Assembly (NCBI GenBank): GCA_044356725.1
Contig: JBIKVS010000002.1
Location: 19,264-83,263, forward strand
Length of the DNA: 64,000 nucleotides
Source of the DNA: Minisyncoccia bacterium
GTDB taxonomy: Bacteria > Patescibacteriota > Minisyncoccia > SW-4-49-11
Direction of reading: 5' to 3'
The notes under the pieces were generated by a model. It saw only the letters and a list, made by a program, of their open reading frames with translations. It made no database searches and was not told where the DNA came from. A program made the translations under genes and the position numbers. This document shows positions 1 to 64,000 of this stretch, piece by piece (position 1 is the stretch's first letter; every line of letters begins with the position of its first letter).

Positions 1-2283
1 TAAATAACCAATAGGGATATACTTTCTATTTTCAGACGAAGTACGAGGAATAGCAATATAAAAGCCATCATTAGGCTGTCTATCTTCAGTAAACAATGAT
101 GGTATTTCAGCTTTTTTCTGAGTTGCAATCTTTGTACTTTTAAGCCTCGTCTCTTTTACCAAATTGACCCTTTTCATAACTTCAGGCATTGCCTTTAGTT
201 GTTCTGGTGGACAATTTTTAAGCCAGAGGCAATATCTCGTTCCTCCATTTAAAAAATCATAGCCACCAAGGTACTGTTTAATCCAAAAACTAGCAGATTT
301 ATCATTTTGCTCTATAAAATCTTTATCCTCAGCTAATAAAATCAAATGCCCACCATCAGCAGGGACACTACCATTTACAAGTTTAGCCATTGAGCTTAAG
401 GGTTTTGATCGTCCTTCAATAAATAAATCTTTTGCATCAATCAAATATGGATTAATATTTTTAGCTTTGATTTCATGAGCTTCACCTCTAATATCTTCAT
501 ATTCAAAGATTCGTTTATTATTAGTATCATAACTAGCAAAGCCAATAATCACACAATAAACTGCCGCATTTCCTTTGGCTTCATTACTCCATCTAAAGGT
601 TCTATGAGCAAAATGAATCTTGATATTATAATTACTTAATAAATATCCCCATAGAATACTAGTCTGCTCTCCTTGTACAATTGAATTTGTGGATACAAAG
701 GCTACTTTGATATTGGTATCTTGTATATATTGAGCAGCTTTGATATACCAACCTGTGACATAGTCTAATGTTCCCCCACCTGCTTTTTTATCAAACAATT
801 GTATGATTTGGTCTCGTTGATTTTGTTTCATTATTTTAGCCCCAATAAAAGGTGGATTCCCTAAAATATAGGATAATTTATTTTTGGGGACTATATCTTC
901 CCAATTCACTTCTAGGGCATCTCCATTTATAATTTTGGCAGATTTTTTGAGTGGTAAGCGGATATAATATTGTCCAAATTCATTGCTGACTTGCATATTC
1001 ATTTGATGATCAATCAGCCACATTGCAACTTCAGCTATTCTAGCAGGGAATTCTTCATATTCAATTCCATAAAATTGGTCAACATTAATCCACATAATAG
1101 TACTAATGTCAAATACTCGCTGTCCTGTCTTATGCAAGGCTCTGAGAACTTCTATCTCTAATAATCTTAATTCTCGATAAGTTATGACAAGGAAATTACC
1201 ACAACCACAAGCAGGATCAAGGAAGGTTAGGGTGCTGAGTTTTTTATGAAATTCACCTAATTTATGTGAATTATCTTTGATACTTTCAAATTCTTTCCAT
1301 AAATCATCTAGGAATAGCGGTTTGATGAGTTTGAGAATATTGGTTTCACTGGTATAATGAGCTCCTAAATTTCTTCTTTCTTTTGGATTCATTACACTTT
1401 GGAACATTGATCCGAATATGGCTGGGGAGATTTGACTCCAGTTAATATAACAACAATTAAGTAATGCTTGTCGCATATTACTATCAAAACTTGCGGTTGG
1501 GAGTATTTCTTCAAAAAGTTTTCCATTAATATACGGAAAATCAGCAAGTTGTTCATCCAAATTGCTAAAACGATTTTCTTTGGGGGTATTCAATACCTGA
1601 AATAATTCTTGTAATTTAGCTGCTAAATCACTTCCGTCTTCTGCTGTCCGTTGTTCTAAATAATCTTGGAATTGTTGTTTATTAAAAATTGTGGTATCTT
1701 CTGAGAATAATAAGAATAGAATACGAACCAAATAAACTTCTAATGGATGTCCAGTATATCCAATTTCTTTTAATCTGTCATGAAGTTTTCCCATTAACTC
1801 AGCAGCCTTTATATTGGCAGGATCTTGCTCTTTATAAATTTTCTTTTGATATCCAAGCATATATCCAAAATGCTGAACATTGTCGATAAGTTTATTGAGT
1901 GTAAAATCTATAGTCTTATCTTCTTCTAAATCATATAATCTAAAATTCTCAAAATCACATACCAGAATATATTTGGGTAATTCGTGTTGTTTCAGTCCAT
2001 GAGTATATTCAATTGCTTGCTGATAGGCTTTATCGAGGTTTTTACCTCGACTTTTCATTTCAATTAAAATTGTTCCTTTCCAAAATAAATCAATATAGCC
2101 ATCTTTATCATCTAGTTTTTTTACTCTATGTTCAAAGGTTGATACTCGTTTACTACTAATCCCAAAAACATTAAAGAACTCAACTAAAAATGGTTTCGCA
2201 TCTGCTTCCTCATTGGTAGTATCTTCCCATTCTTTTGAAAATTTTAATGCTCTATCTTTTATTTCATTCCAGCTTAATGCCAT
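1..2283 (-). CDS. MmeI-family Type IIG (Type IIL) restriction-modification enzyme, N-terminal about 760 aa. The start codon is at 2283 and the C-terminus lies beyond the window start.
   Basis: Manual minus-strand translation from the ATG at 2283 gives MALSWNEIKDRALKFSKEWEDTTNEEADAKPFLVEFFNVFGI with no stops down to position 1. It shows a PD-(D/E)xK-type D..EMK nuclease motif (DLFWKGTILIEMKS), DPACGCGNFL (SAM-binding motif I of gamma-class N6-adenine methyltransferases, identical in MmeI), and the NPPF catalytic motif (LGNPPFIGAK). It is absent from the ORF track because it runs off the window edge. Confidence 0.75.
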   Translation of the reverse strand, partial: MALSWNEIKDRALKFSKEWEDTTNEEADAKPFLVEFFNVFGISSKRVSTFEHRVKKLDDKDGYIDLFWKGTILIEMKSRGKNLDKAYQQAIEYTHGLKQHELPKYILVCDFENFRLYDLEEDKTIDFTLNKLIDNVQHFGYMLGYQKKIYKEQDPANIKAAELMGKLHDRLKEIGYTGHPLEVYLVRILFLLFSEDTTIFNKQQFQDYLEQRTAEDGSDLAAKLQELFQVLNTPKENRFSNLDEQLADFPYINGKLFEEILPTASFDSNMRQALLNCCYINWSQISPAIFGSMFQSVMNPKERRNLGAHYTSETNILKLIKPLFLDDLWKEFESIKDNSHKLGEFHKKLSTLTFLDPACGCGNFLVITYRELRLLEIEVLRALHKTGQRVFDISTIMWINVDQFYGIEYEEFPARIAEVAMWLIDHQMNMQVSNEFGQYYIRLPLKKSAKIINGDALEVNWEDIVPKNKLSYILGNPPFIGAKIMKQNQRDQIIQLFDKKAGGGTLDYVTGWYIKAAQYIQDTNIKVAFVSTNSIVQGEQTSILWGYLLSNYNIKIHFAHRTFRWSNEAKGNAAVYCVIIGFASYDTNNKRIFEYEDIRGEAHEIKAKNINPYLIDAKDLFIEGRSKPLSSMAKLVNGSVPADGGHLILLAEDKDFIEQNDKSASFWIKQYLGGYDFLNGGTRYCLWLKNCPPEQLKAMPEVMKRVNLVKETRLKSTKIATQKKAEIPSLFTEDRQPNDGFYIAIPRTSSENRKYIPIGYL

Positions 2284-2303
2284 ATTTGTAAAATTATTAT
2301 TTT

Positions 2304-3254
2304 TTATTTAGCTGTTTTTTGTTGAGTGACTATTTCATAGGCCATAATGGCAGTGGCGGTGGCTACATTGAGTGATTGAATTTGTCCATACATTGGGATA
2401 TACCCGAGCATATCACAGCTAGATGCTATACTTGGTCTCAAGCCTTTGCCTTCACTACCCATTACTAAGACGGTTGGTAAATTATTAAAGTCATATTGAT
2501 AAAAAGGTGTAGCTTCAGGATTACATTCACTTCCTAATATCCAAAATCCTGTTTGTTTGAGAGTATTAAGAGCTGTGTTCATATTCCCAACTTGGACTAA
2601 GGGGACATATTTATCTGCTCCTGAGGCTACTTTAGAGGCTACTGGGGAGATAATTCCTCCGCGATGTTTTGGGAATAATACTCCAAGAGCTCCCATAGTT
2701 TCAGCTACTCGGATAATAGCTCCGATATTCTGCTGGTCAGTAATCTCATCTAGGGCTATGACTAGTCCACCTGGATTTTGTTCTAACTTAGCTTTGATAC
2801 TATATATCCAATCCTCTAATCCTAATAATGGCTCGGCTGTAATAAGGGCTACGATGCCTTGATGTATATAATCCCCTGCTTCGGATATTTCTTTTTCAAG
2901 TAGTCCTGTGATTTTTTGAATTGGGACATATTGTACTAGTGCTAAAGACTCTTTGGCCAGTTCCAAAATTTGCTCTAATCTCTTGTCTCTAACTTGATTT
3001 TCTCTAGTGATATAAATTTTCTGTACTCTCTTTGGTGATTTTTTGAGTACTTCTAAAACTGAGTTTTTACCATAGATATATTGGCTACTGTCTTTGTCTA
3101 TTAAAACTTTACCTTTACTTGGTTTGGCGATTTGATTGGCTGGATTTCGTCGATGTTTGGTAGTTGGCAAAGCTGACTTTGGTACATCTTTTCGGGGAGA
3201 TGGGCGATTTGACTTTGACTTAAGCTTTGACTTCTTCTTGGTAGGATATGGCAT
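2304..3254 (-). CDS. SpoU/TrmH-family RNA 2'-O-methyltransferase (RlmB-like) with a Lys/Arg-rich N-terminal extension
   Basis: The C-terminal half has SPOUT methyltransferase motifs (VIALDEITDQQNIGAIIRVAETMGA, LVMGSEGKGL, SLNVATATAIMAYE). The N-terminal 60 aa are a basic low-complexity region. Confidence 0.8.
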   Translation of the reverse strand: MPYPTKKKSKLKSKSNRPSPRKDVPKSALPTTKHRRNPANQIAKPSKGKVLIDKDSSQYIYGKNSVLEVLKKSPKRVQKIYITRENQVRDKRLEQILELAKESLALVQYVPIQKITGLLEKEISEAGDYIHQGIVALITAEPLLGLEDWIYSIKAKLEQNPGGLVIALDEITDQQNIGAIIRVAETMGALGVLFPKHRGGIISPVASKVASGADKYVPLVQVGNMNTALNTLKQTGFWILGSECNPEATPFYQYDFNNLPTVLVMGSEGKGLRPSIASSCDMLGYIPMYGQIQSLNVATATAIMAYEIVTQQKTAK

Positions 3255-3320
3255 ATATAGTATGAATTATTATGCCTATATTAGCATATATTAAGGGTTT
3301 TGTATAGGTGGGAGGGTATA

Positions 3321-3515
3321 ATTATGAATTATGAGTTGTTAATGATACTTATACAGGCTCATTATATTTTAGTCCTCCCTCCAAAGGGAGACAATATTTC
3401 AAGTTGCAAAATAATCCACCACCGGCACTTCGTGCCACCTCCTCCAAAGGAGGACAATATAATACAAAGTTCAGGCGACTAGTAGGTCGCCCCTCAACGA
3501 GGGGAATTTAATTCA
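3321..3515. repeat. Composite GC-rich palindromic repeat element, copy A. It is a member of a window-wide family.
   Basis: Contains gtcctccctccaaagggagacaa, ggcacttcgtgcc, cctcctccaaaggaggac, ggcgactagtaggtcgcc (3474-3491), and cccctcaacgaggggaat. It is preceded by an AT-rich attatgaattatgagttgtt segment. The same modules recur in copies B to J. Confidence 0.7.
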
Positions 3516-3520
3516 AAGTT

Positions 3521-5323
3521 CTAAGCATATATAACATTAGGATTATATTCTATTAACTCTTGTTGATTTCTTGAGAGATTATCAATTTTTTGCTTTAATT
3601 CAGTGATTTTTGATTGTTTAACATAGAAGTCATCAGGCATTTGATAATTATCTATGTATGCTTTTAAATCATTCAATGCTTTAATAATAGAACTATTATC
3701 TGTAAGTTCTATTTTCCCTAATCTACTCCTTATATATTCACTTTGACTATATATTCTATTTAATTCTTCTACGCTAGATGTGTTAATAGAAAATTCAGAA
3801 TTTATTGTATTATATTCACTACTATATTGGTCTCGATTATTAATTCTTAATTTTATATTTTCTAAAATTGGACTTAATCTAGATATGGCATCTCTGTCTT
3901 TAGTAAGATCCCATCTTGACTTAGATTTATTCTGTTGTAGGTAATCCTCTATTTGTTTTAGTTGCGCTATTCTCAAATTTCTTTCTTCTGGTACTCTAAA
4001 ATCACGAAGTGCTCTGATATTGCTTATAGCTTTCTTTAAGCTATTTAATTCAGTGTCTATAGATTTTGTATTATCTGTGATTTGACTTGCTAATTCTCCT
4101 AAAGTTTTTTGATAATCTTCTTGTAATTCAAAACCTTTATCCTTTAATCTAACTTCACAAGTGATTTCTGCTAATTTTCTTGATAATAAATCTATATTTA
4201 GAATATCAACAGACCTATCTCTTTCTAAATGAGAAGCTTCTTGATATGATGAATCTCCCTCAATACCTTCTACTTCTTGTTGTAAATTATTTTTACTATC
4301 TAAAAGTAAATTCAATTCTCTCTCTTTAGCTACCCCAGCAAAATATTGAATAGATCTTTCAGTTTGTTCTGAACCTGAATAAACTCCTGAATCTGTTTTA
4401 AGTTTTTTAATTCTATCCATTCCTGCAACATACCCGTATAATTCAAATATTCTAGATAGATTTTCATCAGATATATCAAACATATCTACTCCATCCACTG
4501 TCTTAGTAAATTCAGTTTTAGATAATGTTTCTTCTAATTCTCTTTGAGATTGTTCTAATAAAATAGGTTTGTCATTAGCTTCAGCTCCGATTTCTGTATA
4601 ATTGGTTTGTGCTTCTTTTAATTTCTCTTGTAGATCTCCTAATCTCTTTTGTATATCTGTATCTACTAATGCTTTAGTCTCTGCATCAAAAGCTGTTATT
4701 TTTGATTCTACCTCCTGTAAAGCTTCTTCATTGGCACTTACTCGTTTACGATATGTCGGAAGATTCTTAGCTTCTTCAGTGAATTCTTCAAATGTCTTTT
4801 TTGTATCAGGATTTAATTGTTTTAATTCACCATAAGCTTGTGCAATCATCTGTGAAAGTTGTAGTTGTCTTTCTTCTAATTTTATTTTTTTATCTTCCAA
4901 ACTAATTCTAGTTTTTTGTCTAGATTCTAAGGTTTTATTTTGTATTGCATCAAATACTTCTCCCTCCCCACTTTCTAATTGCTGGATTTGAGATTTAATG
5001 TCTTGTATTTCTAATCCTTGTAATGATAATCCGTCTTCATTCACTTCAAACTTTGGCTTTGACGCTTCCCCCTCTTGCTGAACTAAACTATCTAATTCAG
5101 CCGCAAGACTATCTTCTGGCACCTCAGTATCTACCCCTTCACCACCTTCAGATATCGCCTCGCCTTCAAGATTCTCTCCTACCAGCTCTGCAGTTAAATC
5201 TGCTGGACTCATTATCTCTGGCTCGGTTTGGGGTACAGATGATTGATTACTGACACCTCCTCCTTCTGGCAACTCTGGGCTGCTTAATATATGTGGGTTT
5301 TGGTCTGGATTGAAGCTATTCAT
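3521..5323 (-). CDS. Hypothetical protein with an acidic low-complexity N-terminus followed by a long coiled-coil (Gln/Glu/Lys-rich). It lies immediately downstream of ftsA.
   Basis: 600-aa ORF with no FtsZ GTPase signature (no GGGTGTG). It has heptad-like E/K/Q/L-rich segments. There is a 12-nt gap after the ftsA stop, so it is probably cotranscribed. Confidence 0.55.
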   Translation of the reverse strand: MNSFNPDQNPHILSSPELPEGGGVSNQSSVPQTEPEIMSPADLTAELVGENLEGEAISEGGEGVDTEVPEDSLAAELDSLVQQEGEASKPKFEVNEDGLSLQGLEIQDIKSQIQQLESGEGEVFDAIQNKTLESRQKTRISLEDKKIKLEERQLQLSQMIAQAYGELKQLNPDTKKTFEEFTEEAKNLPTYRKRVSANEEALQEVESKITAFDAETKALVDTDIQKRLGDLQEKLKEAQTNYTEIGAEANDKPILLEQSQRELEETLSKTEFTKTVDGVDMFDISDENLSRIFELYGYVAGMDRIKKLKTDSGVYSGSEQTERSIQYFAGVAKERELNLLLDSKNNLQQEVEGIEGDSSYQEASHLERDRSVDILNIDLLSRKLAEITCEVRLKDKGFELQEDYQKTLGELASQITDNTKSIDTELNSLKKAISNIRALRDFRVPEERNLRIAQLKQIEDYLQQNKSKSRWDLTKDRDAISRLSPILENIKLRINNRDQYSSEYNTINSEFSINTSSVEELNRIYSQSEYIRSRLGKIELTDNSSIIKALNDLKAYIDNYQMPDDFYVKQSKITELKQKIDNLSRNQQELIEYNPNVIYA

Positions 5324-5335
5324 ATTAATGATTTT

Positions 5336-6598
5336 TTAATCTGGGAATACCATTTTTAAGAGTTTTTGAATTGGATTTAATATTTTTGATGAACTTTTTT
5401 TCATTACATTAGATAGATTGTCTTTGGAGTCTTGTGAGTATTCTATATGGTCAAACTCTGATTTTATTAGTCCAACTAAATTAGCATAGATTGGATTATC
5501 TACATCAGCTATACTACCTTCTACTCCTTGAGGAGTGCCAATTTTGACTGGTAATTTAAGCTCTTGCTTAGCTAAATCAGCTATTGCTTTCAAATTCGCT
5601 CCTCCACCTACTAGCACTACTCCTGCTGGTAATAATCCATCTCTTTCAATTTTCTTTAATTCTTGAGTGATAAGTTCGAATATTTCTTTTGACCTAGCTT
5701 CGATTATACTAGCTATATAGGCTACTGGAAATATTCCTTCTTCTTCAGAATCAATTTTTGATAAATCAATTTTTAATTTAGCACTCTCTCCTAAGGATTT
5801 TTCTAGAGCTACTCCATATTTTAGTTTTATTTTCTCAGATACTTCAATAGATGTTCGAAGTCCAATAGCTAAATCATTAGTAATATGATTTGCTCCAACT
5901 GGAATTACTCCTATATGGATTATATGTCCTTCTTCATATACAGCTATTGAGGTTGTACCTGCTCCTAAGTCTATCACTGCTACTCCTAAATCTTTTTGTT
6001 TTTTGGTTAATACAGAATTAGCTGAGGCAATTATACCAATTTCTTGAGATGCTACTTTTAGTCCTAAATTATGGACACATTTTTCTAAACTTTTGATGGA
6101 TGATGAATTATTTTCTACAATTAAAGCCTCTACTTCTAATCTAATACCATTCATTCCGACTGGGTTCTTGATACCAGTTTCTTCATCTAAGGTATATGTT
6201 TTGGGAATTATATCTATAACTTCCTTATTTTGACTACTTGGTCCTGGATTGGCATTAGCAATAACTCTGTTTACATCTTCCTCTGTGACATCTCCATCTA
6301 TTTTGGAGACTGCTATTCTTTCTGAGGAAGAGTAACTTTTAATATGTACTCCATTAATTGAGATATGTATTTCTTTGATATCTTCCTCTACCATTTTAGA
6401 GGTGTATTCTAAAGCTTCACTAATACTATGGGTAGCATCTTGAATATCGCTCACCACACCTTTTTTCACTCCTTCACTAGGAGCTACTCCAAGCGCAATA
6501 ATAGAAGGTGTTTTATCTTCTCTTAGACGCTTTCCTATGGCCATCTTAGTAAAAGATGTTCCTACGTCTAATCCAACTATTATTTCATTTTGGGCCAT
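5336..6598 (-). CDS. ftsA: Cell division protein FtsA (actin-like ATPase)
   Basis: N-terminus IVGLDVGTSFTKMAIG (phosphate-1), DLGAGTTSIAVYEEGHIIHIGVIPVGANHITNDLA (phosphate-2 and adenosine motifs), and a C-terminal amphipathic tail. Confidence 0.85.
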   Translation of the reverse strand: MAQNEIIVGLDVGTSFTKMAIGKRLREDKTPSIIALGVAPSEGVKKGVVSDIQDATHSISEALEYTSKMVEEDIKEIHISINGVHIKSYSSSERIAVSKIDGDVTEEDVNRVIANANPGPSSQNKEVIDIIPKTYTLDEETGIKNPVGMNGIRLEVEALIVENNSSSIKSLEKCVHNLGLKVASQEIGIIASANSVLTKKQKDLGVAVIDLGAGTTSIAVYEEGHIIHIGVIPVGANHITNDLAIGLRTSIEVSEKIKLKYGVALEKSLGESAKLKIDLSKIDSEEEGIFPVAYIASIIEARSKEIFELITQELKKIERDGLLPAGVVLVGGGANLKAIADLAKQELKLPVKIGTPQGVEGSIADVDNPIYANLVGLIKSEFDHIEYSQDSKDNLSNVMKKSSSKILNPIQKLLKMVFPD

Positions 6599-6643
6599 AA
6601 TTTATATATATTGTTTTTATATTTTCTATTATATCATATAGTT

Positions 6644-7093
6644 TTAAGAAAATGAATAGTGTTGTTTAATAATTTTTAATAAATCTTCTTCTTTAGAATG
6701 CATCTCCTCATAATCTTCATCTGTCTGATGGTCATATCCTATCAAGTGACATAGCCCATGGACACATAAAGTGGCTATTTCATAGTCTATACGATGTCCT
6801 AATTCTTCAGACTGAGATAGAGCTTTATTATAACATATTACAATTTCTCCTAAAGTCATATCTTCCATAGAATAGTCTGACATCAGATTAAAAGATAAGA
6901 CATCGGTAACTTTGTCTTTATTTCTATATTGAGCATTCAAATTTTGAATAGTACTTTCTGATACAATTGCCACACTAACTGTTGTATCCTGAAATTTACG
7001 GTCAATATTTTTACTAAATATGTCTACACATAAAGCTATCAGATTATTATAATCTGGTATATTAGGAACTTGTGATTCAAATTCCAATATCAT
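6644..7093 (-). CDS. ybeY: rRNA maturation endoribonuclease YbeY
   Basis: HGLCHLIGYDHQTDEDYEEM matches the YbeY H-x3-H-x5-H zinc motif. The size is right at 149 aa. Confidence 0.85.
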   Translation of the reverse strand: MILEFESQVPNIPDYNNLIALCVDIFSKNIDRKFQDTTVSVAIVSESTIQNLNAQYRNKDKVTDVLSFNLMSDYSMEDMTLGEIVICYNKALSQSEELGHRIDYEIATLCVHGLCHLIGYDHQTDEDYEEMHSKEEDLLKIIKQHYSFS

Positions 7094-7096
7094 AAT

Positions 7097-7537
7097 TTAG
7101 GCTAATTTAGTTTGAACTAAATCTTTAATTTGATTACCGTCAGCTTTACCTTGAGCTTTACTTACTACTAGTTTCATCACTGAACCAAAGTTAGCAGAAT
7201 CTCCAAGCTCAGAGATACTAGCTTCCACTAATTGCTCTAGTTCTACATCAGTCAATTTAGCTGGCAAATATCTCTGTATAATCTCTAATTCAGACATTTC
7301 AGAGGCTACCAAGTCCTCTCTTCCTCCCTCTTGATAGGCTTGAATAGAGTCTTTTCTTTGTTTCTCTAGCTTGGACAAAACTTTAATCACATCGCTGTCT
7401 TCTAATGGACTCCCTTTATCAATTTCTGCATTTTTAAACTCTGAGCTTAGAGTTCTAAGTACAGTTTTGGCAAGGTCATCTCTATCTTTCATTGCCTGTA
7501 CCATATCTTTTTTAATTGTAAGAGCAATATTAGACAT
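7097..7537 (-). CDS. yqeY: GatB/YqeY domain protein
   Basis: 146 aa, colinear with the YqeY family (LSKLEKQRKDSIQAYQEGGREDL ... KADGNQIKDLVQTKL). It has the conserved rpsU-yqeY neighbourhood. Confidence 0.8.
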   Translation of the reverse strand: MSNIALTIKKDMVQAMKDRDDLAKTVLRTLSSEFKNAEIDKGSPLEDSDVIKVLSKLEKQRKDSIQAYQEGGREDLVASEMSELEIIQRYLPAKLTDVELEQLVEASISELGDSANFGSVMKLVVSKAQGKADGNQIKDLVQTKLA

Positions 7538-7548
7538 AAATCAATATA

Positions 7549-7818
7549 TTATTTGATACTAGCTTTAATTTTGAGCTTATACTTATTGGGTAATTTTTCT
7601 GTAGATCGAACTTTTCCCATTTTGACAAGCTTATCTTTTTCAGTTAAGAATTGTACTTTTTTGATTGCAGCTTGTCTTTGCTTAGTTTTAGACTTACCTT
7701 TAGTCAAAAATCTAGAGGCTCTAGCTTGGCTTAAAACTTCACTTTTTTGAATGCGTCGAGTAAATCGTCGAATCATAGATTCCACGTTTTCCTTTTCTCT
7801 CTTTATTACTTCTACCAT
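7549..7818 (-). CDS. rpsU: 30S ribosomal protein S21
   Basis: 89 aa, basic. The N-terminus MVEVIKREKENVESMIRRFTRRIQKSEVL resembles S21 (MPVIKVREN..ALRRFKR). A strong SD (AGGAGG) lies 8 nt upstream. Confidence 0.75.
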   Translation of the reverse strand: MVEVIKREKENVESMIRRFTRRIQKSEVLSQARASRFLTKGKSKTKQRQAAIKKVQFLTEKDKLVKMGKVRSTEKLPNKYKLKIKASIK

Positions 7819-7891
7819 ATATTACAACCTCCTTTCATTATTTTGACCAAATAAAGTTGGTCTTATAGCTTATATTAAGACTTTAAAATCA

Positions 7892-7920
7892 ATTTTACCA
7901 CAGAATAATATTTTTTGCAA
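7892..7920 (-). promoter_or_regulatory. Putative sigma70-type promoter for the rpsU-yqeY-ybeY-ftsA gene string
   Basis: On the minus strand the sequence reads TTGCAA-(17 nt)-TGgTAAAAT, an extended -10, about 75 nt upstream of the rpsU start. Confidence 0.35.
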
Positions 7921-7936
7921 TAGTATGTATTGACAT

Positions 7937-9217
7937 TTATTTAGTTACTTTTTTACTTAAAATAGATATCAACTTATCAATCGGGATAATTTCTTGATTT
8001 TCACTTTCTTTATCTCTTAGAATTACAGTTCCATCTACTGCCTCTTTACGCCCTACAATCAAGGTGACTTCTGCATCTGACTGTTTAGCTTTTAATAGCT
8101 GTTGTCTAAGACTTTTAATTCCAAAGTTTTCTTTGACATCTAATCCGTGTTTTTGAATTAAAGATAATATTTTTAAGGCACTTTTCTGTCCCTCAAGCCC
8201 AATAGAAGCTACAAATATATCTGGCTTTTTACCTTTATTTAATTTATTAGGGTTGATTTTTTGCACTAAATCTAATAATAAATCGACATAAATTTCTATT
8301 CCGACAGCACCTGAACGCTTATTACCACCTAATAGTTCAAATAATTCATTATGTCTACCTCCTCTGACCAAAATCATCTCTGGATAATCTTGACTCATAA
8401 TTTCAAAATATACTCCTTCATTAAATCCAATGGAACCCGCCAAAGTAGATTCTAAATTATATTGTATATCAAGAGTATCCAAAAATTCTAATACCGCTTT
8501 GAAATACTGAGTCTCTTCTGTACTAAGATAATCTACTATTTGAGGTATTCTAATATTAACATCTGTATCTAAACTCAAAAGCTCATTGTATAATTGAATG
8601 GGATTATATGATAAAGAACTTGATAGATCTTTAAATCTTTTTGGAGTCTTTGATATTAATTCTTTATAATACTGTTCTCTAGAATCTAAATTTCCAAGAA
8701 CATTAATATTAACAACTAAATTTGTGATTCCTTGTGATTCCAGCATACGATAAGCCGTCAAAATCAGTTCTGCATCCCGAATAGGATTAATATCTCCTAT
8801 ACATTCAGCTTTAAATACATGGAATTGTTTTGGAGTAGTAGCACTGTTATTATCATCATCTACCAAAGATATACCATAATCAAATAGCTTAAGTGACTCC
8901 TCTTGATATGGGATATTATTATCTATCACCGTTTTTAATATTCCAATTGGACCAGGCGCTCCTAATACGATGGTATTTTTAGATTTATATTTTACAGTAA
9001 ATAATGATTCTGTAGCTCCAATATTTAACTTATGTAAAATTTTATTATTAAACACTGATGCTTCTTGAGTAAAAGTAAAGCCACTATTTTGATATCCCAC
9101 ACTTTTTAGAGTATCTCTAATATCTGAGACCACACAGTCCCAAATATTTGAAAATTCAGGATTAATAATGGCTGTATCTAATGAGTGATTTTTTCTTACA
9201 CCTCGTCGTCTTCTCAT
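7937..9217 (-). CDS. Histidyl-tRNA synthetase-like class II aaRS (HisS/HisZ family) with a degenerate motif 2
   Basis: Colinear with HisRS throughout. KQFHVFKAECIG matches RQFHQLGCEVFG. GGRHNELFELLGG..SGAVGIEIY matches GGRYDGLVEQLGG..PAVGFAMGLERL. The C-terminal anticodon-binding domain reads DIFVASIGLEG..VTLIVGRKE. In contrast, the HisRS motif-2 block FRHERPQKGRYRQF is replaced by LVDDDNNSATTPKQF. Confidence 0.6.
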   Translation of the reverse strand: MRRRRGVRKNHSLDTAIINPEFSNIWDCVVSDIRDTLKSVGYQNSGFTFTQEASVFNNKILHKLNIGATESLFTVKYKSKNTIVLGAPGPIGILKTVIDNNIPYQEESLKLFDYGISLVDDDNNSATTPKQFHVFKAECIGDINPIRDAELILTAYRMLESQGITNLVVNINVLGNLDSREQYYKELISKTPKRFKDLSSSLSYNPIQLYNELLSLDTDVNIRIPQIVDYLSTEETQYFKAVLEFLDTLDIQYNLESTLAGSIGFNEGVYFEIMSQDYPEMILVRGGRHNELFELLGGNKRSGAVGIEIYVDLLLDLVQKINPNKLNKGKKPDIFVASIGLEGQKSALKILSLIQKHGLDVKENFGIKSLRQQLLKAKQSDAEVTLIVGRKEAVDGTVILRDKESENQEIIPIDKLISILSKKVTK

Positions 9218-9220
9218 AAT

Positions 9221-9829
9221 CTATTCGTTATTATTGGCAAATATTGTTATTGTATTGAATGGGAATAATCTAATAAGTGGCTTTCCTACTATATAAGCTT
9301 TATTTACTGGTCCCCAATATCTTGAGTCTGAGCTATTACCTCTATTATCTCCTAGTACAAAATATTGATTAGCCTTTAATACTACATCTACAGGCTCTTG
9401 GGATAATGTTTTTAAGCCATCTATGATATAGTCTTCATCCAAAACTGTAGGGGTCTCTGCATTGTTTTCATATAAAAGGACTCCTCCATCCTTAATTACT
9501 ATCCTATCTCCTGGGATACCGATAACTCTTTTAATATAATATTCTCTTTCACTACCCCCTGGGATAAACTCAGTATGAAATACTATTACTTCAGATCTTT
9601 TGGGGTCAGCAAAGTTATAGGTTAGCTGATCTACAATCAGATAATCTCCATCTGAGAAAGTTTGTTCCATAGATCGTCCTTTGACCAAAAATGGTTGTGC
9701 TATATAACCTTTAATTCCAAAGTATAAAATTGCGAATACAATTAATGTCTTGATTATGTCAAATAATTCACTCTTAAAGACATTTGTTTTTTGTTGATTT
9801 GGCTGCTGATACTGTTCTTGCTGCTCCAT
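9221..9829 (-). CDS. lepB: Signal peptidase I (S26 family)
   Basis: Has an N-terminal TM segment, catalytic Ser (KGRSMEQTF), Lys box (YYIKRVIGIPGD), and the GDNRGNSSDSRYWGPV motif. Confidence 0.85.
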   Translation of the reverse strand: MEQQEQYQQPNQQKTNVFKSELFDIIKTLIVFAILYFGIKGYIAQPFLVKGRSMEQTFSDGDYLIVDQLTYNFADPKRSEVIVFHTEFIPGGSEREYYIKRVIGIPGDRIVIKDGGVLLYENNAETPTVLDEDYIIDGLKTLSQEPVDVVLKANQYFVLGDNRGNSSDSRYWGPVNKAYIVGKPLIRLFPFNTITIFANNNE

Positions 9830-9942
9830 GTATAGGCTTCTTAATTAGCAACATTATACATCATTTTTTGATTTTAGTAAAGACCTAAATATATCTAATT
9901 TAAGCTATTTTTTTATATGTTAAAAATTAACATATAAAAGAC

Positions 9943-10599
9943 TTAAATACTCCTATAATCTGACCTTGTTACTATAATATGGTCTAGTACTGCAATTGAT
10001 AACAATTCTCCAGCTGCTTTTATAGTTTCTGTTAAAGATATGTCTGCTTGACTTGGGGTAGCATCTCCAGAGGGGTGATTATGAACTATAATCATTGCGG
10101 CCGCATGGTATTTTATAGCTGGGACAAAAATATCTCTTGGATGTGCTATACTCTGATCAATAGTTCCGATTGATATTATCTCATCATGTATAATTTGATT
10201 TTTTATATTCAAATACAAGCCTCTCAAATACTCTTTTTTTAAATTATGCATATCGCTTACAAAATCCCAAACATCCTGTGGAGATCGTATCGTAGGAATA
10301 TCTATACTTTTATCAGCAAACATTCTTCTTCCAATTTCAAAACAAGCCAAGAGCTGACAGGCTTTTACCTTGGGTAACTCAAAATCAGTCATAACATCAG
10401 AGACTCGACTATAGCCTGTAATAGTTTTGGATCCATAATCTTTAAAAATTCTTTTAGATAACTCTAAAACATTCTCTTTTTTATACCCAGTTCCTAGAAT
10501 AATAGCTAATAACTCTTCTAAATTCAAAGCCTGTACTCCAGAGTTTATCAACTTTTCTCTAGGTTGCTGATCCTCTGGCAAGAATTTTATTTTATACAT
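9943..10599 (-). CDS. radC: RadC-like JAB/MPN domain protein. The start is revised to the second Met.
   Basis: HNHPSGDATPSQADISLT matches the JAMM motif, and the N-terminal helix-hairpin-helix region reads EELLAIILGTG. The ATG at 10599 lies 2 nt after the upstream stop, whereas the track start at 10644 would overlap the upstream gene by 43 nt. Confidence 0.8.
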   Translation of the reverse strand: MYKIKFLPEDQQPREKLINSGVQALNLEELLAIILGTGYKKENVLELSKRIFKDYGSKTITGYSRVSDVMTDFELPKVKACQLLACFEIGRRMFADKSIDIPTIRSPQDVWDFVSDMHNLKKEYLRGLYLNIKNQIIHDEIISIGTIDQSIAHPRDIFVPAIKYHAAAMIIVHNHPSGDATPSQADISLTETIKAAGELLSIAVLDHIIVTRSDYRSI

Positions 10600-10601
10600 A
10601 T

Positions 10602-11603
10602 TTAAGCTAATATTTCGGCAGATATTTCTGGGGCTACCACACAAATATCTGTATCTGTACCCACTTCATAACCACCTACAAAATTAATTCTAGGAGTTAA
10701 CCTAATAAACCATCTAAAACCTTTATACAAATTTCCATCTACTGGAGCAGTTATAATACTCATATTATAGTCAATATCTCCAATTTTTTCATAATAAGAT
10801 TTGAGTATAGCTTTGTATATTTTGGCCAGATTATATAACTCAGTCTGATTGGAATAAGCAAAATGAGTTTGTGGATATTTAGGATAAATCTCAACTTCAT
10901 AAGCTACTCTAGAGGCATAAGGAGCTATAGCTATAAAGTAATCGTTCTCTACAATAACTCTTGTCTTAGCAGTTTGTTCATAATCAATAACTACTTGAGC
11001 TAAATCTCTATTATTGGAGCGATGGTATTCTCTTGTACCTTCAATGATTCTTTCTATACCATCTGGGACAATTGGAGTTGCTATGATCTGAGAATGGGGA
11101 TGCTGTATAGTAGCTCCTGCTTTCTGCCCATGATTATGCACAATAGCAATATATCTAATCTGTTTATTGCTCATTAAATGCAAACTTCTGGCTTGAAAGG
11201 CTTTGAACATTAAAGCTAATTTTTTAATGGAAAAGTCTCTAATCTGAGTTTTAGATTCACGATAAATTACAACTTCATGAACACCCTCCCCTGCCACAAA
11301 GTTATATGGACCTGCTGTATTATAAGTTGGGGAATTAATATCTTTTAAAAGTGGATATTGATTTTTGACTACAAATATTTGTGATTCTTGTCTGTCATCT
11401 TGTAATTCTAGTAAAATTTCTTCTTTAGATTTACCAGATACTATATCTGCAAAAGGATTTATTAAGTTAGATAAATTACTAGCCTGAGCTTCATTGATTA
11501 TTAATGTATGTGGCCTATGATTACGATTAGTCGAAACCAAGACCCATTCTCCTGTGAATATATCTTGACGAAATTCTTGAGTTATTTTTTGTTTTTGCTT
11601 CAT
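10602..11603 (-). CDS. Galactose-1-phosphate uridylyltransferase-like protein (GalT family, HIT superfamily)
   Basis: The H-x-H-x-Q active-site motif (IQHPHSQII) plus two-domain GalT-like length and architecture. Confidence 0.65.
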   Translation of the reverse strand: MKQKQKITQEFRQDIFTGEWVLVSTNRNHRPHTLIINEAQASNLSNLINPFADIVSGKSKEEILLELQDDRQESQIFVVKNQYPLLKDINSPTYNTAGPYNFVAGEGVHEVVIYRESKTQIRDFSIKKLALMFKAFQARSLHLMSNKQIRYIAIVHNHGQKAGATIQHPHSQIIATPIVPDGIERIIEGTREYHRSNNRDLAQVVIDYEQTAKTRVIVENDYFIAIAPYASRVAYEVEIYPKYPQTHFAYSNQTELYNLAKIYKAILKSYYEKIGDIDYNMSIITAPVDGNLYKGFRWFIRLTPRINFVGGYEVGTDTDICVVAPEISAEILA

Positions 11604-11616
11604 ATGAGTTTATATT

Positions 11617-12336
11617 TTATTTATAATATCCTGTAAATAATCTATATTTTATTATTATAGTGTCTATTAATACTTTTATATAATCTTTTAACTTTACATG
11701 AGAACTATCATCATTATACCATATAACTGGCATTTCTTTAATACTATATCCAAAATGGCGAGCTAAAGCTAAGAGTTCAATATCAAATGACCAGCCTTTC
11801 ATATGGATTTTAGAGAAGATATGACGAGCCTTATCCCCAGCGAAAACCTTAAATCCACATTGCGTATCTTTAATACCACCCACCAAAAGTATCTGTATCC
11901 ATAAATTTCCTAAATCGCCTAAAATCTCTTTATATCTAGCTTGTCTGATTTCAACTTTACTACCTTGCATATCTCGAGAGCCTACTACTATATCTACTCC
12001 CTGCTTCATCACTGGCAGTATTTTATCTAATTCATCTATATGAGTGGAGTTATCTGCATCCATAAATAAGACATATTCGCCTTTTGACTCCATAATTCCC
12101 TGCCGTACTACTGCCCCTTTACCTTGATTGACTTTATTATCAATGATTGTAATTGCTTTATATTTTTTAGCCAATTTAGAAACTACTTCTAAGGTATTGT
12201 CTTTGGATCCATCTAGTACAATTATAGTTTCATAACTATCTTGAACCAAATTATCTAAATATTCTACTACACTTTTGATTGTAGGAGTAATTCGTTTTGC
12301 TTCATTATAGGCAGGTATTATTACGCTTATTTCCAT
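11617..12336 (-). CDS. Family 2 glycosyltransferase (dolichyl-phosphate sugar transferase-like)
   Basis: MEISVIIPAYNEAKRI ... VLDGSKDNT ... FMDADNS (DxD) ... GSRD are GT2 hallmarks. Confidence 0.8.
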   Translation of the reverse strand: MEISVIIPAYNEAKRITPTIKSVVEYLDNLVQDSYETIIVLDGSKDNTLEVVSKLAKKYKAITIIDNKVNQGKGAVVRQGIMESKGEYVLFMDADNSTHIDELDKILPVMKQGVDIVVGSRDMQGSKVEIRQARYKEILGDLGNLWIQILLVGGIKDTQCGFKVFAGDKARHIFSKIHMKGWSFDIELLALARHFGYSIKEMPVIWYNDDSSHVKLKDYIKVLIDTIIIKYRLFTGYYK

Positions 12337-12341
12337 ATCTT

Positions 12342-12719
12342 TTATCTATTTTCTAGCCATTCTTCTAATAAAATTCTTGCTGATTCTATGTCTATACTTT
12401 GTCCTTTTGGAATATATCTTTTAGCTAGAGAGCTTGTTAACCTTTCATCGTATTCTTCTATTTCAATTTGAAACTTGGATTTTAATTCTTGAATAAAGTT
12501 TCTAACTTTGAGAGTTTGCTGAGTATCCGTGGATTGAAAATTAAGAGGCAATCCAACTAGAATATAGTCTATAGAATATTCTGTTATAACTTTTTCTAAC
12601 TCTTCCCAGATTGTACTATTATTGTGAATAACTTTTAATGGAAAAGCAATACTATGCTCTGTAGATGAGTGAGCTAGACCGATTCTAACATCTCCATAAT
12701 CTATACTGAGAATATTCAT
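12342..12719 (-). CDS. ruvX: Holliday-junction resolvase-like YqgF/RuvX
   Basis: MNILSIDYGDVRIGLAHSS N-terminus, 125 aa. Confidence 0.8.
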   Translation of the reverse strand: MNILSIDYGDVRIGLAHSSTEHSIAFPLKVIHNNSTIWEELEKVITEYSIDYILVGLPLNFQSTDTQQTLKVRNFIQELKSKFQIEIEEYDERLTSSLAKRYIPKGQSIDIESARILLEEWLENR

Positions 12720-12725
12720 ATCTAA

Positions 12726-13601
12726 TTATTGAGATAATTTTTTATATAAATTCTCAATTTCGGACTCCTCGAAAAAGTTTAATGTAACTATATATCTTTT
12801 ACCCTTCTTTCTTACCTCCACTTTATTATGAATAGTCTCAGACAACTGAGATACCCATTGCTTCACATCTGAGCTAACTTGATTTTGGGCACTATTAGGG
12901 TCTTTTTTTATGACTTTAGCAGTTTGCCGAACATTGAGAGCATTATTAATAATATTATCTAAAACCTGCTCTTGCATCTCTTGAGTTTCTAATCCAGCAA
13001 TAATTTTGGCATGTCCTTCAGTAATGTCTCCTACTGCTAAGGCATTTTGCACCTTTTCTGGTAATTGTAAATATCTAAGAGTATTAGCTACGGCTGACCT
13101 ACTAATATCTAATTGCTTAGCTATAGCTTCTTGTGTGATATTGAATTTGTGCTGTAACTCAGCAAATCCTTTTGCCTTTTCAATTGGATTTAGATTTTGT
13201 CTTTGAATATTCTCAATCAAAGCCAATTCTGCTTTGTCTTGGTCAGTAATTCCTTTTTTAATTACTACCGATACCTTTTTGAGACCTGCTAATTTAGACG
13301 CTCTTAATCTTCTCTCTCCGGCTATTAACTGATATTTACCCTCACTAACTTCTGTTACTACTAATGGCTGCAATATACCTTTATCTTTAATGGACTGTGC
13401 TAAATTTTCTATCTCTTCTTGTAAAAATTCGGTTCTAGGCTGATATGGATTTGGCTCTATGGAGTTAATATTTACTTCTAGTAATTTATCTTCTGATACA
13501 GGAAAGTTTTCAGATTGTAAAACCTGAGCCTTAGATGGTTGATCTGATGTTTTATTCGGGATTAGAGATGATAAACCTCTACCAAGTGGGCTTTTACTCA
13601 T
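12726..13601 (-). CDS. parB: Chromosome partitioning protein ParB/Spo0J
   Basis: ParB box IAGERRLRASKLAG, an LIENIQRQNLNPIEKA helix-turn-helix region, and placement adjacent to parA. Confidence 0.85.
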   Translation of the reverse strand: MSKSPLGRGLSSLIPNKTSDQPSKAQVLQSENFPVSEDKLLEVNINSIEPNPYQPRTEFLQEEIENLAQSIKDKGILQPLVVTEVSEGKYQLIAGERRLRASKLAGLKKVSVVIKKGITDQDKAELALIENIQRQNLNPIEKAKGFAELQHKFNITQEAIAKQLDISRSAVANTLRYLQLPEKVQNALAVGDITEGHAKIIAGLETQEMQEQVLDNIINNALNVRQTAKVIKKDPNSAQNQVSSDVKQWVSQLSETIHNKVEVRKKGKRYIVTLNFFEESEIENLYKKLSQ

Positions 13602-13654
13602 AGCATTATTTTATATTAAATAAATTATATCACAAATACAAATATTTGATAATC

Positions 13655-14419
13655 TTAATTTTGATTAGTTAACTTGATGAGCTCCTGGGCTAATTGACGA
13701 TAAGCAAACGAACCCTTAGATAATGGAGCATAATCATGTATAGCTTTTCCAAAACTAGGAGCTTCAGAAAGGCTAACATTACGGGGTATAACGGTATCAA
13801 AGACATATCCAGGGAAAAACTTACTAACCTCTTTTGCGACCATAGCAGATAATCTATTCCTTCTATCATACATAGTCAAGATTGCCCCCAATACAGATAA
13901 GTCTGGTTTCAAGTTATCAGATATTAACTGAATAGTCTCTAAGAGCTGTCCTAACCCTTCCAAAGCATAATACTCACATTGTACTGGGATTATCACTTTA
14001 TCTGCCGCTACAAGCCCATTAATGGTTAAAAGTCCCAAGCTAGGAGGAGAATCAATAATAATATAATCGTACAAATGCACGAGACTTTGTAACTGGTCAT
14101 ACAATACAAACTCTCGACGATTCATATTGACTAACTCTACTCCGATACCAGCTACATCTTGAGTCCCAGCAATTATATCAAGTTTAGGGTACCTAGTAGT
14201 ATGAATACTGTGACTGAGAGGAGTTGTTTCATCCATCATTAATTCATATAAACCTGGCTTATTTCCTATTTCAAATCCAAGCCCACTTGTAGCATTGCTC
14301 TGAGGGTCTAAATCTATTAATACTACTTTTTTACCAAACTTAGCCAAATAAGAAGCAAGATTAATGCTTGTCGTTGTTTTACCAGTTCCTCCCTTTTGAT
14401 TCGTAACAGTTATAATCAT
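13655..14419 (-). CDS. parA: Chromosome partitioning ATPase ParA/Soj
   Basis: Deviant Walker A motif KGGTGKTT within MIITVTNQKGGTGKTTTSINLA. Confidence 0.85.
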   Translation of the reverse strand: MIITVTNQKGGTGKTTTSINLASYLAKFGKKVVLIDLDPQSNATSGLGFEIGNKPGLYELMMDETTPLSHSIHTTRYPKLDIIAGTQDVAGIGVELVNMNRREFVLYDQLQSLVHLYDYIIIDSPPSLGLLTINGLVAADKVIIPVQCEYYALEGLGQLLETIQLISDNLKPDLSVLGAILTMYDRRNRLSAMVAKEVSKFFPGYVFDTVIPRNVSLSEAPSFGKAIHDYAPLSKGSFAYRQLAQELIKLTNQN

Positions 14420-15399
14420 ATCTCGTAGTTATCCTCTACCCATTTTATCAGATTTCTAGTGTCTTGGAAACGATAACCACCAATTCCGGATTTCAAAACT
14501 ACAATTCCAACGATTCTATCTTTAATCGAGACTACGGAGGACAAAGTCTCGCCAGCCTCATCAGTAAGACCAGTTTTTCCCACTATCATCTGAGTGTCTT
14601 TCTCTAACATTTCATTAGTATTACCAACTCTAATAGCTTGCCCTGATTTAGAATTAATCATAGTCTCTTTTTGTTTTAGAACGGCTATTAAATCTGGATA
14701 ATTGTCATATAAAGCTTGAGTTAACTTCATCACATCACTAGCAGTACTATAATTACTAGTTGGTTTTTGGTCCAAACCATGAGAATTAAAGAATTCACTA
14801 CCTTGCATACCCAAATCTTGAGCTTTTTTATTCATTTTGGACATAAATTCTTCTGTACCTCCAAAGCTCTCAGCCAATAATTGAGCAGCATCATTACTAG
14901 AAACCATCAAAGAAGCCCGTAATATATCCTCAACCGTAAATTGCTCACCTACTGTGAGAGAATTCCCTCCATAAGTATCAAAGGCAGTCTGAGTCATAGA
15001 AATATATCTCTCACTACTCCATTTATATTCATCCATTACCACCATAGCACTCAAAAGCTTGGTGATGCTTGCTAACTGATATCTATTAAGGGCATTTTTA
15101 TTATATAATATATCTCCAGTCTCAAAATCTACCACCAAAGCTGACTCAGCTGTAATACTTGGTTCTATAATTTCTTTATCAAGTTTACGAAATTTTACAA
15201 TAGGAGCGGGTTGTAAAGTATTGGTATTAGTATTAGCTACAACCTGAGTAGAAGGCATATTCAGAATTTTGATATGATGCAAAACTCCTAAATTATTAAG
15301 ACTTTCTACACTATTTTGAGTCGCACCCAAAACCACATTACCAACACCAACAATGGCTATAAGAATTCCCAAATACCAATAAAAATTTTTGAACTTCAT
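14416..15399 (-). CDS. D-alanyl-D-alanine carboxypeptidase (S11, PBP5/6-like)
   Basis: SxxK (SITKLLS), SxN (SSNDAA), KTG (GKTGLT), and an N-terminal signal/TM segment. Confidence 0.8.
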   Translation of the reverse strand: MKFKNFYWYLGILIAIVGVGNVVLGATQNSVESLNNLGVLHHIKILNMPSTQVVANTNTNTLQPAPIVKFRKLDKEIIEPSITAESALVVDFETGDILYNKNALNRYQLASITKLLSAMVVMDEYKWSSERYISMTQTAFDTYGGNSLTVGEQFTVEDILRASLMVSSNDAAQLLAESFGGTEEFMSKMNKKAQDLGMQGSEFFNSHGLDQKPTSNYSTASDVMKLTQALYDNYPDLIAVLKQKETMINSKSGQAIRVGNTNEMLEKDTQMIVGKTGLTDEAGETLSSVVSIKDRIVGIVVLKSGIGGYRFQDTRNLIKWVEDNYEI

Positions 15400-15443
15400 A
15401 GATTATTTATATTTTATATATTATATCATAAAAAAATATAAAT

Positions 15444-15658
15444 ATGAATTGTAGTTTGTGAATTGTCAATTATGAATGGTGAATGATGAATTGGTAGTTG
15501 TGCTTTTGTCTCCCTCCAACTACCTACGGCAGTTAAAAAGGGAGACGAAAATTAAGTATAGGCGACTGAAAGGTCGCACCTACTAAATTTAAGTATCGGT
15601 GAGAGCACCGACTCTACGGAATTCATAATTCACCACTCACAATTTATCATTAAAATTG
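15444..15658. repeat. Composite repeat element, copy B, with AT-rich inverted ends. It directly abuts the 3' end of tRNA-Arg.
   Basis: The left end atgaattgtagtttgtgaattgtcaattatgaatggtgaatgatgaatt and right end ggaattcataattcaccactcacaatttatcatt are inverted relative to each other. Internal modules are tgtctccctcc...aaagggagacg, ggcgactgaaaggtcgc (15561-15577), and atcggtgagagcaccgactctacgg. Confidence 0.7.
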
Positions 15659-15731
15659 TGCTCTCACCAAGACTCGAACTTGGATTAGAGGCTTAGGAGT
15701 CCCCGGTTCTATCCTGTTGAACTATGAGAGC
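15659..15731 (-). tRNA. tRNA-Arg (anticodon CCT)
   Basis: The minus-strand sequence is GCTCTCATAGTTCAACAGGATAGAACCGGGGACTCCTAAGCCTCTAATCCAAGTTCGAGTCTTGGTGAGAGCA. The acceptor stem GCTCTCA/TGAGAGC is perfect. The D-stem is GTTC/GAAC, the T-arm is CCAAG-TTCGAGT-CTTGG, and the anticodon loop is CTCCTAA. There is one A:G mismatch at the base of the anticodon stem, and no CCA is encoded. Confidence 0.7.
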
Positions 15732-15793
15732 ATTGGTCTTATTATACTCAAAAAATTAATTTTTGTATATAAGACACCTTAACAGGTTTGGAT

Positions 15794-17791
<1,998 letters not shown>

Positions 17792-17795
17792 CTAT

Positions 17796-18713
17796 ATGCA
17801 ATCTATTATTACTATTTTAGGTCCAACTGCGATTGGTAAATCTAAGTTAGCCGTGGAGTTAGCTAAGGAATTTTCTGGATCTATCATCTCTGCTGATTCT
17901 AGACAAATTTATAAAGAATTTGATATTGGTAGTGGTAAAATTACTCAGAAAGAGATGCAGAATGTTCCCCATTATATGCTTGATATCCAAAAATTATGGG
18001 AAGATTATAATGTAGCTGAATTTCAAAAAGATGTGGAATCTATTTTACAAGAATTAGAAGTGCAAAAAACTTTACCATTCTTGGTAGGTGGGACTGGCTT
18101 ATATATTGAGTCTATTATATATGATTATCAGCTACCTAATATACCTATTCAAAATCAATTACGACAAGAGTTGTCTCAGATGAATAAATTAGAACTTCAA
18201 AATAAACTTTTATCCCTAACCCCCCAAATTAACTTAAATCAATCCGACTGGAATAATCCTGTTCGATTAATTAGGGCTATTGAAAAAAACATTTTAGGAA
18301 TTAAGCCTACAGACACAAACCCATCCCCTATCTATAAACCTCTATTAATTGGCTTAAAATCTGATTTAAATAATATAAGGGATAGAATTACACTTAGGGT
18401 AGAAGAAAGACTATCACAAGGTGCTATTGACGAGGTGCAGAATATAAAAACAATTCTAAACTCACAACTATCCCCTATTATGGCTCAAAAAAAACTTCAA
18501 CAATTTGGGCTAGGTACTATAGCTATCTGTGATTATCTGGATAAAAAAATTGACTATGAAAAAATGAAGAGTAAATATATTCAATCCGAGTACCAATATG
18601 CTAGAAGACAAATGACTTGGTTTCGTCGTATGTCAGACATTCATTGGTTTGAGGCTGATGATAAAAATTTATTAATTAAAACTAGTCAACTGATTTCTGA
18701 CTTTCTTGAATAG
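17796..18713 (+). CDS. miaA: tRNA dimethylallyltransferase
   Basis: N-terminal P-loop ILGPTAIGKSKLAVELAK and SADSRQIYKEFDIGSGK. The overall length is right. Confidence 0.85.
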   Translation: MQSIITILGPTAIGKSKLAVELAKEFSGSIISADSRQIYKEFDIGSGKITQKEMQNVPHYMLDIQKLWEDYNVAEFQKDVESILQELEVQKTLPFLVGGTGLYIESIIYDYQLPNIPIQNQLRQELSQMNKLELQNKLLSLTPQINLNQSDWNNPVRLIRAIEKNILGIKPTDTNPSPIYKPLLIGLKSDLNNIRDRITLRVEERLSQGAIDEVQNIKTILNSQLSPIMAQKKLQQFGLGTIAICDYLDKKIDYEKMKSKYIQSEYQYARRQMTWFRRMSDIHWFEADDKNLLIKTSQLISDFLE

Positions 18714-19368
18714 CAGTCTTGATGGTAGTGTGTCCAAGAACTAGAGTATCATAAATAAATACATAAAATCTAAATCCAAGTACAAATACTCCAAAACTAA
18801 ATAAAATAAGGGATAAAGGTGGGTACAATATATCTGAGTTGATATAATTTTGCCAGACTGGTAGCTTTGCTAAATATATATGCATAGTAGCTAATATAAA
18901 AGCTGTATAACTTACATATCTAATTAATCTTCGCCATCTTTTTGGACCTAATGTCTTGATTACTATAATCTCAGAAATAGCATAGCAAATATAAAATAAA
19001 TATAAGGCTATAATGCCTAAAGCAACTGCCCAATAGTTTATAATTAGAATATCAGGGTTTGGGAATACATATATCATTGTACCCACAACTCCGTGGATTA
19101 AGGCATACATAAATCCAATTATCCCTAATTGTTTACGATAAGTTAAAAACTGGTCAAAATAATTCCAAAATTTACCAAAAGGCCCTAGTATTAATGACAG
19201 TCCTATTAGCAAATACCCTGTATTAGTAAATCCTTTAAGCACCATCTCAACTACAGACACCGATTCAGAAACTGTCCCTACATAATAAACAGAGAAAAAA
19301 GGTATGGTTGTCAGACTAAAAAGTATAATATTTTTCCAAGGATTTCTTTTTTTTATAATATTGGCCAT
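18682..19368 (-). CDS. Polytopic membrane protein with a MsrQ/YedZ-like ferric-reductase-type transmembrane domain (tentative)
   Basis: Six predicted TM helices. Histidines in consecutive helices (MYALIHGVVGTM and ILATMHIYLAK) align with the heme-ligand pattern of MsrQ. It is 228 aa and overlaps the miaA 3' end by 32 nt in convergent orientation. Confidence 0.45.
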   Translation of the reverse strand: MANIIKKRNPWKNIILFSLTTIPFFSVYYVGTVSESVSVVEMVLKGFTNTGYLLIGLSLILGPFGKFWNYFDQFLTYRKQLGIIGFMYALIHGVVGTMIYVFPNPDILIINYWAVALGIIALYLFYICYAISEIIVIKTLGPKRWRRLIRYVSYTAFILATMHIYLAKLPVWQNYINSDILYPPLSLILFSFGVFVLGFRFYVFIYDTLVLGHTTIKTAIQESQKSVD

Positions 19369-19370
19369 AT

Positions 19371-20459
19371 TTATTTTAAAATAATATTTTTAGTATTTTC
19401 TATAGTGTCTTTAAAGTTGAATTTTTGACTATAATCTTTAAGAGCTTTGATATCTTCTTTAGATAAATTAGTAGCTAATATTTTTATAATAGCCTTAGCC
19501 CAAGCTCTGACATCCTCAACTTCTACATATTCTATCATAGACTTTCCAATTTCTCTAGAACTGGGAATATCTGAGGCAATCACTGGGACACCTTGTTGCA
19601 AAGCCTCCAAAATTGGAAACCCAAATCCCTCATAATAAGATGGGTATAATACAGCTTTTGCCTTTTGATATAATGTCAATTTTTCTAAATTATTAACTCG
19701 ATTGAGATTGATAATATCTTTTTTATACTCTGATTTATCAATGACTTTGACTATATCTTGATATCCATATCCTGGGATACCAGCTAATACTAATTTCAAA
19801 TCTGGATGACTTAATTTAACTAAATCAAAGGCTTCAATAATAGTTATTAGATTTTTTCTTAACTCTTTTCTACCAATAAATAAAAGATACTCTTTACCCT
19901 CTAACGCTGTAATTGTTGTCTTTATCTTATCCTTCTGATTGATATCTAAACTTGGAATTCCTGATGGTATGACTTTAATTTTATCAGGGTTAATCTCATA
20001 TTCACTTGACAGGTCATCTTTGGTAGATTGACTAGGAGTGATTATAGTAGATGCCCATTTAGCTGATAACTTTGTAAAAATAGCCAAATGCCAAAACCTG
20101 AATAAAGAATAGGCTTGAGGGAAAGCTTCATACTCTAAACCGTGGATTACTATAATGCTATTTTTAGGATGAATTGGTGGGATAATACTAGCTGGGGTAT
20201 AAAATCTATCTGGCTTATCTTTTAGCAAAGCCAATGACAATCCCCATAATGTCCATACAAATTTAGTATTAATAATCTGGTTAGTAATGTTCGGTTGTAA
20301 ATCTAAAATTTCTCTATCTAAAGGTGCTCGTGAATACAGAATAATTTCATGCTCCGCTGGGATTGATTGAAGTAAGCCTAAAATTATATTTTGGGCATAA
20401 TATTCAGTACCTGTTTTATTTTTAACTTCTAATTTGGAAGCATCAATGGCTATTTTCAT
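19371..20459 (-). CDS. GT4-family (GT-B) glycosyltransferase
   Basis: LLFIGRKELRKN ... YPSYYEGFGFPILEALQQGVPVIASDI carries the E-x7-E-type motif of retaining GT4 enzymes. Confidence 0.8.
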   Translation of the reverse strand: MKIAIDASKLEVKNKTGTEYYAQNIILGLLQSIPAEHEIILYSRAPLDREILDLQPNITNQIINTKFVWTLWGLSLALLKDKPDRFYTPASIIPPIHPKNSIIVIHGLEYEAFPQAYSLFRFWHLAIFTKLSAKWASTIITPSQSTKDDLSSEYEINPDKIKVIPSGIPSLDINQKDKIKTTITALEGKEYLLFIGRKELRKNLITIIEAFDLVKLSHPDLKLVLAGIPGYGYQDIVKVIDKSEYKKDIINLNRVNNLEKLTLYQKAKAVLYPSYYEGFGFPILEALQQGVPVIASDIPSSREIGKSMIEYVEVEDVRAWAKAIIKILATNLSKEDIKALKDYSQKFNFKDTIENTKNIILK

Positions 20460-20479
20460 ATAATATTATTTAATTATTT

Positions 20480-21481
20480 TTATCTTTGATAACCTAATAC
20501 TCTCTTATACTTATCGAGACTATCGAGCATTATACCAGTACCTTTAGCGACACAGTATAATGGATCCTCCGCAATACTACAAGGCACACCTGTTGACTTA
20601 GAAATAAGCTCAGCTATATTCTTAAGCAATGCTCCCCCTCCGGTTATAACAATTCCTTTTTCTATGATATCACTAGCTAGTTCAGGTGGAGTTTCTTGCA
20701 GCACATTTTTGACTGTTTGAATTATTTCTCTTAGCTCGGCTTGCATAGCTATAGTTACCTCTTCTGAAGTAATTGTGACATTTTTAGGCAGACCAGTTAA
20801 GACATCTCGTCCTCTAATATCCATTGTGTCTGTTTCAATTGGAAGAGCTGAGCCAAGTTGTTTTTTGATATCCTCAGCGGTTTGCTCTCCTATAGCTAGG
20901 CTATATTTTTTCTTGATATGAGTCACAATGGCTTCTGTTAATTTATCTCCTGCTACTCTAGCTGAGGCAAAGGCAACAATTCCACCTAGAGAAATAACTC
21001 CTACTTCAGTTGTCCCTCCACCAATATCAATCACCATACTTCCTGAAGGAATATCAATAGGAATCCCAGCTCCTAGGGCTGCTAGAATTGGCTCTTTGAC
21101 TACATAGGCATTCTTTGCCCCTACATTTAGAGCAACTTCAATCACCGCTCTTTTTTCGGTAGAGGTAATGGAGGCAGGTACAGATATAATACAATCTGGT
21201 CTAAAAACTCTAATTCGCCCACTGACTTTATGAATTAAATACCCAATCAAAGCTTCAGTCATACGATAATCAGCAATTACCCCATCTCTAATTGGTCTGA
21301 CTGCTTTAATGCCATCTGGTGTTCGGCCAATCATTTCTTTAGCTTGATTACCAACTGCTAGAATAGAATTAGTATAAAGATCTACTGCTACTACAGATGG
21401 CTCATCCACTACAATACCTTTATTAGGCAAAAATACTAATACATTTGCTGTTCCTAAATCTATACCTATTCTTTTTACCAT
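20480..21481 (-). CDS. mreB: Rod shape-determining protein MreB
   Basis: IGIDLGTANVLVF, DIGGGTTEVGVISLGGIV, and 333 aa are canonical for MreB. Confidence 0.9.
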   Translation of the reverse strand: MVKRIGIDLGTANVLVFLPNKGIVVDEPSVVAVDLYTNSILAVGNQAKEMIGRTPDGIKAVRPIRDGVIADYRMTEALIGYLIHKVSGRIRVFRPDCIISVPASITSTEKRAVIEVALNVGAKNAYVVKEPILAALGAGIPIDIPSGSMVIDIGGGTTEVGVISLGGIVAFASARVAGDKLTEAIVTHIKKKYSLAIGEQTAEDIKKQLGSALPIETDTMDIRGRDVLTGLPKNVTITSEEVTIAMQAELREIIQTVKNVLQETPPELASDIIEKGIVITGGGALLKNIAELISKSTGVPCSIAEDPLYCVAKGTGIMLDSLDKYKRVLGYQR

Positions 21482-21518
21482 ATCAATTCTTAACTATCTT
21501 TATACTATTATATCATCT

Positions 21519-23009
21519 TTATCCTAATTTGACTCCTTGTTTTCTCAAATTATTCCTGATGGCTCGGGCAGCCGAACCAGTTTTAACCATATTAAGCCAA
21601 TCGCGATGAGGTTTTTGCTTTTTATCGGTAATAATTTCTACTATATCTCCATTTTGTAAACTTGCTGATAATTTAACTGGACTACCATTAACTTTAGCTA
21701 GAACTGCATGCTTACCTATATCTTGATGTATTCTAAAAGCAAAATCAAGGGCGGTGGAGCCCTGCAATAACCTGATAGCATCTCCTTTTGGAGTCATTAC
21801 AAAAATCTGGTCTTGAAATAAATCTAATTTAACATGCTGTAAATATTCTTCTTCCGATAAAGGTTCTTTACCTAAATTTACTAAATCTTGAATCCATTTA
21901 AATCTATCTGTATCAATAAAAGAATGTTTGTCTAAATCTGATTTTTGCTTATATGCCCAATGTGAAGCCACTCCATATTCACAGTATTCATGCATCTCTT
22001 CAGTCCTAATTTGTACTTCAAAGATAGTATCTGTCTGCTTGTCCCTGACAGTAGTATGAATACTTTGATAGCCATTGTCTTTTGGACTAGCAGTATAATC
22101 TTTGACCCTATTTGGCAGAGGCTCAAAATATGATTGTATAACAGAAAATACCTGATAACAAGTAGCTAAGTCTGGGGTTATAATTCTCAAGGCTATTAAA
22201 TCATACACCTGCTCTAACTTTTTACCTGTACCTAATTTTTTATATAAAGAATAGTATTTTTTGGCTCTACCATATAAGCGACCATAGTTAATATTCTCTG
22301 ATTGTAAGACATTTTCTAAATTTAATTCAATTTTTTCTAAGATCTCTTGTCTTGTCGTATATTCTTGTTTTACTTGTGAAATTAATGACTTATATTCCTC
22401 AGGATAGGCATAAGGAAAACTTAAATTTTCTAACTTCTCTTGCAATTTTCCCATTCCTAATCTTTCTGCAATAGGGGCATATATTTCTAAACTCTCAAGA
22501 GCAATTCTTTGAGCTTTTTCTTGAGGTAGAGCTGATAATGTTTCTAGATTATGTAATCTATCTGCTAGCTTGATAAAGATAACCCTAATATCGCGACTCA
22601 TAGCTACAAACATCCTTCTTAAATTCTCAGCATATCTATCCTCACCCTTATATTTAATCACAGATAATTTGGTGACTCCTGAAATCAAGAAAATCACTTC
22701 TCTACTAAATACTTTAGATAATTGACTTAAACTAACTTCAGTATCCTCAGGTACATCGTGGAGTAACATAGCAATTAGACTATCTCTATCTAATTGCATA
22801 TCAGCTAGTATAATACAAGCTGAAACAGGGTGAATAATATAAAAATCACCACTTTTTCTTCTCTGCTCCTGATGGGCTTCAACCATTTGGATAAAAGCCA
22901 TCTCAACTTGATCTAAATCAGTGTTTGAAAGATACTCTAAATGTGGTTTTAGTACATCCCAGAGTTGCTGACTTGCTAACTCTAGATTATCCTTGCTAAT
23001 ATTATCCAT
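21519..23009 (-). CDS. Short RelA/SpoT-homolog (p)ppGpp synthetase/hydrolase with HD, synthetase, and TGS domains and no ACT domain
   Basis: HD motif (IIHPVSACIILADMQLDRDSLIAMLLHDVPEDT), synthetase region (RAKKYYSLYKKL, DLIALRIIT), and TGS (VMTPKGDAIRLLQGSTALDFAFRIH). Confidence 0.8.
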   Translation of the reverse strand: MDNISKDNLELASQQLWDVLKPHLEYLSNTDLDQVEMAFIQMVEAHQEQRRKSGDFYIIHPVSACIILADMQLDRDSLIAMLLHDVPEDTEVSLSQLSKVFSREVIFLISGVTKLSVIKYKGEDRYAENLRRMFVAMSRDIRVIFIKLADRLHNLETLSALPQEKAQRIALESLEIYAPIAERLGMGKLQEKLENLSFPYAYPEEYKSLISQVKQEYTTRQEILEKIELNLENVLQSENINYGRLYGRAKKYYSLYKKLGTGKKLEQVYDLIALRIITPDLATCYQVFSVIQSYFEPLPNRVKDYTASPKDNGYQSIHTTVRDKQTDTIFEVQIRTEEMHEYCEYGVASHWAYKQKSDLDKHSFIDTDRFKWIQDLVNLGKEPLSEEEYLQHVKLDLFQDQIFVMTPKGDAIRLLQGSTALDFAFRIHQDIGKHAVLAKVNGSPVKLSASLQNGDIVEIITDKKQKPHRDWLNMVKTGSAARAIRNNLRKQGVKLG

Positions 23010-23041
23010 GTCTAAAACTTAGATTGTTGATAATTATTTCT

Positions 23042-24316
23042 CTAATTCACCCTCACTATATCAAAGCCTAGCTGAGTTAATCTTTGTTCAATCTGCTCAT
23101 ACCCTCTATCTATATGATGAATATTATCAATGATGCTATCTCGCTCTGAAATTAAAGCTGCCAATAAAAAAGTCATCCCTGCCCTAATATCAGGACTCTC
23201 AATTTTTTTACCATATAATTTAGTTGGGCCATTTACTACCACTCGATAAGGGTCACACATAATTATATTGGCACCCATCTGATTCAAAATATCAGTATAG
23301 AATAATCTTCCATCAAAAATAGTCTCTTGCACCACTGATGTCCCCTCAGCCTGGGTCAACAACAAAGTAAATGGTGCTTGCAGGTCTGTTACAAATCCAG
23401 GATATTCGTGAGTTTTTAGTTGTAATCCTTGATAAGGCTCATTATGAGATATAATTTGTATAAAATCATCACCCAATTCATATTTTACCCCAGCTAAATC
23501 TAAAAACTTCCAAAATACTCGCAAATGCCTTGGTTCAATACCTGTCACCTTAATATCACTTCTAGTCAAAGCTCCTAATATAGCAAAAGTTCCCGCCTCC
23601 AATCTATCGGGTATATTAGTATACTCCAGGGAGTTAGAGTCTAAAACATCTACCCCCTCAATAATAATCTCAGAAGTACCATCACCTGTAATCTTAGCTC
23701 CAGCTAATCTTAACATATCACAGAGAGCTGTAATTTCAGGTTCTAGGGCTGCATTATAAATAGTAGTCTTCCCCCTAGCCTTAACTGCTGCCATAATAAG
23801 ATGTTCTGTAGCAGTATGAGAAATCCATTTGAATACATATTCTATACCATTGAGAGATTTATTTGGTAGTCTAAATATATATTGGCTACTCTCCTCTATT
23901 ACCTCAGCTCCCATTAGAGAAAGACTTTCTAAAGTCATATCAATCGGCCTTCTGCCAATAGCATCTCCACCTGGATGAGGGAATACTACCTCCCCAAATC
24001 GTATCAATAATGGGGCAATAAACAGAAAGGAAGCTCGCATTTTTACAGCTAAGTCGGTTGGAATAATATTAGTATAGACTTTAGTAGTATCTATATTATA
24101 GGAATGATGAGATACTCTCTCTACTATTGCTCCCAATGACTCTAAAATGGCAATCATATCTCTAATATCCTCAATGTCTGGAATATTACGTAGAGTTATT
24201 TGACCATCTATCAAAAGTGTAGCTGGCAAAAGCTTTATAGCTGAATTTTTAGCTCCATAAACTGGAATTTCTCCCTTTTTACCAAATTGATTACCTTTAA
24301 TTTGAAACTTTGCCAT
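23042..24316 (-). CDS. murA: UDP-N-acetylglucosamine 1-carboxyvinyltransferase. The active-site Cys is replaced by Asp.
   Basis: EPSP-synthase fold, 424 aa. The loop PHPGGDAIGRRPID corresponds to GGCAIGARPVD of E. coli MurA, with Asp in place of the Cys. Confidence 0.85.
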   Translation of the reverse strand: MAKFQIKGNQFGKKGEIPVYGAKNSAIKLLPATLLIDGQITLRNIPDIEDIRDMIAILESLGAIVERVSHHSYNIDTTKVYTNIIPTDLAVKMRASFLFIAPLLIRFGEVVFPHPGGDAIGRRPIDMTLESLSLMGAEVIEESSQYIFRLPNKSLNGIEYVFKWISHTATEHLIMAAVKARGKTTIYNAALEPEITALCDMLRLAGAKITGDGTSEIIIEGVDVLDSNSLEYTNIPDRLEAGTFAILGALTRSDIKVTGIEPRHLRVFWKFLDLAGVKYELGDDFIQIISHNEPYQGLQLKTHEYPGFVTDLQAPFTLLLTQAEGTSVVQETIFDGRLFYTDILNQMGANIIMCDPYRVVVNGPTKLYGKKIESPDIRAGMTFLLAALISERDSIIDNIHHIDRGYEQIEQRLTQLGFDIVRVN

Positions 24317-24322
24317 ATAATT

Positions 24323-25621
24323 TTAATTTAATAATTTTAGAATCTCCTCTGTATCATTCCAATTTTCTTTAACCCCTCCAGCTCTCATAATACTAGTCTC
24401 ACTGCCTTTACCTGTGATTATAATTATATATTCATTCTGAGATAATTCTATAGCTTTTTTGAAGGCCTCTCGACGAGATAAAATTCGCCAAGCATTTTTA
24501 TGTTCTTGTTTACCAGCTTCCAATACTCCAGCAAAAACCTCATCTATAATAGCTTGTGGATTCTCATCATAAGGATCCTCATCGGTAATGATAACATAAT
24601 CATTCATCTCACCTGCCACTCTTCCCATTGGAGATCTTTTCCAAGTGTCCCTACCACCACCACAAGAACCCAAGATAGCAATAGTCTTACCATTATCCTT
24701 AAAGCTAGTATTAATAGTCTGATAGACTTTCTCTAATGCCTCTGGGATATGTGCATAATCTACAAATACAGTAGGATTAGTATACACTTTATTCATCCTA
24801 CCTGGAATATCGTTTAAGTTGGCTAAAACTTTATTAATCTTATCATAATCATACCCCAACCAATGGACAATTCCAATTACAAATAAAAGATTATAGCCCA
24901 TAAATTCTCCTAAAACTGGCGTTTTTACATTATATTCTTGGTTAGTATTATTATCTTTATACCTAAATTCTAGCCCATTTTGGTCTGATTTAATAGATAG
25001 CATTTGCAAAGTAGCTTGACTGGACTTACCAGTAGAATATACTTGCTTATCAGTAAGGCTGCGATAATAGTCTTGATGAGCATCATCTTGATTCACCCAA
25101 GAGAGAGGTTTTATAATTTTAGAGTTGATTGTCTTAGATTGAGACTTATCAAAGGACTGGAACAATAATCCTTTAGCTTTCTTATAATTCTCAAAGCCTC
25201 CATGAGCCTCTAAATGTTCAGGATATAAGTTAGTAATGACAACTGAATCAAAATGTATACCTCGATGCCGATTCTGAGCTAGTCCCTCACTAGTGACTTC
25301 TACTATGAAGACTGTTGCTCCATTATTCTTAGCCTCTCGCATCAATTTATGAATTTGTCCTCTACCAGGCATAGAGTTACGGATTTTATTCTTAGATAAT
25401 TCTATACCGTTGCTAGAGTAGACCGAAGAAGTAAGCCCCACCTTCAACCCTAATTTAATTAAGGTCTGATACAGAGTATAAACTGTACTAGTCTTACCTT
25501 TTGTACCTGTAATACCGATTACAATCAGACCTTCACTAGGTTTGCCTAATATAATATTAACTCCATAGTTTAAAACCAAGTGATAGAATGATTTTAACTG
25601 TTTTAATATTTTTTTTATCAT
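24323..25621 (-). CDS. Mur ligase family protein, MurE-like, with a very short N-terminal domain
   Basis: GITGTKGKTST P-loop, the Mur ligase middle domain (NLYPEHLEAHGGFENYKKAK), and C-terminal DYAHIPEALEKV plus GSCGGGRDTWKR as in MurE/MurF. Only about 39 aa precede the P-loop. Confidence 0.65.
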   Translation of the reverse strand: MIKKILKQLKSFYHLVLNYGVNIILGKPSEGLIVIGITGTKGKTSTVYTLYQTLIKLGLKVGLTSSVYSSNGIELSKNKIRNSMPGRGQIHKLMREAKNNGATVFIVEVTSEGLAQNRHRGIHFDSVVITNLYPEHLEAHGGFENYKKAKGLLFQSFDKSQSKTINSKIIKPLSWVNQDDAHQDYYRSLTDKQVYSTGKSSQATLQMLSIKSDQNGLEFRYKDNNTNQEYNVKTPVLGEFMGYNLLFVIGIVHWLGYDYDKINKVLANLNDIPGRMNKVYTNPTVFVDYAHIPEALEKVYQTINTSFKDNGKTIAILGSCGGGRDTWKRSPMGRVAGEMNDYVIITDEDPYDENPQAIIDEVFAGVLEAGKQEHKNAWRILSRREAFKKAIELSQNEYIIIITGKGSETSIMRAGGVKENWNDTEEILKLLN

Positions 25622-25630
25622 ACTGATAAA

Positions 25631-26293
25631 TTAACTTTGCAATTTGTCTACTAAATCTTGATAACTTTGTGCTGGATTATCTGACTTAAATATAGTGCTA
25701 CCAACTGCAATTCTTGTTACTCCCAGACTTTGAATATGATCAATATTATCTAAACTCACAGCCCCATCCCAAGCAATATCTCCCTCATACATAGTATAGC
25801 GATTCTTAAAATCTACTACCTTATCATATACTTTATCCTGTAAGGCTGATCCATAAAACCCTGGATTTACTCCCATAAATTGTACTCCGTCAATTTTTTT
25901 CACCACTTTACCGATATCTCTTATATCAGTATCTGGATTAAGTGCAATTGCCACTTCTTTATTGATAGATTTAATCAAATTGACTAGTTGACGAAGTTGT
26001 TCCAAGTTAGCACAAATCTCTTGATGCACAATAATGCGAGAACAAGGCTTAAAGGATTTGACACTTTCAATAATATCACGAGTATTATTGAAGTTAGCCA
26101 TAATATGTAGTTCGACCTGTAAGTCTCCAAAGTCTTCATAGAAGAATTCTCTTGGCAACAAAGATTTAGACTCTACGAACTCCCCATCCATAATGTCAAT
26201 TTGAATAATTTTAGCTACAGGCTTAATGCTAGACAAATATTCTCTAAACTCTTGTTTAGAATTAGTCAAAATAGCAGGGATAATAATACTCAT
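25631..26293 (-). CDS. rpe: Ribulose-phosphate 3-epimerase
   Basis: 220 aa. MSIIIPAILTNS ... IQIDIMDGEFV ... GVNPGFYGS ... VGSTIF is the Rpe TIM-barrel pattern. Confidence 0.8.
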   Translation of the reverse strand: MSIIIPAILTNSKQEFREYLSSIKPVAKIIQIDIMDGEFVESKSLLPREFFYEDFGDLQVELHIMANFNNTRDIIESVKSFKPCSRIIVHQEICANLEQLRQLVNLIKSINKEVAIALNPDTDIRDIGKVVKKIDGVQFMGVNPGFYGSALQDKVYDKVVDFKNRYTMYEGDIAWDGAVSLDNIDHIQSLGVTRIAVGSTIFKSDNPAQSYQDLVDKLQS

Positions 26294-26330
26294 AGTTTAT
26301 AAGTTAACTTGAACATAATTATAGCATATA

Positions 26331-26646
26331 TTAAAAAAATTATGAATTGTAGGTTGTGAATGGTAAATTGTGAGTTATGAATTATTAACTGTAGGGCTTT
26401 TGTAAAGAGATATTAGGAGGGGGCGACCTTTCAGTCGCCTGAATCCTCCTCCGTCACCTACGGTGCCACCTCCCCCAAGGGAGGACAGTTCTTATCTTGT
26501 CTCCCTTTGGAGGGCGACAGAGACGGAAACTCAAATCACAAAACACTCCACCCCGTCCAGCATAGCTGTCCACCCCTCAAGAGGGGAATTTTAATACAAA
26601 AGACCCTAAAATTCATAATTTACAATTCACAATTTATAATTAAAGC
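26331..26646. repeat. Composite repeat element, copy C. It is the largest copy, with long AT-rich terminal inverted repeats, and serves as the archetype.
   Basis: The left end ttatgaattgtaggttgtgaatggtaaattgtgagttatgaatt is the inverse of the right end aaattcataatttacaattcacaatttataatt. Internal modules are ggcgacctttcagtcgcc (26422-26439), cctcctccgtcacctacggtgccacctcc, cccccaagggagg, tctccctttggaggg, and cacccctcaagaggggaat. The right end abuts the stop of the pilin-like gene. Confidence 0.75.
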
Positions 26647-27816
26647 CTACAGCCCAAATCTACCTCTAGTTACATTGAAGTTTTGTTGGACTTCTTGTAG
26701 TGTTAGACCTTTTCCCTTATAAACTAAAATATTAGCAATATTACCTTGATGAATATATCCTCCACCCCCATATCTTCCTATATTGAAATTAGTTCCCCAT
26801 GTACCAATATTCCCTGAATCATTAGCACTATTTATTAAAACACCATTAGAATAAAACTTAGTACTACCTGATATCCTTGAGATTACAATATTATACCAAG
26901 TATTAATACTATGTGTTGGTCCAGAAGTATAAAGTACTCCTCTAACTCCTATAGTTGGATTATAATATCTAAATCCATTATTAATACTAGTTCCAGTTGA
27001 TAGAGTCCCTCCATTAGCACCAAAATCCCAAATGTATCTATTTGCAACTATTTCTGTTTTATATACCCAAGCAGCAACAGAGAAATCGCCAGTTCCTGGG
27101 GAGATATTATTGGAAACTATTACATAATCATTTATCCCATCAAAAATAAGAGAACCTCCATTAGCAATATTATACCCGACTCCATTGATGAGAGTTCCAT
27201 GATTATTTCCCCCACTCAAATCAAACCAAGTTGTACCAGATCCAGGATAACTAGCTGGAATACCTGCATCTAAATTCAATATTAGACCATCTGTCACGAT
27301 TGGTAACTTTGGCACAGTAGCTGCTAAAGGAGTATTGGCATTACTAGTTTCTACACTAGGTAGGGGGTCATTTATTTTAATATCCACACCTCCTTCTCTT
27401 AATGCTTCTTTTAATCTAATACTAACAGTACTGCTAGCTTCATCTACTGCTATCTCATAACCCGAGCCACCTATATTATCGGTGTCATTTGGATCCTGTG
27501 GTATAGCTTGGATAAAATCAGGGACTAGAGATGATTTTAAATCGATAAATCCTGTACAAGAAGTAGCATCTGGGTCACAAATTTCCTGATAATCTCGGGT
27601 AAGACCTGCTGGATAGCTTCCTTTTTGTAACTTATATTGGGTAATAGTGCTTTCTAAAGTTTGAATATGAGTCTTTCTAATATCATTACGAGCATCAATA
27701 AATCTAGCATCAGCATTAAAATTTACTAAACCAATAGTTAGCAATATACCTATTAGGGTAATTACTAATAATACTTCTATCAGAGTAAATCCTTTATTTA
27801 CATTTTTAGTTTTCAT
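26647..27816 (-). CDS. Type IV prepilin-like N-terminus protein with a C-terminal LamG/ConA-like lectin domain
   Basis: MKTKNVNKGFTLIEVLLVITLIGILL is a class III signal with a G/F cleavage site and a hydrophobic helix. The C-terminus GDFSVAAWVYKTE...FDGINDYV is LamG-like. Confidence 0.7.
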   Translation of the reverse strand: MKTKNVNKGFTLIEVLLVITLIGILLTIGLVNFNADARFIDARNDIRKTHIQTLESTITQYKLQKGSYPAGLTRDYQEICDPDATSCTGFIDLKSSLVPDFIQAIPQDPNDTDNIGGSGYEIAVDEASSTVSIRLKEALREGGVDIKINDPLPSVETSNANTPLAATVPKLPIVTDGLILNLDAGIPASYPGSGTTWFDLSGGNNHGTLINGVGYNIANGGSLIFDGINDYVIVSNNISPGTGDFSVAAWVYKTEIVANRYIWDFGANGGTLSTGTSINNGFRYYNPTIGVRGVLYTSGPTHSINTWYNIVISRISGSTKFYSNGVLINSANDSGNIGTWGTNFNIGRYGGGGYIHQGNIANILVYKGKGLTLQEVQQNFNVTRGRFGL

Positions 27817-27839
27817 TGATTTAATATTAACTTAACTTT

Positions 27840-29120
27840 TTATTCTGACCTTAATGCTTTAACTGGATTTAAGCTAGCTGCCTTAAGAGATGGGTATATT
27901 CCTGCTAATATTCCAATCCCTATACTAATAGCCACTACAATGAGAGTAGAGACTAAGTCAAAGTTAAAGAAAGTCTCAACTTGGAATCCAATTTGATTCA
28001 ATTGCTCTACAATAAATATATTCCCTATTTGCATACTAAGTATAACTATTATCAATCCTGTAACTCCACCTAAGAGACCTATTATAGCTGACTGGATTAA
28101 GAACACTCCTAATATCTGTCCATTAGAGGCTCCCATAGATTTTAGAATTCCGATTTCCTTAGTTTGCTCATAAATACTCATTATCATAGTATTAGTAATA
28201 CCAATCGAGGCAATTACAGCAGAGATTGCTCCAAATGCAAATAAAGCTATAGTGAATGCCTGAATAATATCATCTAAAAATCCTAAGACATCATCGGCGG
28301 TGAATATACCTTGAAAATTATATTTTTCATCAATAGCAGTTTTAATAGCTTGCAATTTTGCTTCCTCTCCAGTTACTCTTAATAGATCATATCCCACGGA
28401 TGAGACATATTCTTCTTTAGAATCAAAACCTCCAATATCAGCTAAAATAGAAGTTGAAGTTGTGAGAGATACAATGGCATCATTTCTATCAGAACCTGGG
28501 TCGAATACTCCTTTAATAGTATAATCATATTGTTTATCAAGAATTTCCTTAGTCTTGACTGTTCCAAACAAAGCACTCTTAGAGGTTACAAAGCTAACTT
28601 TTTTGCCTATCAACTCTTCTGGAGCGACATTATAAAAATCTGCTACGAACTTGGAGACAAAGATATTATCTCCAGTTGGTTTACTTTTATCTCCCCAGAA
28701 ATCTACAAAATATGAATCATCCCCTGTCAAATCCCAACCTGAGATGAAGGCAGGAGCATAAGCTTTATCTTGACCATCTAGTTTGATCTCTAAATTATTG
28801 ACAACTGTTACTGGGACTATATCCGTCACTCCATCTATTTTAGCAATATTATCTACTACTTCCTGTGTAATAAGGGTTGTTTCATTCACATCGGTACTCT
28901 CTGCAGAGGGTGGGTTAAAAGCTCCTGGACCACTGGAATTGGTAATAAATATTTCATTAGATTTAAATTGAGTCTGGATAGCAGAGACTAACAATGTCCT
29001 TAAATCTTGCATTCCAAAGATTATTAAAGACAATAAAATTACCGCAATTGTAATACCTAAACTAGTCAAAATTGTTCTTAATTTCCGTCTTGCCACTAGA
29101 CTAATAGCATATTTAATCAT
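27840..29120 (-). CDS. ABC transporter permease, FtsX/MacB-type
   Basis: N-terminal TM, a large periplasmic loop, and a C-terminal three-TM FtsX-like bundle (KSMGASNGQILGVFLIQSAIIGLLGG). Confidence 0.8.
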   Translation of the reverse strand: MIKYAISLVARRKLRTILTSLGITIAVILLSLIIFGMQDLRTLLVSAIQTQFKSNEIFITNSSGPGAFNPPSAESTDVNETTLITQEVVDNIAKIDGVTDIVPVTVVNNLEIKLDGQDKAYAPAFISGWDLTGDDSYFVDFWGDKSKPTGDNIFVSKFVADFYNVAPEELIGKKVSFVTSKSALFGTVKTKEILDKQYDYTIKGVFDPGSDRNDAIVSLTTSTSILADIGGFDSKEEYVSSVGYDLLRVTGEEAKLQAIKTAIDEKYNFQGIFTADDVLGFLDDIIQAFTIALFAFGAISAVIASIGITNTMIMSIYEQTKEIGILKSMGASNGQILGVFLIQSAIIGLLGGVTGLIIVILSMQIGNIFIVEQLNQIGFQVETFFNFDLVSTLIVVAISIGIGILAGIYPSLKAASLNPVKALRSE

Positions 29121-29124
29121 ATAT

Positions 29125-29793
29125 TTAAATATTATCTACTAATTGACCGTCTTTTAGGAATAATTTTCTGTCAATTCCTTCAGCTAAATGTAAATCATGA
29201 GTTACGAGGAACATTGTCATATTTTCCTCAGCATTAAGTTCAAACAAAAGATGCATTATTTCCTTACCTGTTACTGAGTCTAGATTACCAGTTGGCTCAT
29301 CAGCTAATAAGATTTCTGGTTTAGCAACTAAAGCTCTTGCTATAGCGACTCTTTGCATCTGCCCACCAGACAGCTCATTTGGTCTATGCTTCAATCTATC
29401 TGACAGCCCCACTTTATCTAGAAGATATCTAGCCCTATCTTCTGCCTCTGAACCTGCGAGTTGATGACCAAATTTAAGTGGCAATAATACATTTTCGATG
29501 ACATTGAGTGCTGAGATTAAATTAAATTGTTGAAATATAGTCCCGACTTTAAATCTTCTATATATATTGGGATTATAATCTTTAATATCTTTATTATCTA
29601 CAATTACTTGTCCTTCATAAATTCTATCCAAGCCACCTAATATATTAAGTAAAGTGGATTTACCTGATCCTGAGCTACCAATTATAGCTACCATTTCTTT
29701 GGTTTGAGCGGTAAATGAAATATCATTTAAGGCAATAACTATATTGTCCTTATTCATTTGATAGACTTTTTTGAGATTTTTGACCTCTATCAT
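29125..29793 (-). CDS. ABC transporter ATP-binding protein (MacB/LolD-like)
   Basis: Walker A GSSGSGKST, signature LSGGQMQRVAIARAL, and Walker B LLADEPTGNLD. It overlaps the permease and tkt by 4 nt each. Confidence 0.9.
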   Translation of the reverse strand: MIEVKNLKKVYQMNKDNIVIALNDISFTAQTKEMVAIIGSSGSGKSTLLNILGGLDRIYEGQVIVDNKDIKDYNPNIYRRFKVGTIFQQFNLISALNVIENVLLPLKFGHQLAGSEAEDRARYLLDKVGLSDRLKHRPNELSGGQMQRVAIARALVAKPEILLADEPTGNLDSVTGKEIMHLLFELNAEENMTMFLVTHDLHLAEGIDRKLFLKDGQLVDNI

Positions 29794-31631
29794 ATAGATT
29801 GTCTTAGATTTTCTACTTGTTCCACAATGCTATCTACATTTATTTGCTCAAATTGTAATAACTCTTCTGGAGTTCCGCTCCTTGGAGTTTCTTGTACCGA
29901 TAAAGATCTAATTGGAATATGTACATCCTCTAATTCAGATCTAATCGCTTCAGCTATACCTCCAGCTTGATGATGATCTTCCACCACAATCAAACCTTTA
30001 GTCTCCCGAGCAGCTAAATGTAGTGTTGCAGTATCAAGAGGTTTTATACTATATAAATCTATCACTCTAACACTAACCCCTCTTTCTCTTAGTATATCAT
30101 AGGCTTTCAAACATTCATAGAGAGTAATACCTGCTCCAACTAAAGTTATCTCATCTAATTCACTATTATAAATAGTTTTACTACCTCCAACAACAAAGGT
30201 TTCATTATTACTATATAGAGTCGGAACACCCGCCCTGGTTAATCTTAGATAGCTAAGACCTTCATACAAATAAGCTTGTTCAGTTAATTTAAGAGTTGAT
30301 ATTGAATCACTGGGATATAAAACTACCGAACCAAACATACCTCTAAAAAAAGCAATATCATTCAGAGCCATTTGAGAGGGTCCATCAGCTCCAATTGAAA
30401 CTCCTGGATGAGTTCCTACTATCACAATATTAGCTTCATTGTATTGAGCCATACGAATTTGGTCATAGGCTCTAGTTAGAAACCCAGCAAAGGATGAAAC
30501 AAATGGCTTTTTACCAGTCAGGGACAATCCTGTGGCTACGGATAGCATATTTTGCTCAGCGATAAACATTTCTAAAAATCTATTCTCATCAATATGATTA
30601 GCATAAGTAGAATTACTTACTTCAGCATCAAGTACAATAATATCATTATAATTACTGGTTAAAATTTTCATAGCTTCTCCAAAAGCTTTACGGGGAGAGA
30701 CTAATTCATCCAAACTATAATTAGGATATATTGTATCATCTACTTGTGGTGGAGTATAATTGTATGGAGATAACTTAATAGGAGCTTCAATTTCAGCCCG
30801 CAAATCTAAATTAAGTTGTCCTAACTCTTCAATATAAACCTCAAATTGCTCTTGAGTAAGAGCCTTACCATGCCAATTATCTTTATCCTCAATCAAAGAT
30901 ATTCCCTTACCTTTAAGGGTTTTAGCTAATATAACTGTAGGCTTATCTGAGTTTTTTGCTTGCTTCAAAGCATCTAAAACTTCATCTAGATTATGACCAT
31001 CTATTATAATAGCCTCCCAACCAAAAGATTCAAATTTTTTCTTATAAATTTCAATATTATGACCCTCCATAGTCTCTCCTCGTTGCCCTAATCTATTGAT
31101 ATCTACTATAGCAACTAGATTATTAATTCCATAATGAGCAGCACTGGCAACACTTTCCCAAACCGAACCTTCTGCCAATTCACTATCCCCTAACATAACA
31201 TAAGTGTATGAATTAACTTGGTCAAATTTTTTAGCATTAATTGCATAGCCAATACCAATCCCTAATCCTTGCCCAAGAGACCCGGTGGCAGCATCTGTAA
31301 ATATAAATCTACGACTAGGATGCCCCTCTAAAACACTTGTGAATTGTCGCAATGTTTGAATTTCCTCAGGGGTAATTACTCCAGATAATAACCAAAGACT
31401 ATATAATAATGGTGAAGCATGGCCTTTAGATAAAATAAATCTATCATTATTTATATCCCTAGAATTATTAATATCATACTTAAACTCACCTCCAAAAAAT
31501 AGTCCTACCCCTAATTCAACAGACGATAAAGAGGAAGTGGGATGCCCTGAACCAGCCTGAGTTGTAGAATATAAAATCCAATATCTAACTAATTTGGATA
31601 TTTCCTCAAGTTGATTAATTGTATATTTCAT
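29790..31631 (-). CDS. tkt: Transketolase
   Basis: 613 aa with TPP-binding GSGHPTSSLS, GDSELAEGSVWE, and a C-terminal transketolase domain. Confidence 0.9.
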   Translation of the reverse strand: MKYTINQLEEISKLVRYWILYSTTQAGSGHPTSSLSSVELGVGLFFGGEFKYDINNSRDINNDRFILSKGHASPLLYSLWLLSGVITPEEIQTLRQFTSVLEGHPSRRFIFTDAATGSLGQGLGIGIGYAINAKKFDQVNSYTYVMLGDSELAEGSVWESVASAAHYGINNLVAIVDINRLGQRGETMEGHNIEIYKKKFESFGWEAIIIDGHNLDEVLDALKQAKNSDKPTVILAKTLKGKGISLIEDKDNWHGKALTQEQFEVYIEELGQLNLDLRAEIEAPIKLSPYNYTPPQVDDTIYPNYSLDELVSPRKAFGEAMKILTSNYNDIIVLDAEVSNSTYANHIDENRFLEMFIAEQNMLSVATGLSLTGKKPFVSSFAGFLTRAYDQIRMAQYNEANIVIVGTHPGVSIGADGPSQMALNDIAFFRGMFGSVVLYPSDSISTLKLTEQAYLYEGLSYLRLTRAGVPTLYSNNETFVVGGSKTIYNSELDEITLVGAGITLYECLKAYDILRERGVSVRVIDLYSIKPLDTATLHLAARETKGLIVVEDHHQAGGIAEAIRSELEDVHIPIRSLSVQETPRSGTPEELLQFEQINVDSIVEQVENLRQSI

Positions 31632-32091
31632 AGTCTGTATTATTATTTTCTAATTCTGTAATTTTAGACACTCTTCTAATATGTCTTTCTTGATATGATG
31701 GTTCGGTTATAATAAAAGTTTCCACAATATCTGGCATTATATCCAATTCTAGAGAGGCTGATAGTGCTAAAACATTAATATGATTATGAGCTCTTGCAAT
31801 AGCGGTAGTCTCAATTGAATCCAATAAAGCAGCTCTTGCTCCTGCAATTTTATTAGCTGCAATACTAGCTCCCACCCCAGTACCACAAATCACAATACCT
31901 AAAGCATCGCTATCCTCTACTACTCGTTTAGATACCTCAGAAGCATATTCTGGATAATCATCATCTGGATCATAGACTGTATTACCACAATCTATTACCT
32001 GTAAGTTTTTGGCATTTAAAAACTGAATAATTTCTTGTTTAAGTTCAAATCCTCTATGATCTGAGCCTATGTAAATTGTATCTATATTCAT
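31615..32091 (-). CDS. rpiB: Ribose-5-phosphate isomerase B (RpiB/LacAB family)
   Basis: 158 aa with IGSDHRGFELKQEI and VICGTGVGASIAANKIAGARAAL. Confidence 0.85.
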   Translation of the reverse strand: MNIDTIYIGSDHRGFELKQEIIQFLNAKNLQVIDCGNTVYDPDDDYPEYASEVSKRVVEDSDALGIVICGTGVGASIAANKIAGARAALLDSIETTAIARAHNHINVLALSASLELDIMPDIVETFIITEPSYQERHIRRVSKITELENNNTDYEIYN

Positions 32092-32101
32092 ATATTTAGA
32101 G

Positions 32102-32698
32102 TTATTTTTGTAATAATTTAAGAGCTAAGCGAATTTGTTCTGAGACCTCAAGAGTACCGTCTAAATTTGAGAGTACTTTTTGAATTTGAGACGGTTTATA
32201 TCCAAGAGACTCCAAAGCATCCCAAACATCTTGAGTATTTTGAGATGAAGCTGAGTTAGTAGAAATATCATCAGCAATAGTAATATGATTATATAGTGGG
32301 CTTAATTTATCTTTTAACTCTAAAATTATTCTTTCAGCAGTTTTTTTCCCAATTCCAGAGGCTTGATTCAAGACACTGATTCTTTCTTGTTGAATTGACT
32401 GCATAATAGCTTCTGGTTGGTCTAAATCTAGAATTGCAAGTGCACTTTTAGCTCCTACTCCATTCACTGAAATTAAATATTTGAATAACTCAAATGAAAT
32501 CATATCCAAAAAACCAAATAGAGTAAGGCTATCTTCTTTTACATCTAAATATGTTATCAAAGAAACATTTTCCCCAACAGAACCAACTGAAGTATAAGTA
32601 ATACTATTTACCAAAACACTATACCCCACTCCACGCACATCCACAATTAGGTTGTTATTTTGTTTGTATTGAATTGTTCCAGCTAAACTAGCTATCAT
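32102..32698 (-). CDS. ruvA: Holliday junction DNA helicase subunit RuvA
   Basis: MIASLAGTI N-terminus, the HhH pair LISVNGVGAKSALAIL / ASGIGKKTAERIILEL, and 198 aa. Confidence 0.85.
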   Translation of the reverse strand: MIASLAGTIQYKQNNNLIVDVRGVGYSVLVNSITYTSVGSVGENVSLITYLDVKEDSLTLFGFLDMISFELFKYLISVNGVGAKSALAILDLDQPEAIMQSIQQERISVLNQASGIGKKTAERIILELKDKLSPLYNHITIADDISTNSASSQNTQDVWDALESLGYKPSQIQKVLSNLDGTLEVSEQIRLALKLLQK

Positions 32699-32740
32699 AA
32701 AGTGATTTATATTTATATTTTTATTATATCATATAAATTT

Positions 32741-32960
32741 TTAATTATGAATGGTGGATAATTTAATTATGAATTGTAAGTTGTGAATTATGAATGGCGC
32801 TTCTGTCTCCCTTCGGAGGGAGTACCCGTAGGGGGAGGGAGGACTTCAGACAACACAAGATAACCCCCTCCTAAACTAAAGTATAGGAGGGGCTTAAGAA
32901 CAATGTCGGCGAGGGCGCCGACTCTACGAACTTACAATTTAGAATTCATAATTATATTAT
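32741..32960. repeat. Composite repeat element, copy D, with AT-rich inverted ends, in the divergent ruvA/prx promoter region
   Basis: Has aattatgaattgtaagttgtgaattatgaatgg and aacttacaatttagaattcataatt ends. Internal modules are ctgtctcccttcggagggagtacccgtagggggagggaggac and aacaatgtcggcgagggcgccgactctacgaa, the latter in inverted orientation relative to copies H and I. Confidence 0.7.
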
Positions 32961-33021
32961 TTTATGCTATAATATATAAGGTATAATTTTATACCCGATT
33001 ATTAAATTAAATAAAATCATT

Positions 33022-33543
33022 ATGATGAAAGTAGGACAACCAGCTCCTGACTTTACCTTACAAGGTTATCAGGACGGAAAATTTGCAGAATATTCACTAT
33101 CTCAAATCACTGGTTCTGGGAAATGGGTGGTATTATTCTTCTATCCTCTAGACTTTACTTTTGTATGTCCAACAGAAATTACTGGATTTAACAAAAAAAT
33201 TGAGGAGTTTGATAAGTTAGGAGCTCAAGTATTAGGAGCTAGCGTAGATAGCGTTCACTCTCACAAAGCTTGGGTTGAGAAAGATTTAGGAAAATTAGAA
33301 TTCCCTCTTCTATCTGACTTCAAAAAAGAAACAGCTGATAGCTACAATATTCTAGTTGATGAAGATGGTGGTGTAGCCTTAAGAGGAACATTTATTATTG
33401 ACCCTGATGGAATCTTACGCTACTCAGTAGTTTCTGACTTGAATGTAGGACGAAGCATTGATGAGACTGTAAGAGTATTATCTGCTCTTAAAAATGGAGG
33501 TCTTTGCCCGGTAGAATGGGAAGAAGGAGAAGCTACCTTATAA
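33022..33543 (+). CDS. 2-Cys peroxiredoxin (AhpC/TSA family)
   Basis: WVVLFFYPLDFTFVCPTEI carries the peroxidatic-Cys motif. It is 173 aa. Confidence 0.85.
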   Translation: MMKVGQPAPDFTLQGYQDGKFAEYSLSQITGSGKWVVLFFYPLDFTFVCPTEITGFNKKIEEFDKLGAQVLGASVDSVHSHKAWVEKDLGKLEFPLLSDFKKETADSYNILVDEDGGVALRGTFIIDPDGILRYSVVSDLNVGRSIDETVRVLSALKNGGLCPVEWEEGEATL

Positions 33544-33562
33544 TAGCTATCCCTTAGATAAT

Positions 33563-33596
33563 AAAAAAGGCGGTTTTAAACCGTCTTTTTTATTTA
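33563..33596. terminator. Bidirectional rho-independent terminator between the convergent prx and glutaredoxin-like genes
   Basis: aaaaaa-GGCGG-ttttaaa-CCGTC-tttttt. The hairpin is flanked by A-run and T-run. Confidence 0.6.
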
Positions 33597-33615
33597 ATAT
33601 TCTTTAAACAGTGTA

Positions 33616-33861
33616 TTATGCTTCTATACCAACTAATTTAGCTAAAGTAGCTCTGTCATATCCAATTAGAATTTGACCATCTACATCAATAACAGGGACT
33701 CCCATCTGTCCGCTTTTTTCAACTAATTCATTACGCTTTTCTGCATCTGCAGCAACATTATATTCTACAAAAGGAACATTGTTTTCAGCTAAAAACTCCT
33801 TAGCTTGCTTACAAAAACCACAAGTTGGGGTGGAATAAATCTGTATATTTGGTGTGCTCAT
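33616..33861 (-). CDS. Glutaredoxin/NrdH-like small redox protein
   Basis: 81 aa. The CxxC motif is at the N-terminus (IYSTPTCGFCKQAKEFL) with a thioredoxin fold, and GVPVIDVDGQ matches the conserved cis-Pro region. Confidence 0.7.
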   Translation of the reverse strand: MSTPNIQIYSTPTCGFCKQAKEFLAENNVPFVEYNVAADAEKRNELVEKSGQMGVPVIDVDGQILIGYDRATLAKLVGIEA

Positions 33862-33902
33862 AATTTTAATAGTTAATTTAATACTCTTATATTATATCAC
33901 AA

Positions 33903-34646
33903 TTATTGTAAGAATTCATCTATATATGTCTTAAAGGTATCAATTGGTAAAGCTCCAGCAATTCTAATACCTTGAGTTAACTTCCCATCTTCCAGTTTAC
34001 CTATTATGAATCCTGGAGTTCCATTAACACCATTTTGATTAGCAAAATCCATATCAGCTTTTACTTTATCCAAAGTCTCTTCTTCTTTAAGACAGGTATC
34101 AAATTTATTAGTATCTAAGTCTTGAATCTCCCTTGCCAATTCATTAAGCTTGGATTCTTGCATACCCTCTCCTCCACTTTCAGTATTAGCAAAAATTAAA
34201 TCCACATATTCAAAGTAAGCTTGATTTCCTTTTTGCTCATACACACATTGAGCTGCTACAGCTTGTTTAGTAGCTAATGGATCATGAAAATCTAGGGGAT
34301 AATCTTTCCAAGCTAAGATTGCTTTATCTGTATTCACGTATTGTTCTATAATTTCCTTACGAGCCTCATCATGGAATTTTTTACAAAATGGACATTCAAA
34401 ATCACTAAATTCAATAATAGCAATTTGTGATTTTGACTTAGAACCCAGATAAGGCGTATCTTTTGATAAATCTACAGATATATTCCTAGCATCTACTGGG
34501 TCATCTTGTTCTTGCTGGGAATCTGTATTGGAAGCTGTATTATTGTTAGCTCGAGACTGTGCTCCATTATACAAAACTGCCGAAGCAATCATCATACCAG
34601 ATAAAAGAATCGAAGCGACTATTAATAGAATTGATTTATTTTCCAT
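33903..34646 (-). CDS. DsbA-like thiol:disulfide oxidoreductase with an N-terminal membrane anchor
   Basis: The CPFC active site lies in FSDFECPFCKKFHDEARK. An N-terminal TM segment is present. Confidence 0.7.
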   Translation of the reverse strand: MENKSILLIVASILLSGMMIASAVLYNGAQSRANNNTASNTDSQQEQDDPVDARNISVDLSKDTPYLGSKSKSQIAIIEFSDFECPFCKKFHDEARKEIIEQYVNTDKAILAWKDYPLDFHDPLATKQAVAAQCVYEQKGNQAYFEYVDLIFANTESGGEGMQESKLNELAREIQDLDTNKFDTCLKEEETLDKVKADMDFANQNGVNGTPGFIIGKLEDGKLTQGIRIAGALPIDTFKTYIDEFLQ

Positions 34647-34740
34647 ATTATATTATGCTAATTATATAGATATATTATATCATATATTTTTATCTACATC
34701 AAAACACCTTATAAATTTATAATTAAACAACAATATTACT

Positions 34741-35679
34741 ATGATTTATGACACTATTATAATCGGAGGAGGACCTACAGGAACAGCTGCCTCTATCTAT
34801 GCTGCCCGAAAACAACTCAAAGCTATTCTTATCACTGATAGCTTTGGTGGACAATCTGTAGTATCCAATGACATAGACAATTGGATTGGAGACATTAGAA
34901 TTTCTGGTTTTGACTTAGCTCAAAAGTTTGAGGCTCACATCAAAGCTCAACCTGGTCTTGAGACTTTAGTAGATAGAGTTGCTAAAATTGACCAAGTCTC
35001 AGAGAATCCTTACCCAATTTATGAAGTTGTGACTGAGGGTGGTAAAACTTTTCAAACTAAAACTCTTATTCTTGGAATGGGAGCACATAGAAGGAAATTA
35101 GATGTACCAGGAGAAGCAGAATTTAGCGCAAAAGGAGTAGCCTACTGTGCAACTTGTGATGCTCCATTCTTTGAAGGTAAAAAAGTAGCCGTAGTTGGAG
35201 GCGGGAATGCTGGACTTGAAAGTGCCCTTGACTTACTTGCCTATGCTAGTGAAGTATATCTATTCAATCGTAGTGATGAGTTGAAAGGAGACCCTCAAAC
35301 AGCTGAGAAAATTCAAAAGCACCCTAACTTTAAGGGGATTCTATATAATACAGTTGTAACTGATATTTTTGGTGAGACTATGATGACAGGAGTGCATTAT
35401 CAGAATGTATTAACTCAAGAAATAACGGAGTTAGAATTAGATGGATTATTCATTGAAATTGGATCTCTGCCAAATTCAGATATAGTCAAACATTTAGTAA
35501 ACACTAATCAAATTGGGGAGATTATCATTGATCATAAATACTCCACCACCTCTCGAGCAGGGATATTCGCAGCTGGAGATATCACTGATGAGGCTTATAA
35601 ACAGAATAATATCTCAGCTGGAGATGCTGTCAAAGCTGCCCTCTCAGCTTATGCTTATATTCATAAATTGGAGGGGTAG
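34741..35679 (+). CDS. trxB: Thioredoxin-disulfide reductase
   Basis: FAD motif IIIGGGPTGTAASIYAAR, redox-active CATCD, NADPH motif VVGGGNAGLE, and 312 aa. Confidence 0.9.
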   Translation: MIYDTIIIGGGPTGTAASIYAARKQLKAILITDSFGGQSVVSNDIDNWIGDIRISGFDLAQKFEAHIKAQPGLETLVDRVAKIDQVSENPYPIYEVVTEGGKTFQTKTLILGMGAHRRKLDVPGEAEFSAKGVAYCATCDAPFFEGKKVAVVGGGNAGLESALDLLAYASEVYLFNRSDELKGDPQTAEKIQKHPNFKGILYNTVVTDIFGETMMTGVHYQNVLTQEITELELDGLFIEIGSLPNSDIVKHLVNTNQIGEIIIDHKYSTTSRAGIFAAGDITDEAYKQNNISAGDAVKAALSAYAYIHKLEG

Positions 35680-35738
35680 TTATTATAATTGCTCTAAAGT
35701 AAAAAGAGTATCTTATGGTTAGGATACCCTTTTTATAG

Positions 35739-36023
35739 TTATTTACAAGGAAGAGAATATAAAATAAGTATATTATTTTTATCTATCAGCTCTATTGGAT
35801 CTCCAGGATATAAAATTATATGTCCTGAATTTTGGTTTTCATTAACTATTTCATTACACCGAACAGCGTATATAGTGTATAAATATGATCCATACCTTAA
35901 TAAAATTTTAGATCCGTGATTTATCCTTAAAGCATTATATGTTCTTTCTTTTATTGGTTTTGACAAGATAGGTTCTGGGAAAAAAATTAATCCCAATAAT
36001 AAGATAAAGAACAACCTTTTCAT
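35739..36023 (-). CDS. Small secreted hypothetical protein
   Basis: 94 aa with an N-terminal signal peptide (MKRLFFILLLGLIFF). No recognisable domain. Confidence 0.35.
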   Translation of the reverse strand: MKRLFFILLLGLIFFPEPILSKPIKERTYNALRINHGSKILLRYGSYLYTIYAVRCNEIVNENQNSGHIILYPGDPIELIDKNNILILYSLPCK

Positions 36024-36134
36024 AAATCGATTCCTAAGAACTGGAACACAAATACTATATCATAAAAAGTAGTTATATACAATTGTCTGTACTAGATGAT
36101 ATGATCGAAATATATAGAGTACTAAATAAGCAAT

Positions 36135-36285
36135 TGTCCTCCTTTGGAGGAGGTGGCACGAAGTGCCGGAGGAGGACTAAGGCTGATGTTGTTGTTATAA
36201 AGTTTATTCTAATATTTTAGTATTTCAAGTATAGTCCTCCCTCCCCCTACGGGTACTCCCTCCAAAGGGAGACAAAATAAAGTTC
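36135..36285. repeat. Composite repeat element, copy E. It carries GC-rich modules only, with no AT-rich ends.
   Basis: gtcctcctttggaggaggtggcacgaagtgccggaggaggac is a nested palindrome. It is followed by gtcctccctccccctacgggtactccctccaaagggagacaaaataaa, the same module as in copies H and I. Confidence 0.7.
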
Positions 36286-36418
36286 AACCTTTTGAATATA
36301 AGAATCTAAAAATAAATCTATGTATGCAAGATGAAACTGATTTGATTTAAGATTTTCAGGATTCACATTGTTTCTCCATTGATCAAATACTATTTTGATT
36401 TCAACTATATCAATCATC

Positions 36419-36976
36419 CTACCTCTCCATAAACTCCTGAAACACCTTCGTTTTTTCCAATAATCTCAATTCCTCTTTACACCATTCTGAAAAGGTTGTC
36501 TCATCGGCAAAGGCTCTCGCCACAAATTCTTCCCAGTCAAGCCAACGATAATTCTCTACTTCCTCGGGGTGGGGCTTGATAATATCTGAGCTAATACCAA
36601 AGAATATTGGGCAAATTTCATTTTCTACCACTCCATCTCGCTCAAAACGGTAACGATAAGGACTAGCCTCTACTAAAATCTCAAAATTTTCAATCCCTAA
36701 TTCATATTTAGCTCCTCTTCTTACAGCATCTATAGTATCCTCACCAAGTTCAGGGTGACCACAACAGCTATTAGACCAAACTAATGGCCAAGTTTTTTTA
36801 CCACTCCACCTTTGTTGAATTAAAAACTTTTTATCCTCAGGACGGAATACGAATAAAGAAAAAGCTCGATGAAGCGGAGTGTCTGCAGTATGAACATCAG
36901 ATTTAGGAGCAACTCCAATTACTTCATCAAGATCCGTCACTAAAACAACATGTTCAAAATCTGGTTTCTGTAGCAT
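36419..36976 (-). CDS. idi: Isopentenyl-diphosphate delta-isomerase, type 1 (NUDIX fold)
   Basis: LVWSNSCCGHPELGEDTIDAVRRGAKYELGIE matches E. coli Idi [32 protein letters not shown]. The catalytic Glu is in ENEICPIF. Confidence 0.85.
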   Translation of the reverse strand: MLQKPDFEHVVLVTDLDEVIGVAPKSDVHTADTPLHRAFSLFVFRPEDKKFLIQQRWSGKKTWPLVWSNSCCGHPELGEDTIDAVRRGAKYELGIENFEILVEASPYRYRFERDGVVENEICPIFFGISSDIIKPHPEEVENYRWLDWEEFVARAFADETTFSEWCKEELRLLEKTKVFQEFMER

Positions 36977-36985
36977 TGCAAAAAT

Positions 36986-37639
36986 TTATTTCTTTAATTC
37001 GGCATCTATTAGAGCTTTGAATTCATCTACTGTTTGAGGATTTTTAATAACAACCCCATTTAAAATGAAGGTTGGAGTTGAATTAACCCCAAGTGCTACT
37101 CCTGATTGATAATCTTTCTCTACTCGCTCTTTAGCATCATCTTCAGGTAATAAATCTTCATCAAATTCAGCTACATCAAGACCAATAGCTTTAGCATAAG
37201 CTCCAAATAAACCTCTTGGATCTTCTTCTTTAGACCATTCTGCTTGATTTTTGAAAAGCTCATCTTTCATCTCCCAGAATTTACCTTCCTCACCTGCAGC
37301 CTCAGCAGCTTGAGCAGCTAGGCCGGCATTAGGATGAATACTTCTTAGAGGGAAATGCCTATAAACTATTCTCAAATCCTCAGCACTATAGTCTGATCTT
37401 AATTGTTTTACAATATCTTCATAAGCCTTACAGGCTGGACATTGAAAGTCAGAATATTCAACTAGAGTAACTTTTGCATCTTTATTCCCCAAATAAGTAT
37501 CCTCATCTGTAACCTCTACATTCACATTCCTTGAACCTGTATCTTGAGTTCTAATTCCCCAAAACACTGCACCTGCTACTACCAAAATTGTAATTATAAC
37601 TATTACTTTTCCGATTAAATTATTTTCCGTTGCTTCCAT
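36986..37639 (-). CDS. DsbA-family thiol:disulfide oxidoreductase, membrane-anchored
   Basis: The CPAC active site lies in YSDFQCPACKAYED. An N-terminal TM segment is present. Confidence 0.7.
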   Translation of the reverse strand: MEATENNLIGKVIVIITILVVAGAVFWGIRTQDTGSRNVNVEVTDEDTYLGNKDAKVTLVEYSDFQCPACKAYEDIVKQLRSDYSAEDLRIVYRHFPLRSIHPNAGLAAQAAEAAGEEGKFWEMKDELFKNQAEWSKEEDPRGLFGAYAKAIGLDVAEFDEDLLPEDDAKERVEKDYQSGVALGVNSTPTFILNGVVIKNPQTVDEFKALIDAELKK

Positions 37640-37717
37640 ATATATCTGTTAATAATTAATTTATAATCCTTTTTTATTATACCATATTTTACATTAAATT
37701 AACAATAATATGAATTA

Positions 37718-38959
37718 TTAATGACTATGCCCGTGATGATGTGTATGTTCTGTTTGAGATCTTGGCTTATGAACGTATTTATCAAACACCTTAGCAGCAA
37801 TCAAACTAGTAATTGGTACAGCTAGTATAATAGCAATACTTCCTGAAAGAGTTCTTATTAATTCCTGTCCAATAAATTCCGAATTTAAGGTCACCCAAAT
37901 TGGAATATTGGAACTATTAATATACAATAGTAAGAATAGTGGCAAGCTAGATCCCACATAAGCTAAAGCGAGAGTATTGACTAATGATGCAATATGATCT
38001 CTTCCAACTGACATCCCAGCACTATATAATTGCTTAAACTTAGTCTTGGGATTTGCTCTTTTTATCTCATCTATGGTGGCAGCTTGAGCTACGGTAACAT
38101 CATCTAGAACCCCAAGCATACCTACAATTACTCCTGCTAATAGTATTCCTCTTAGGTCTAAATCCGAATTTACAACTGAAGCTAAATAAAAGGTATCTTC
38201 ACTACCAACCCCAAACATCTGTGCCAAATAGACAAAAATTGCTGAAATACCATAAGCCAGTATTAAGGTTAGGTTCATACTAACAAAAGCGATAAAAGTA
38301 CGAGTCCTAAATCCATGAGATACAAATATAGTTAAAGTAATAATTGTAAAACTAGCTATAAAAGTTACTAAAACTGGATTTTGCCCTCCTAGTAATGAAG
38401 GTACTAGATACCCAACCAGTACAGCTACACTAGCAATTAAGCCTATCATAGAACCTATCCCTTGCCTGCCAGCAAAGATTACAGTTAAAATCAGAAAAAA
38501 GACAAGCATTCCAAGCAAGCCCGGCAATCTATACCTATCCTGAATATAGTACTGCTCATTATCACCTACCATTGTCCTTACCACTACCAAAACATCTCCT
38601 TTTTTATAAATTTGACTTTCTTGCAAATCAGTCCCTCCCCCATTTTCAACTACTATAATTTCACCATTTTTATCTTTATCTAAAATTTTGAGAGTCAAAT
38701 TTTGAGTTATAAGTTTACGGCCTAATAATTCACCTTCTTCTGTTTCTACTGCTTGTACCTCCGCTCTATAAAATCCATCTGGCTCAGTATATTGATCACT
38801 TTGACCCCCCTTTCTATTGTCATTATCTATAGGAGTCTCATCTAAAATTTCTTGTTCCTCTAAATTATTAATCAATTCACTTTCTTGCTCTTGAGCAAAA
38901 TTATATTTGGGTAAAAAAATTAAAGATATAATTCCAAGAGTATAGATAAATTTTTGCAT
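37718..38959 (-). CDS. Polytopic membrane protein (YibE/F-like, tentative) with a His-rich C-terminus
   Basis: Has a signal/TM segment, a soluble N-terminal domain, about 8 TM helices, and the C-terminus HTHHHGHSH. Confidence 0.4.
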   Translation of the reverse strand: MQKFIYTLGIISLIFLPKYNFAQEQESELINNLEEQEILDETPIDNDNRKGGQSDQYTEPDGFYRAEVQAVETEEGELLGRKLITQNLTLKILDKDKNGEIIVVENGGGTDLQESQIYKKGDVLVVVRTMVGDNEQYYIQDRYRLPGLLGMLVFFLILTVIFAGRQGIGSMIGLIASVAVLVGYLVPSLLGGQNPVLVTFIASFTIITLTIFVSHGFRTRTFIAFVSMNLTLILAYGISAIFVYLAQMFGVGSEDTFYLASVVNSDLDLRGILLAGVIVGMLGVLDDVTVAQAATIDEIKRANPKTKFKQLYSAGMSVGRDHIASLVNTLALAYVGSSLPLFLLLYINSSNIPIWVTLNSEFIGQELIRTLSGSIAIILAVPITSLIAAKVFDKYVHKPRSQTEHTHHHGHSH

Positions 38960-38975
38960 ATTTTATAATTATAGA

Positions 38976-40301
38976 TTATTTACTTTTTGAAATAATGTCT
39001 TTAGCAAGATATGGTCTTAATACCTTAGGGATTACAATACTACCATCAGCTTGCTGATAGTTTTCCATAATCGCAATTATAATTCTACCGATAGCAAAGA
39101 CAGTAGCATCATTCATATGTACAAAATTCTTTTTGCCATCGACATCTCTGTATCTGGTCTGCAATCTACGAGCTTGGAAATCTCCCATATAATCTGAAGT
39201 ATGCGTTTCACGATATTGATTTTGTCCAGGTAGCCAAGTTTCTATATCATAAGCTCTTATATCTGGAGTTCCCATATCAGCAGTACATTTTAGTACCACC
39301 TGATAAGGTAATTCTAATTGTTGCATAAGATATTCTTGAATAGCTACAATCAAATCTTGTTCTGCAAACCCTGAGTCCTTATCACTAAATACTTCAATTT
39401 CAATTTTATCAAATTGATGTAATCTCAAAATACCCTTCATATCCTTACCATAAGTACCAGCTTCTCGTCTAAAAGCAGTTGAATACCCCACATATCTAAG
39501 AGGTAGTTGTTTATAATCTAAAATTTCATCCATATGAAGTGGTCCCAAAGTATGCTCAGCACTACCAACCAACATCAATCCATCCTCAGTAGTCTGATAC
39601 CTATCATCAATTGGATCAAGCCTTCCCATTCTCTTCATAACTTCTGCCTTCATCAAAACTGGGGGAACAACAGGGGTATAGGCTTTATAAGATATATTTC
39701 CAAGCCCTGATTTATGAATAATTGCTTGAATAGTATTACTGTCTTTGAGTGTAGATAACACCCATTGCACTAAAGCAAATTGCAAAAGCACTAAATCTCC
39801 TTTTAGATAAGCAAATCTTGCCCCCGAGACTTCGGCTGACTTTTCAGTATCAATTAAATCCAAAGTTTTACCCAATTGCCAATGTTCCAAAGGAGTAAAG
39901 CTAAAGACTGGCTTTTCCCCAACTTGTCTTAATACCACATTCTCATCCTCAGACAATCCAATTGGAGTATCATCTGAATAAGTATTAGGAATTTTATACA
40001 TTAAGTCACTATAAATCTCATCAACTTTCACAAAATCTAAATCTAGCTGAGATAATTTATCTTTAATATCTTTACCTTTTTGAATTAAAGCCTTTTTCTC
40101 ATCATCTGTAAGAGTAGACATTTGCTTCATTTGCTCAGCAATAGAGTTTTTGTCAGTCCTCAAACTTTCAATTCTTTGTAATAAACCCTGCCTTTCCTCA
40201 AATACAGACATCAGATAATCTATATCTACTACTACTTTTTTATTCTTTGCAACTTCAATCAGAAAATCTCGATTGGCTTTAATATAAGATATATCTAACA
40301 T
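38976..40301 (-). CDS. serS: Seryl-tRNA synthetase
   Basis: Coiled-coil N-terminal arm. Class II motif 2 is FRREAGTYGKDMKGILRLHQFDKIE and motif 3 is GRIIIAIMEN. It is 441 aa. Confidence 0.9.
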   Translation of the reverse strand: MLDISYIKANRDFLIEVAKNKKVVVDIDYLMSVFEERQGLLQRIESLRTDKNSIAEQMKQMSTLTDDEKKALIQKGKDIKDKLSQLDLDFVKVDEIYSDLMYKIPNTYSDDTPIGLSEDENVVLRQVGEKPVFSFTPLEHWQLGKTLDLIDTEKSAEVSGARFAYLKGDLVLLQFALVQWVLSTLKDSNTIQAIIHKSGLGNISYKAYTPVVPPVLMKAEVMKRMGRLDPIDDRYQTTEDGLMLVGSAEHTLGPLHMDEILDYKQLPLRYVGYSTAFRREAGTYGKDMKGILRLHQFDKIEIEVFSDKDSGFAEQDLIVAIQEYLMQQLELPYQVVLKCTADMGTPDIRAYDIETWLPGQNQYRETHTSDYMGDFQARRLQTRYRDVDGKKNFVHMNDATVFAIGRIIIAIMENYQQADGSIVIPKVLRPYLAKDIISKSK

Positions 40302-40401
40302 ATTTATGCATAATTTTATATAATATTAAGTATATCACAGCTAAGCTATACACTCAACACAAATTATATGATATAATGAGACATATTATTAAGTAATAAA
40401 A

Positions 40402-42726
40402 ATGAAAATAAGAATTAATAAAGGTTTTTCACTCCTAGAAATACTCTTAGTAATAACATTATTGTCTATATTGTTTACTATATTAGTGGTGAGAATAAAT
40501 CCTCGAAATATAGTTTATATATCAGAAGACAATAAAAGAGAGGCTGATGCATTGACAATTTATCAAGCCTTAGAGCAATATGCTATCAAGAATAATGCCT
40601 ATCCAGAGAGTATAAAGAATATGCCTAATAATAGTTCAGCTTATATCTGTAAAACCTCCGCCCCAAATTGCCAAGCCCCAAAAATAAATTTATCTTCCAT
40701 ACTAGTACCAACATATTTCTCTAAAATTCCAGAATATTCTACAGATAATACTAATAGTGGGTTTTATGTAATTAAAGATATTAATGGTAAAATTGGAGTT
40801 GGAGGAGTAAGACAATTAGACGAGACGACCTTTGTCAAAGGATTGGAGAGTCAAAGTTTTGCGACGATTCCAAATCAACCATCAAAGTTAGCTGTAACCT
40901 CCTGTACATATGCGAATAAAAAAATAAGTATACCCTATACAGCAGGAGAAGTAGGCTATAATTATGCTAGTCAAACAATTAACTCCACGGGAGTAACCGG
41001 ATTAACAGCAACATTATTAGGAGATGAACCTCTCGCAACAGGAGGCACCGTCATAGATAGTGGAGGTTTCCGCTATCACGTCTTTACGAGTAGCGGAACA
41101 TTTAATGTAACAACTACCAACCAGATGACTGTTGTTCTTGTCGGCGGTGGGGGTGGCGGTGGTGGTGGACACGCTAATGCAGGTGCAGGTGCAGGTGCGG
41201 GCGGTAAACTTGTCACACTTGCTGAATCTATTCCATCAGGCTCATTTAACATTGTTATCGGTGACGCCGGAGGCGGAGGAGCAAATGGTGTCGCCGGGAA
41301 TAACGGCCAAGCGTCAACAGGATTCAGTTATACGGCTACCGGTGGACAGGGCGGAGGATCGGGTTGGATCGGAGATTCACGAAATGGCCAAGGTGGGACT
41401 ACGGGTGGTTCTGCGGGTGGGGCCAGTGGTCTTGCAGGAAGCCAAGGTGGTGCAAACGGTGGCGGATGGGATGACGGAGCAGAGGTTCTTAATTCGTTTA
41501 TCGGCAACGGTGCCGGCGGAGCAGATGTAGGTGGTACTTATTCTGGTGGAGGCGGCGGAGGTGGTGTTACGGTATCACTTTCCAGTGTGGCGGCGATAAA
41601 TGGCACCATAGGTTCAAATGCGGTCAAGTACTACACAGAAAATGCAGGCCCTGGCGGAGCTGGGTATGGGGCTGGCGGTGGAGGTGCATCTGGACCGAAT
41701 GCCGGGGGTGCAGGAGCAAAAGGGATTGTCATAGTGAGGTATCAATTAGCAACAGGAGGTAACTTAGCTACCAGTGGACTTCTAGAATATACAGTCACAG
41801 GGACTCCTAGTGGAGTAGGAACCGCTAATTTTGATCTTAGCAATATTGGTAATATGGGAGTTGGTTGTAATAATAGTAATATAGCGGTTAATGTGACAGG
41901 AACTCTCGCAACAGGAGGAGATACTACAACAGATATAACAGTAGGAGCCGATACATATAGAGTACACACATTTACAACCGTCGGTACATCTAGTTTGAAT
42001 GTAACACAAGGTGGAGAGTTTGAATATCTAGTAGTTGGTGGAGGCGGTGCTGGAGGTCCTACATATCATGGCGCCGGGGGAGGAGCAGGGGGATATCGTT
42101 CTTCAGTGATAGGAGAAATGTCTGGTGGAGGAAGTATGGCAGAGCCAAGTTTAACTATAAATAGTGGATCCTATCAAGTTACGGTTGGAGCTGGTGGAAT
42201 TGGAGGAGTGAATAATGGTAATGGCGTAAATTCAACATTTTCTAATATAATAGCACTAGGTGGTGGAGGCGGTAATGGCAGAACTGGAGGATCAGGGTCA
42301 GGTACTTCTTACGGTTCCTCAGGTGTTAGTGTTGGTTTAGGAACTGCTAGCCAAGGATATAATGGTGGTACGGGACTTATGACATCTGCTGCACCTAATT
42401 ATGGCTCAGGTGGTGGTGGTGGTGCCGGAGGAGTAGGCCAAACAGGGACATCTACTTCTGGTGGAAATGGAGGTATAGGTTTAACCTCATCAATTAATGG
42501 GACTCCGATGACACGTGCAGGTGGTGGTGGTGGATCTACATATAATGGGGGCTCCCCAGGACAAGGTATTGCTGGCGGTGGAAATGGAAGTAACGGACAA
42601 GGTACATCTGCAGCATTAAACTCTGGAAGTGGAGGTGGAGGATCTGAACGATCTGCTGGAATAATTCAAGGTGGCTCCGGTGGTTCCGGCATCGTAATCG
42701 TGAGGTATAAGTTATTTGACTATTGA
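40402..42726 (+). CDS. Large secreted protein with a type IV prepilin-like N-terminus and an extremely Gly-rich repetitive body
   Basis: MKIRINKGFSLLEILLVITLLSILFTIL is a prepilin leader plus hydrophobic helix. Long runs follow such as GGGGGGGGHANAGAGAGAGG, with recurring GxGGxG blocks. It is 774 aa. Confidence 0.7.
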   Translation: MKIRINKGFSLLEILLVITLLSILFTILVVRINPRNIVYISEDNKREADALTIYQALEQYAIKNNAYPESIKNMPNNSSAYICKTSAPNCQAPKINLSSILVPTYFSKIPEYSTDNTNSGFYVIKDINGKIGVGGVRQLDETTFVKGLESQSFATIPNQPSKLAVTSCTYANKKISIPYTAGEVGYNYASQTINSTGVTGLTATLLGDEPLATGGTVIDSGGFRYHVFTSSGTFNVTTTNQMTVVLVGGGGGGGGGHANAGAGAGAGGKLVTLAESIPSGSFNIVIGDAGGGGANGVAGNNGQASTGFSYTATGGQGGGSGWIGDSRNGQGGTTGGSAGGASGLAGSQGGANGGGWDDGAEVLNSFIGNGAGGADVGGTYSGGGGGGGVTVSLSSVAAINGTIGSNAVKYYTENAGPGGAGYGAGGGGASGPNAGGAGAKGIVIVRYQLATGGNLATSGLLEYTVTGTPSGVGTANFDLSNIGNMGVGCNNSNIAVNVTGTLATGGDTTTDITVGADTYRVHTFTTVGTSSLNVTQGGEFEYLVVGGGGAGGPTYHGAGGGAGGYRSSVIGEMSGGGSMAEPSLTINSGSYQVTVGAGGIGGVNNGNGVNSTFSNIIALGGGGGNGRTGGSGSGTSYGSSGVSVGLGTASQGYNGGTGLMTSAAPNYGSGGGGGAGGVGQTGTSTSGGNGGIGLTSSINGTPMTRAGGGGGSTYNGGSPGQGIAGGGNGSNGQGTSAALNSGSGGGGSERSAGIIQGGSGGSGIVIVRYKLFDY

Positions 42727-42790
42727 TTCTATATTAAGTGTACTAATTCATAAAGTTAATAAACATATCGACATAGTATTTTAGCACTTT

Positions 42791-42845
42791 GAGTTCCTGG
42801 ACTCCTTGATGGGAGGTGGAACCGTAGGTGTCGTAAGAGTGCAGA
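42791..42845. repeat. Degenerate single-module copy (J) of the repeat family
   Basis: cctggactccttgatgggaggtggaaccgtaggtgtcg resembles the module cctcccttgggggaggtggcaccgtaggtgacgg of copies H and I. Confidence 0.4.
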
Positions 42846-42942
42846 TTTAAATTTCCCTCTATTCCTTAACTTAATAAAAAAATAAAGTCACCCGTAGTAG
42901 AAAAAATGTTTTCCCCTACCCCCTCCCTGTCCGTTCCCAACA

Positions 42943-42980
42943 TAAAAATAATCCCCAAGTTTTTGGGGATTATTTTTATT
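42943..42980. terminator. Bidirectional rho-independent terminator downstream of tRNA-Leu
   Basis: aaaaat-AATCCCCAA-gtttt-TTGGGGATT-atttttatt. The stem is perfect at 9 bp, flanked by an A-run and a T-run. Confidence 0.6.
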
Positions 42981-42981
42981 G

Positions 42982-43064
42982 TGCTGGTGAACGGACTTGA
43001 ACCGTTACGGAGTTGCCTCCAAAGGATTTTGAGTCCTTCGTGTCTACCATTCCACCACACCAGC
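42982..43064 (-). tRNA. tRNA-Leu (anticodon CAA), class II with a long variable arm
   Basis: The minus-strand sequence is GCTGGTGTGGTGGAATGGTAGACACGAAGGACTCAAAATCCTTTGGAGGCAACTCCGTAACGGTTCAAGTCCGTTCACCAGCA. The acceptor stem GCTGGTG/CACCAGC is perfect. The anticodon stem is AAGGA/TCCTT with loop CTCAAAA, the variable arm is long, and the T-arm is CGGTTCAAGTCCG. Confidence 0.85.
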
Positions 43065-43186
43065 TATGTATTATTATAATTGTGGATAACTATGTTAGTA
43101 TACCTGTCTATAAACCCCTTGTCAATAATTTTAAAGTATGTTATAATATAAAAGTATTAGCGATATCAAAATAAAATATTAAAGAT

Positions 43187-43882
43187 ATGCATAACTCAGA
43201 CGACAAATCTCAGCAAATTGCTGAACTAGAACAAATTGTAAAAGAAGCAGAAGCTAGGCTAAACCAAGCAAGGGCTATGTTAACTCAAGTTGCTGGAGCT
43301 AGCCAACCCTACACAAGTGTAGCTGGACAAGCAGAAAAAATTGTATTGGGAGAATTTACCGGAGAATATATGGTAGATGAAAACAAAAAACAATATCCTG
43401 TACCTGCCAACTATGCTAGTAAATCTAAGTTGATTGAAGGAGATCAGCTTAAGCTTACAATAACTGCAGATGGAGCTTTCATTTATAAGCAAATTGGTCC
43501 AGCTCCTCGTAGAAGAGCTATTGGAATTATTACCTATCAGGATAATAGTTATTTTGCTAAAGTTGGAGATGAGCTTTATAGATTATTAACTGCTTCTGTT
43601 ACCTACTTTAGATTATCTCCAGGAGATGAAGTAACAATTTTAACTCCTTTAACCAAAAAAAGTGAATGGGCAGCTATTGAAAATGTAGTTAGTTCTGTAA
43701 CACTTGGAATAGTTAATCCTAATGCTCCCTCACAACTTGGAACTACAACTGTGACTAATTATCAAACTTCTACCCCTAATAACCCTACTGTTACTGAGAC
43801 TGAACCAGAAACTACGCCAGCCGATGAAACTGATTCTGATGAAAAATCAGATGATGAGGAATTAAAAATACAGCCTTGGTAA
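43187..43882 (+). CDS. Hypothetical protein with an N-terminal coiled-coil and a Thr/Pro/Asp-rich acidic tail
   Basis: 231-aa ORF. It overlaps the downstream GtrA-like gene by 7 nt, which suggests an operon. No recognisable domain. Confidence 0.5.
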   Translation: MHNSDDKSQQIAELEQIVKEAEARLNQARAMLTQVAGASQPYTSVAGQAEKIVLGEFTGEYMVDENKKQYPVPANYASKSKLIEGDQLKLTITADGAFIYKQIGPAPRRRAIGIITYQDNSYFAKVGDELYRLLTASVTYFRLSPGDEVTILTPLTKKSEWAAIENVVSSVTLGIVNPNAPSQLGTTTVTNYQTSTPNNPTVTETEPETTPADETDSDEKSDDEELKIQPW

Positions 43883-44307
43883 ATCTCAGAGAAATTATAG
43901 TATTTGGTATAATTGGAGTCATAAATACCTCGATTGATATCGGGGTATTTATGTTTTTAAAATATATATTTCAGATTAATAATCAATCTGATTGGCTAAT
44001 TTTCATAAATCTAATCGCTATTATATTAGCAATTATTTTTAGTTATTTTGCTAATAAATACTTTACTTTTCAACATAAAGCAAAAACTAATACTAAAGAA
44101 ATAACTAGTTTTCTAATTGTAAATTTAGTTGGATTTTTAGTTAATACAAGTATTTTAAGGCTTGTTATTTATTTATTACCTAGTGAAGTTAGTTTGCCTG
44201 TAATTCCATTCTTGATAGATCCTGCCTTTATTGGTAAAATATTAGGAACAGCTGGCTCAATGGTAGTTACCTTTATTGGATATAAATTTTTTGTATTTAA
44301 TAAATAA
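43876..44307 (+). CDS. GtrA-family membrane protein
   Basis: 143 aa with 4 TM helices and the typical GtrA N-terminus IVFGIIGVINTSIDIGVFMFL. Confidence 0.7.
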   Translation: MVNLREIIVFGIIGVINTSIDIGVFMFLKYIFQINNQSDWLIFINLIAIILAIIFSYFANKYFTFQHKAKTNTKEITSFLIVNLVGFLVNTSILRLVIYLLPSEVSLPVIPFLIDPAFIGKILGTAGSMVVTFIGYKFFVFNK

Positions 44308-44319
44308 AAGAATAGTTTT

Positions 44320-45951
44320 ATGCCCGCTTTATATCGTACTTATAGACCTCAAAACTTCAAGCAAGTTATAGGTCAAGAAATTATTAAAACCACCCTACAA
44401 AATGCGATTATCAACAATCGCACTGTACATTCATATCTTTTCAGTGGACCTCGTGGAACTGGGAAAACCACAATGGCTAGAATTTTTGCAAAAGCCTTAA
44501 ATTGTATCAATCGACAACCTAATTCAGCCGAACCTTGTAATCTTTGTGATAATTGTAAATCTATTAACGATAATTCATTTATTGACTTAGTTGAAATTGA
44601 TGCCGCTTCCAATCGTGGAATCGATGAAATTCGTAATTTAAAGGAAGCTATTCGATTTGCCCCTTCTCAGAAAAATGGCTATAAAATATATATTATAGAT
44701 GAGTCTCATATGTTAACCAAAGATGCGTCCAATGCTCTTTTAAAAACACTAGAAGAACCCCCTCATAATACCATTTTTATTTTAGCTACGACTGATGCTC
44801 ATAAAATGCTACCCACCATTCTCTCGAGAGTTCAAAAATTTGATTTCAAACCATTAGCTCACTCAGAGTTAAAGCAAAAGATTTTATTTATAACCAAAGA
44901 AGAACAAATCAAAATCGACGAGCAAGTAGTGAATCAAATTATATTACAAGCGATGGGAGGAGCTAGAGATGCTGAGAGTATTCTAGGTAAATTAATCTCA
45001 GCTGGAACAGAAGATATTACAATAGATTTTGCCTCCACAATTCTAGGTAAAAATTCTTACTTTGAAGCTTATACTTTATTGGAATTTTTATCACACAATC
45101 AACTATATTTAGCTATTCAACATATTCATAAATTATATAATGATGGTTATGGAATGGAACAATTAATCACTAATTTACTAACTATTAGTCATAATATATT
45201 TTTATTACAAATTGATAAAAATCTAATTCAACAAGAATCTTTATTGGATGATGAATATTCCCGATTAGAAATATTAGCTACAGATATATCTAAAATGAAA
45301 GTTAGAGATTTTATTCAGGATCTTGAGACTATTAAATCACAAACCCACTCAGCTTATTTACCATATCTACCTTTGGAATTAGTTATAGCTAAAATTTGGG
45401 ATATAGATAGTATGAATCAAAATTCAAATAATATTATCCCCGATAATATAGATAAGACAACAATTATAAATTCTGATACAAAATTAGCCCCTAAAACTAA
45501 GCCTATAGAGAATATTCCTCCCCAGAATACACCTCCACCAGCTCCTACAACACCCCAACCTAAAGATAACCCAATAGTCAAAGAAACATCTGGCTCTGCA
45601 GATATTTATAGTGTATACAAAGTGTATCCCGCTATTAATAAATCCTTAACTAAAACTAACAAAAGTTTAGCTATAATTTTTGCTCAAACCCATCCTGTTG
45701 AGATAATAGATAATATCATTATAATCGCCGTAGAATCTGATTTTTATAGATCTAGATTAGAGAAAACCACCAAGCTTATCTTAGAATATATAACAGAACA
45801 CTTTCCTTCTATAATGGGAATAAATTTTATTACTAAAAAAGTTGAACCTGTTTCATTTGATTTCAACCAAAACCCAGAATCTGATGTTGAAAATGATAAG
45901 CCTAAAGATATTAATGATACTATAGCCGATATTTTTAAGGATAGTCTATAA
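44320..45951 (+). CDS. dnaX: DNA polymerase III subunit gamma/tau
   Basis: YRPQNFKQVIGQE, Walker A GPRGTGKTT, zinc module CNLCDNC, SRC/sensor motifs, and Walker B YIIDESHML. Confidence 0.9.
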   Translation: MPALYRTYRPQNFKQVIGQEIIKTTLQNAIINNRTVHSYLFSGPRGTGKTTMARIFAKALNCINRQPNSAEPCNLCDNCKSINDNSFIDLVEIDAASNRGIDEIRNLKEAIRFAPSQKNGYKIYIIDESHMLTKDASNALLKTLEEPPHNTIFILATTDAHKMLPTILSRVQKFDFKPLAHSELKQKILFITKEEQIKIDEQVVNQIILQAMGGARDAESILGKLISAGTEDITIDFASTILGKNSYFEAYTLLEFLSHNQLYLAIQHIHKLYNDGYGMEQLITNLLTISHNIFLLQIDKNLIQQESLLDDEYSRLEILATDISKMKVRDFIQDLETIKSQTHSAYLPYLPLELVIAKIWDIDSMNQNSNNIIPDNIDKTTIINSDTKLAPKTKPIENIPPQNTPPPAPTTPQPKDNPIVKETSGSADIYSVYKVYPAINKSLTKTNKSLAIIFAQTHPVEIIDNIIIIAVESDFYRSRLEKTTKLILEYITEHFPSIMGINFITKKVEPVSFDFNQNPESDVENDKPKDINDTIADIFKDSL

Positions 45952-47046
45952 TAGATTGTCTCTTTCTTTCAATAAAATTTCTAACTGAATATTGGTGTTT
46001 TGAATATGAATGAAAGCTTCATACGGAGAGCTAAATTGTAATATTTGTTTCTTATTATAATTGTAATAATTAACATAATAAAAGAAATCTCTATTCATAC
46101 TATAGAACAAATTCCTCATCAAAGGGTCATCGTCAATTGTATCAATTTCTGCATGTTCTTTACCTAGCATATAAGTAGCATATTCCCAAAGCCGAAATAT
46201 AGCTTTTTCTAAATTAGAATATCGTGACCAATTTCTCTCTTCTTGAATACGAATGGAAGATTGTTTTTTAGATTTATTTTTAATAATTTGAGCTTTAGTA
46301 GCCGTCAAGGCAATTTCAAGCCCCATAGATTTGGTCATTAAATCTATATCTTTATGGTTTTTTATATTCATTAAATCAAAATAATTATTACAGGTATACC
46401 AGTGAATATGAATATCTTTTTGCTCCACTTCACGAATCCAAGTCACGCGACCTCCTCTAAACCGTCTAAAGGACTTCAAAGACATAGTCACTGAGCCTCC
46501 TTTTCTTTCATTCACTGTAGTTATAAAATTTTTAATTCCAAGTCCAGTTAATAATTTTTCTAACGGTAATTGTCTATATATAAGTGGGATATAGACCGAA
46601 TTTGGATTAAAATCTAAATAAGTTTTAATCCTATCTATTGTCCCTGCTATTTCATCCTTCCACCAGTCAAAATAATACATACTAAGATGACTACTTCCCC
46701 AATAGGCATCTGGTATTATATAGATTAAATCTTTTTGTAACATTTGCTGCAAAATATCCATAAATTCAGGATATTTTGTATTAGCTACATCTAGAAAATG
46801 TCCCGTCACAATCACCGAAACCTTAATATTTTGAGTATATAGAAACTTAAATAATGGAATATAAATTTGTTCAAATTCTCTTTGCCAAACAGATTCACTT
46901 TGTTGCTTATTTACAAATGGTAATTTCGGATTTTGTAATATATCCACCAAAGACTTAGAAGTATAAGAGAATATCAAAGATAGAGAAATAACTACAGGAT
47001 ATTCTTGCGGGATTGAAATCAAATTTATTTTATCTTTATTACTCAT
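45946..47046 (-). CDS. Hypothetical protein in a glucan-metabolism gene cluster
   Basis: 366 aa, rich in Tyr/Trp, with no recognisable catalytic motif by eye. It overlaps the upstream GT4 gene by 4 nt. Confidence 0.5.
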   Translation of the reverse strand: MSNKDKINLISIPQEYPVVISLSLIFSYTSKSLVDILQNPKLPFVNKQQSESVWQREFEQIYIPLFKFLYTQNIKVSVIVTGHFLDVANTKYPEFMDILQQMLQKDLIYIIPDAYWGSSHLSMYYFDWWKDEIAGTIDRIKTYLDFNPNSVYIPLIYRQLPLEKLLTGLGIKNFITTVNERKGGSVTMSLKSFRRFRGGRVTWIREVEQKDIHIHWYTCNNYFDLMNIKNHKDIDLMTKSMGLEIALTATKAQIIKNKSKKQSSIRIQEERNWSRYSNLEKAIFRLWEYATYMLGKEHAEIDTIDDDPLMRNLFYSMNRDFFYYVNYYNYNKKQILQFSSPYEAFIHIQNTNIQLEILLKERDNLL

Positions 47047-48317
47047 ACCTTATCAATTAATCCTAGTAACTTAGATACTTCCTGTGGCCAATTATGTTTA
47101 GCTAAATCTTCCTGTTGCCTTGTTAAAAGGTCAACTCTAGCATCTTTACCCTGAATGAAATGTAAGATACTATTTGCAAAGGCCTCAATATCATAATAGG
47201 CAAAAGTAGGAGTGGATGGAACCACACTAATAAATCCACTAGTCTCCGAGGCGATAGTAGGGACGCCTGAGCGAATTGCCTCAAGAGCAGTCAAACCAAA
47301 AGGCTCATTAGGAGATGGCATCACGAATAATTGGCTCGTTTTATAAAGTTGATTTCGTGAATTTTCATTCACCCAACCTGTAAATAAAATATTTCTCTCT
47401 AACTTTCTTTTCGCCACATGCTCTACAATTTCTGGCAATAAATTACCTTCTGTAGACCCATCTCCTGCAATAATAAAAGTCACTTGAGAGTCAATTTGTA
47501 AGACTCTGACCGCCGTCTCGAGAAGGAAAAATAAACCTTTCTGCCCAACTACCCTACCCACAAAAAGCACATTCTTACCCTTATCTAAATGCTCAAAACC
47601 AATTTTTTCCGGCTCAAAACTAATATCATTATAAATAGGATAAATTTTATTCTCATCAATATTATAGTCTTCAATCAAAATCTGCTTAGATATATCAGAG
47701 ACAACTGCTACTTTAGAAGCTTGATAAAAACCTTTTTTTTCCAGCTCATACAAAGCCTTAGCTGTATGGTCATTATTCTGTATATACCCACCCGATCTAT
47801 CTACCTCACTGGAATTAATATGATAATAAAAAGGTGTCTCAATCTTATGACGCAAAAGCAAAAAATGAGCAGGGATAGCCATCCAATCCATACCATAAAT
47901 CACATCAAATTTCTGCTTGTTTTTGGTAAGCCAATCATACACAGCATAGGCATAAGCTCTGGTCAACACGGGAGCATTATTGGGGTATAAAGTTTCTTTT
48001 TTATTCTCACCCTTGCTATACAATAAAGGCCATTTGATATTATTTTGTTTCTTTTTACCTTTTGGGACAAATTCAGTTAAAGTAAAGTCTTCTAGGCCAG
48101 GAATAGGACTGTCTGTTTTCGCATATTTTTTGACAGCAGTTTCTAATGATATTATATCAGGGATATTATCAGCATTATGAGGGACTAGAACTGTAACCTC
48201 AGCACCTTGACTTCTTAGCTCATCTACCAAACTTCTCACCAAAACCCCCAAACCACCTTCCATCAAAGGCAAAATCTCCCAAGATAAAATCAGAATTTTT
48301 TTGGGAGTTTGTACCAT
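47043..48317 (-). CDS. Glycogen-synthase-like GT-B glycosyltransferase (GT4/GT5)
   Basis: N-terminal ILILSWEILPLMEGGLGVLV matches the GlgA K/E-TGGL region. The C-terminal E-x7-E is NEPFGLTALEAIRSGVPTIAS. Confidence 0.75.
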   Translation of the reverse strand: MVQTPKKILILSWEILPLMEGGLGVLVRSLVDELRSQGAEVTVLVPHNADNIPDIISLETAVKKYAKTDSPIPGLEDFTLTEFVPKGKKKQNNIKWPLLYSKGENKKETLYPNNAPVLTRAYAYAVYDWLTKNKQKFDVIYGMDWMAIPAHFLLLRHKIETPFYYHINSSEVDRSGGYIQNNDHTAKALYELEKKGFYQASKVAVVSDISKQILIEDYNIDENKIYPIYNDISFEPEKIGFEHLDKGKNVLFVGRVVGQKGLFFLLETAVRVLQIDSQVTFIIAGDGSTEGNLLPEIVEHVAKRKLERNILFTGWVNENSRNQLYKTSQLFVMPSPNEPFGLTALEAIRSGVPTIASETSGFISVVPSTPTFAYYDIEAFANSILHFIQGKDARVDLLTRQQEDLAKHNWPQEVSKLLGLIDKV

Positions 48318-48388
48318 ATTTATAATATATTATATTTCTTATATTATATCATAAAATTTTAAAATAGGCGAATTTGTGTAAACCAATC

Positions 48389-49909
48389 TTACAAGATTCT
48401 TTTATATAAAGAATATCCCTCTTGATTATCCATATTAGGAGCTAATACCCTCACACTATTCGGAGCCATAGTAATATTTAATAACCCTGCATAACCTCCT
48501 AAAGGTTCTGTTTTCCCTGTATATAATAAATCTTTAAGCATAGCCACTTCTGTAATAGCCCCATTTCGCCATTGTATATGTTCTGTAACAGCATAATCAT
48601 TTGGATTTATAATAATCAAAACCGTATCAGCAACATTATTAGTATATCTTTCAAAAGCTAATAATTGATGAGCAGGAGCTATACGAAAATCACCTATTCT
48701 CAAAGCTCTATTTTGTTTATGTAAATTGATAAGGCTTTGTATCCATTCTAAATCAGGGTGATTTTGCTCTACTTTATCCCACTCCATAGCCCCTCTTTGT
48801 TCTGGGTCCCAGTGACCTGTCATCCCAATTTCACTACCATAATAAATATTGGGTGATCCTGGTAAAGTAAATTGTAAAACTTGAGCCAATTTTCTTTTGG
48901 CATTGTCAGGTATTCTAGAAGCTAATCGCTCTAAATCATGATTATCTAAAAATATCCAACTCTTCAGTAAAGATTCTATTCCTATATCTTTGACCATATG
49001 CCTAAGCATATAAGCTACTGTTTCGACTTTGATTTCTCCCTCTAACATTAATATAATTAAACTTCTCAAATGATAATTCACAACCCCATCCATAGCAGGC
49101 ATCCAACCAGCTGGATAATTGATAATCTCCCCTACCACTAAAGAATTTTCTTTTTCTTGATGCGAAACTGCTGTAATTTGGGATAAAAAGTTATGCCCCA
49201 AATCATAAGCAGTATCCAATCTTAAACCATCAATATCATCCTGCATATATGCTCTAATAACTGAATCTTGAGCTTGCCATAAATACTCTTGTACTGCGGG
49301 ATTTTCTAAATTTAATTCTGGTAAATTGAGTTGACCTCGCCAAGTACAAGCTCCTCCTGGTAAATTTTCATCAAAATAAAACCATTCCCTCCAAATACTA
49401 TTAGGATTATGCATTGCATCTTGAAACTGAGTAGAATTTCGTCCAATATGATTAAAGACGCCATCTAGAATTAATTTCATACCTCGCTTATGTAGATTCT
49501 CAGCTAATTTTCTCAAGTCTTCTCTAGAACCAAGCTCTGGAGAAATTTGCTTAAAATCTAAACAATCATATTTATGATTCGTAAAACCTAGTTGAATAGG
49601 ACTTAAATATAAAACCTCAACACCCAAACTCTGTATATAATCTAATTTACTAATTAAACTTGCTAAATCCCCTCCCCAAAATTCCAATTCTTGACTATAT
49701 ACTTTTAACTCCTCAATATACTCCCCTGCTGTGGGCTTATCATTCCAATTTTTAAGAACTCTAGGAGCTGAATATAAGTCTTTTTTAGCTTCTAAATTCA
49801 AACTAGGAGCAAATCTATCGACAATAACTTGATACACAGTAGCCCCATTTCGCCAATCTAATTCTCTTGCCTGATAAACATCTATATTATCTTGACTGTA
49901 ATCTGACAT
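48389..49909 (-). CDS. GH13 alpha-amylase-family glycoside hydrolase
   Basis: GH13 regions I-IV are present: DGVFNH, GLRLDTAYD, EIINY, and FLDNHD. There is also the YQVIVDRF N-terminal motif. Confidence 0.85.
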   Translation of the reverse strand: MSDYSQDNIDVYQARELDWRNGATVYQVIVDRFAPSLNLEAKKDLYSAPRVLKNWNDKPTAGEYIEELKVYSQELEFWGGDLASLISKLDYIQSLGVEVLYLSPIQLGFTNHKYDCLDFKQISPELGSREDLRKLAENLHKRGMKLILDGVFNHIGRNSTQFQDAMHNPNSIWREWFYFDENLPGGACTWRGQLNLPELNLENPAVQEYLWQAQDSVIRAYMQDDIDGLRLDTAYDLGHNFLSQITAVSHQEKENSLVVGEIINYPAGWMPAMDGVVNYHLRSLIILMLEGEIKVETVAYMLRHMVKDIGIESLLKSWIFLDNHDLERLASRIPDNAKRKLAQVLQFTLPGSPNIYYGSEIGMTGHWDPEQRGAMEWDKVEQNHPDLEWIQSLINLHKQNRALRIGDFRIAPAHQLLAFERYTNNVADTVLIIINPNDYAVTEHIQWRNGAITEVAMLKDLLYTGKTEPLGGYAGLLNITMAPNSVRVLAPNMDNQEGYSLYKRIL

Positions 49910-49956
49910 TATTGAATTTAATATTATTATATTTATAATAGCATAAATTAAGAAAA

Positions 49957-50088
49957 GTATGAATGGTGAGTTGTGAGTTCCGTAGGGGCGACCTTACAGT
50001 CGCCTGAGTCCTCCCTACATTAGAGTAATGTCGGCGAGTACATCGACTCTACAAAATTCATAATTTATAATTCACAATTTATAATTAT
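49957..50088. repeat. Composite repeat element, copy F, with AT-rich inverted ends
   Basis: Left end agtatgaatggtgagttgtgagtt. Internal modules are ggcgaccttacagtcgcc (49987-50004) and taatgtcggcgagtacatcgactctaca. The right end aaaattcataatttataattcacaatttataatt abuts the ileS stop codon. Confidence 0.7.
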
Positions 50089-50091
50089 CTC

Positions 50092-52968
50092 CTATTCCAA
50101 AACTGTAATCTGGACTGAGATTTGTTCCTGTTCGAATTTGAAAGTATGAGTATTGGCTGATTCGTCTAAATTACCAAAAACCCATTCTACTACTCCAACT
50201 GGCTGGCTGATAGTATCTTGATATTTATTGATTAAAGCTTGAATCTCTGTTGAAGCTTGTATTGCTAATCTAATATTCTGCTCTTTAGATAATTTGGAGT
50301 TCTTACGGGTAATTTGTAAGTTTCTGATTAACTCTCGGACTAGTCCTTCTTCTTTTAGTTCTGGAGTAATTGTATCATCTAAGCTCAAAGTAAGTCCCTG
50401 ATATTGAATTATATTATCTGAGACTTTTTGAGCTGAGACTTCTTTAACATTAATTTCAGTTTTGATAATCTCTTGCATCCAAGTCTCTAATTCTATACCC
50501 TCGACTCCCATTGCTTGTAATGGTTGTCTAACTTTGATGGCTGAGACTTCTCTTAATTTGAACCCTTGTTCTAGAATTCCTTTGACTTGCTCTACTTTTT
50601 CTAATAATTGGGTATCCACTTGTCCTGTATATTCTGGATATATACTTAGGTGAATGGACTCTACTGCCTCGGCATTTTGACTTACCACTAATTCCTGATA
50701 TAGATATTCTGTGATAAATGGAGCAAATGGAGCTAAGAGATGAATCAAAGTCACAAAATTATTATACAGCGATTGTAAAAATTCTATGTCGCCATTGGCA
50801 AAATCTGTACGAGCGGTGCGAATATACCATTTAGAGATATCCTCCATACAAGCTTTGATTTCTCTTGTAGCTTGTGGGATACGATAATTATCTAATGCCT
50901 GATTGACTTCCTTAACTGCTTGATTAACTCTAGTATATAGCCATTGATTTTTTGGATTTAATGGATTATGTTCTCCGCCTTGAGGTTTCCAATCACTGAC
51001 ATTAGCATAAGTTACCAAAAAGCTATACATATTCCAAAGTGGTAATAGGTATTCTTGAGTAATGATTTTGACTGTTTTAGCTGAGACTGTAGTGTCCTCT
51101 CCAGATGAAATTGGGGTGGAGAAAAAGTTTAACCGCAGAGCATCGGCTCCGAATTGGTCAATCAAATCAATTGGATTGGCATAATTTTTCTTACTCTTTG
51201 ATAGTTTTTGCCCGTCGTCAGCCAATACTAACCCATTTACAATTACACTTTTATAGCTTGGTTTATCGAATAAAGCCGTAGACAATGCTAATAATGAATA
51301 AAACCAACCTCTAGTCTGGTCTACTCCCTCAGCAATATATTCTGCTGGAAATTTGGACTCAAACAATTCCTTGTTCTCAAATGGATAGTGAAATCTAGCA
51401 AATGGCATCGCTCCAGAATCATACCAGACATCTAATACATCTGGAATTCGGTGATACTCTTCTCCGTCTATATTAAAGGTAATATCATCTACAAAGGGTC
51501 GATGCGGGTCATTAAGTTTAACCCCAGATAATTCCTCAAGCTCAGCGAATGAGCCTATAATTTTAGTTTTCCCTGATTCAGACTTCCAAACTGGCAAAGG
51601 AGTACCCCAATATCTGGTACGAGAAATTCCCCAATCTTTGACTTCTTTTAGCCAATTACCAAATCGCCCTTCTTTGATATGTTCAGGAATCCAATTGATA
51701 CTATTATTATTAAAAACTAATTTTTCTCTAAGAGTACTCATAGATACATACCAAGATGTAATTGGCTTATAAATTAAAGGGGTATTAGTCCGCCAACACA
51801 TTGGTAAATCATGCTCATAATCCTCTACTTTGAAGAGTTTATTAGCTTGTTTTAAGTCCTCAATTATATATTTATTAGCTTTGCGGTAAAACATACCAGC
51901 ATAATTAGGAATAGCATCAGTAAAATCTCCCTGATCATTAATAACATCCACCGATACTATACCTACCTTTTGGAAAATTTCATTATCCTCCGCACCATAA
52001 GGGGCGAGATGCACAATTCCAGTTCCTGAATCAGTAGTCACATAATCTCCTTCATAAATCACAAACGCATTTTCTTTACCCACAAAATAATCAAATAAAG
52101 GCTTATAGGTCTTGCCTAATAAATCCTGCCCCTTATATTCTGCGATTACCTCATATTCACTGCCGAAAACACTCTCCGCTAAGTCACGAGCTACAATATA
52201 TTGCTCTTCAGTGTTAGGAATTTTAACCTGAATATAGTCAATCTTACTATTCACAGCCAGAGCAAAGTTAGTCGGTAAAGTCCAAGGTGTAGTAGTCCAA
52301 GCTAATACAAAAACATTAGGGCTATCTGTTAGCTCAAATTTAATCGTCACGGCTGGATCGACTTGTTTTTTATATCCTCCAAGAGCCACTTCAGCATTAG
52401 ATAAAGTTGTCCCCGCTCGAGTGGAATATGGGACAACCTTGAAGCCTTCATAAAGTAGTCCTTTATTATATAATTCAGACAAGCTCCACCAAATAGATTC
52501 TATATAATTATCATCCATAGTGGCATATTCCTCATCGGAATTGGTGAGTCTTCCAATTTTATATTCAAGCTCAATAATTCCTTCTCGGTGTGCAGAGACA
52601 GACTCTCGGCAAAGTTGATTGAATTTATCGATACCATAGTCTTCTATGTCTTTTTTTTGTTGGAAACCTAATTTCTTCTCCACCTCATATTCTACTGGGA
52701 TACCCTGACAATCCCAACCAAGACTACGAGTTACTCGATATCCTTTCATAGTCCAATATCTTGGCATTATGTCTTTTAAAGCAAATGTTAGCATATGTCC
52801 AGCATGAGGTTCCCCATTAGCTGTAATTGGTCCATCATAAAAAGCTTTAGTCCTGTCAGCCGGTCTAGAATCTATAGATTTTTGTAGAATATTTTCAACT
52901 TTCCAAAACTCTAAAGTTTGTTTTTCTAACTCTGCAAAAGATACATTATAGGGTGGCTTGGTGAACAT
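50092..52968 (-). CDS. ileS: Isoleucyl-tRNA synthetase
   Basis: FYDGPITANGEPHAGHMLT matches the E. coli IleRS HIGH region, and GWDCQGIPVEYEVE matches GWDCHGLPIE. The KMSKS motif is GQKLSKSKKN, and WGISRTRYWGTPLPVW is present. It is 958 aa. Confidence 0.9.
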   Translation of the reverse strand: MFTKPPYNVSFAELEKQTLEFWKVENILQKSIDSRPADRTKAFYDGPITANGEPHAGHMLTFALKDIMPRYWTMKGYRVTRSLGWDCQGIPVEYEVEKKLGFQQKKDIEDYGIDKFNQLCRESVSAHREGIIELEYKIGRLTNSDEEYATMDDNYIESIWWSLSELYNKGLLYEGFKVVPYSTRAGTTLSNAEVALGGYKKQVDPAVTIKFELTDSPNVFVLAWTTTPWTLPTNFALAVNSKIDYIQVKIPNTEEQYIVARDLAESVFGSEYEVIAEYKGQDLLGKTYKPLFDYFVGKENAFVIYEGDYVTTDSGTGIVHLAPYGAEDNEIFQKVGIVSVDVINDQGDFTDAIPNYAGMFYRKANKYIIEDLKQANKLFKVEDYEHDLPMCWRTNTPLIYKPITSWYVSMSTLREKLVFNNNSINWIPEHIKEGRFGNWLKEVKDWGISRTRYWGTPLPVWKSESGKTKIIGSFAELEELSGVKLNDPHRPFVDDITFNIDGEEYHRIPDVLDVWYDSGAMPFARFHYPFENKELFESKFPAEYIAEGVDQTRGWFYSLLALSTALFDKPSYKSVIVNGLVLADDGQKLSKSKKNYANPIDLIDQFGADALRLNFFSTPISSGEDTTVSAKTVKIITQEYLLPLWNMYSFLVTYANVSDWKPQGGEHNPLNPKNQWLYTRVNQAVKEVNQALDNYRIPQATREIKACMEDISKWYIRTARTDFANGDIEFLQSLYNNFVTLIHLLAPFAPFITEYLYQELVVSQNAEAVESIHLSIYPEYTGQVDTQLLEKVEQVKGILEQGFKLREVSAIKVRQPLQAMGVEGIELETWMQEIIKTEINVKEVSAQKVSDNIIQYQGLTLSLDDTITPELKEEGLVRELIRNLQITRKNSKLSKEQNIRLAIQASTEIQALINKYQDTISQPVGVVEWVFGNLDESANTHTFKFEQEQISVQITVLE

Positions 52969-53387
52969 ATTATTTTATTATATAACTAATCTATTATTAA
53001 TATGTAGTGTAGCATAAGTCAGTATAGTATTCAAGATAAAAAAACCTAATCTTCTGTATTAGATATATATAATGTCTTTCGTGTTCTATAAATTTCTTTC
53101 GAACATTGTATCGTCAGATATACAGTGAGAAAAAATTTGATAGAACTACAGAAAGACCAGATACTAGGATACATATAATTTAACTTCCTTTTCAATTCAC
53201 CTAAAAAGGTATATAATATTTACAAGCCTTCAGAATGGGGTTGCGAAAAATTGAAGCCCACCTTGACTTACAGGGAAAAATATATTATTTTCCGATGTTT
53301 ATATAAAGGGATTCAGACGCAGTATAGCAATATACATCACCCCTGCATTGAGGGCTTTTTATATTGGGGAAAGAAAAAAGCCGACCA

Positions 53388-53420
53388 CTGGGTAGTCGGA
53401 AAGGAGTCTTTGTCTTGAGT
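53388..53420 (-). terminator. Rho-independent terminator on the minus strand, downstream of the small-ORF locus
   Basis: On the minus strand the sequence reads CCGACTACCCAGTGGTCGG followed by cttttttctt. Confidence 0.45.
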
Positions 53421-53431
53421 GATTAGGTAAA

Positions 53432-53617
53432 TTACCGATCTCTCCAATCTGGGATTACTGGTGCTTCGATTACTTCGCCACAATCGGCTTGATATAGCTT
53501 AGTTGCAGGAGGAAATGCATAGACATGTTTTTGTGGTTCTTCATTGGTTGGGTTACCAGTTGAACCAAAATTTTGCTCTTGATCCATCTCTTTGTTAGTT
53601 GATCGAACATTCCCCAT
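53432..53617 (-). CDS. Candidate small acidic protein (61 aa). Its start codon overlaps a consensus -10 box.
   Basis: ORF MGNVRSTNKEMDQEQNFGSTGNPTNEEPQK... A GGTGGAG SD-like element lies 8 nt upstream. A terminator follows. The composition is not AT-biased. No homology is evident. Confidence 0.25.
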   Translation of the reverse strand: MGNVRSTNKEMDQEQNFGSTGNPTNEEPQKHVYAFPPATKLYQADCGEVIEAPVIPDWRDR

Positions 53618-53643
53618 TATACTCCACCGAATAAATCTGTCAA
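53616..53643 (-). promoter_or_regulatory. Consensus sigma70 promoter copy B (TTGACA-16-TATAAT) on the minus strand
   Basis: The minus-strand sequence is TTGACAgatttattcggtggagTATAATggggaATG. The -35 is at 53638-53643 and the -10 is at 53616-53621. It sits inside a 50-bp direct repeat. Confidence 0.5.
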
Positions 53644-53841
53644 GCCTAATTGAGTTATTTCATCAATCAAACAAAATATTAGCCTGATTATAAATGGGTT
53701 GAATGAGTAAGCTACACTTTTATCTTTTGTCCTTGAAAGACTAGTTTCAAAATATGAGGATGTATGATATGGTTGTTTTATATTGTGTATTAGCTTTAAA
53801 ATAACATAAAATCTTAAGACTATCGTTTGATTTGGAACCAT
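53617..53841 (-). CDS. Candidate small protein (74 aa) downstream of a duplicated consensus promoter. It may equally be a non-coding leader.
   Basis: A GGAGA SD lies 10 nt upstream of the ATG at 53841. The translation is AT-biased (I/L/F/K-rich), so coding status is doubtful. Confidence 0.2.
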   Translation of the reverse strand: MVPNQTIVLRFYVILKLIHNIKQPYHTSSYFETSLSRTKDKSVAYSFNPFIIRLIFCLIDEITQLGLTDLFGGV

Positions 53842-53871
53842 TTTGAAAAATCTCCAATCAGAACATTCCCA

Positions 53872-53899
53872 ATTATACTCTCCTCAATAAATCTGTCAA
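53872..53899 (-). promoter_or_regulatory. Consensus sigma70 promoter copy A (TTGACA-16-TATAAT) on the minus strand
   Basis: The minus-strand sequence is TTGACAgatttattgaggagagTATAATtgggaATGTTCTGA. The -35 is at 53894-53899 and the -10 is at 53872-53877. This is the second copy of the 50-bp repeat, 256 bp from copy B. Confidence 0.5.
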
Positions 53900-53949
53900 G
53901 ACTAATTGAATTTTGTTTACTCTCAAGCTGTATGTTATAATAAAATTAT

Positions 53950-54498
53950 ATGAAAATAATACCAACCAAAATTCCAGATGTACTAATCATAGAACCTCAA
54001 GTTTTTAAAGATAGTCGAGGTTATTTTGTAGAAACCTATAATCAAGCTAAATTTGAAGCTAATGGTCTTAAATATAATTTTGTGCAAGATAATCAATCAT
54101 TTTCCCAGTATGGTACAATTCGGGGCTTACATTTTCAGACTGGAGAATATGCCCAAGCTAAATTAGTCCGAGCTATGCAAGGCACAGTGCTAGATGTAGT
54201 GGTGGACTTGAGGGAAAATTCTCATACTAAAGGTCAGTATGTAGCCGTAGAATTATCTGATACCAATTTCAGACAATTATTGATCCCGAGAGGGTTTGCT
54301 CATGGCTTTGCGGTATTATCAGAGACTGCAATCTTTGCCTATAAATGTGACAATATCTACCATAAAGACTCAGAGGCTGGTATTTTATACTCCGATACTG
54401 AACTACAGATTGACTGGCAAATACCAACGGACAAACAAATTATCTCGGACAAAGACCAAACTTGGCTAACATTACAAGAATATTTACAAAAAATATGA
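53950..54498 (+). CDS. rmlC: dTDP-4-dehydrorhamnose 3,5-epimerase
   Basis: 182 aa, cupin fold. The key motifs are DSRGYFVETY, IRGLHFQ, and RGFAHGFAVLSE. Confidence 0.85.
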   Translation: MKIIPTKIPDVLIIEPQVFKDSRGYFVETYNQAKFEANGLKYNFVQDNQSFSQYGTIRGLHFQTGEYAQAKLVRAMQGTVLDVVVDLRENSHTKGQYVAVELSDTNFRQLLIPRGFAHGFAVLSETAIFAYKCDNIYHKDSEAGILYSDTELQIDWQIPTDKQIISDKDQTWLTLQEYLQKI

Positions 54499-55331
54499 TA
54501 TTAATCACAGGAGCTAATGGACAATTAGGACAGACATTTAGAACTTTAATCTCCCCCAAGCAAGCTATTTTCAAAGGGAGAGAATTAGATATTACCAACT
54601 TTGAGCTAGTAGAAGATTTTATTGCTAAGCATTCTGTTACTGCAATTATCAATGCAGCCGCCTATACTGCGGTTGACTTAGCTGAGACTGAATCTGCTCT
54701 GGCATTTCATATTAATAGTTTTGGGGCTCGTAATCTTGCCTTAATTAGTCAGAAATTTGAAATTCCACTAATACATATATCAACCGACTATGTCTTTGAT
54801 GGGACAAATTATAAACCCTATGTTGAGACAGATATACCCAATCCAATTTCAACTTATGGTAAGTCCAAATTAGAGGGTGAAGAAGCCGTCTTAGAATTAG
54901 CCCACTCGGCTTATATAATTCGCACATCCTGGTTATATTCAGGTTTTGGAAAGAATTTCTTAACCAATATTACCAAATTAGCTCTGGAGCGAGAAAGTCT
55001 ATCGATTGTAGCTGACCAAATTGGAACTCCAACCTATGCTCAAGATTTAGCAGAAGTGATTTTAGAATTATTACCAAACTTAGAGGCAGGAACTAGACAA
55101 ATCCTACATTATTCCAATCAAGGCGTAGCATCTTGGTATGATTTTGCCTATGAAATTATCAATTTACAAAATATCGACTGCAAGCTCACACCAATACCAA
55201 CTACCAGCTACCCCACTCCTGCAGCTAGACCTTATTATTCTATTTTAGATAAAACCTTAATCTCTAGTTTACTCCAATCTCCAATTCCACACTGGAAAGA
55301 CAGTCTCAAAAGGAATCTTATACCTGAATAA
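54495..55331 (+). CDS. rmlD: dTDP-4-dehydrorhamnose reductase. The start is revised to the ATG overlapping the rmlC stop (ATGA).
   Basis: MILITGANGQLGQ is a Rossmann GxxGxxG. YVFDGTNYKPYVETD, the STDYVFDG motif, and a YxxxK-type motif STYGKSKLEGE are present. Confidence 0.8.
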   Translation: MILITGANGQLGQTFRTLISPKQAIFKGRELDITNFELVEDFIAKHSVTAIINAAAYTAVDLAETESALAFHINSFGARNLALISQKFEIPLIHISTDYVFDGTNYKPYVETDIPNPISTYGKSKLEGEEAVLELAHSAYIIRTSWLYSGFGKNFLTNITKLALERESLSIVADQIGTPTYAQDLAEVILELLPNLEAGTRQILHYSNQGVASWYDFAYEIINLQNIDCKLTPIPTTSYPTPAARPYYSILDKTLISSLLQSPIPHWKDSLKRNLIPE

Positions 55332-55854
55332 AGCTTTTTATTTGCTCTAATCTCTCTTCTACGCTGCCTCTTGCAATACAATATTGCTCTGGTTTCAACC
55401 ATAATTGAAGATGCTCTTCCAAAACTTGAGCTACTTGTTCTTGAGACTTTGGATGAGCTCTTAGATACTCTGGCTCAGCTGGGAATTCCACCGGCAAATA
55501 TATAATATAATCATATTGCAATAATCTCTCTCTAATTAAAGCTTTATACAAATCTAAATCTGTCTTGGACATAGAACTTGCCACCACGGCATAACCAAGA
55601 TAATCCAAAACCGATCTATCAGTAATAAATCCTTGCTCCCAGATTGAATTTTCTTTCTCTAATTGATTTAGTAATAAATGCTTTTGAAACACCGCCCGCA
55701 CATCAGTAGGCAATAATTCAAAATCACTAATACCATTATCCTCCCAGAAGTTCCTAACCGTTCTCTGTAAAAACTCTAGATTATATTCTTGAGCTAAAGG
55801 CTTTACTAAAGTGCTTTTACCAGTACCGTGAGCACCTGTGAGAATAATTTTCAT
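55318..55854 (-). CDS. P-loop NTPase (AAA_28 / NadR-C-terminal-like kinase family)
   Basis: Walker A MKIILTGAHGTGKSTLVKPLA. 178 aa. It overlaps rmlD convergently by 14 nt. Confidence 0.6.
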   Translation of the reverse strand: MKIILTGAHGTGKSTLVKPLAQEYNLEFLQRTVRNFWEDNGISDFELLPTDVRAVFQKHLLLNQLEKENSIWEQGFITDRSVLDYLGYAVVASSMSKTDLDLYKALIRERLLQYDYIIYLPVEFPAEPEYLRAHPKSQEQVAQVLEEHLQLWLKPEQYCIARGSVEERLEQIKSFIQV

Positions 55855-55896
55855 ATTTTTATGATATAATATTAATATAACTAAATTATAACATAT

Positions 55897-56796
55897 ATGA
55901 ATATTGGAATTATAGGACTAGGAAGAATGGGAATGGCAATTGCAAAAAGAGCTATTCAACACAATCACACTGTATCAGGGTTTGCACCTTCATTAGAAAC
56001 TAGAGAGTTAGCAGCCACTTTTGGAGTCACACCTTATGAGTCCATCCCTGAATTAGTAGCTAATCTACCCACACCCAGAACAGTTTGGTTAATGGTACCA
56101 GCTGGAGAAATCACCCGCTCTATAATCACTATTTTGGCCGAAATTTTAGAAACTGGCGACACCGTGATTGATGGAGGAAATAGTTATTTCAAAGATTCTC
56201 AAGCTCAAGCTGAATTATTAGAATCAAAATCAATTAATTTTATTGATGTTGGAACTAGTGGCGGACTGAAAGGAGAGCAAATTGGATTTTCTCTAATGAT
56301 AGGAGGACAAAGAGAACTCATGAATTCGTATAATTCCCTTTGGGAGGCTTTAGCAGCCCCTGAAGCTTATACCTATATTGGACCAGCTGGGTCAGGTCAC
56401 TTTGTCAAAATGGTACACAATGGAGTAGAGTACGGAATTATGCAAGCTATGGCAGAAGGTTTTGAGCTAGTCAAAAACGGTCCATATCCTAATCTAGACC
56501 TACAACAAGTCTCAAAAGTATGGAAAAACGGATCTATTATTCGGTCATTCTTAATGGACTTAGCCTATGATGCCTTCCAAAAAGATGCCAACCTAGATTC
56601 TTTAACCGACTATGTAGATGATAATGGAATGGGACGCTGGACCGTAGATACAGCTATTGAACATGCCGTACCCGCTCCAGTAATTACAGATGCTGTATTT
56701 GCAAGATTTAGGTCCAGACAAAATGAATCTTTTGCTGGTAAAGCTCTAGCCGCTCTTCGCAATGAATTTGGCGGACATGAAGTTAAAAAGAAATAG
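55897..56796 (+). CDS. 6-phosphogluconate dehydrogenase (decarboxylating), short YqeC/Gnd-like form
   Basis: NAD(P)-binding MNIGIIGLGRMGMAIA and the 6PGDH signature GSGHFVKMVHNGVEYGIMQAMAEGFEL. It is 299 aa. Confidence 0.8.
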   Translation: MNIGIIGLGRMGMAIAKRAIQHNHTVSGFAPSLETRELAATFGVTPYESIPELVANLPTPRTVWLMVPAGEITRSIITILAEILETGDTVIDGGNSYFKDSQAQAELLESKSINFIDVGTSGGLKGEQIGFSLMIGGQRELMNSYNSLWEALAAPEAYTYIGPAGSGHFVKMVHNGVEYGIMQAMAEGFELVKNGPYPNLDLQQVSKVWKNGSIIRSFLMDLAYDAFQKDANLDSLTDYVDDNGMGRWTVDTAIEHAVPAPVITDAVFARFRSRQNESFAGKALAALRNEFGGHEVKKK

Positions 56797-56825
56797 TTAT
56801 ATACTTTAACTTAATTAAAGAAAAG

Positions 56826-56857
56826 ACCCAGGAATTACCCTGGGTTTTATGGTCATA
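56826..56857. terminator. Bidirectional rho-independent terminator between convergent genes
   Basis: aaagaaaaga-CCCAGG-aattac-CCTGGG-ttttat. Confidence 0.6.
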
Positions 56858-56878
56858 GAATTTTATTCCTCACCTCTA

Positions 56879-57289
56879 TCAACCCTCTTGTGAATATAAC
56901 TTTATATATTTCTGCAAGGCTTGTTCAAGAATAGTAGGCTTGTCCAAGTTCTTCTTAACTACAACTTCTTGCCACCTTCTAACTAAATCTTCGCTCAATC
57001 CTATAATTTCCTTATCTCCCAATCTAGATTTCTTCTGAGACCTGAGTTGACGGATGAAGAACAAAGCTACTCTCTGTAGAAGACCCAGCTGATTATTTGT
57101 GTAATCCACAAAAATTGTCGCTCTATATAATTCTAAGTCACAATACTTATCTAAAGCATTTTCCAGAACTCTTTTCACACTCATGTTTTCCATAAGTGCT
57201 ATCTCTTCTATTACTCTCAGTAGCTCCTCCTCCAACCGAATTTCAAAATAACGTAAGGGTCTGATTTCAACCGAAAGAGCATTAGCCAT
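56879..57289 (-). CDS. Hypothetical protein with two tandem ribbon-helix-helix-like repeats (possible DNA-binding regulator or antitoxin-like)
   Basis: Repeat 1 is RYFEIRLEEELLRVIEEIALMENMSVKRVLENALDKY. Repeat 2 is IIGLSEDLVRRWQEVVVKKNLDKPTILEQALQKY. Both fit the beta-strand, helix A, helix B pattern of RHH folds. Confidence 0.45.
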   Translation of the reverse strand: MANALSVEIRPLRYFEIRLEEELLRVIEEIALMENMSVKRVLENALDKYCDLELYRATIFVDYTNNQLGLLQRVALFFIRQLRSQKKSRLGDKEIIGLSEDLVRRWQEVVVKKNLDKPTILEQALQKYIKLYSQEG

Positions 57290-57359
57290 GAGTAGACCTC
57301 ATTTTAGAGAACCACCTAGTTTATAGCATATATAGCCTTAGCTGTCAAAATAAATAAAT

Positions 57360-57902
57360 TTATTTACTATATTCCTTAATTAAACTATTATACTTTTTAT
57401 TCTGCTCGACAATATCTTTTAACTGTTCCTCACTCACAGGAAATTCAAAACAATCTTGAGTATAATTGTCTTTATTTTTACAATTATCTTTAACTTCGGT
57501 ATAAAAAGCAGCTTGACTTTCTGTTTGAGTAAAATCTTGAGTGCTAACAGTCAAGACTTCGACAGATTTACCAAAAGCCTCTGACAGGACTAGAATATAC
57601 TGCTTGCCTTCCTTTTGTCTACCTAATTTATATTCAGCCTGATTACAAGGCAAATCTTCTGAGCACTCTCTTAAAGTTATTTTTTTATCTCCTTGAGTTA
57701 ACTCACAAGCAACCCCAGTTAAATCTGTCTTGGCACATCCCTCTCCAGTTAAAGCAATTTTAATAATTTCAGTACGAGGACTAAAAAAAGCAAAGATAGC
57801 TGTCACTAATACAACCACTATAACCGCAATAGAATTACGCCATAATCTTTGCCTCCCTAGATTGGGAGTTGCTGCTGATGATAAATCTATTCGATCGGAC
57901 AT
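57360..57902 (-). CDS. Membrane-anchored Cys-rich hypothetical protein
   Basis: A single TM helix (IAVIVVVLVTAIFAFF) followed by an extracytoplasmic domain with 8 Cys. It overlaps the upstream glutaredoxin gene by 16 nt. Confidence 0.45.
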   Translation of the reverse strand: MSDRIDLSSAATPNLGRQRLWRNSIAVIVVVLVTAIFAFFSPRTEIIKIALTGEGCAKTDLTGVACELTQGDKKITLRECSEDLPCNQAEYKLGRQKEGKQYILVLSEAFGKSVEVLTVSTQDFTQTESQAAFYTEVKDNCKNKDNYTQDCFEFPVSEEQLKDIVEQNKKYNSLIKEYSK

Positions 57903-58174
57903 ACTTTAGGAGTATTATCTTCAGTTTTTTGCTCTGTTTTAGAGTAATTAGCATATAGATATTCTACAATAGCATCAGATTCATATAGCATAACTCCCTT
58001 TTCTTGGTCTACCAAAAATGGCACTTGAGGTTTATCCCCTAACTTCATCATCACTTCTCTCTGAGCTGAGCCGGTCTTTGAAATACGACAAATAAAGTCT
58101 AGCTCTAAGTCATTCAAAGCCACTCTTACTTTATGACAAAATGGACATTCTTCTCTTTGATATAATTCCAACAT
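57887..58174 (-). CDS. Glutaredoxin-family protein (CPFC)
   Basis: MLELYQREECPFCHKVRVAL carries an N-terminal CxxC in thioredoxin-fold context. It is 95 aa. Confidence 0.65.
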   Translation of the reverse strand: MLELYQREECPFCHKVRVALNDLELDFICRISKTGSAQREVMMKLGDKPQVPFLVDQEKGVMLYESDAIVEYLYANYSKTEQKTEDNTPKVCPIE

Positions 58175-58211
58175 ATATTTTTGATTAAGTTAATAATATA
58201 ATTATATTATA

Positions 58212-58245
58212 TCATAAAAAAGCCCGTGATGAAATACCACGAGCC
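58212..58245 (-). terminator. Rho-independent terminator on the minus strand
   Basis: On the minus strand the sequence reads GCTCGTGG-tatttca-TCACGGGC followed by ttttttatgat. Confidence 0.5.
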
Positions 58246-58261
58246 AGAAATGCTAGGTAAG

Positions 58262-58558
58262 CTATGTCCGTTTGGGACCAAAGCCTCTCCCATTAACACC
58301 CCCTGTAGAAATAGGAGGTTTGTTTTTTGGAGTATATCGTTTTTTCCTTTCTCTTGTTCTCATATTATCCCAAGCTTGGATATCGACTCCAACTACGAAT
58401 ACTTCCTCTTTTAGAGACACTTCTTCTATTTGAGATTGATGAGTTAAAGTGTTTAATACAATACGCATTCTGCATGTACAAGTATCAGATATACATGGTA
58501 CAATTACCCACTTTGAATTATTATGTGGCCTTATTGGAGGTGATAATAAAGCTGTCAT
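58262..58558 (-). CDS. Candidate small Cys-containing protein (98 aa)
   Basis: The ORF ends 20 nt before the minus-strand terminator. It contains CISDTCTC and a basic C-terminal tail. No homology is recognisable. The overlapping plus-strand ORFs look spurious. Confidence 0.3.
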   Translation of the reverse strand: MTALLSPPIRPHNNSKWVIVPCISDTCTCRMRIVLNTLTHQSQIEEVSLKEEVFVVGVDIQAWDNMRTRERKKRYTPKNKPPISTGGVNGRGFGPKRT

Positions 58559-58614
58559 TTTCTTAAAGCAGATTCATTTATTTATATAACACAATATAAA
58601 ACATTTGTCAACAT

Positions 58615-59592
58615 TTATCTACAAAGTGTAGTTTTTGAATAAAAAAGCCCCTGCCAAAAGCAAGAGCTTGTAAAGTTATTCGCACGGTTGACTATATAGT
58701 CAATTAGAGCTAATAGTGGCTCTGATTGACCATTTTTGTTATATGGTTCCAGAGCTTGGTTTCCTTCCTCCATTAGAGATGTAACACGCCTCCTACACTC
58801 CGCTAAACCCAATAACTTTGGATAAGTAGATTTATCCGCTGTCAGGTCTTTACCCGCCATCTTACCGAAAACTTTAGCACTAGCGGTGACATCAAGTATA
58901 TCATCACTTATCTGAAAGCCCAGACAAACACACTTAGCATAGACTCGCAGAGCCTCTATCAAATCCTTATCTGCTCCACCGATTATAGCTCCACTGACTA
59001 CAGAAGCTCGTAATAAAGAGCCTGTCTTATGGAGATGTATGTATTCAAGGGTGTCTAAATCAACTTCTTTACCCTCAAACTCTAAACCTACTGCCTGACC
59101 ACCCATTAGACCAGAAGCACCAGAGGCAAGCGAGAGCTCGCCCACAACTGCAAGCAAACGCTCAGCTGGCACATCAGGACTCTGCAAGGCAATCTTCTCA
59201 AAAGCACGGACTAGCAGGGAGTTCCCTGCAAGAATAGCCATTGCCTCCCCATAAACTTTATGATTAGTCGGCCTCCGCCCTCGACGAAAATTACAATTGC
59301 CAAGAGGGGGTAGATCATCGTGAATAAGAGATGAAATGTGTATCATCTCTAGTGCCACCGATGTGGGCATAGCTTGGGTTACCGTACCCCCAGCTAACTC
59401 GCAAGCAGCTAGACACAGAATTGGCCTTAACCGCTTACCACCATTCAGAAGAGAATACCTCATTGACTCCTTAAGTTTATTTAGCCTATAAATATCCAGA
59501 CTCAATGCTTGATCAAGAGCAGCCTCAATCTGTAGACGCCTATTTTCAATATATTGAGCAAAATCAAACTTAGCAGAATTTTTACTAGCCAT
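58615..59592 (-). CDS. Polyprenyl diphosphate synthase (IspA/GGPPS family) with an atypical first Asp-rich motif
   Basis: GGKRLRPIL, IHDDLPPLGNCNFRRGRRPTNHKVYGEAMAILAG, and the second motif GFQISDDILD. The FARM lacks the usual third Asp. Confidence 0.8.
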   Translation of the reverse strand: MASKNSAKFDFAQYIENRRLQIEAALDQALSLDIYRLNKLKESMRYSLLNGGKRLRPILCLAACELAGGTVTQAMPTSVALEMIHISSLIHDDLPPLGNCNFRRGRRPTNHKVYGEAMAILAGNSLLVRAFEKIALQSPDVPAERLLAVVGELSLASGASGLMGGQAVGLEFEGKEVDLDTLEYIHLHKTGSLLRASVVSGAIIGGADKDLIEALRVYAKCVCLGFQISDDILDVTASAKVFGKMAGKDLTADKSTYPKLLGLAECRRRVTSLMEEGNQALEPYNKNGQSEPLLALIDYIVNRANNFTSSCFWQGLFYSKTTLCR

Positions 59593-59694
59593 TTTAAAGA
59601 ACTCCCTCTCGCTGAAGCGAGAATAGATTAACCCTACACTTATACCATATACTCCTCTCTTTGTCTACGATGTTCCTCATCTTATTTAGTATTT

Positions 59695-59815
59695 AAATTC
59701 CCCTCTTGAGGGGTGGATTCCTGCTATGTTTACATAGTAGGGAGACGGGGTGGAATAAAATATCAAAACAACACTCCACCCCACCCTGCGGGTACCCCTC
59801 AAGAGGGGAATTTAA
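59695..59815. repeat. Composite repeat element, copy G, in the divergent ispA/valS promoter region
   Basis: aattcccctcttgaggggtgg and gtacccctcaagaggggaattta are inverted copies of the CCCCTC-AAG-AGGGG hairpin module. Between them lies gggagacggggtggaat...ctccaccccaccctgcgggtac. Confidence 0.65.
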
Positions 59816-59963
59816 GTTCAGCACACATCAGAATCAGACTATAAAGCCAAATTCTCCAAAAGAGGATAGTTTATAGCTAATATATACATATTGTATACTT
59901 TCATTGAATAAAATCTCTAGATTTGCTATAATTAAACTTAAATATAGCTTAATCTAACAAACT

Positions 59964-62327
59964 ATGCCTCTTGTATCCAAATACGAAATTACCGAACGCG
60001 AAGCCTATTGGCGTGAATTTTGGGCGAAACAGAATATCTATGCCTTTGATGAGAATTCGGAGAAGCCTATTTTCTCCGTAGATACTCCTCCACCCTATGT
60101 CTCAGCAGATCACTTACATCCAGGACATATTATGAGCTATTCTCAAGCTGAATTTGTCGTACGATTCAAGCGAATGCAAGGTTATAATGTGTTTTATCCA
60201 ATGGGATTTGATAATAATGGACTGCCAACTGAAAGGCATGTAGAGAAAAAATATAAAATCAAGAATAAAGATGCCATTAGTCGCTCTGAATTTATCAAAT
60301 TATGTCTCGAAGAAACTCAAAAAGGAATCCAAACCTATCGCAATCTCTGGTCACTTTTAGGAGTTTCAGTTGATTGGTCTAAGACTTACTCCTCTATCAA
60401 TCCTCACTCCCAGAAAATTGCTCAGTGGTCATTTTTAGATTTATATAAAAAAGGCTTATTAACTCAAAGAGAAGAGCCAATAATGTGGGATATTAGCTTT
60501 CAATCGGCTCTAGCTCAGACTGATCTTGAAGACTCCGAGCAAGACTCTCACCTCAATGATATAATCTTCAAAGCCGAAGAATCTGGTGAAGACTTAATTA
60601 TAGCTACCACCAGACCCGAGTTAATCCCAGCAGCAGTGGCTTTGTTCTTCCACCCAGAAGATAGCCGATATCAGCATCTTATTGGTACTAAAGCTATCGC
60701 CCCGATTTCTGGACACACTGTGCCAATTTTGACAGACGAGAGCGTCGACAAAGATTTTGGAACAGGTTTGATGATGGTTTGTACTTGGGGAGATACTGAG
60801 GATATAGCCAAATGGAAAAAATATAATCTGGAGACTAGACTAATCTTCAATCAAAAAGGGATTTTGAATGACCTAGCAGGAGCTTATGCTGGAGGACATA
60901 TTAGTAAATTAAGAAAGACGATATTAGAAGATTTACAAACCCAAAACTTATTAGTCAAACAAACCCCCATCACCCACACCGTCCAAGTTTCTGAAAGGTC
61001 AGGTACTCCAATAGAATTTATCCTGACCAAACAATGGTTTATCAATGTAGTAGAGCATAAAGAAGCCCTATTAGAGCAAGGTAAAAAACTCAATTGGTAT
61101 CCAAAGAGAATGTTTTCTATCTACTCTGACTGGGTTAGCTCACTCAAATGGGACTGGTGCATCTCCAGACAAAGATATTATGGAGTTCCAATACCAGTCT
61201 GGTATCATAAACAAACTGGGGAAGTAATCCTACCTCAAGAAGATGAATTGCCAGTTGACCCAACCGAATATACCCCTAGAGGCTATAATGCTGAAGATTT
61301 AATCCCTGAGCACGATGTGCTAGACACTTGGATGACCTCCTCAATGTCGCCTGAAATTGGAGCCAAATTAGTAGCAGACACGGAGATTAGTGCTAAATTA
61401 TTCCCATCCAGCCTGCGACCTCAAGCCTTCGAGATAATCCGAACATGGCTATTCTATACAGTCACTAAAGCCTACTTTCATCATAATAGTCTACCCTTTA
61501 GTGATGTGATGATATCAGGACACGGACTAGACAATCAAGGACGGAAAATTAGCAAAAGACTAGGCAATTTCACCCCACCAGAGCAAACTATAGCAACCTA
61601 TGGAGCAGATGCTATGAGATATTGGGCTACAGGTACCACTCTGGGAGAGAATATCCGATACAATGAAGATGAAATCAAAAAAGGCAAGAAAACAGTCAAT
61701 AAACTATTCAATGTTGGTAAATTTTCTGAATTACATCTGCAGAATTTCACTCTACCCGCGCAAACACCTGAACTAGAATTAATCGATAAATGGATTTTAG
61801 CTGAATTAAATCAAACTATTAAGACCGCAACTGAGAGCTTCGAGCAATATGAATACTACAGAGCAAAAACCGCTGTGGATAGCCTATTCTGGAATAAACT
61901 TACCGATTATTATCTAGAATTAATCAAATACAGACTATATGATGAGACCCCAGAAGGCCAAAATTCCCGCCTAGCAGCTCAGTATACTCTATATATAGTA
62001 TTAGAACAGATACTCAAATTATATGCCCCAATTTTGCCATTTATAACTGAGGAGATATATCACGGACTATATGCTCAATCAGAAAATGAAAGTATTCATC
62101 AATCCAATTGGCCAAAGACAAATACAAATTGGCAACTCTCTAGTGACGAACACAATCTAATGACAGATATTCTAGCAGTCATCGAGTCCGTAAGAGCTTA
62201 TAAATCTCAGAATAGTATTTCTCTAGGAAAGGAAATTGAAACTTATACCTATACTTCTACTCAAGACTTAAGCCCATACGAAGACTTCCTAGCCAAGGCT
62301 CTCAGAGTTGGCAAGTTGGTGAAGTAG
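59964..62327 (+). CDS. valS: Valyl-tRNA synthetase, short form without a C-terminal coiled-coil
   Basis: HIGH region PPPYVSADHLHPGH. ATTRPELIPAAVALFFHPEDSRY matches ValRS TTRPETMLGDTAVAV.PED.RY. WCISRQRYYGVPIPVWY and the KMSKS-like GRKISKRLGN are also present. It is 787 aa. Confidence 0.9.
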   Translation: MPLVSKYEITEREAYWREFWAKQNIYAFDENSEKPIFSVDTPPPYVSADHLHPGHIMSYSQAEFVVRFKRMQGYNVFYPMGFDNNGLPTERHVEKKYKIKNKDAISRSEFIKLCLEETQKGIQTYRNLWSLLGVSVDWSKTYSSINPHSQKIAQWSFLDLYKKGLLTQREEPIMWDISFQSALAQTDLEDSEQDSHLNDIIFKAEESGEDLIIATTRPELIPAAVALFFHPEDSRYQHLIGTKAIAPISGHTVPILTDESVDKDFGTGLMMVCTWGDTEDIAKWKKYNLETRLIFNQKGILNDLAGAYAGGHISKLRKTILEDLQTQNLLVKQTPITHTVQVSERSGTPIEFILTKQWFINVVEHKEALLEQGKKLNWYPKRMFSIYSDWVSSLKWDWCISRQRYYGVPIPVWYHKQTGEVILPQEDELPVDPTEYTPRGYNAEDLIPEHDVLDTWMTSSMSPEIGAKLVADTEISAKLFPSSLRPQAFEIIRTWLFYTVTKAYFHHNSLPFSDVMISGHGLDNQGRKISKRLGNFTPPEQTIATYGADAMRYWATGTTLGENIRYNEDEIKKGKKTVNKLFNVGKFSELHLQNFTLPAQTPELELIDKWILAELNQTIKTATESFEQYEYYRAKTAVDSLFWNKLTDYYLELIKYRLYDETPEGQNSRLAAQYTLYIVLEQILKLYAPILPFITEEIYHGLYAQSENESIHQSNWPKTNTNWQLSSDEHNLMTDILAVIESVRAYKSQNSISLGKEIETYTYTSTQDLSPYEDFLAKALRVGKLVK

Positions 62328-62340
62328 CGATAATTATAAA

Positions 62341-62573
62341 TGTTGAGTTGTGAATTTCATAGCGGAGCCGTCCCTATGGGAGTTAAACGTTTATCCCTCC
62401 ATATCGTAGAGTCGGTGCCCTCGCCGACATTGTTCTAATGTAGGGTAGACCTTTCAGTAGCCTATGTCCTCCCTCCCCCTGCGGGTACTCCCTCCAAAGG
62501 GAGACAAAATAAAAACTATCCTCCCTTGGGGGAGGTGGCACCGTAGGTGACGGAGGAGGACTATTGTATAAAA
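62341..62573. repeat. Composite repeat element, copy H, upstream-flanking the tRNA pair. It is a near-identical direct repeat of copy I.
   Basis: cgtagagtcggtgccctcgccgacattgttcta ... gtagacctttcagtagcc ... gtcctccctccccctgcgggtactccctccaaagggagacaaaataaaaactatcctcccttgggggaggtggcaccgtaggtgacggaggaggact. It is about 95 percent identical to 62905-63063 over about 165 bp. Confidence 0.8.
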
Positions 62574-62661
62574 GTCATAACTAAAAATTTTTAAACGAAG
62601 AAAACACCGGTCATTGACCAGTGCTCATAGATTGAATTAAAGAGGGAAATCCCTAGTAAAA

Positions 62662-62732
62662 TCGAAGCGGCAGGATTTGAACCTACGACCCCCTGCATGT
62701 GCAGGTGCGCTACCAGACTGCGCTACGCCCCG
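62662..62732 (-). tRNA. tRNA-like gene with an atypical 4-nt anticodon loop (ACAT). It may be a tRNA-Met(CAT) variant or a pseudogene.
   Basis: The minus-strand sequence is CGGGGCG-TA-GCGC-AGTCTGGTA-GCGC-A-CCTGC-ACAT-GCAGG-GGGTC-GTAGG-TTCAAAT-CCTGC-CGCTTCG-A. The acceptor (with two G:U pairs), D-arm, variable loop, and T-arm are canonical. It is 71 nt instead of about 74, and the shortfall is entirely in the anticodon loop. Confidence 0.5.
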
Positions 62733-62741
62733 ATGGAGAAA

Positions 62742-62817
62742 CGGTGAGTGGTGGATTCGAACCCCTGAAACTTATCACGAATTGAGACAAGTAGCTCCCA
62801 AGAGCAACTACCCCACC
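62742..62817 (-). tRNA. tRNA-like gene with a canonical acceptor and TTCGAAT T-loop but non-canonical D and anticodon arms. The anticodon is unresolved.
   Basis: The minus-strand sequence is GGTGGGG-TAGTTGCTCTTGGGAGCTAC-TTGTCTCAATTCGTGATAAG-TTTC-AGGGG-TTCGAAT-CCACC-ACTCACC-G. The acceptor pairs 6/7. The D region folds as GTTGCTC-TTGG-GAGCTAC with a 4-nt loop. The anticodon region folds as ACTTGTC-(9 nt)-GATAAGT. It lies 9 nt from the previous tRNA-like gene. Confidence 0.4.
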
Positions 62818-62883
62818 ATAATCCGTATATTATTATACTTATATTTTCTTAATTGTCAAGAGTTGAGGCGGTACAATTATAGA

Positions 62884-63063
62884 TTATGAATTATTAATGA
62901 TAAATTCGTAGAGTCGGTGCCCTCGCCGACATTGTTCTAGTGTAGGGGCGACCTTTCAGTCGCCTGTGTCCTCCCTCCCCCTGCGGGGACTCCCTCCAAA
63001 GGGAGACAAAATAAAAACTGTCCTCCCTTGGGGGAGGTGGCACCGTAGGTGACGGAGGAGGAC
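62884..63063. repeat. Composite repeat element, copy I, downstream-flanking the tRNA pair
   Basis: cgtagagtcggtgccctcgccgacattgttctag ... ggcgacctttcagtcgcc (62947-62964) ... gtcctccctccccctgcggggactccctccaaagggagacaaaataaaaactgtcctcccttgggggaggtggcaccgtaggtgacggaggaggact. Confidence 0.8.
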
Positions 63064-63088
63064 TGAGCTAAATTTACCCTATCCCCAC

Positions 63089-64000
63089 CTACCTATACAA
63101 ATACTTCTGAAATTCTATGAATAAATCTCGAATAGACTCAACCCCACCCAAATTCTGTTGAGCCTCTGCCAGAGAATGATATTTATTCTGTAATAAAATA
63201 GCTAATCTATCCTGATCCAATTCCTCGAATCCAGATTGAATATATTTATCCAACACAAATTGCAAAAATTGCTTCTGAGACTCACTTAAATCATCTAAAA
63301 TATCCTGCTTGGATTGCAAAACTCTCATTTCCCTTGAAATTGGTTTATTCTCAGCATTAAAGACATATTCCAAAACATCAAACAAATCACTATTCTCCGC
63401 ATCCACTAATTTTTGTAAAGTTTTCAGCTTATCTTGACTAAACCCAGCTTGACCTAATTTTTCCAAAAGCTGTTTACGAGTAATTGGACTACCCCAAATA
63501 GCCCTTAATTCCTGCTCTGTGGTGAATAATTTTGGCAATTCCCCAAATAAATTATGCATAAATTCTTCCACTGAAACCGGTCTTCCTTGAGCATCCCAAA
63601 AAGAAGTCGAGACCATAGACTGAATTTCCCTAATTTTACCATCTCTTAATTTCACTTTAATCTTTTTATTCTCACCTACTATAGGAGGAATTGTAGCTCC
63701 AGTTGGAGGATATACTTTAGTCCCAGAATCTCCCACAGGACTTACAGACCCATCTTCTATAACTCCACCTTCCCACTTTGGATCCGCAAACAACCGATAA
63801 GCCTCCACAAAATCATAAATAGTAAAGAAATCCTTACCCTCAAAGACTCTCGTGCCCCTACCAATAATTTGTTTGAACTCAATCATAGAATTAATCGGTC
63901 GCATCAAGACAATATTCCTGACATTACGAGCATCCACCCCAGTAGATAATTTTTGAGAAGTAGTCAAAATAGTTGGGATAGTCTTCTCGTTATCCTGAAA
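63089..64000 (-). CDS. Type I restriction enzyme R subunit (HsdR)-like helicase, C-terminal about 300 aa. The N-terminus lies beyond the window end.
   Basis: The reading frame stays open to position 64000 (FQDNEKTIPTILTTSQKLSTGVDARNVRNIVLMRPINSMIEFKQIIGRGTRV). Helicase motif VI is QIIGRGTR, and the C-terminal helical domain is typical of Type I HsdR. A Type III Res subunit is the alternative. Confidence 0.55.
   Translation of the reverse strand, partial: FQDNEKTIPTILTTSQKLSTGVDARNVRNIVLMRPINSMIEFKQIIGRGTRVFEGKDFFTIYDFVEAYRLFADPKWEGGVIEDGSVSPVGDSGTKVYPPTGATIPPIVGENKKIKVKLRDGKIREIQSMVSTSFWDAQGRPVSVEEFMHNLFGELPKLFTTEQELRAIWGSPITRKQLLEKLGQAGFSQDKLKTLQKLVDAENSDLFDVLEYVFNAENKPISREMRVLQSKQDILDDLSESQKQFLQFVLDKYIQSGFEELDQDRLAILLQNKYHSLAEAQQNLGGVESIRDLFIEFQKYLYR

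What the first reader, a model, noticed from the sequence alone, without database searches (positions are those of the whole stretch)
62662..62732. tRNA-like gene whose anticodon arm is a 5-bp stem with a 4-nt loop (CCTGC-ACAT-GCAGG)
Every other tRNA element is canonical:
- a 7-bp acceptor with a discriminator
- a GCGC/GCGC D-stem with a 9-nt D-loop
- a 5-nt variable loop
- a GTAGG/CCTGC T-stem with a TTCAAAT loop

The anticodon loop, however, is 4 nt instead of 7, and the gene is 71 nt. The loop contains CAT, so it may derive from a Met or Ile (lysidine) tRNA by a 3-nt deletion, making it a pseudogene. Alternatively it may be a tRNA-like structural RNA that cannot decode. Because it lies between the duplicated repeat cassettes, its presence may be linked to the element rather than to translation.
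Basis: seen in the sequence. Interest (0 to 1): 0.5.

Follow-up and report, generated by a model that had tools for sequence, protein, structure and literature searches.

The report
Anticodon-less tRNA-Pro mimic gene, conserved
This is a real, conserved gene for a proline-tRNA look-alike whose codon-reading loop is replaced by a short hairpin cap, so it cannot decode; it sits in a small two-RNA operon in a group of tiny-genome Patescibacteria, and its job is unknown.

Summary
Window 62662-62732 (minus strand) scores as a tRNA (Rfam 50.6 bits) with every canonical part except the anticodon loop, which is CCTGC-ACAT-GCAGG, 4 nt.

Most of the interpretation does not hold.
- **Origin:** the body is tRNA-Pro-like, not Met/Ile. 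It has C1-G72, A73 and a GCGC D-stem with a 9-nt loop, and its best hits in all 5426 E. coli genomes and in phages are annotated tRNA-Pro. The "CAT" is chance: relatives carry TACG, TTCG, TTTG, TTAG or TAT there.
- **Not a lone pseudogene:** nine distinct sequences from related Paceibacteria (Patescibacteria/CPR) keep the cloverleaf and the capped stem. 98.9% of cells pair, and 10 of 21 pairs show compensatory changes, three of them in the anticodon stem.
- **Operon:** it is the second gene of a two-tRNA-like operon. The operon has a perfect TTGACA-16-TATAAT promoter, a variable first tRNA-like element and an intrinsic terminator, and it always lies convergent with valS.
- **Repeats:** the flanking 159-nt repeats are dispersed MITE-like repeats, absent from several relatives, so they are incidental.

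Best reading: an expressed, non-decoding tRNA-Pro mimic that works through its acceptor/T-arm half. The mechanism is inferred, not shown. I found no description of it in the literature searched.

The parts
62662..62732 (-). Element 2, the finding: a tRNA-Pro-like gene, 71 nt, whose anticodon arm is a 5-bp stem capped by the 4-nt loop ACAT. No CCA is encoded.
   Evidence: Detected by ARAGORN, Rfam tRNA at 50.6 bits and the family model R1 at 89.9 bits. The fold is, covariation across 9 homologues, and best hits are tRNA-Pro.
62692..62705 (-). Anticodon arm CCTGC-ACAT-GCAGG. The loop occupies 62697-62700.
   Evidence: Read directly. In homologues, three stem pairs show changes on both sides, and the loop sequence is not conserved.
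62742..62817 (-). Element 1: a degenerate tRNA-like RNA. It has acceptor GGTGGGG/ACTCACC, a TTCGAAT T-loop, an odd D-arm and a 6-bp stem with a 9-nt loop in place of the anticodon arm. It is co-transcribed upstream of element 2.
   Evidence: Read. It is homologous to L006 8759-8835. It is only a weak tRNA-like match (R1 8.2 bits, E 0.046) and Rfam tRNA does not hit it. A tRNA-like gene occupies this position in every relative.
62733..62741 (-). 9-nt spacer TTTCTCCAT between the two tRNA-like elements.
   Evidence: Relatives have 6-9 nt spacers such as GTTTAT or GTTTTTCAT.
62832..62859 (-). Sigma-70-type promoter, TTGACA-16 nt-TATAAT, matching 12 of 12 consensus positions. It is followed by the conserved ATATACGG start region.
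   Evidence: The same promoter and ATATACGG box are conserved in all 11 distinct operons.
62593..62626 (-). Intrinsic terminator of the operon: an 11-pair stem with a 3-nt loop, then a T-run.
   Evidence: Homologous terminators are present in L006, L029 and L042.
62643..62654 (-). Small trailer hairpin AGGG-ATTT-CCCT between element 2 and the terminator.
   Evidence: It is conserved as AGAGGGATTTGTCCCTC in L006, L029 and L042.
62404..62562 (+). 159-nt dispersed repeat, copy 1, lying between the valS stop codon and the operon terminator. It is not part of the RNA operon.
62906..63064 (+). 159-nt dispersed repeat, copy 2, upstream of the promoter. It is not part of the RNA operon.
59964..62327 (+). 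valS (787 aa, PRK13208-type valine-tRNA ligase). It is the conserved convergent neighbour used as the synteny anchor.
   Evidence: Synteny is shown.

Best explanation
The 71-nt sequence is a functional gene for a non-decoding tRNA mimic. It is a paralogue of tRNA-Pro in which the 7-nt anticodon loop has been replaced by a short hairpin cap.

**Gene organisation**
- It is the second gene of a dedicated two-gene tRNA-like operon: promoter, variable tRNA-like element 1, short spacer, element 2, terminator.
- This operon is conserved, convergent with valS, in a clade of Paceibacteria (Patescibacteria/CPR).

**Shown**
- The cloverleaf.
- The tRNA-Pro-type body.
- The missing anticodon loop.
- Conservation with compensatory base changes.
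- The conserved promoter and terminator.
- Independence from the flanking repeats.

**Inferred**
- The transcript is matured like a tRNA: RNase P at C1, 3' trimming and CCA addition. It keeps U8, A14, G15, G18G19, the T-loop, the acceptor stem and A73.
- It folds into the L-shape.
- It cannot pair with a codon, so it acts off the decoding site through its acceptor/T-arm 'top half' and elbow.
- The invariant C1-G72, G2-C71, G3 and A73 point to a partner that reads the tRNA-Pro acceptor end, with ProRS the first candidate.
- It would act either as a non-decoding aminoacyl carrier or as an uncharged binder or competitor, as mascRNA does for GlnRS.

**How sure I am**
- About 0.85 that it is a selected, non-decoding tRNA-Pro-derived RNA.
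- About 0.3 for the specific ProRS/acceptor-end mechanism.
- The confidence value given for this explanation (0.65) is a blend of the two.
For: **tRNA shape with a 4-nt loop.** Rfam tRNA scores 50.6 bits with 4 nt in place of 7. ARAGORN calls it 'tRNA-???'. The minimum-free-energy fold is this cloverleaf.

**tRNA-Pro origin.** All best hits in 5426 of 5426 E. coli genomes, and the listed phage hits, are annotated tRNA-Pro. The hits span 74-75 nt against the 71-nt query. The acceptor-end and core Pro determinants G72, A73 and G15-C48 listed in PMC9976931 are present. G35, G36 and G37 are absent.

**Conservation.** There are nine distinct homologues, from window, L042, L009, L028, L006/L029, L001, L008, L056 and L005/L010. 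They come from independent assemblies (JGI, ENA, Logan, NCBI MAGs).

**Covariation on the MAFFT alignment A1.**
- 98.9% of cells are paired, against 41-52% when the partner column is slid.
- 10 of 21 pairs have changes on both sides.
- That includes 3 of 5 anticodon-stem pairs and 3 of 5 T-stem pairs.
- 0 of 500 shuffles reach these values.

**Loop.** Loop length is kept (4 nt, once 3 nt plus an extra pair) while loop sequence varies. Five of nine are C(UNCG)G-type caps.

**Invariant positions.** C1, G2, G3, G4, the two 3'-terminal pairing bases and A73 never vary.

**Expression signals.** The promoter matches 12 of 12 consensus positions and an intrinsic terminator follows. The promoter and the ATATACGG box are conserved in all operons.

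**Synteny.** The position next to valS is the same in every relative.

**Deeper relatives.** In loci with 64-65% ValRS identity there is still a promoter-driven small RNA next to valS. It has the CGGGRCG...CGYCCCG-A-CCA acceptor and a T-arm, but a different core (L062, L063).

**Other lineages.** Comparable anticodon-less Pro-like genes occur in other Patescibacteria and elsewhere (L013, L025, L016, L041, L046, L064).
Against: - No expression, processing or charging data are available.
- The tRNA complement of the genome could not be inventoried, so the existence of a canonical tRNA-Pro elsewhere is only inferred. It rests on normal Pro usage and on the report that Patescibacteria genomes mainly lacked tRNA-Asn and tRNA-Asp (PMC13011429).
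- Bacterial ProRS depends strongly on G35 and G36, which are missing, so prolylation may be poor or absent.
- No partner protein is encoded next to the operon. Neighbours are valS, a carotenoid gene, NAD synthase or restriction genes, depending on the genome.
- The window's copy looks slightly weaker than its relatives.
  - Its loop is not UNCG.
  - Its acceptor stem has two G-U pairs.
  - Its element 1 has mismatches.
- The nine sequences are related, so the shuffle control overstates significance. Gene conversion from a canonical tRNA-Pro gene could preserve part of the body without selection on this copy.
Confidence: 0.65

Rival explanations
1. It is a decaying tRNA-Pro pseudogene, a duplicate that lost its anticodon loop. 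The conservation seen would reflect recent common ancestry, hitch-hiking on the promoter of element 1, or gene conversion from the functional tRNA-Pro gene, not a function of its own.
For: - The window copy has a non-UNCG loop and two G-U pairs in the acceptor stem. Its partner, element 1, is degenerate.
- It sits in a variable region with MITE-like repeats and a truncated restriction gene.
- In L046 an anticodon-less copy lies beside a canonical tRNA-Pro(GGG) that is almost identical outside the anticodon arm, as expected for a duplicate.
- There are no expression data.
Against: - The capped anticodon stem itself shows three pairs with compensatory changes and keeps its length across nine sequences.
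- Those genomes differ in valS by 13-25% at the nucleotide level.
- Gene conversion from a canonical gene would restore the 7-nt loop.
- The consensus promoter, spacer and terminator are conserved.
- Deeper relatives still keep the acceptor and T-arm although the core has changed.
Confidence: 0.12
2. It is a decoy or immunity RNA in tRNA-targeted conflict with phages, toxins or anticodon nucleases. A nuclease-resistant, anticodon-less tRNA body, paired with a fast-changing partner, would soak up or sense factors that attack tRNAs.
For: - Element 1 is hypervariable in identity and in its anticodon arm. Element-1 types, element-2 types and trailer types are combined in shuffled fashion among close relatives: window A-1, L006 A-4, L029 B-4, L042 B-1, L028 C-1, L008 C-2. 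This pattern is typical of loci under diversifying selection.
- Restriction-modification genes are inserted right beside the operon in some genomes: an MmeI-type gene in L001 and a type I R fragment in the window.
- A similar promoter-driven Pro-like RNA with a 4-nt loop lies on a contig classed as viral (L064).
Against: - In the simplest loci (L010, L008) no defence gene is nearby.
- No tRNA-targeting toxin was found next to it.
- L064 carries NAD synthase, a methyltransferase and a sugar dehydrogenase, and is not clearly viral.
- The mosaic pattern can also arise from ordinary recombination in populations.
Confidence: 0.15
3. It is cargo, or an attachment site, of a mobile element defined by the flanking 159-nt repeats.
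For: - Two 96%-identical direct copies bracket the operon.
- Variable genes are inserted at this spot in different genomes.
- tRNA genes are classic integration sites (general knowledge).
Against: - The operon occupies the same place, immediately convergent with valS, in L005 and L010. No copy of the repeat was found anywhere in those loci.
- The repeat has eight further, partial matches elsewhere in the window and turns up at other places in relatives.
- No integrase or transposase was seen in the ORF lists and called genes of the flanks.
- The tRNA-like 3' end is not duplicated. The T-loop motif occurs only twice per locus.
Confidence: 0.04
4. It is a Met or Ile(CAT) tRNA that lost 3 nt of its anticodon loop.
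For: The loop ACAT contains CAT.
Against: - The body is tRNA-Pro-like.
- Homologues have TACG, TTCG, TTTG, TTAG or TAT at this place.
- C1-G72 with A73 is the bacterial tRNA-Pro signature (PMC9976931).
Confidence: 0.02
5. It is an assembly or sequencing artefact of a normal tRNA-Pro gene.
For: Most metagenome hits to the short-arm pattern are normal tRNA-Pro genes with 1-3 nt dropped or masked. They still show NGG anticodons.
Against: The same short arm, without any NGG anticodon, recurs in at least 11 independent assemblies from four sources. These show compensatory changes.
Confidence: 0.01

Closest known systems
Canonical bacterial tRNA-Pro
   Same: - C1-G72 first pair and A73 discriminator.
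- G15 and C48.
- GCGC D-stem with a 9-nt D-loop.
- 5-nt variable loop.
- TTCAAAT T-loop.
- Best sequence hits are annotated tRNA-Pro.
   Different: - It has no 7-nt anticodon loop, no U33 and no G35, G36 or G37, so it cannot decode and lacks the anticodon determinants for ProRS.
- It has its own two-gene operon with a second abnormal tRNA-like RNA.
mascRNA (mammalian MALAT1-derived tRNA-like small RNA)
   Same: - It is a near-perfect cloverleaf without a conserved anticodon loop.
- It is matured by tRNA enzymes and is not a decoder.
- It carries identity features of one tRNA family and binds an aminoacyl-tRNA synthetase without being charged (as summarised in PMC9976931).
   Different: - mascRNA is eukaryotic and is cut out of a long non-coding RNA.
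- There is no sequence relationship.
- Whether the bacterial RNA is charged, or binds ProRS, is untested.
tRNA-like domain of tmRNA
   Same: It is a non-decoding tRNA mimic that keeps the acceptor stem, T-arm and acceptor-end identity while lacking an anticodon (PMC3985003 abstract).
   Different: - This RNA has no mRNA-like part and no pseudoknots.
- G3-U70 is not conserved: it occurs in 1 of 9 sequences.
- ARAGORN finds no tmRNA here.
- It keeps full D and anticodon stems.
Bacterial Y RNA (YrlA) tRNA-like module
   Same: It is a bacterial non-coding RNA that mimics the tRNA elbow (PMC4201824 title and abstract).
   Different: - In YrlA the tRNA-like part is embedded in a Ro60-binding RNA with closed ends.
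- Here the acceptor ends are free.
- There is no Rfam match.
- No Ro60 gene was seen nearby.
Viral tRNA-like structures, e.g. BMV TLS-Tyr
   Same: [quoted passage not shown] This shows that a 4-nt loop does not exclude charging.
   Different: - It is the 3' end of a plant virus genome.
- It has a pseudoknotted acceptor.
- It is unrelated in sequence and context.
Non-proteinogenic or irregular bacterial tRNAs (Staphylococcus cell-wall tRNA-Gly; irregular allo-tRNA-like polycistrons)
   Same: - They are extra tRNA genes kept for uses other than normal decoding, or of unknown use.
- Polycistrons of irregular tRNA-like sequences have been reported from soil metatranscriptomes (PMC7609411). The Staphylococcus example is from my own knowledge.
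   Different: Those still have 7-nt anticodon loops or different (8/4) architectures. None is described as a tRNA-Pro body with a tetraloop cap.

Membership tests
tRNA (Rfam RF00005) as a structural family | Cloverleaf with a 7-bp acceptor, D-arm, T-arm with a TTCRAnY loop, and a score above the gathering threshold | tested here: met
   50.6 bits against a gathering score of 29.
Decoding (canonical) tRNA | 5-bp anticodon stem with a 7-nt loop containing U33 and a 3-nt anticodon | tested here: not met
   The arm is 14 nt and the loop 4 nt. ARAGORN gives a 2-base 'anticodon'. The same holds in all nine homologues.
tRNA-Pro (bacterial type) | C1-G72, A73 and G15-C48 acceptor and core determinants | tested here: met
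   C1, G72 and A73 are invariant in nine sequences, and G15 is invariant. The determinants are those listed in PMC9976931. Best hits are tRNA-Pro.
tRNA-Pro (bacterial type) | Anticodon determinants G35 and G36 (and G37) | tested here: not met
   The loop is ACAT in the window and TACG, TTCG, TTTG, TTAG or TAT in relatives.
tRNA-Pro (bacterial type) | Aminoacylation with proline by ProRS | not testable with these tools
   This needs an in vitro charging assay or charge-sensitive sequencing.
tRNA-Met / tRNA-Ile2 (CAT) | Body most similar to Met or Ile tRNAs, with a CAT anticodon conserved in homologues | tested here: not met
   Best hits are tRNA-Pro. CAT is absent from all homologues.
tRNA pseudogene | No selective constraint: no compensatory changes, no conserved expression signals, patchy presence | tested here: not met
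   10 of 21 pairs show double changes and 98.9% of cells pair. The promoter and terminator are conserved. The position is syntenic in all relatives with 84-91% ValRS identity that were examined and whose locus reaches the site.
tmRNA | tRNA-like domain with G3-U70 plus a tag-peptide reading frame | tested here: not met
   ARAGORN reports no tmRNA. G3-U70 occurs in 1 of 9 sequences. A 71-nt RNA has no room for a tag frame.
YrlA / bacterial Y RNA | Rfam model match and an rsr (Ro60) neighbour | tested here: not met
   No match even at E up to 10.
Cargo of the flanking repeat element | The operon moves with the repeats, and repeats flank it in relatives | tested here: not met
   In relatives L005 and L010 the operon is at the same site and no copy of the repeat is found in the locus. 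The repeat is dispersed elsewhere in the window.

The most novel reading that the evidence does not exclude
Patescibacteria keep a dedicated, recombining two-gene cassette of non-decoding tRNA mimics: a hypervariable tRNA-like RNA plus an anticodon-less tRNA-Pro body.

The mature, CCA-tailed products would work off the decoding site. They would act either as aminoacyl carriers for a ribosome-independent reaction or as decoys or sensors in conflicts that target tRNAs. That would be a bacterial counterpart of mascRNA-type tRNA mimicry, and it has not been described in the literature I could search.
Probability: 0.3. Interest if true: 0.85.

Novelty: new variant of a known kind. Interest (0 to 1): 0.62.

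Why it matters
Gene finders label such sequences 'tRNA-???' or pseudogenes, and they are then ignored. Here a tRNA-Pro body that cannot read any codon is kept under selection, with its own strong promoter, in organisms whose genomes are otherwise stripped down.

That implies a use for the tRNA shape outside decoding. Possible uses are:
- a synthetase or other tRNA-binding protein being titrated or stabilised;
- an amino acid being carried to a non-ribosomal acceptor;
- tRNA-directed attack being deflected.

It gives a concrete, small, easily synthesised RNA with which to test these ideas in Patescibacteria, where almost no RNA biology is known. It also gives a covariance model for finding more of them.

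Tried and rejected
**RNA family searches.** Rfam at gathering threshold on the whole window, and at E up to 10 on 62300-63100, gave only tRNA for the finding. There were also weak sub-threshold whalefall-1 hits inside the repeats. Rfam on the distant relatives L062 and L063 gave nothing beyond tRNA.

**Functional link to valS.** The ValRS is the ordinary PRK13208-type enzyme of Patescibacteria, not an extra paralogue. The loop's 'AC' is not conserved. I therefore dropped my early idea that A35-C36 of a tRNA-Val had been kept.

**Ala identity through G3-U70.** It is present in the window copy only, 1 of 9 sequences, so I rejected it as a family feature.

**Adjacent partner protein.** A weakly conserved 87-133 aa protein lies upstream in four loci but is absent in L010. 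Otherwise the neighbours vary. Pfam scans of 27 window proteins showed housekeeping genes and no tRNA-using transferase.

**Pattern scans.** The short-arm Pro pattern was scanned against three collections.
- Genome scan: 17 loci, of which 7 are Patescibacteria, all with non-Pro loops except possibly L024.
- Metagenome scan: 32 loci. Most are ordinary tRNA-Pro genes with sequencing-error deletions or masked bases. Only L029, L042 and L056 belong to the family, and L041 and L046 are separate cases.
- Viral scan: 1 locus (L064). Its genes do not look clearly viral.

**Literature.** Five searches found no description of anticodon-less tRNA genes in Patescibacteria. The paper on Patescibacteria tRNA introns (PMC13011429) does not mention them.

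**Not possible.** A full tRNA inventory of the genome could not be made.
Full report
**1. The observation**

The feature is on the minus strand. ARAGORN reports 62661-62733(-) as 'tRNA-???' with a two-base 'anticodon (ca)'. The Rfam tRNA model matches 62662-62732(-) over its full length at 50.6 bits (gathering score 29; E 7e-8 for the 64-kb window). It places 4 nt where the model has the 7-nt loop.

The minimum-free-energy fold of the 71 nt is this cloverleaf with a 5-bp/4-nt anticodon hairpin (-28.5 kcal/mol, 68% of the ensemble). The arm is 14 nt, so no standard fold of 5 bp plus 7 nt is possible.

**2. What the body is**

The first pair is C1-G72 and the discriminator is A73. The D-arm is GCGC with a 9-nt loop, G15 and C48 are present, and the T-loop is TTCAAAT. 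This is the look of bacterial tRNA-Pro.

As an unbiased test I searched the 71 nt against annotated collections.
- In all 5426 E. coli genomes the match lies on a gene annotated tRNA-Pro.
- Nearly all of the best phage matches listed are annotated tRNA-Pro, and they span 74-75 nt against the 71-nt query.

A review of tRNA identity lists G72, A73, G35, G36, G37 and the G15-C48 pair as Pro determinants in E. coli (PMC9976931). The acceptor and core determinants are present here and the anticodon ones are gone. The Met/Ile reading rests only on the letters CAT in the loop.

**3. It is one gene of a small operon**

Reading the minus strand gives, in order:
- a TTGACA-16-TATAAT promoter at 62859-62832, matching 12 of 12 consensus positions;
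- a short leader;
- a first tRNA-like element at 62817-62742;
- a 9-nt spacer;
- the finding at 62732-62662;
- a small hairpin;
- an intrinsic terminator at 62626-62593.

Element 1 has an acceptor stem, GGTGGGG/ACTCACC, and a TTCGAAT T-loop. Its D-arm is odd and it has a 6-bp stem with a 9-nt loop where the anticodon arm should be. Rfam's tRNA model does not reach it and my family model gives it only 8 bits.

**4. Organism and synteny**

The upstream gene is valS, a PRK13208-type valine-tRNA ligase. Outside its own clade its nearest relatives are Patescibacteria enzymes at 55-57% identity. The window has 34.6% G+C and carries ordinary housekeeping genes: SerRS, IleRS, a DNA polymerase III subunit and transketolase.

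Contigs encoding ValRS proteins 84-91% identical share the gene order around valS. A pattern scan of one genome per species hit MAGs named Candidatus Paceibacteria, Paceibacterota or Parcubacteria (L017, L026, L028). L026 carries an operon identical to that of L001. So this valS is the normal one for the lineage and not a special partner of the RNA.

**5. The homologues**

The same operon is present in every such locus that extends far enough, always convergent with valS. These are L001, L005, L006, L008, L009 and L010, plus L028, L029, L042 and L056 from the scans. There are 11 distinct operons and 9 distinct element-2 sequences.

The anticodon arms are:

| Locus | Anticodon arm |
|---|---|
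| window | CCTGC-ACAT-GCAGG |
| L042, L028 | CCTGC-TACG-GCAGG |
| L009 | TCTGC-TACG-GCAGG |
| L008 | CTTGC-TTCG-GCAGG |
| L001 | CTTGC-TTTG-GCAAG |
| L056 | TTTGC-TTAG-GCAAA |
| L005, L010 | GTTGC-TTCG-GCAAA |
| L006, L029 | TCTGTC-TAT-GACAGG |

The loop is short everywhere and its sequence is free. Five of the nine distinct sequences are C(UNCG)G-type caps, which are known to be very stable (general knowledge).

On the MAFFT alignment A1 the cloverleaf is 98.9% paired. Ten of 21 pairs show changes on both sides, three of them in the anticodon stem and three in the T-stem. No shuffle of 500 reaches these values, and sliding the partner column drops pairing to 41-52%.

There is a caveat. The sequences are related, so the shuffle count is not a probability. 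The slid control and the number of double changes are the stronger evidence.

C1, G2, G3, G4, the last two pairing bases and A73 never vary. The promoter, including an ATATACGG box after the -10 hexamer, is conserved in all operons. This is not how a neutral pseudogene behaves.

**6. Deeper and wider**

Two loci have ValRS only 64-65% identical.
- L062 has two promoter-driven RNAs next to valS. Both have CGGGRCG...CGYCCCG-A-CCA ends and a T-arm. One has an abnormal anticodon arm and the other has about 100 nt in place of the D and anticodon arms.
- L063 has a 79-nt RNA of the same kind with a re-built core.
- L061 has none.

So the Pro-type acceptor end and T-arm outlast the rest of the molecule.

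Separate cases of Pro-like bodies with non-decoding arms turned up elsewhere.
- Other Patescibacteria: L013 and L025 clearly, L014 and L024 less clearly. Several are paired with a second abnormal tRNA-like gene. L025 lies right after a stretch I read as the end of a 5S rRNA gene, which I did not confirm with a model.
- A MAG labelled Gammaproteobacteria (L016).
- Two metagenome contigs (L041, L046).
- A contig classed as viral (L064).

In L046 the anticodon-less copy sits next to a canonical tRNA-Pro(GGG). The two are nearly identical outside the anticodon arm, which shows how such genes arise.

Most other hits of the pattern scans are ordinary tRNA-Pro genes with dropped or masked bases. They still show NGG anticodons.

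**7. The repeats**

The 159-nt direct repeat that brackets the operon has eight further, partial matches elsewhere in the window. It also appears at other positions in relatives. In L005 and L010 the operon abuts valS and no copy of the repeat was found anywhere in the locus. No integrase or transposase was seen in the ORF lists and called genes of the flanks. The T-loop motif occurs only twice per locus.

The region is, however, a place where foreign genes land. L001 has an MmeI-type restriction-modification gene between valS and the operon. The window has a truncated type I R gene beyond the promoter.

**8. An unexpected pattern**

The parts of the operon are shuffled among close relatives. 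Window and L006 share the element-1 type but differ in element 2. L042 and L029 share another element-1 type and again differ in element 2. L008 and L028 do the same.

| Locus | valS nt identity to window | Element-2 identity to window |
|---|---|---|
| L006 | 86.8% | 77.8% |
| L009 | 78.3% | 91.7% |

This indicates recombination or cassette exchange at the locus. Element 1 ranges from near-normal tRNA shapes with Val-, Lys- or Ala-like 7-nt loops to forms with 5- to 17-nt loops or extended stems.

**9. How it most likely works**

*Shown:*
- a structurally constrained, tRNA-Pro-derived RNA gene without an anticodon loop;
- a consensus promoter and a terminator;
- conservation across a clade.

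*Inferred from what is known of tRNA maturation:*
- The acceptor/T-arm stack, the elbow nucleotides and A73 are intact.
- So RNase P, 3' trimming and the CCA-adding enzyme should process it into an L-shaped, CCA-tailed RNA.
- It cannot pair with mRNA.

The parts that never change (the Pro-type acceptor end) and the parts that outlast everything else in distant relatives (acceptor plus T-arm) both point one way. They suggest a partner that reads the acceptor end, and ProRS is the obvious candidate.

Two versions are possible.
- It is charged and serves as an amino-acid carrier that stays out of decoding.
- It binds without being charged and modulates its partner, as mascRNA does with GlnRS (PMC9976931).

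The loss of G35 and G36 argues against efficient prolylation by a bacterial-type ProRS. However, BMV TLS-Tyr shows that a 4-nt pseudo-anticodon loop does not by itself prevent charging. I cannot decide between these versions with the tools available.

A decoy role in tRNA-targeted conflict is a serious alternative, because of the shuffling and the neighbouring restriction genes. No toxin or defence gene is consistently nearby.

**10. Novelty**

Rfam has no family for it other than tRNA. Five full-text searches found no description of such genes. A recent survey of Patescibacteria tRNA genes deals with introns and does not mention them. The library does not cover all journals, so prior description cannot be excluded.

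I rate it a new variant of a known kind, namely tRNA mimics or tRNA-like small RNAs. It is not categorically new.

**11. Verdict**

'Structural RNA that cannot decode' is right. 'Met/Ile origin', 'pseudogene' and 'linked to the repeats' are not.
- Interest is 0.62.

Noticed in passing
window 62742-62817 (-): A second, degenerate tRNA-like element lies directly upstream of the finding in the same transcription unit. It is missed by ARAGORN and by Rfam. Its counterpart in relatives is a different tRNA-like gene in almost every genome, with Val-, Lys- or Ala-like 7-nt loops, 5- to 17-nt loops or extended stems.
   Followed up: partly
window 62593-62859 versus L001, L005, L006, L008, L009, L010, L028, L029, L042, L056: Element-1 type, element-2 type and trailer type are combined in shuffled fashion among close relatives. 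Element-2 similarity does not follow valS similarity: L006 has 86.8% valS but 77.8% element-2 identity, while L009 has 78.3% and 91.7%. This suggests recombination or cassette exchange at the locus.
   Followed up: partly
window 62404-62562 and 62906-63064; partial copies at about 26444-26514, 32801-32929, 36117-36281, 50013-50052, 15558-15618 and 3372-3394: This is a modular, dispersed intergenic repeat that looks like a MITE. It contains small G+C-rich hairpins followed by T-runs. Rfam whalefall-1 gives weak sub-threshold matches inside it (23-25 bits against a gathering score of 37). Related copies occur in relatives' loci.
   Followed up: partly
window 63089-63967 (-); L001 8428-11838: The window holds only the C-terminal 292 aa of an EcoAI-type type I restriction R subunit, as a closed ORF with an in-frame stop just upstream, so the gene is probably disrupted. 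In L001 an MmeI-type restriction-modification gene is inserted between valS and the RNA operon. The spot seems to collect restriction genes.
   Followed up: no
window 58615-59592 (-); relatives L001, L005, L006, L008, L009, L010: The window has a CrtE/FPP-synthase-like polyprenyl synthase between the GST-like gene and valS, which the relatives lack at that position. In the relatives a carotenoid gene set lies just beyond the RNA operon: PF04240 Caroten_synth, a UbiA prenyltransferase and an amine-oxidase/CrtI-like gene. Carotenoid genes in Patescibacteria seemed worth a note.
   Followed up: no
L062 8592-8670 and 8765-8900 (-); L063 8454-8532 (-): Next to valS in more distant relatives there are promoter-driven small RNAs with the same Pro-type acceptor stem, A73 and an encoded CCA, plus a T-arm. 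Their cores are rebuilt or greatly enlarged. No Rfam family matches beyond tRNA for one of them.
   Followed up: partly
L025 832-1014 (+); L013 4929-5094 (-); L016 7616-7775 (+); L046 45-266 (+): Other lineages carry pairs of tRNA-like genes with non-decoding anticodon arms.
- L025 (Saccharibacteria): two with 5-nt loops, right after what looks like the end of a 5S rRNA gene (read by eye, not confirmed with a model).
- L013 (a Paceibacterota MAG): arms CAAGCCC-TTCG-GGCTTG and CGTC-AAT-GACG.
- L016 (a MAG labelled Gammaproteobacteria): 7-bp/3-nt and 6-bp/3-nt arms.
- L046 (a high-G+C contig): an anticodon-less copy next to a canonical tRNA-Pro(GGG).

   Followed up: partly
L064 4590-4663 (-): A contig classed as viral (IMGVR_UViG_3300044641_004024) carries a promoter-driven tRNA-Pro-like gene with a TTCCG-TGGG-CGGAA arm (4-nt loop). 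Its neighbours are NAD synthase, a methyltransferase, a sugar dehydrogenase and a Phd-like antitoxin, so the contig may not be viral.
   Followed up: partly
L001 13506-13898, L005 10582-10983, L008 3276-3587, L009 10616-10879 (all -): A weakly conserved small protein of 87-133 aa with no Pfam family lies between the carotenoid gene and the RNA operon in four relatives. It is absent in L010.
   Followed up: partly
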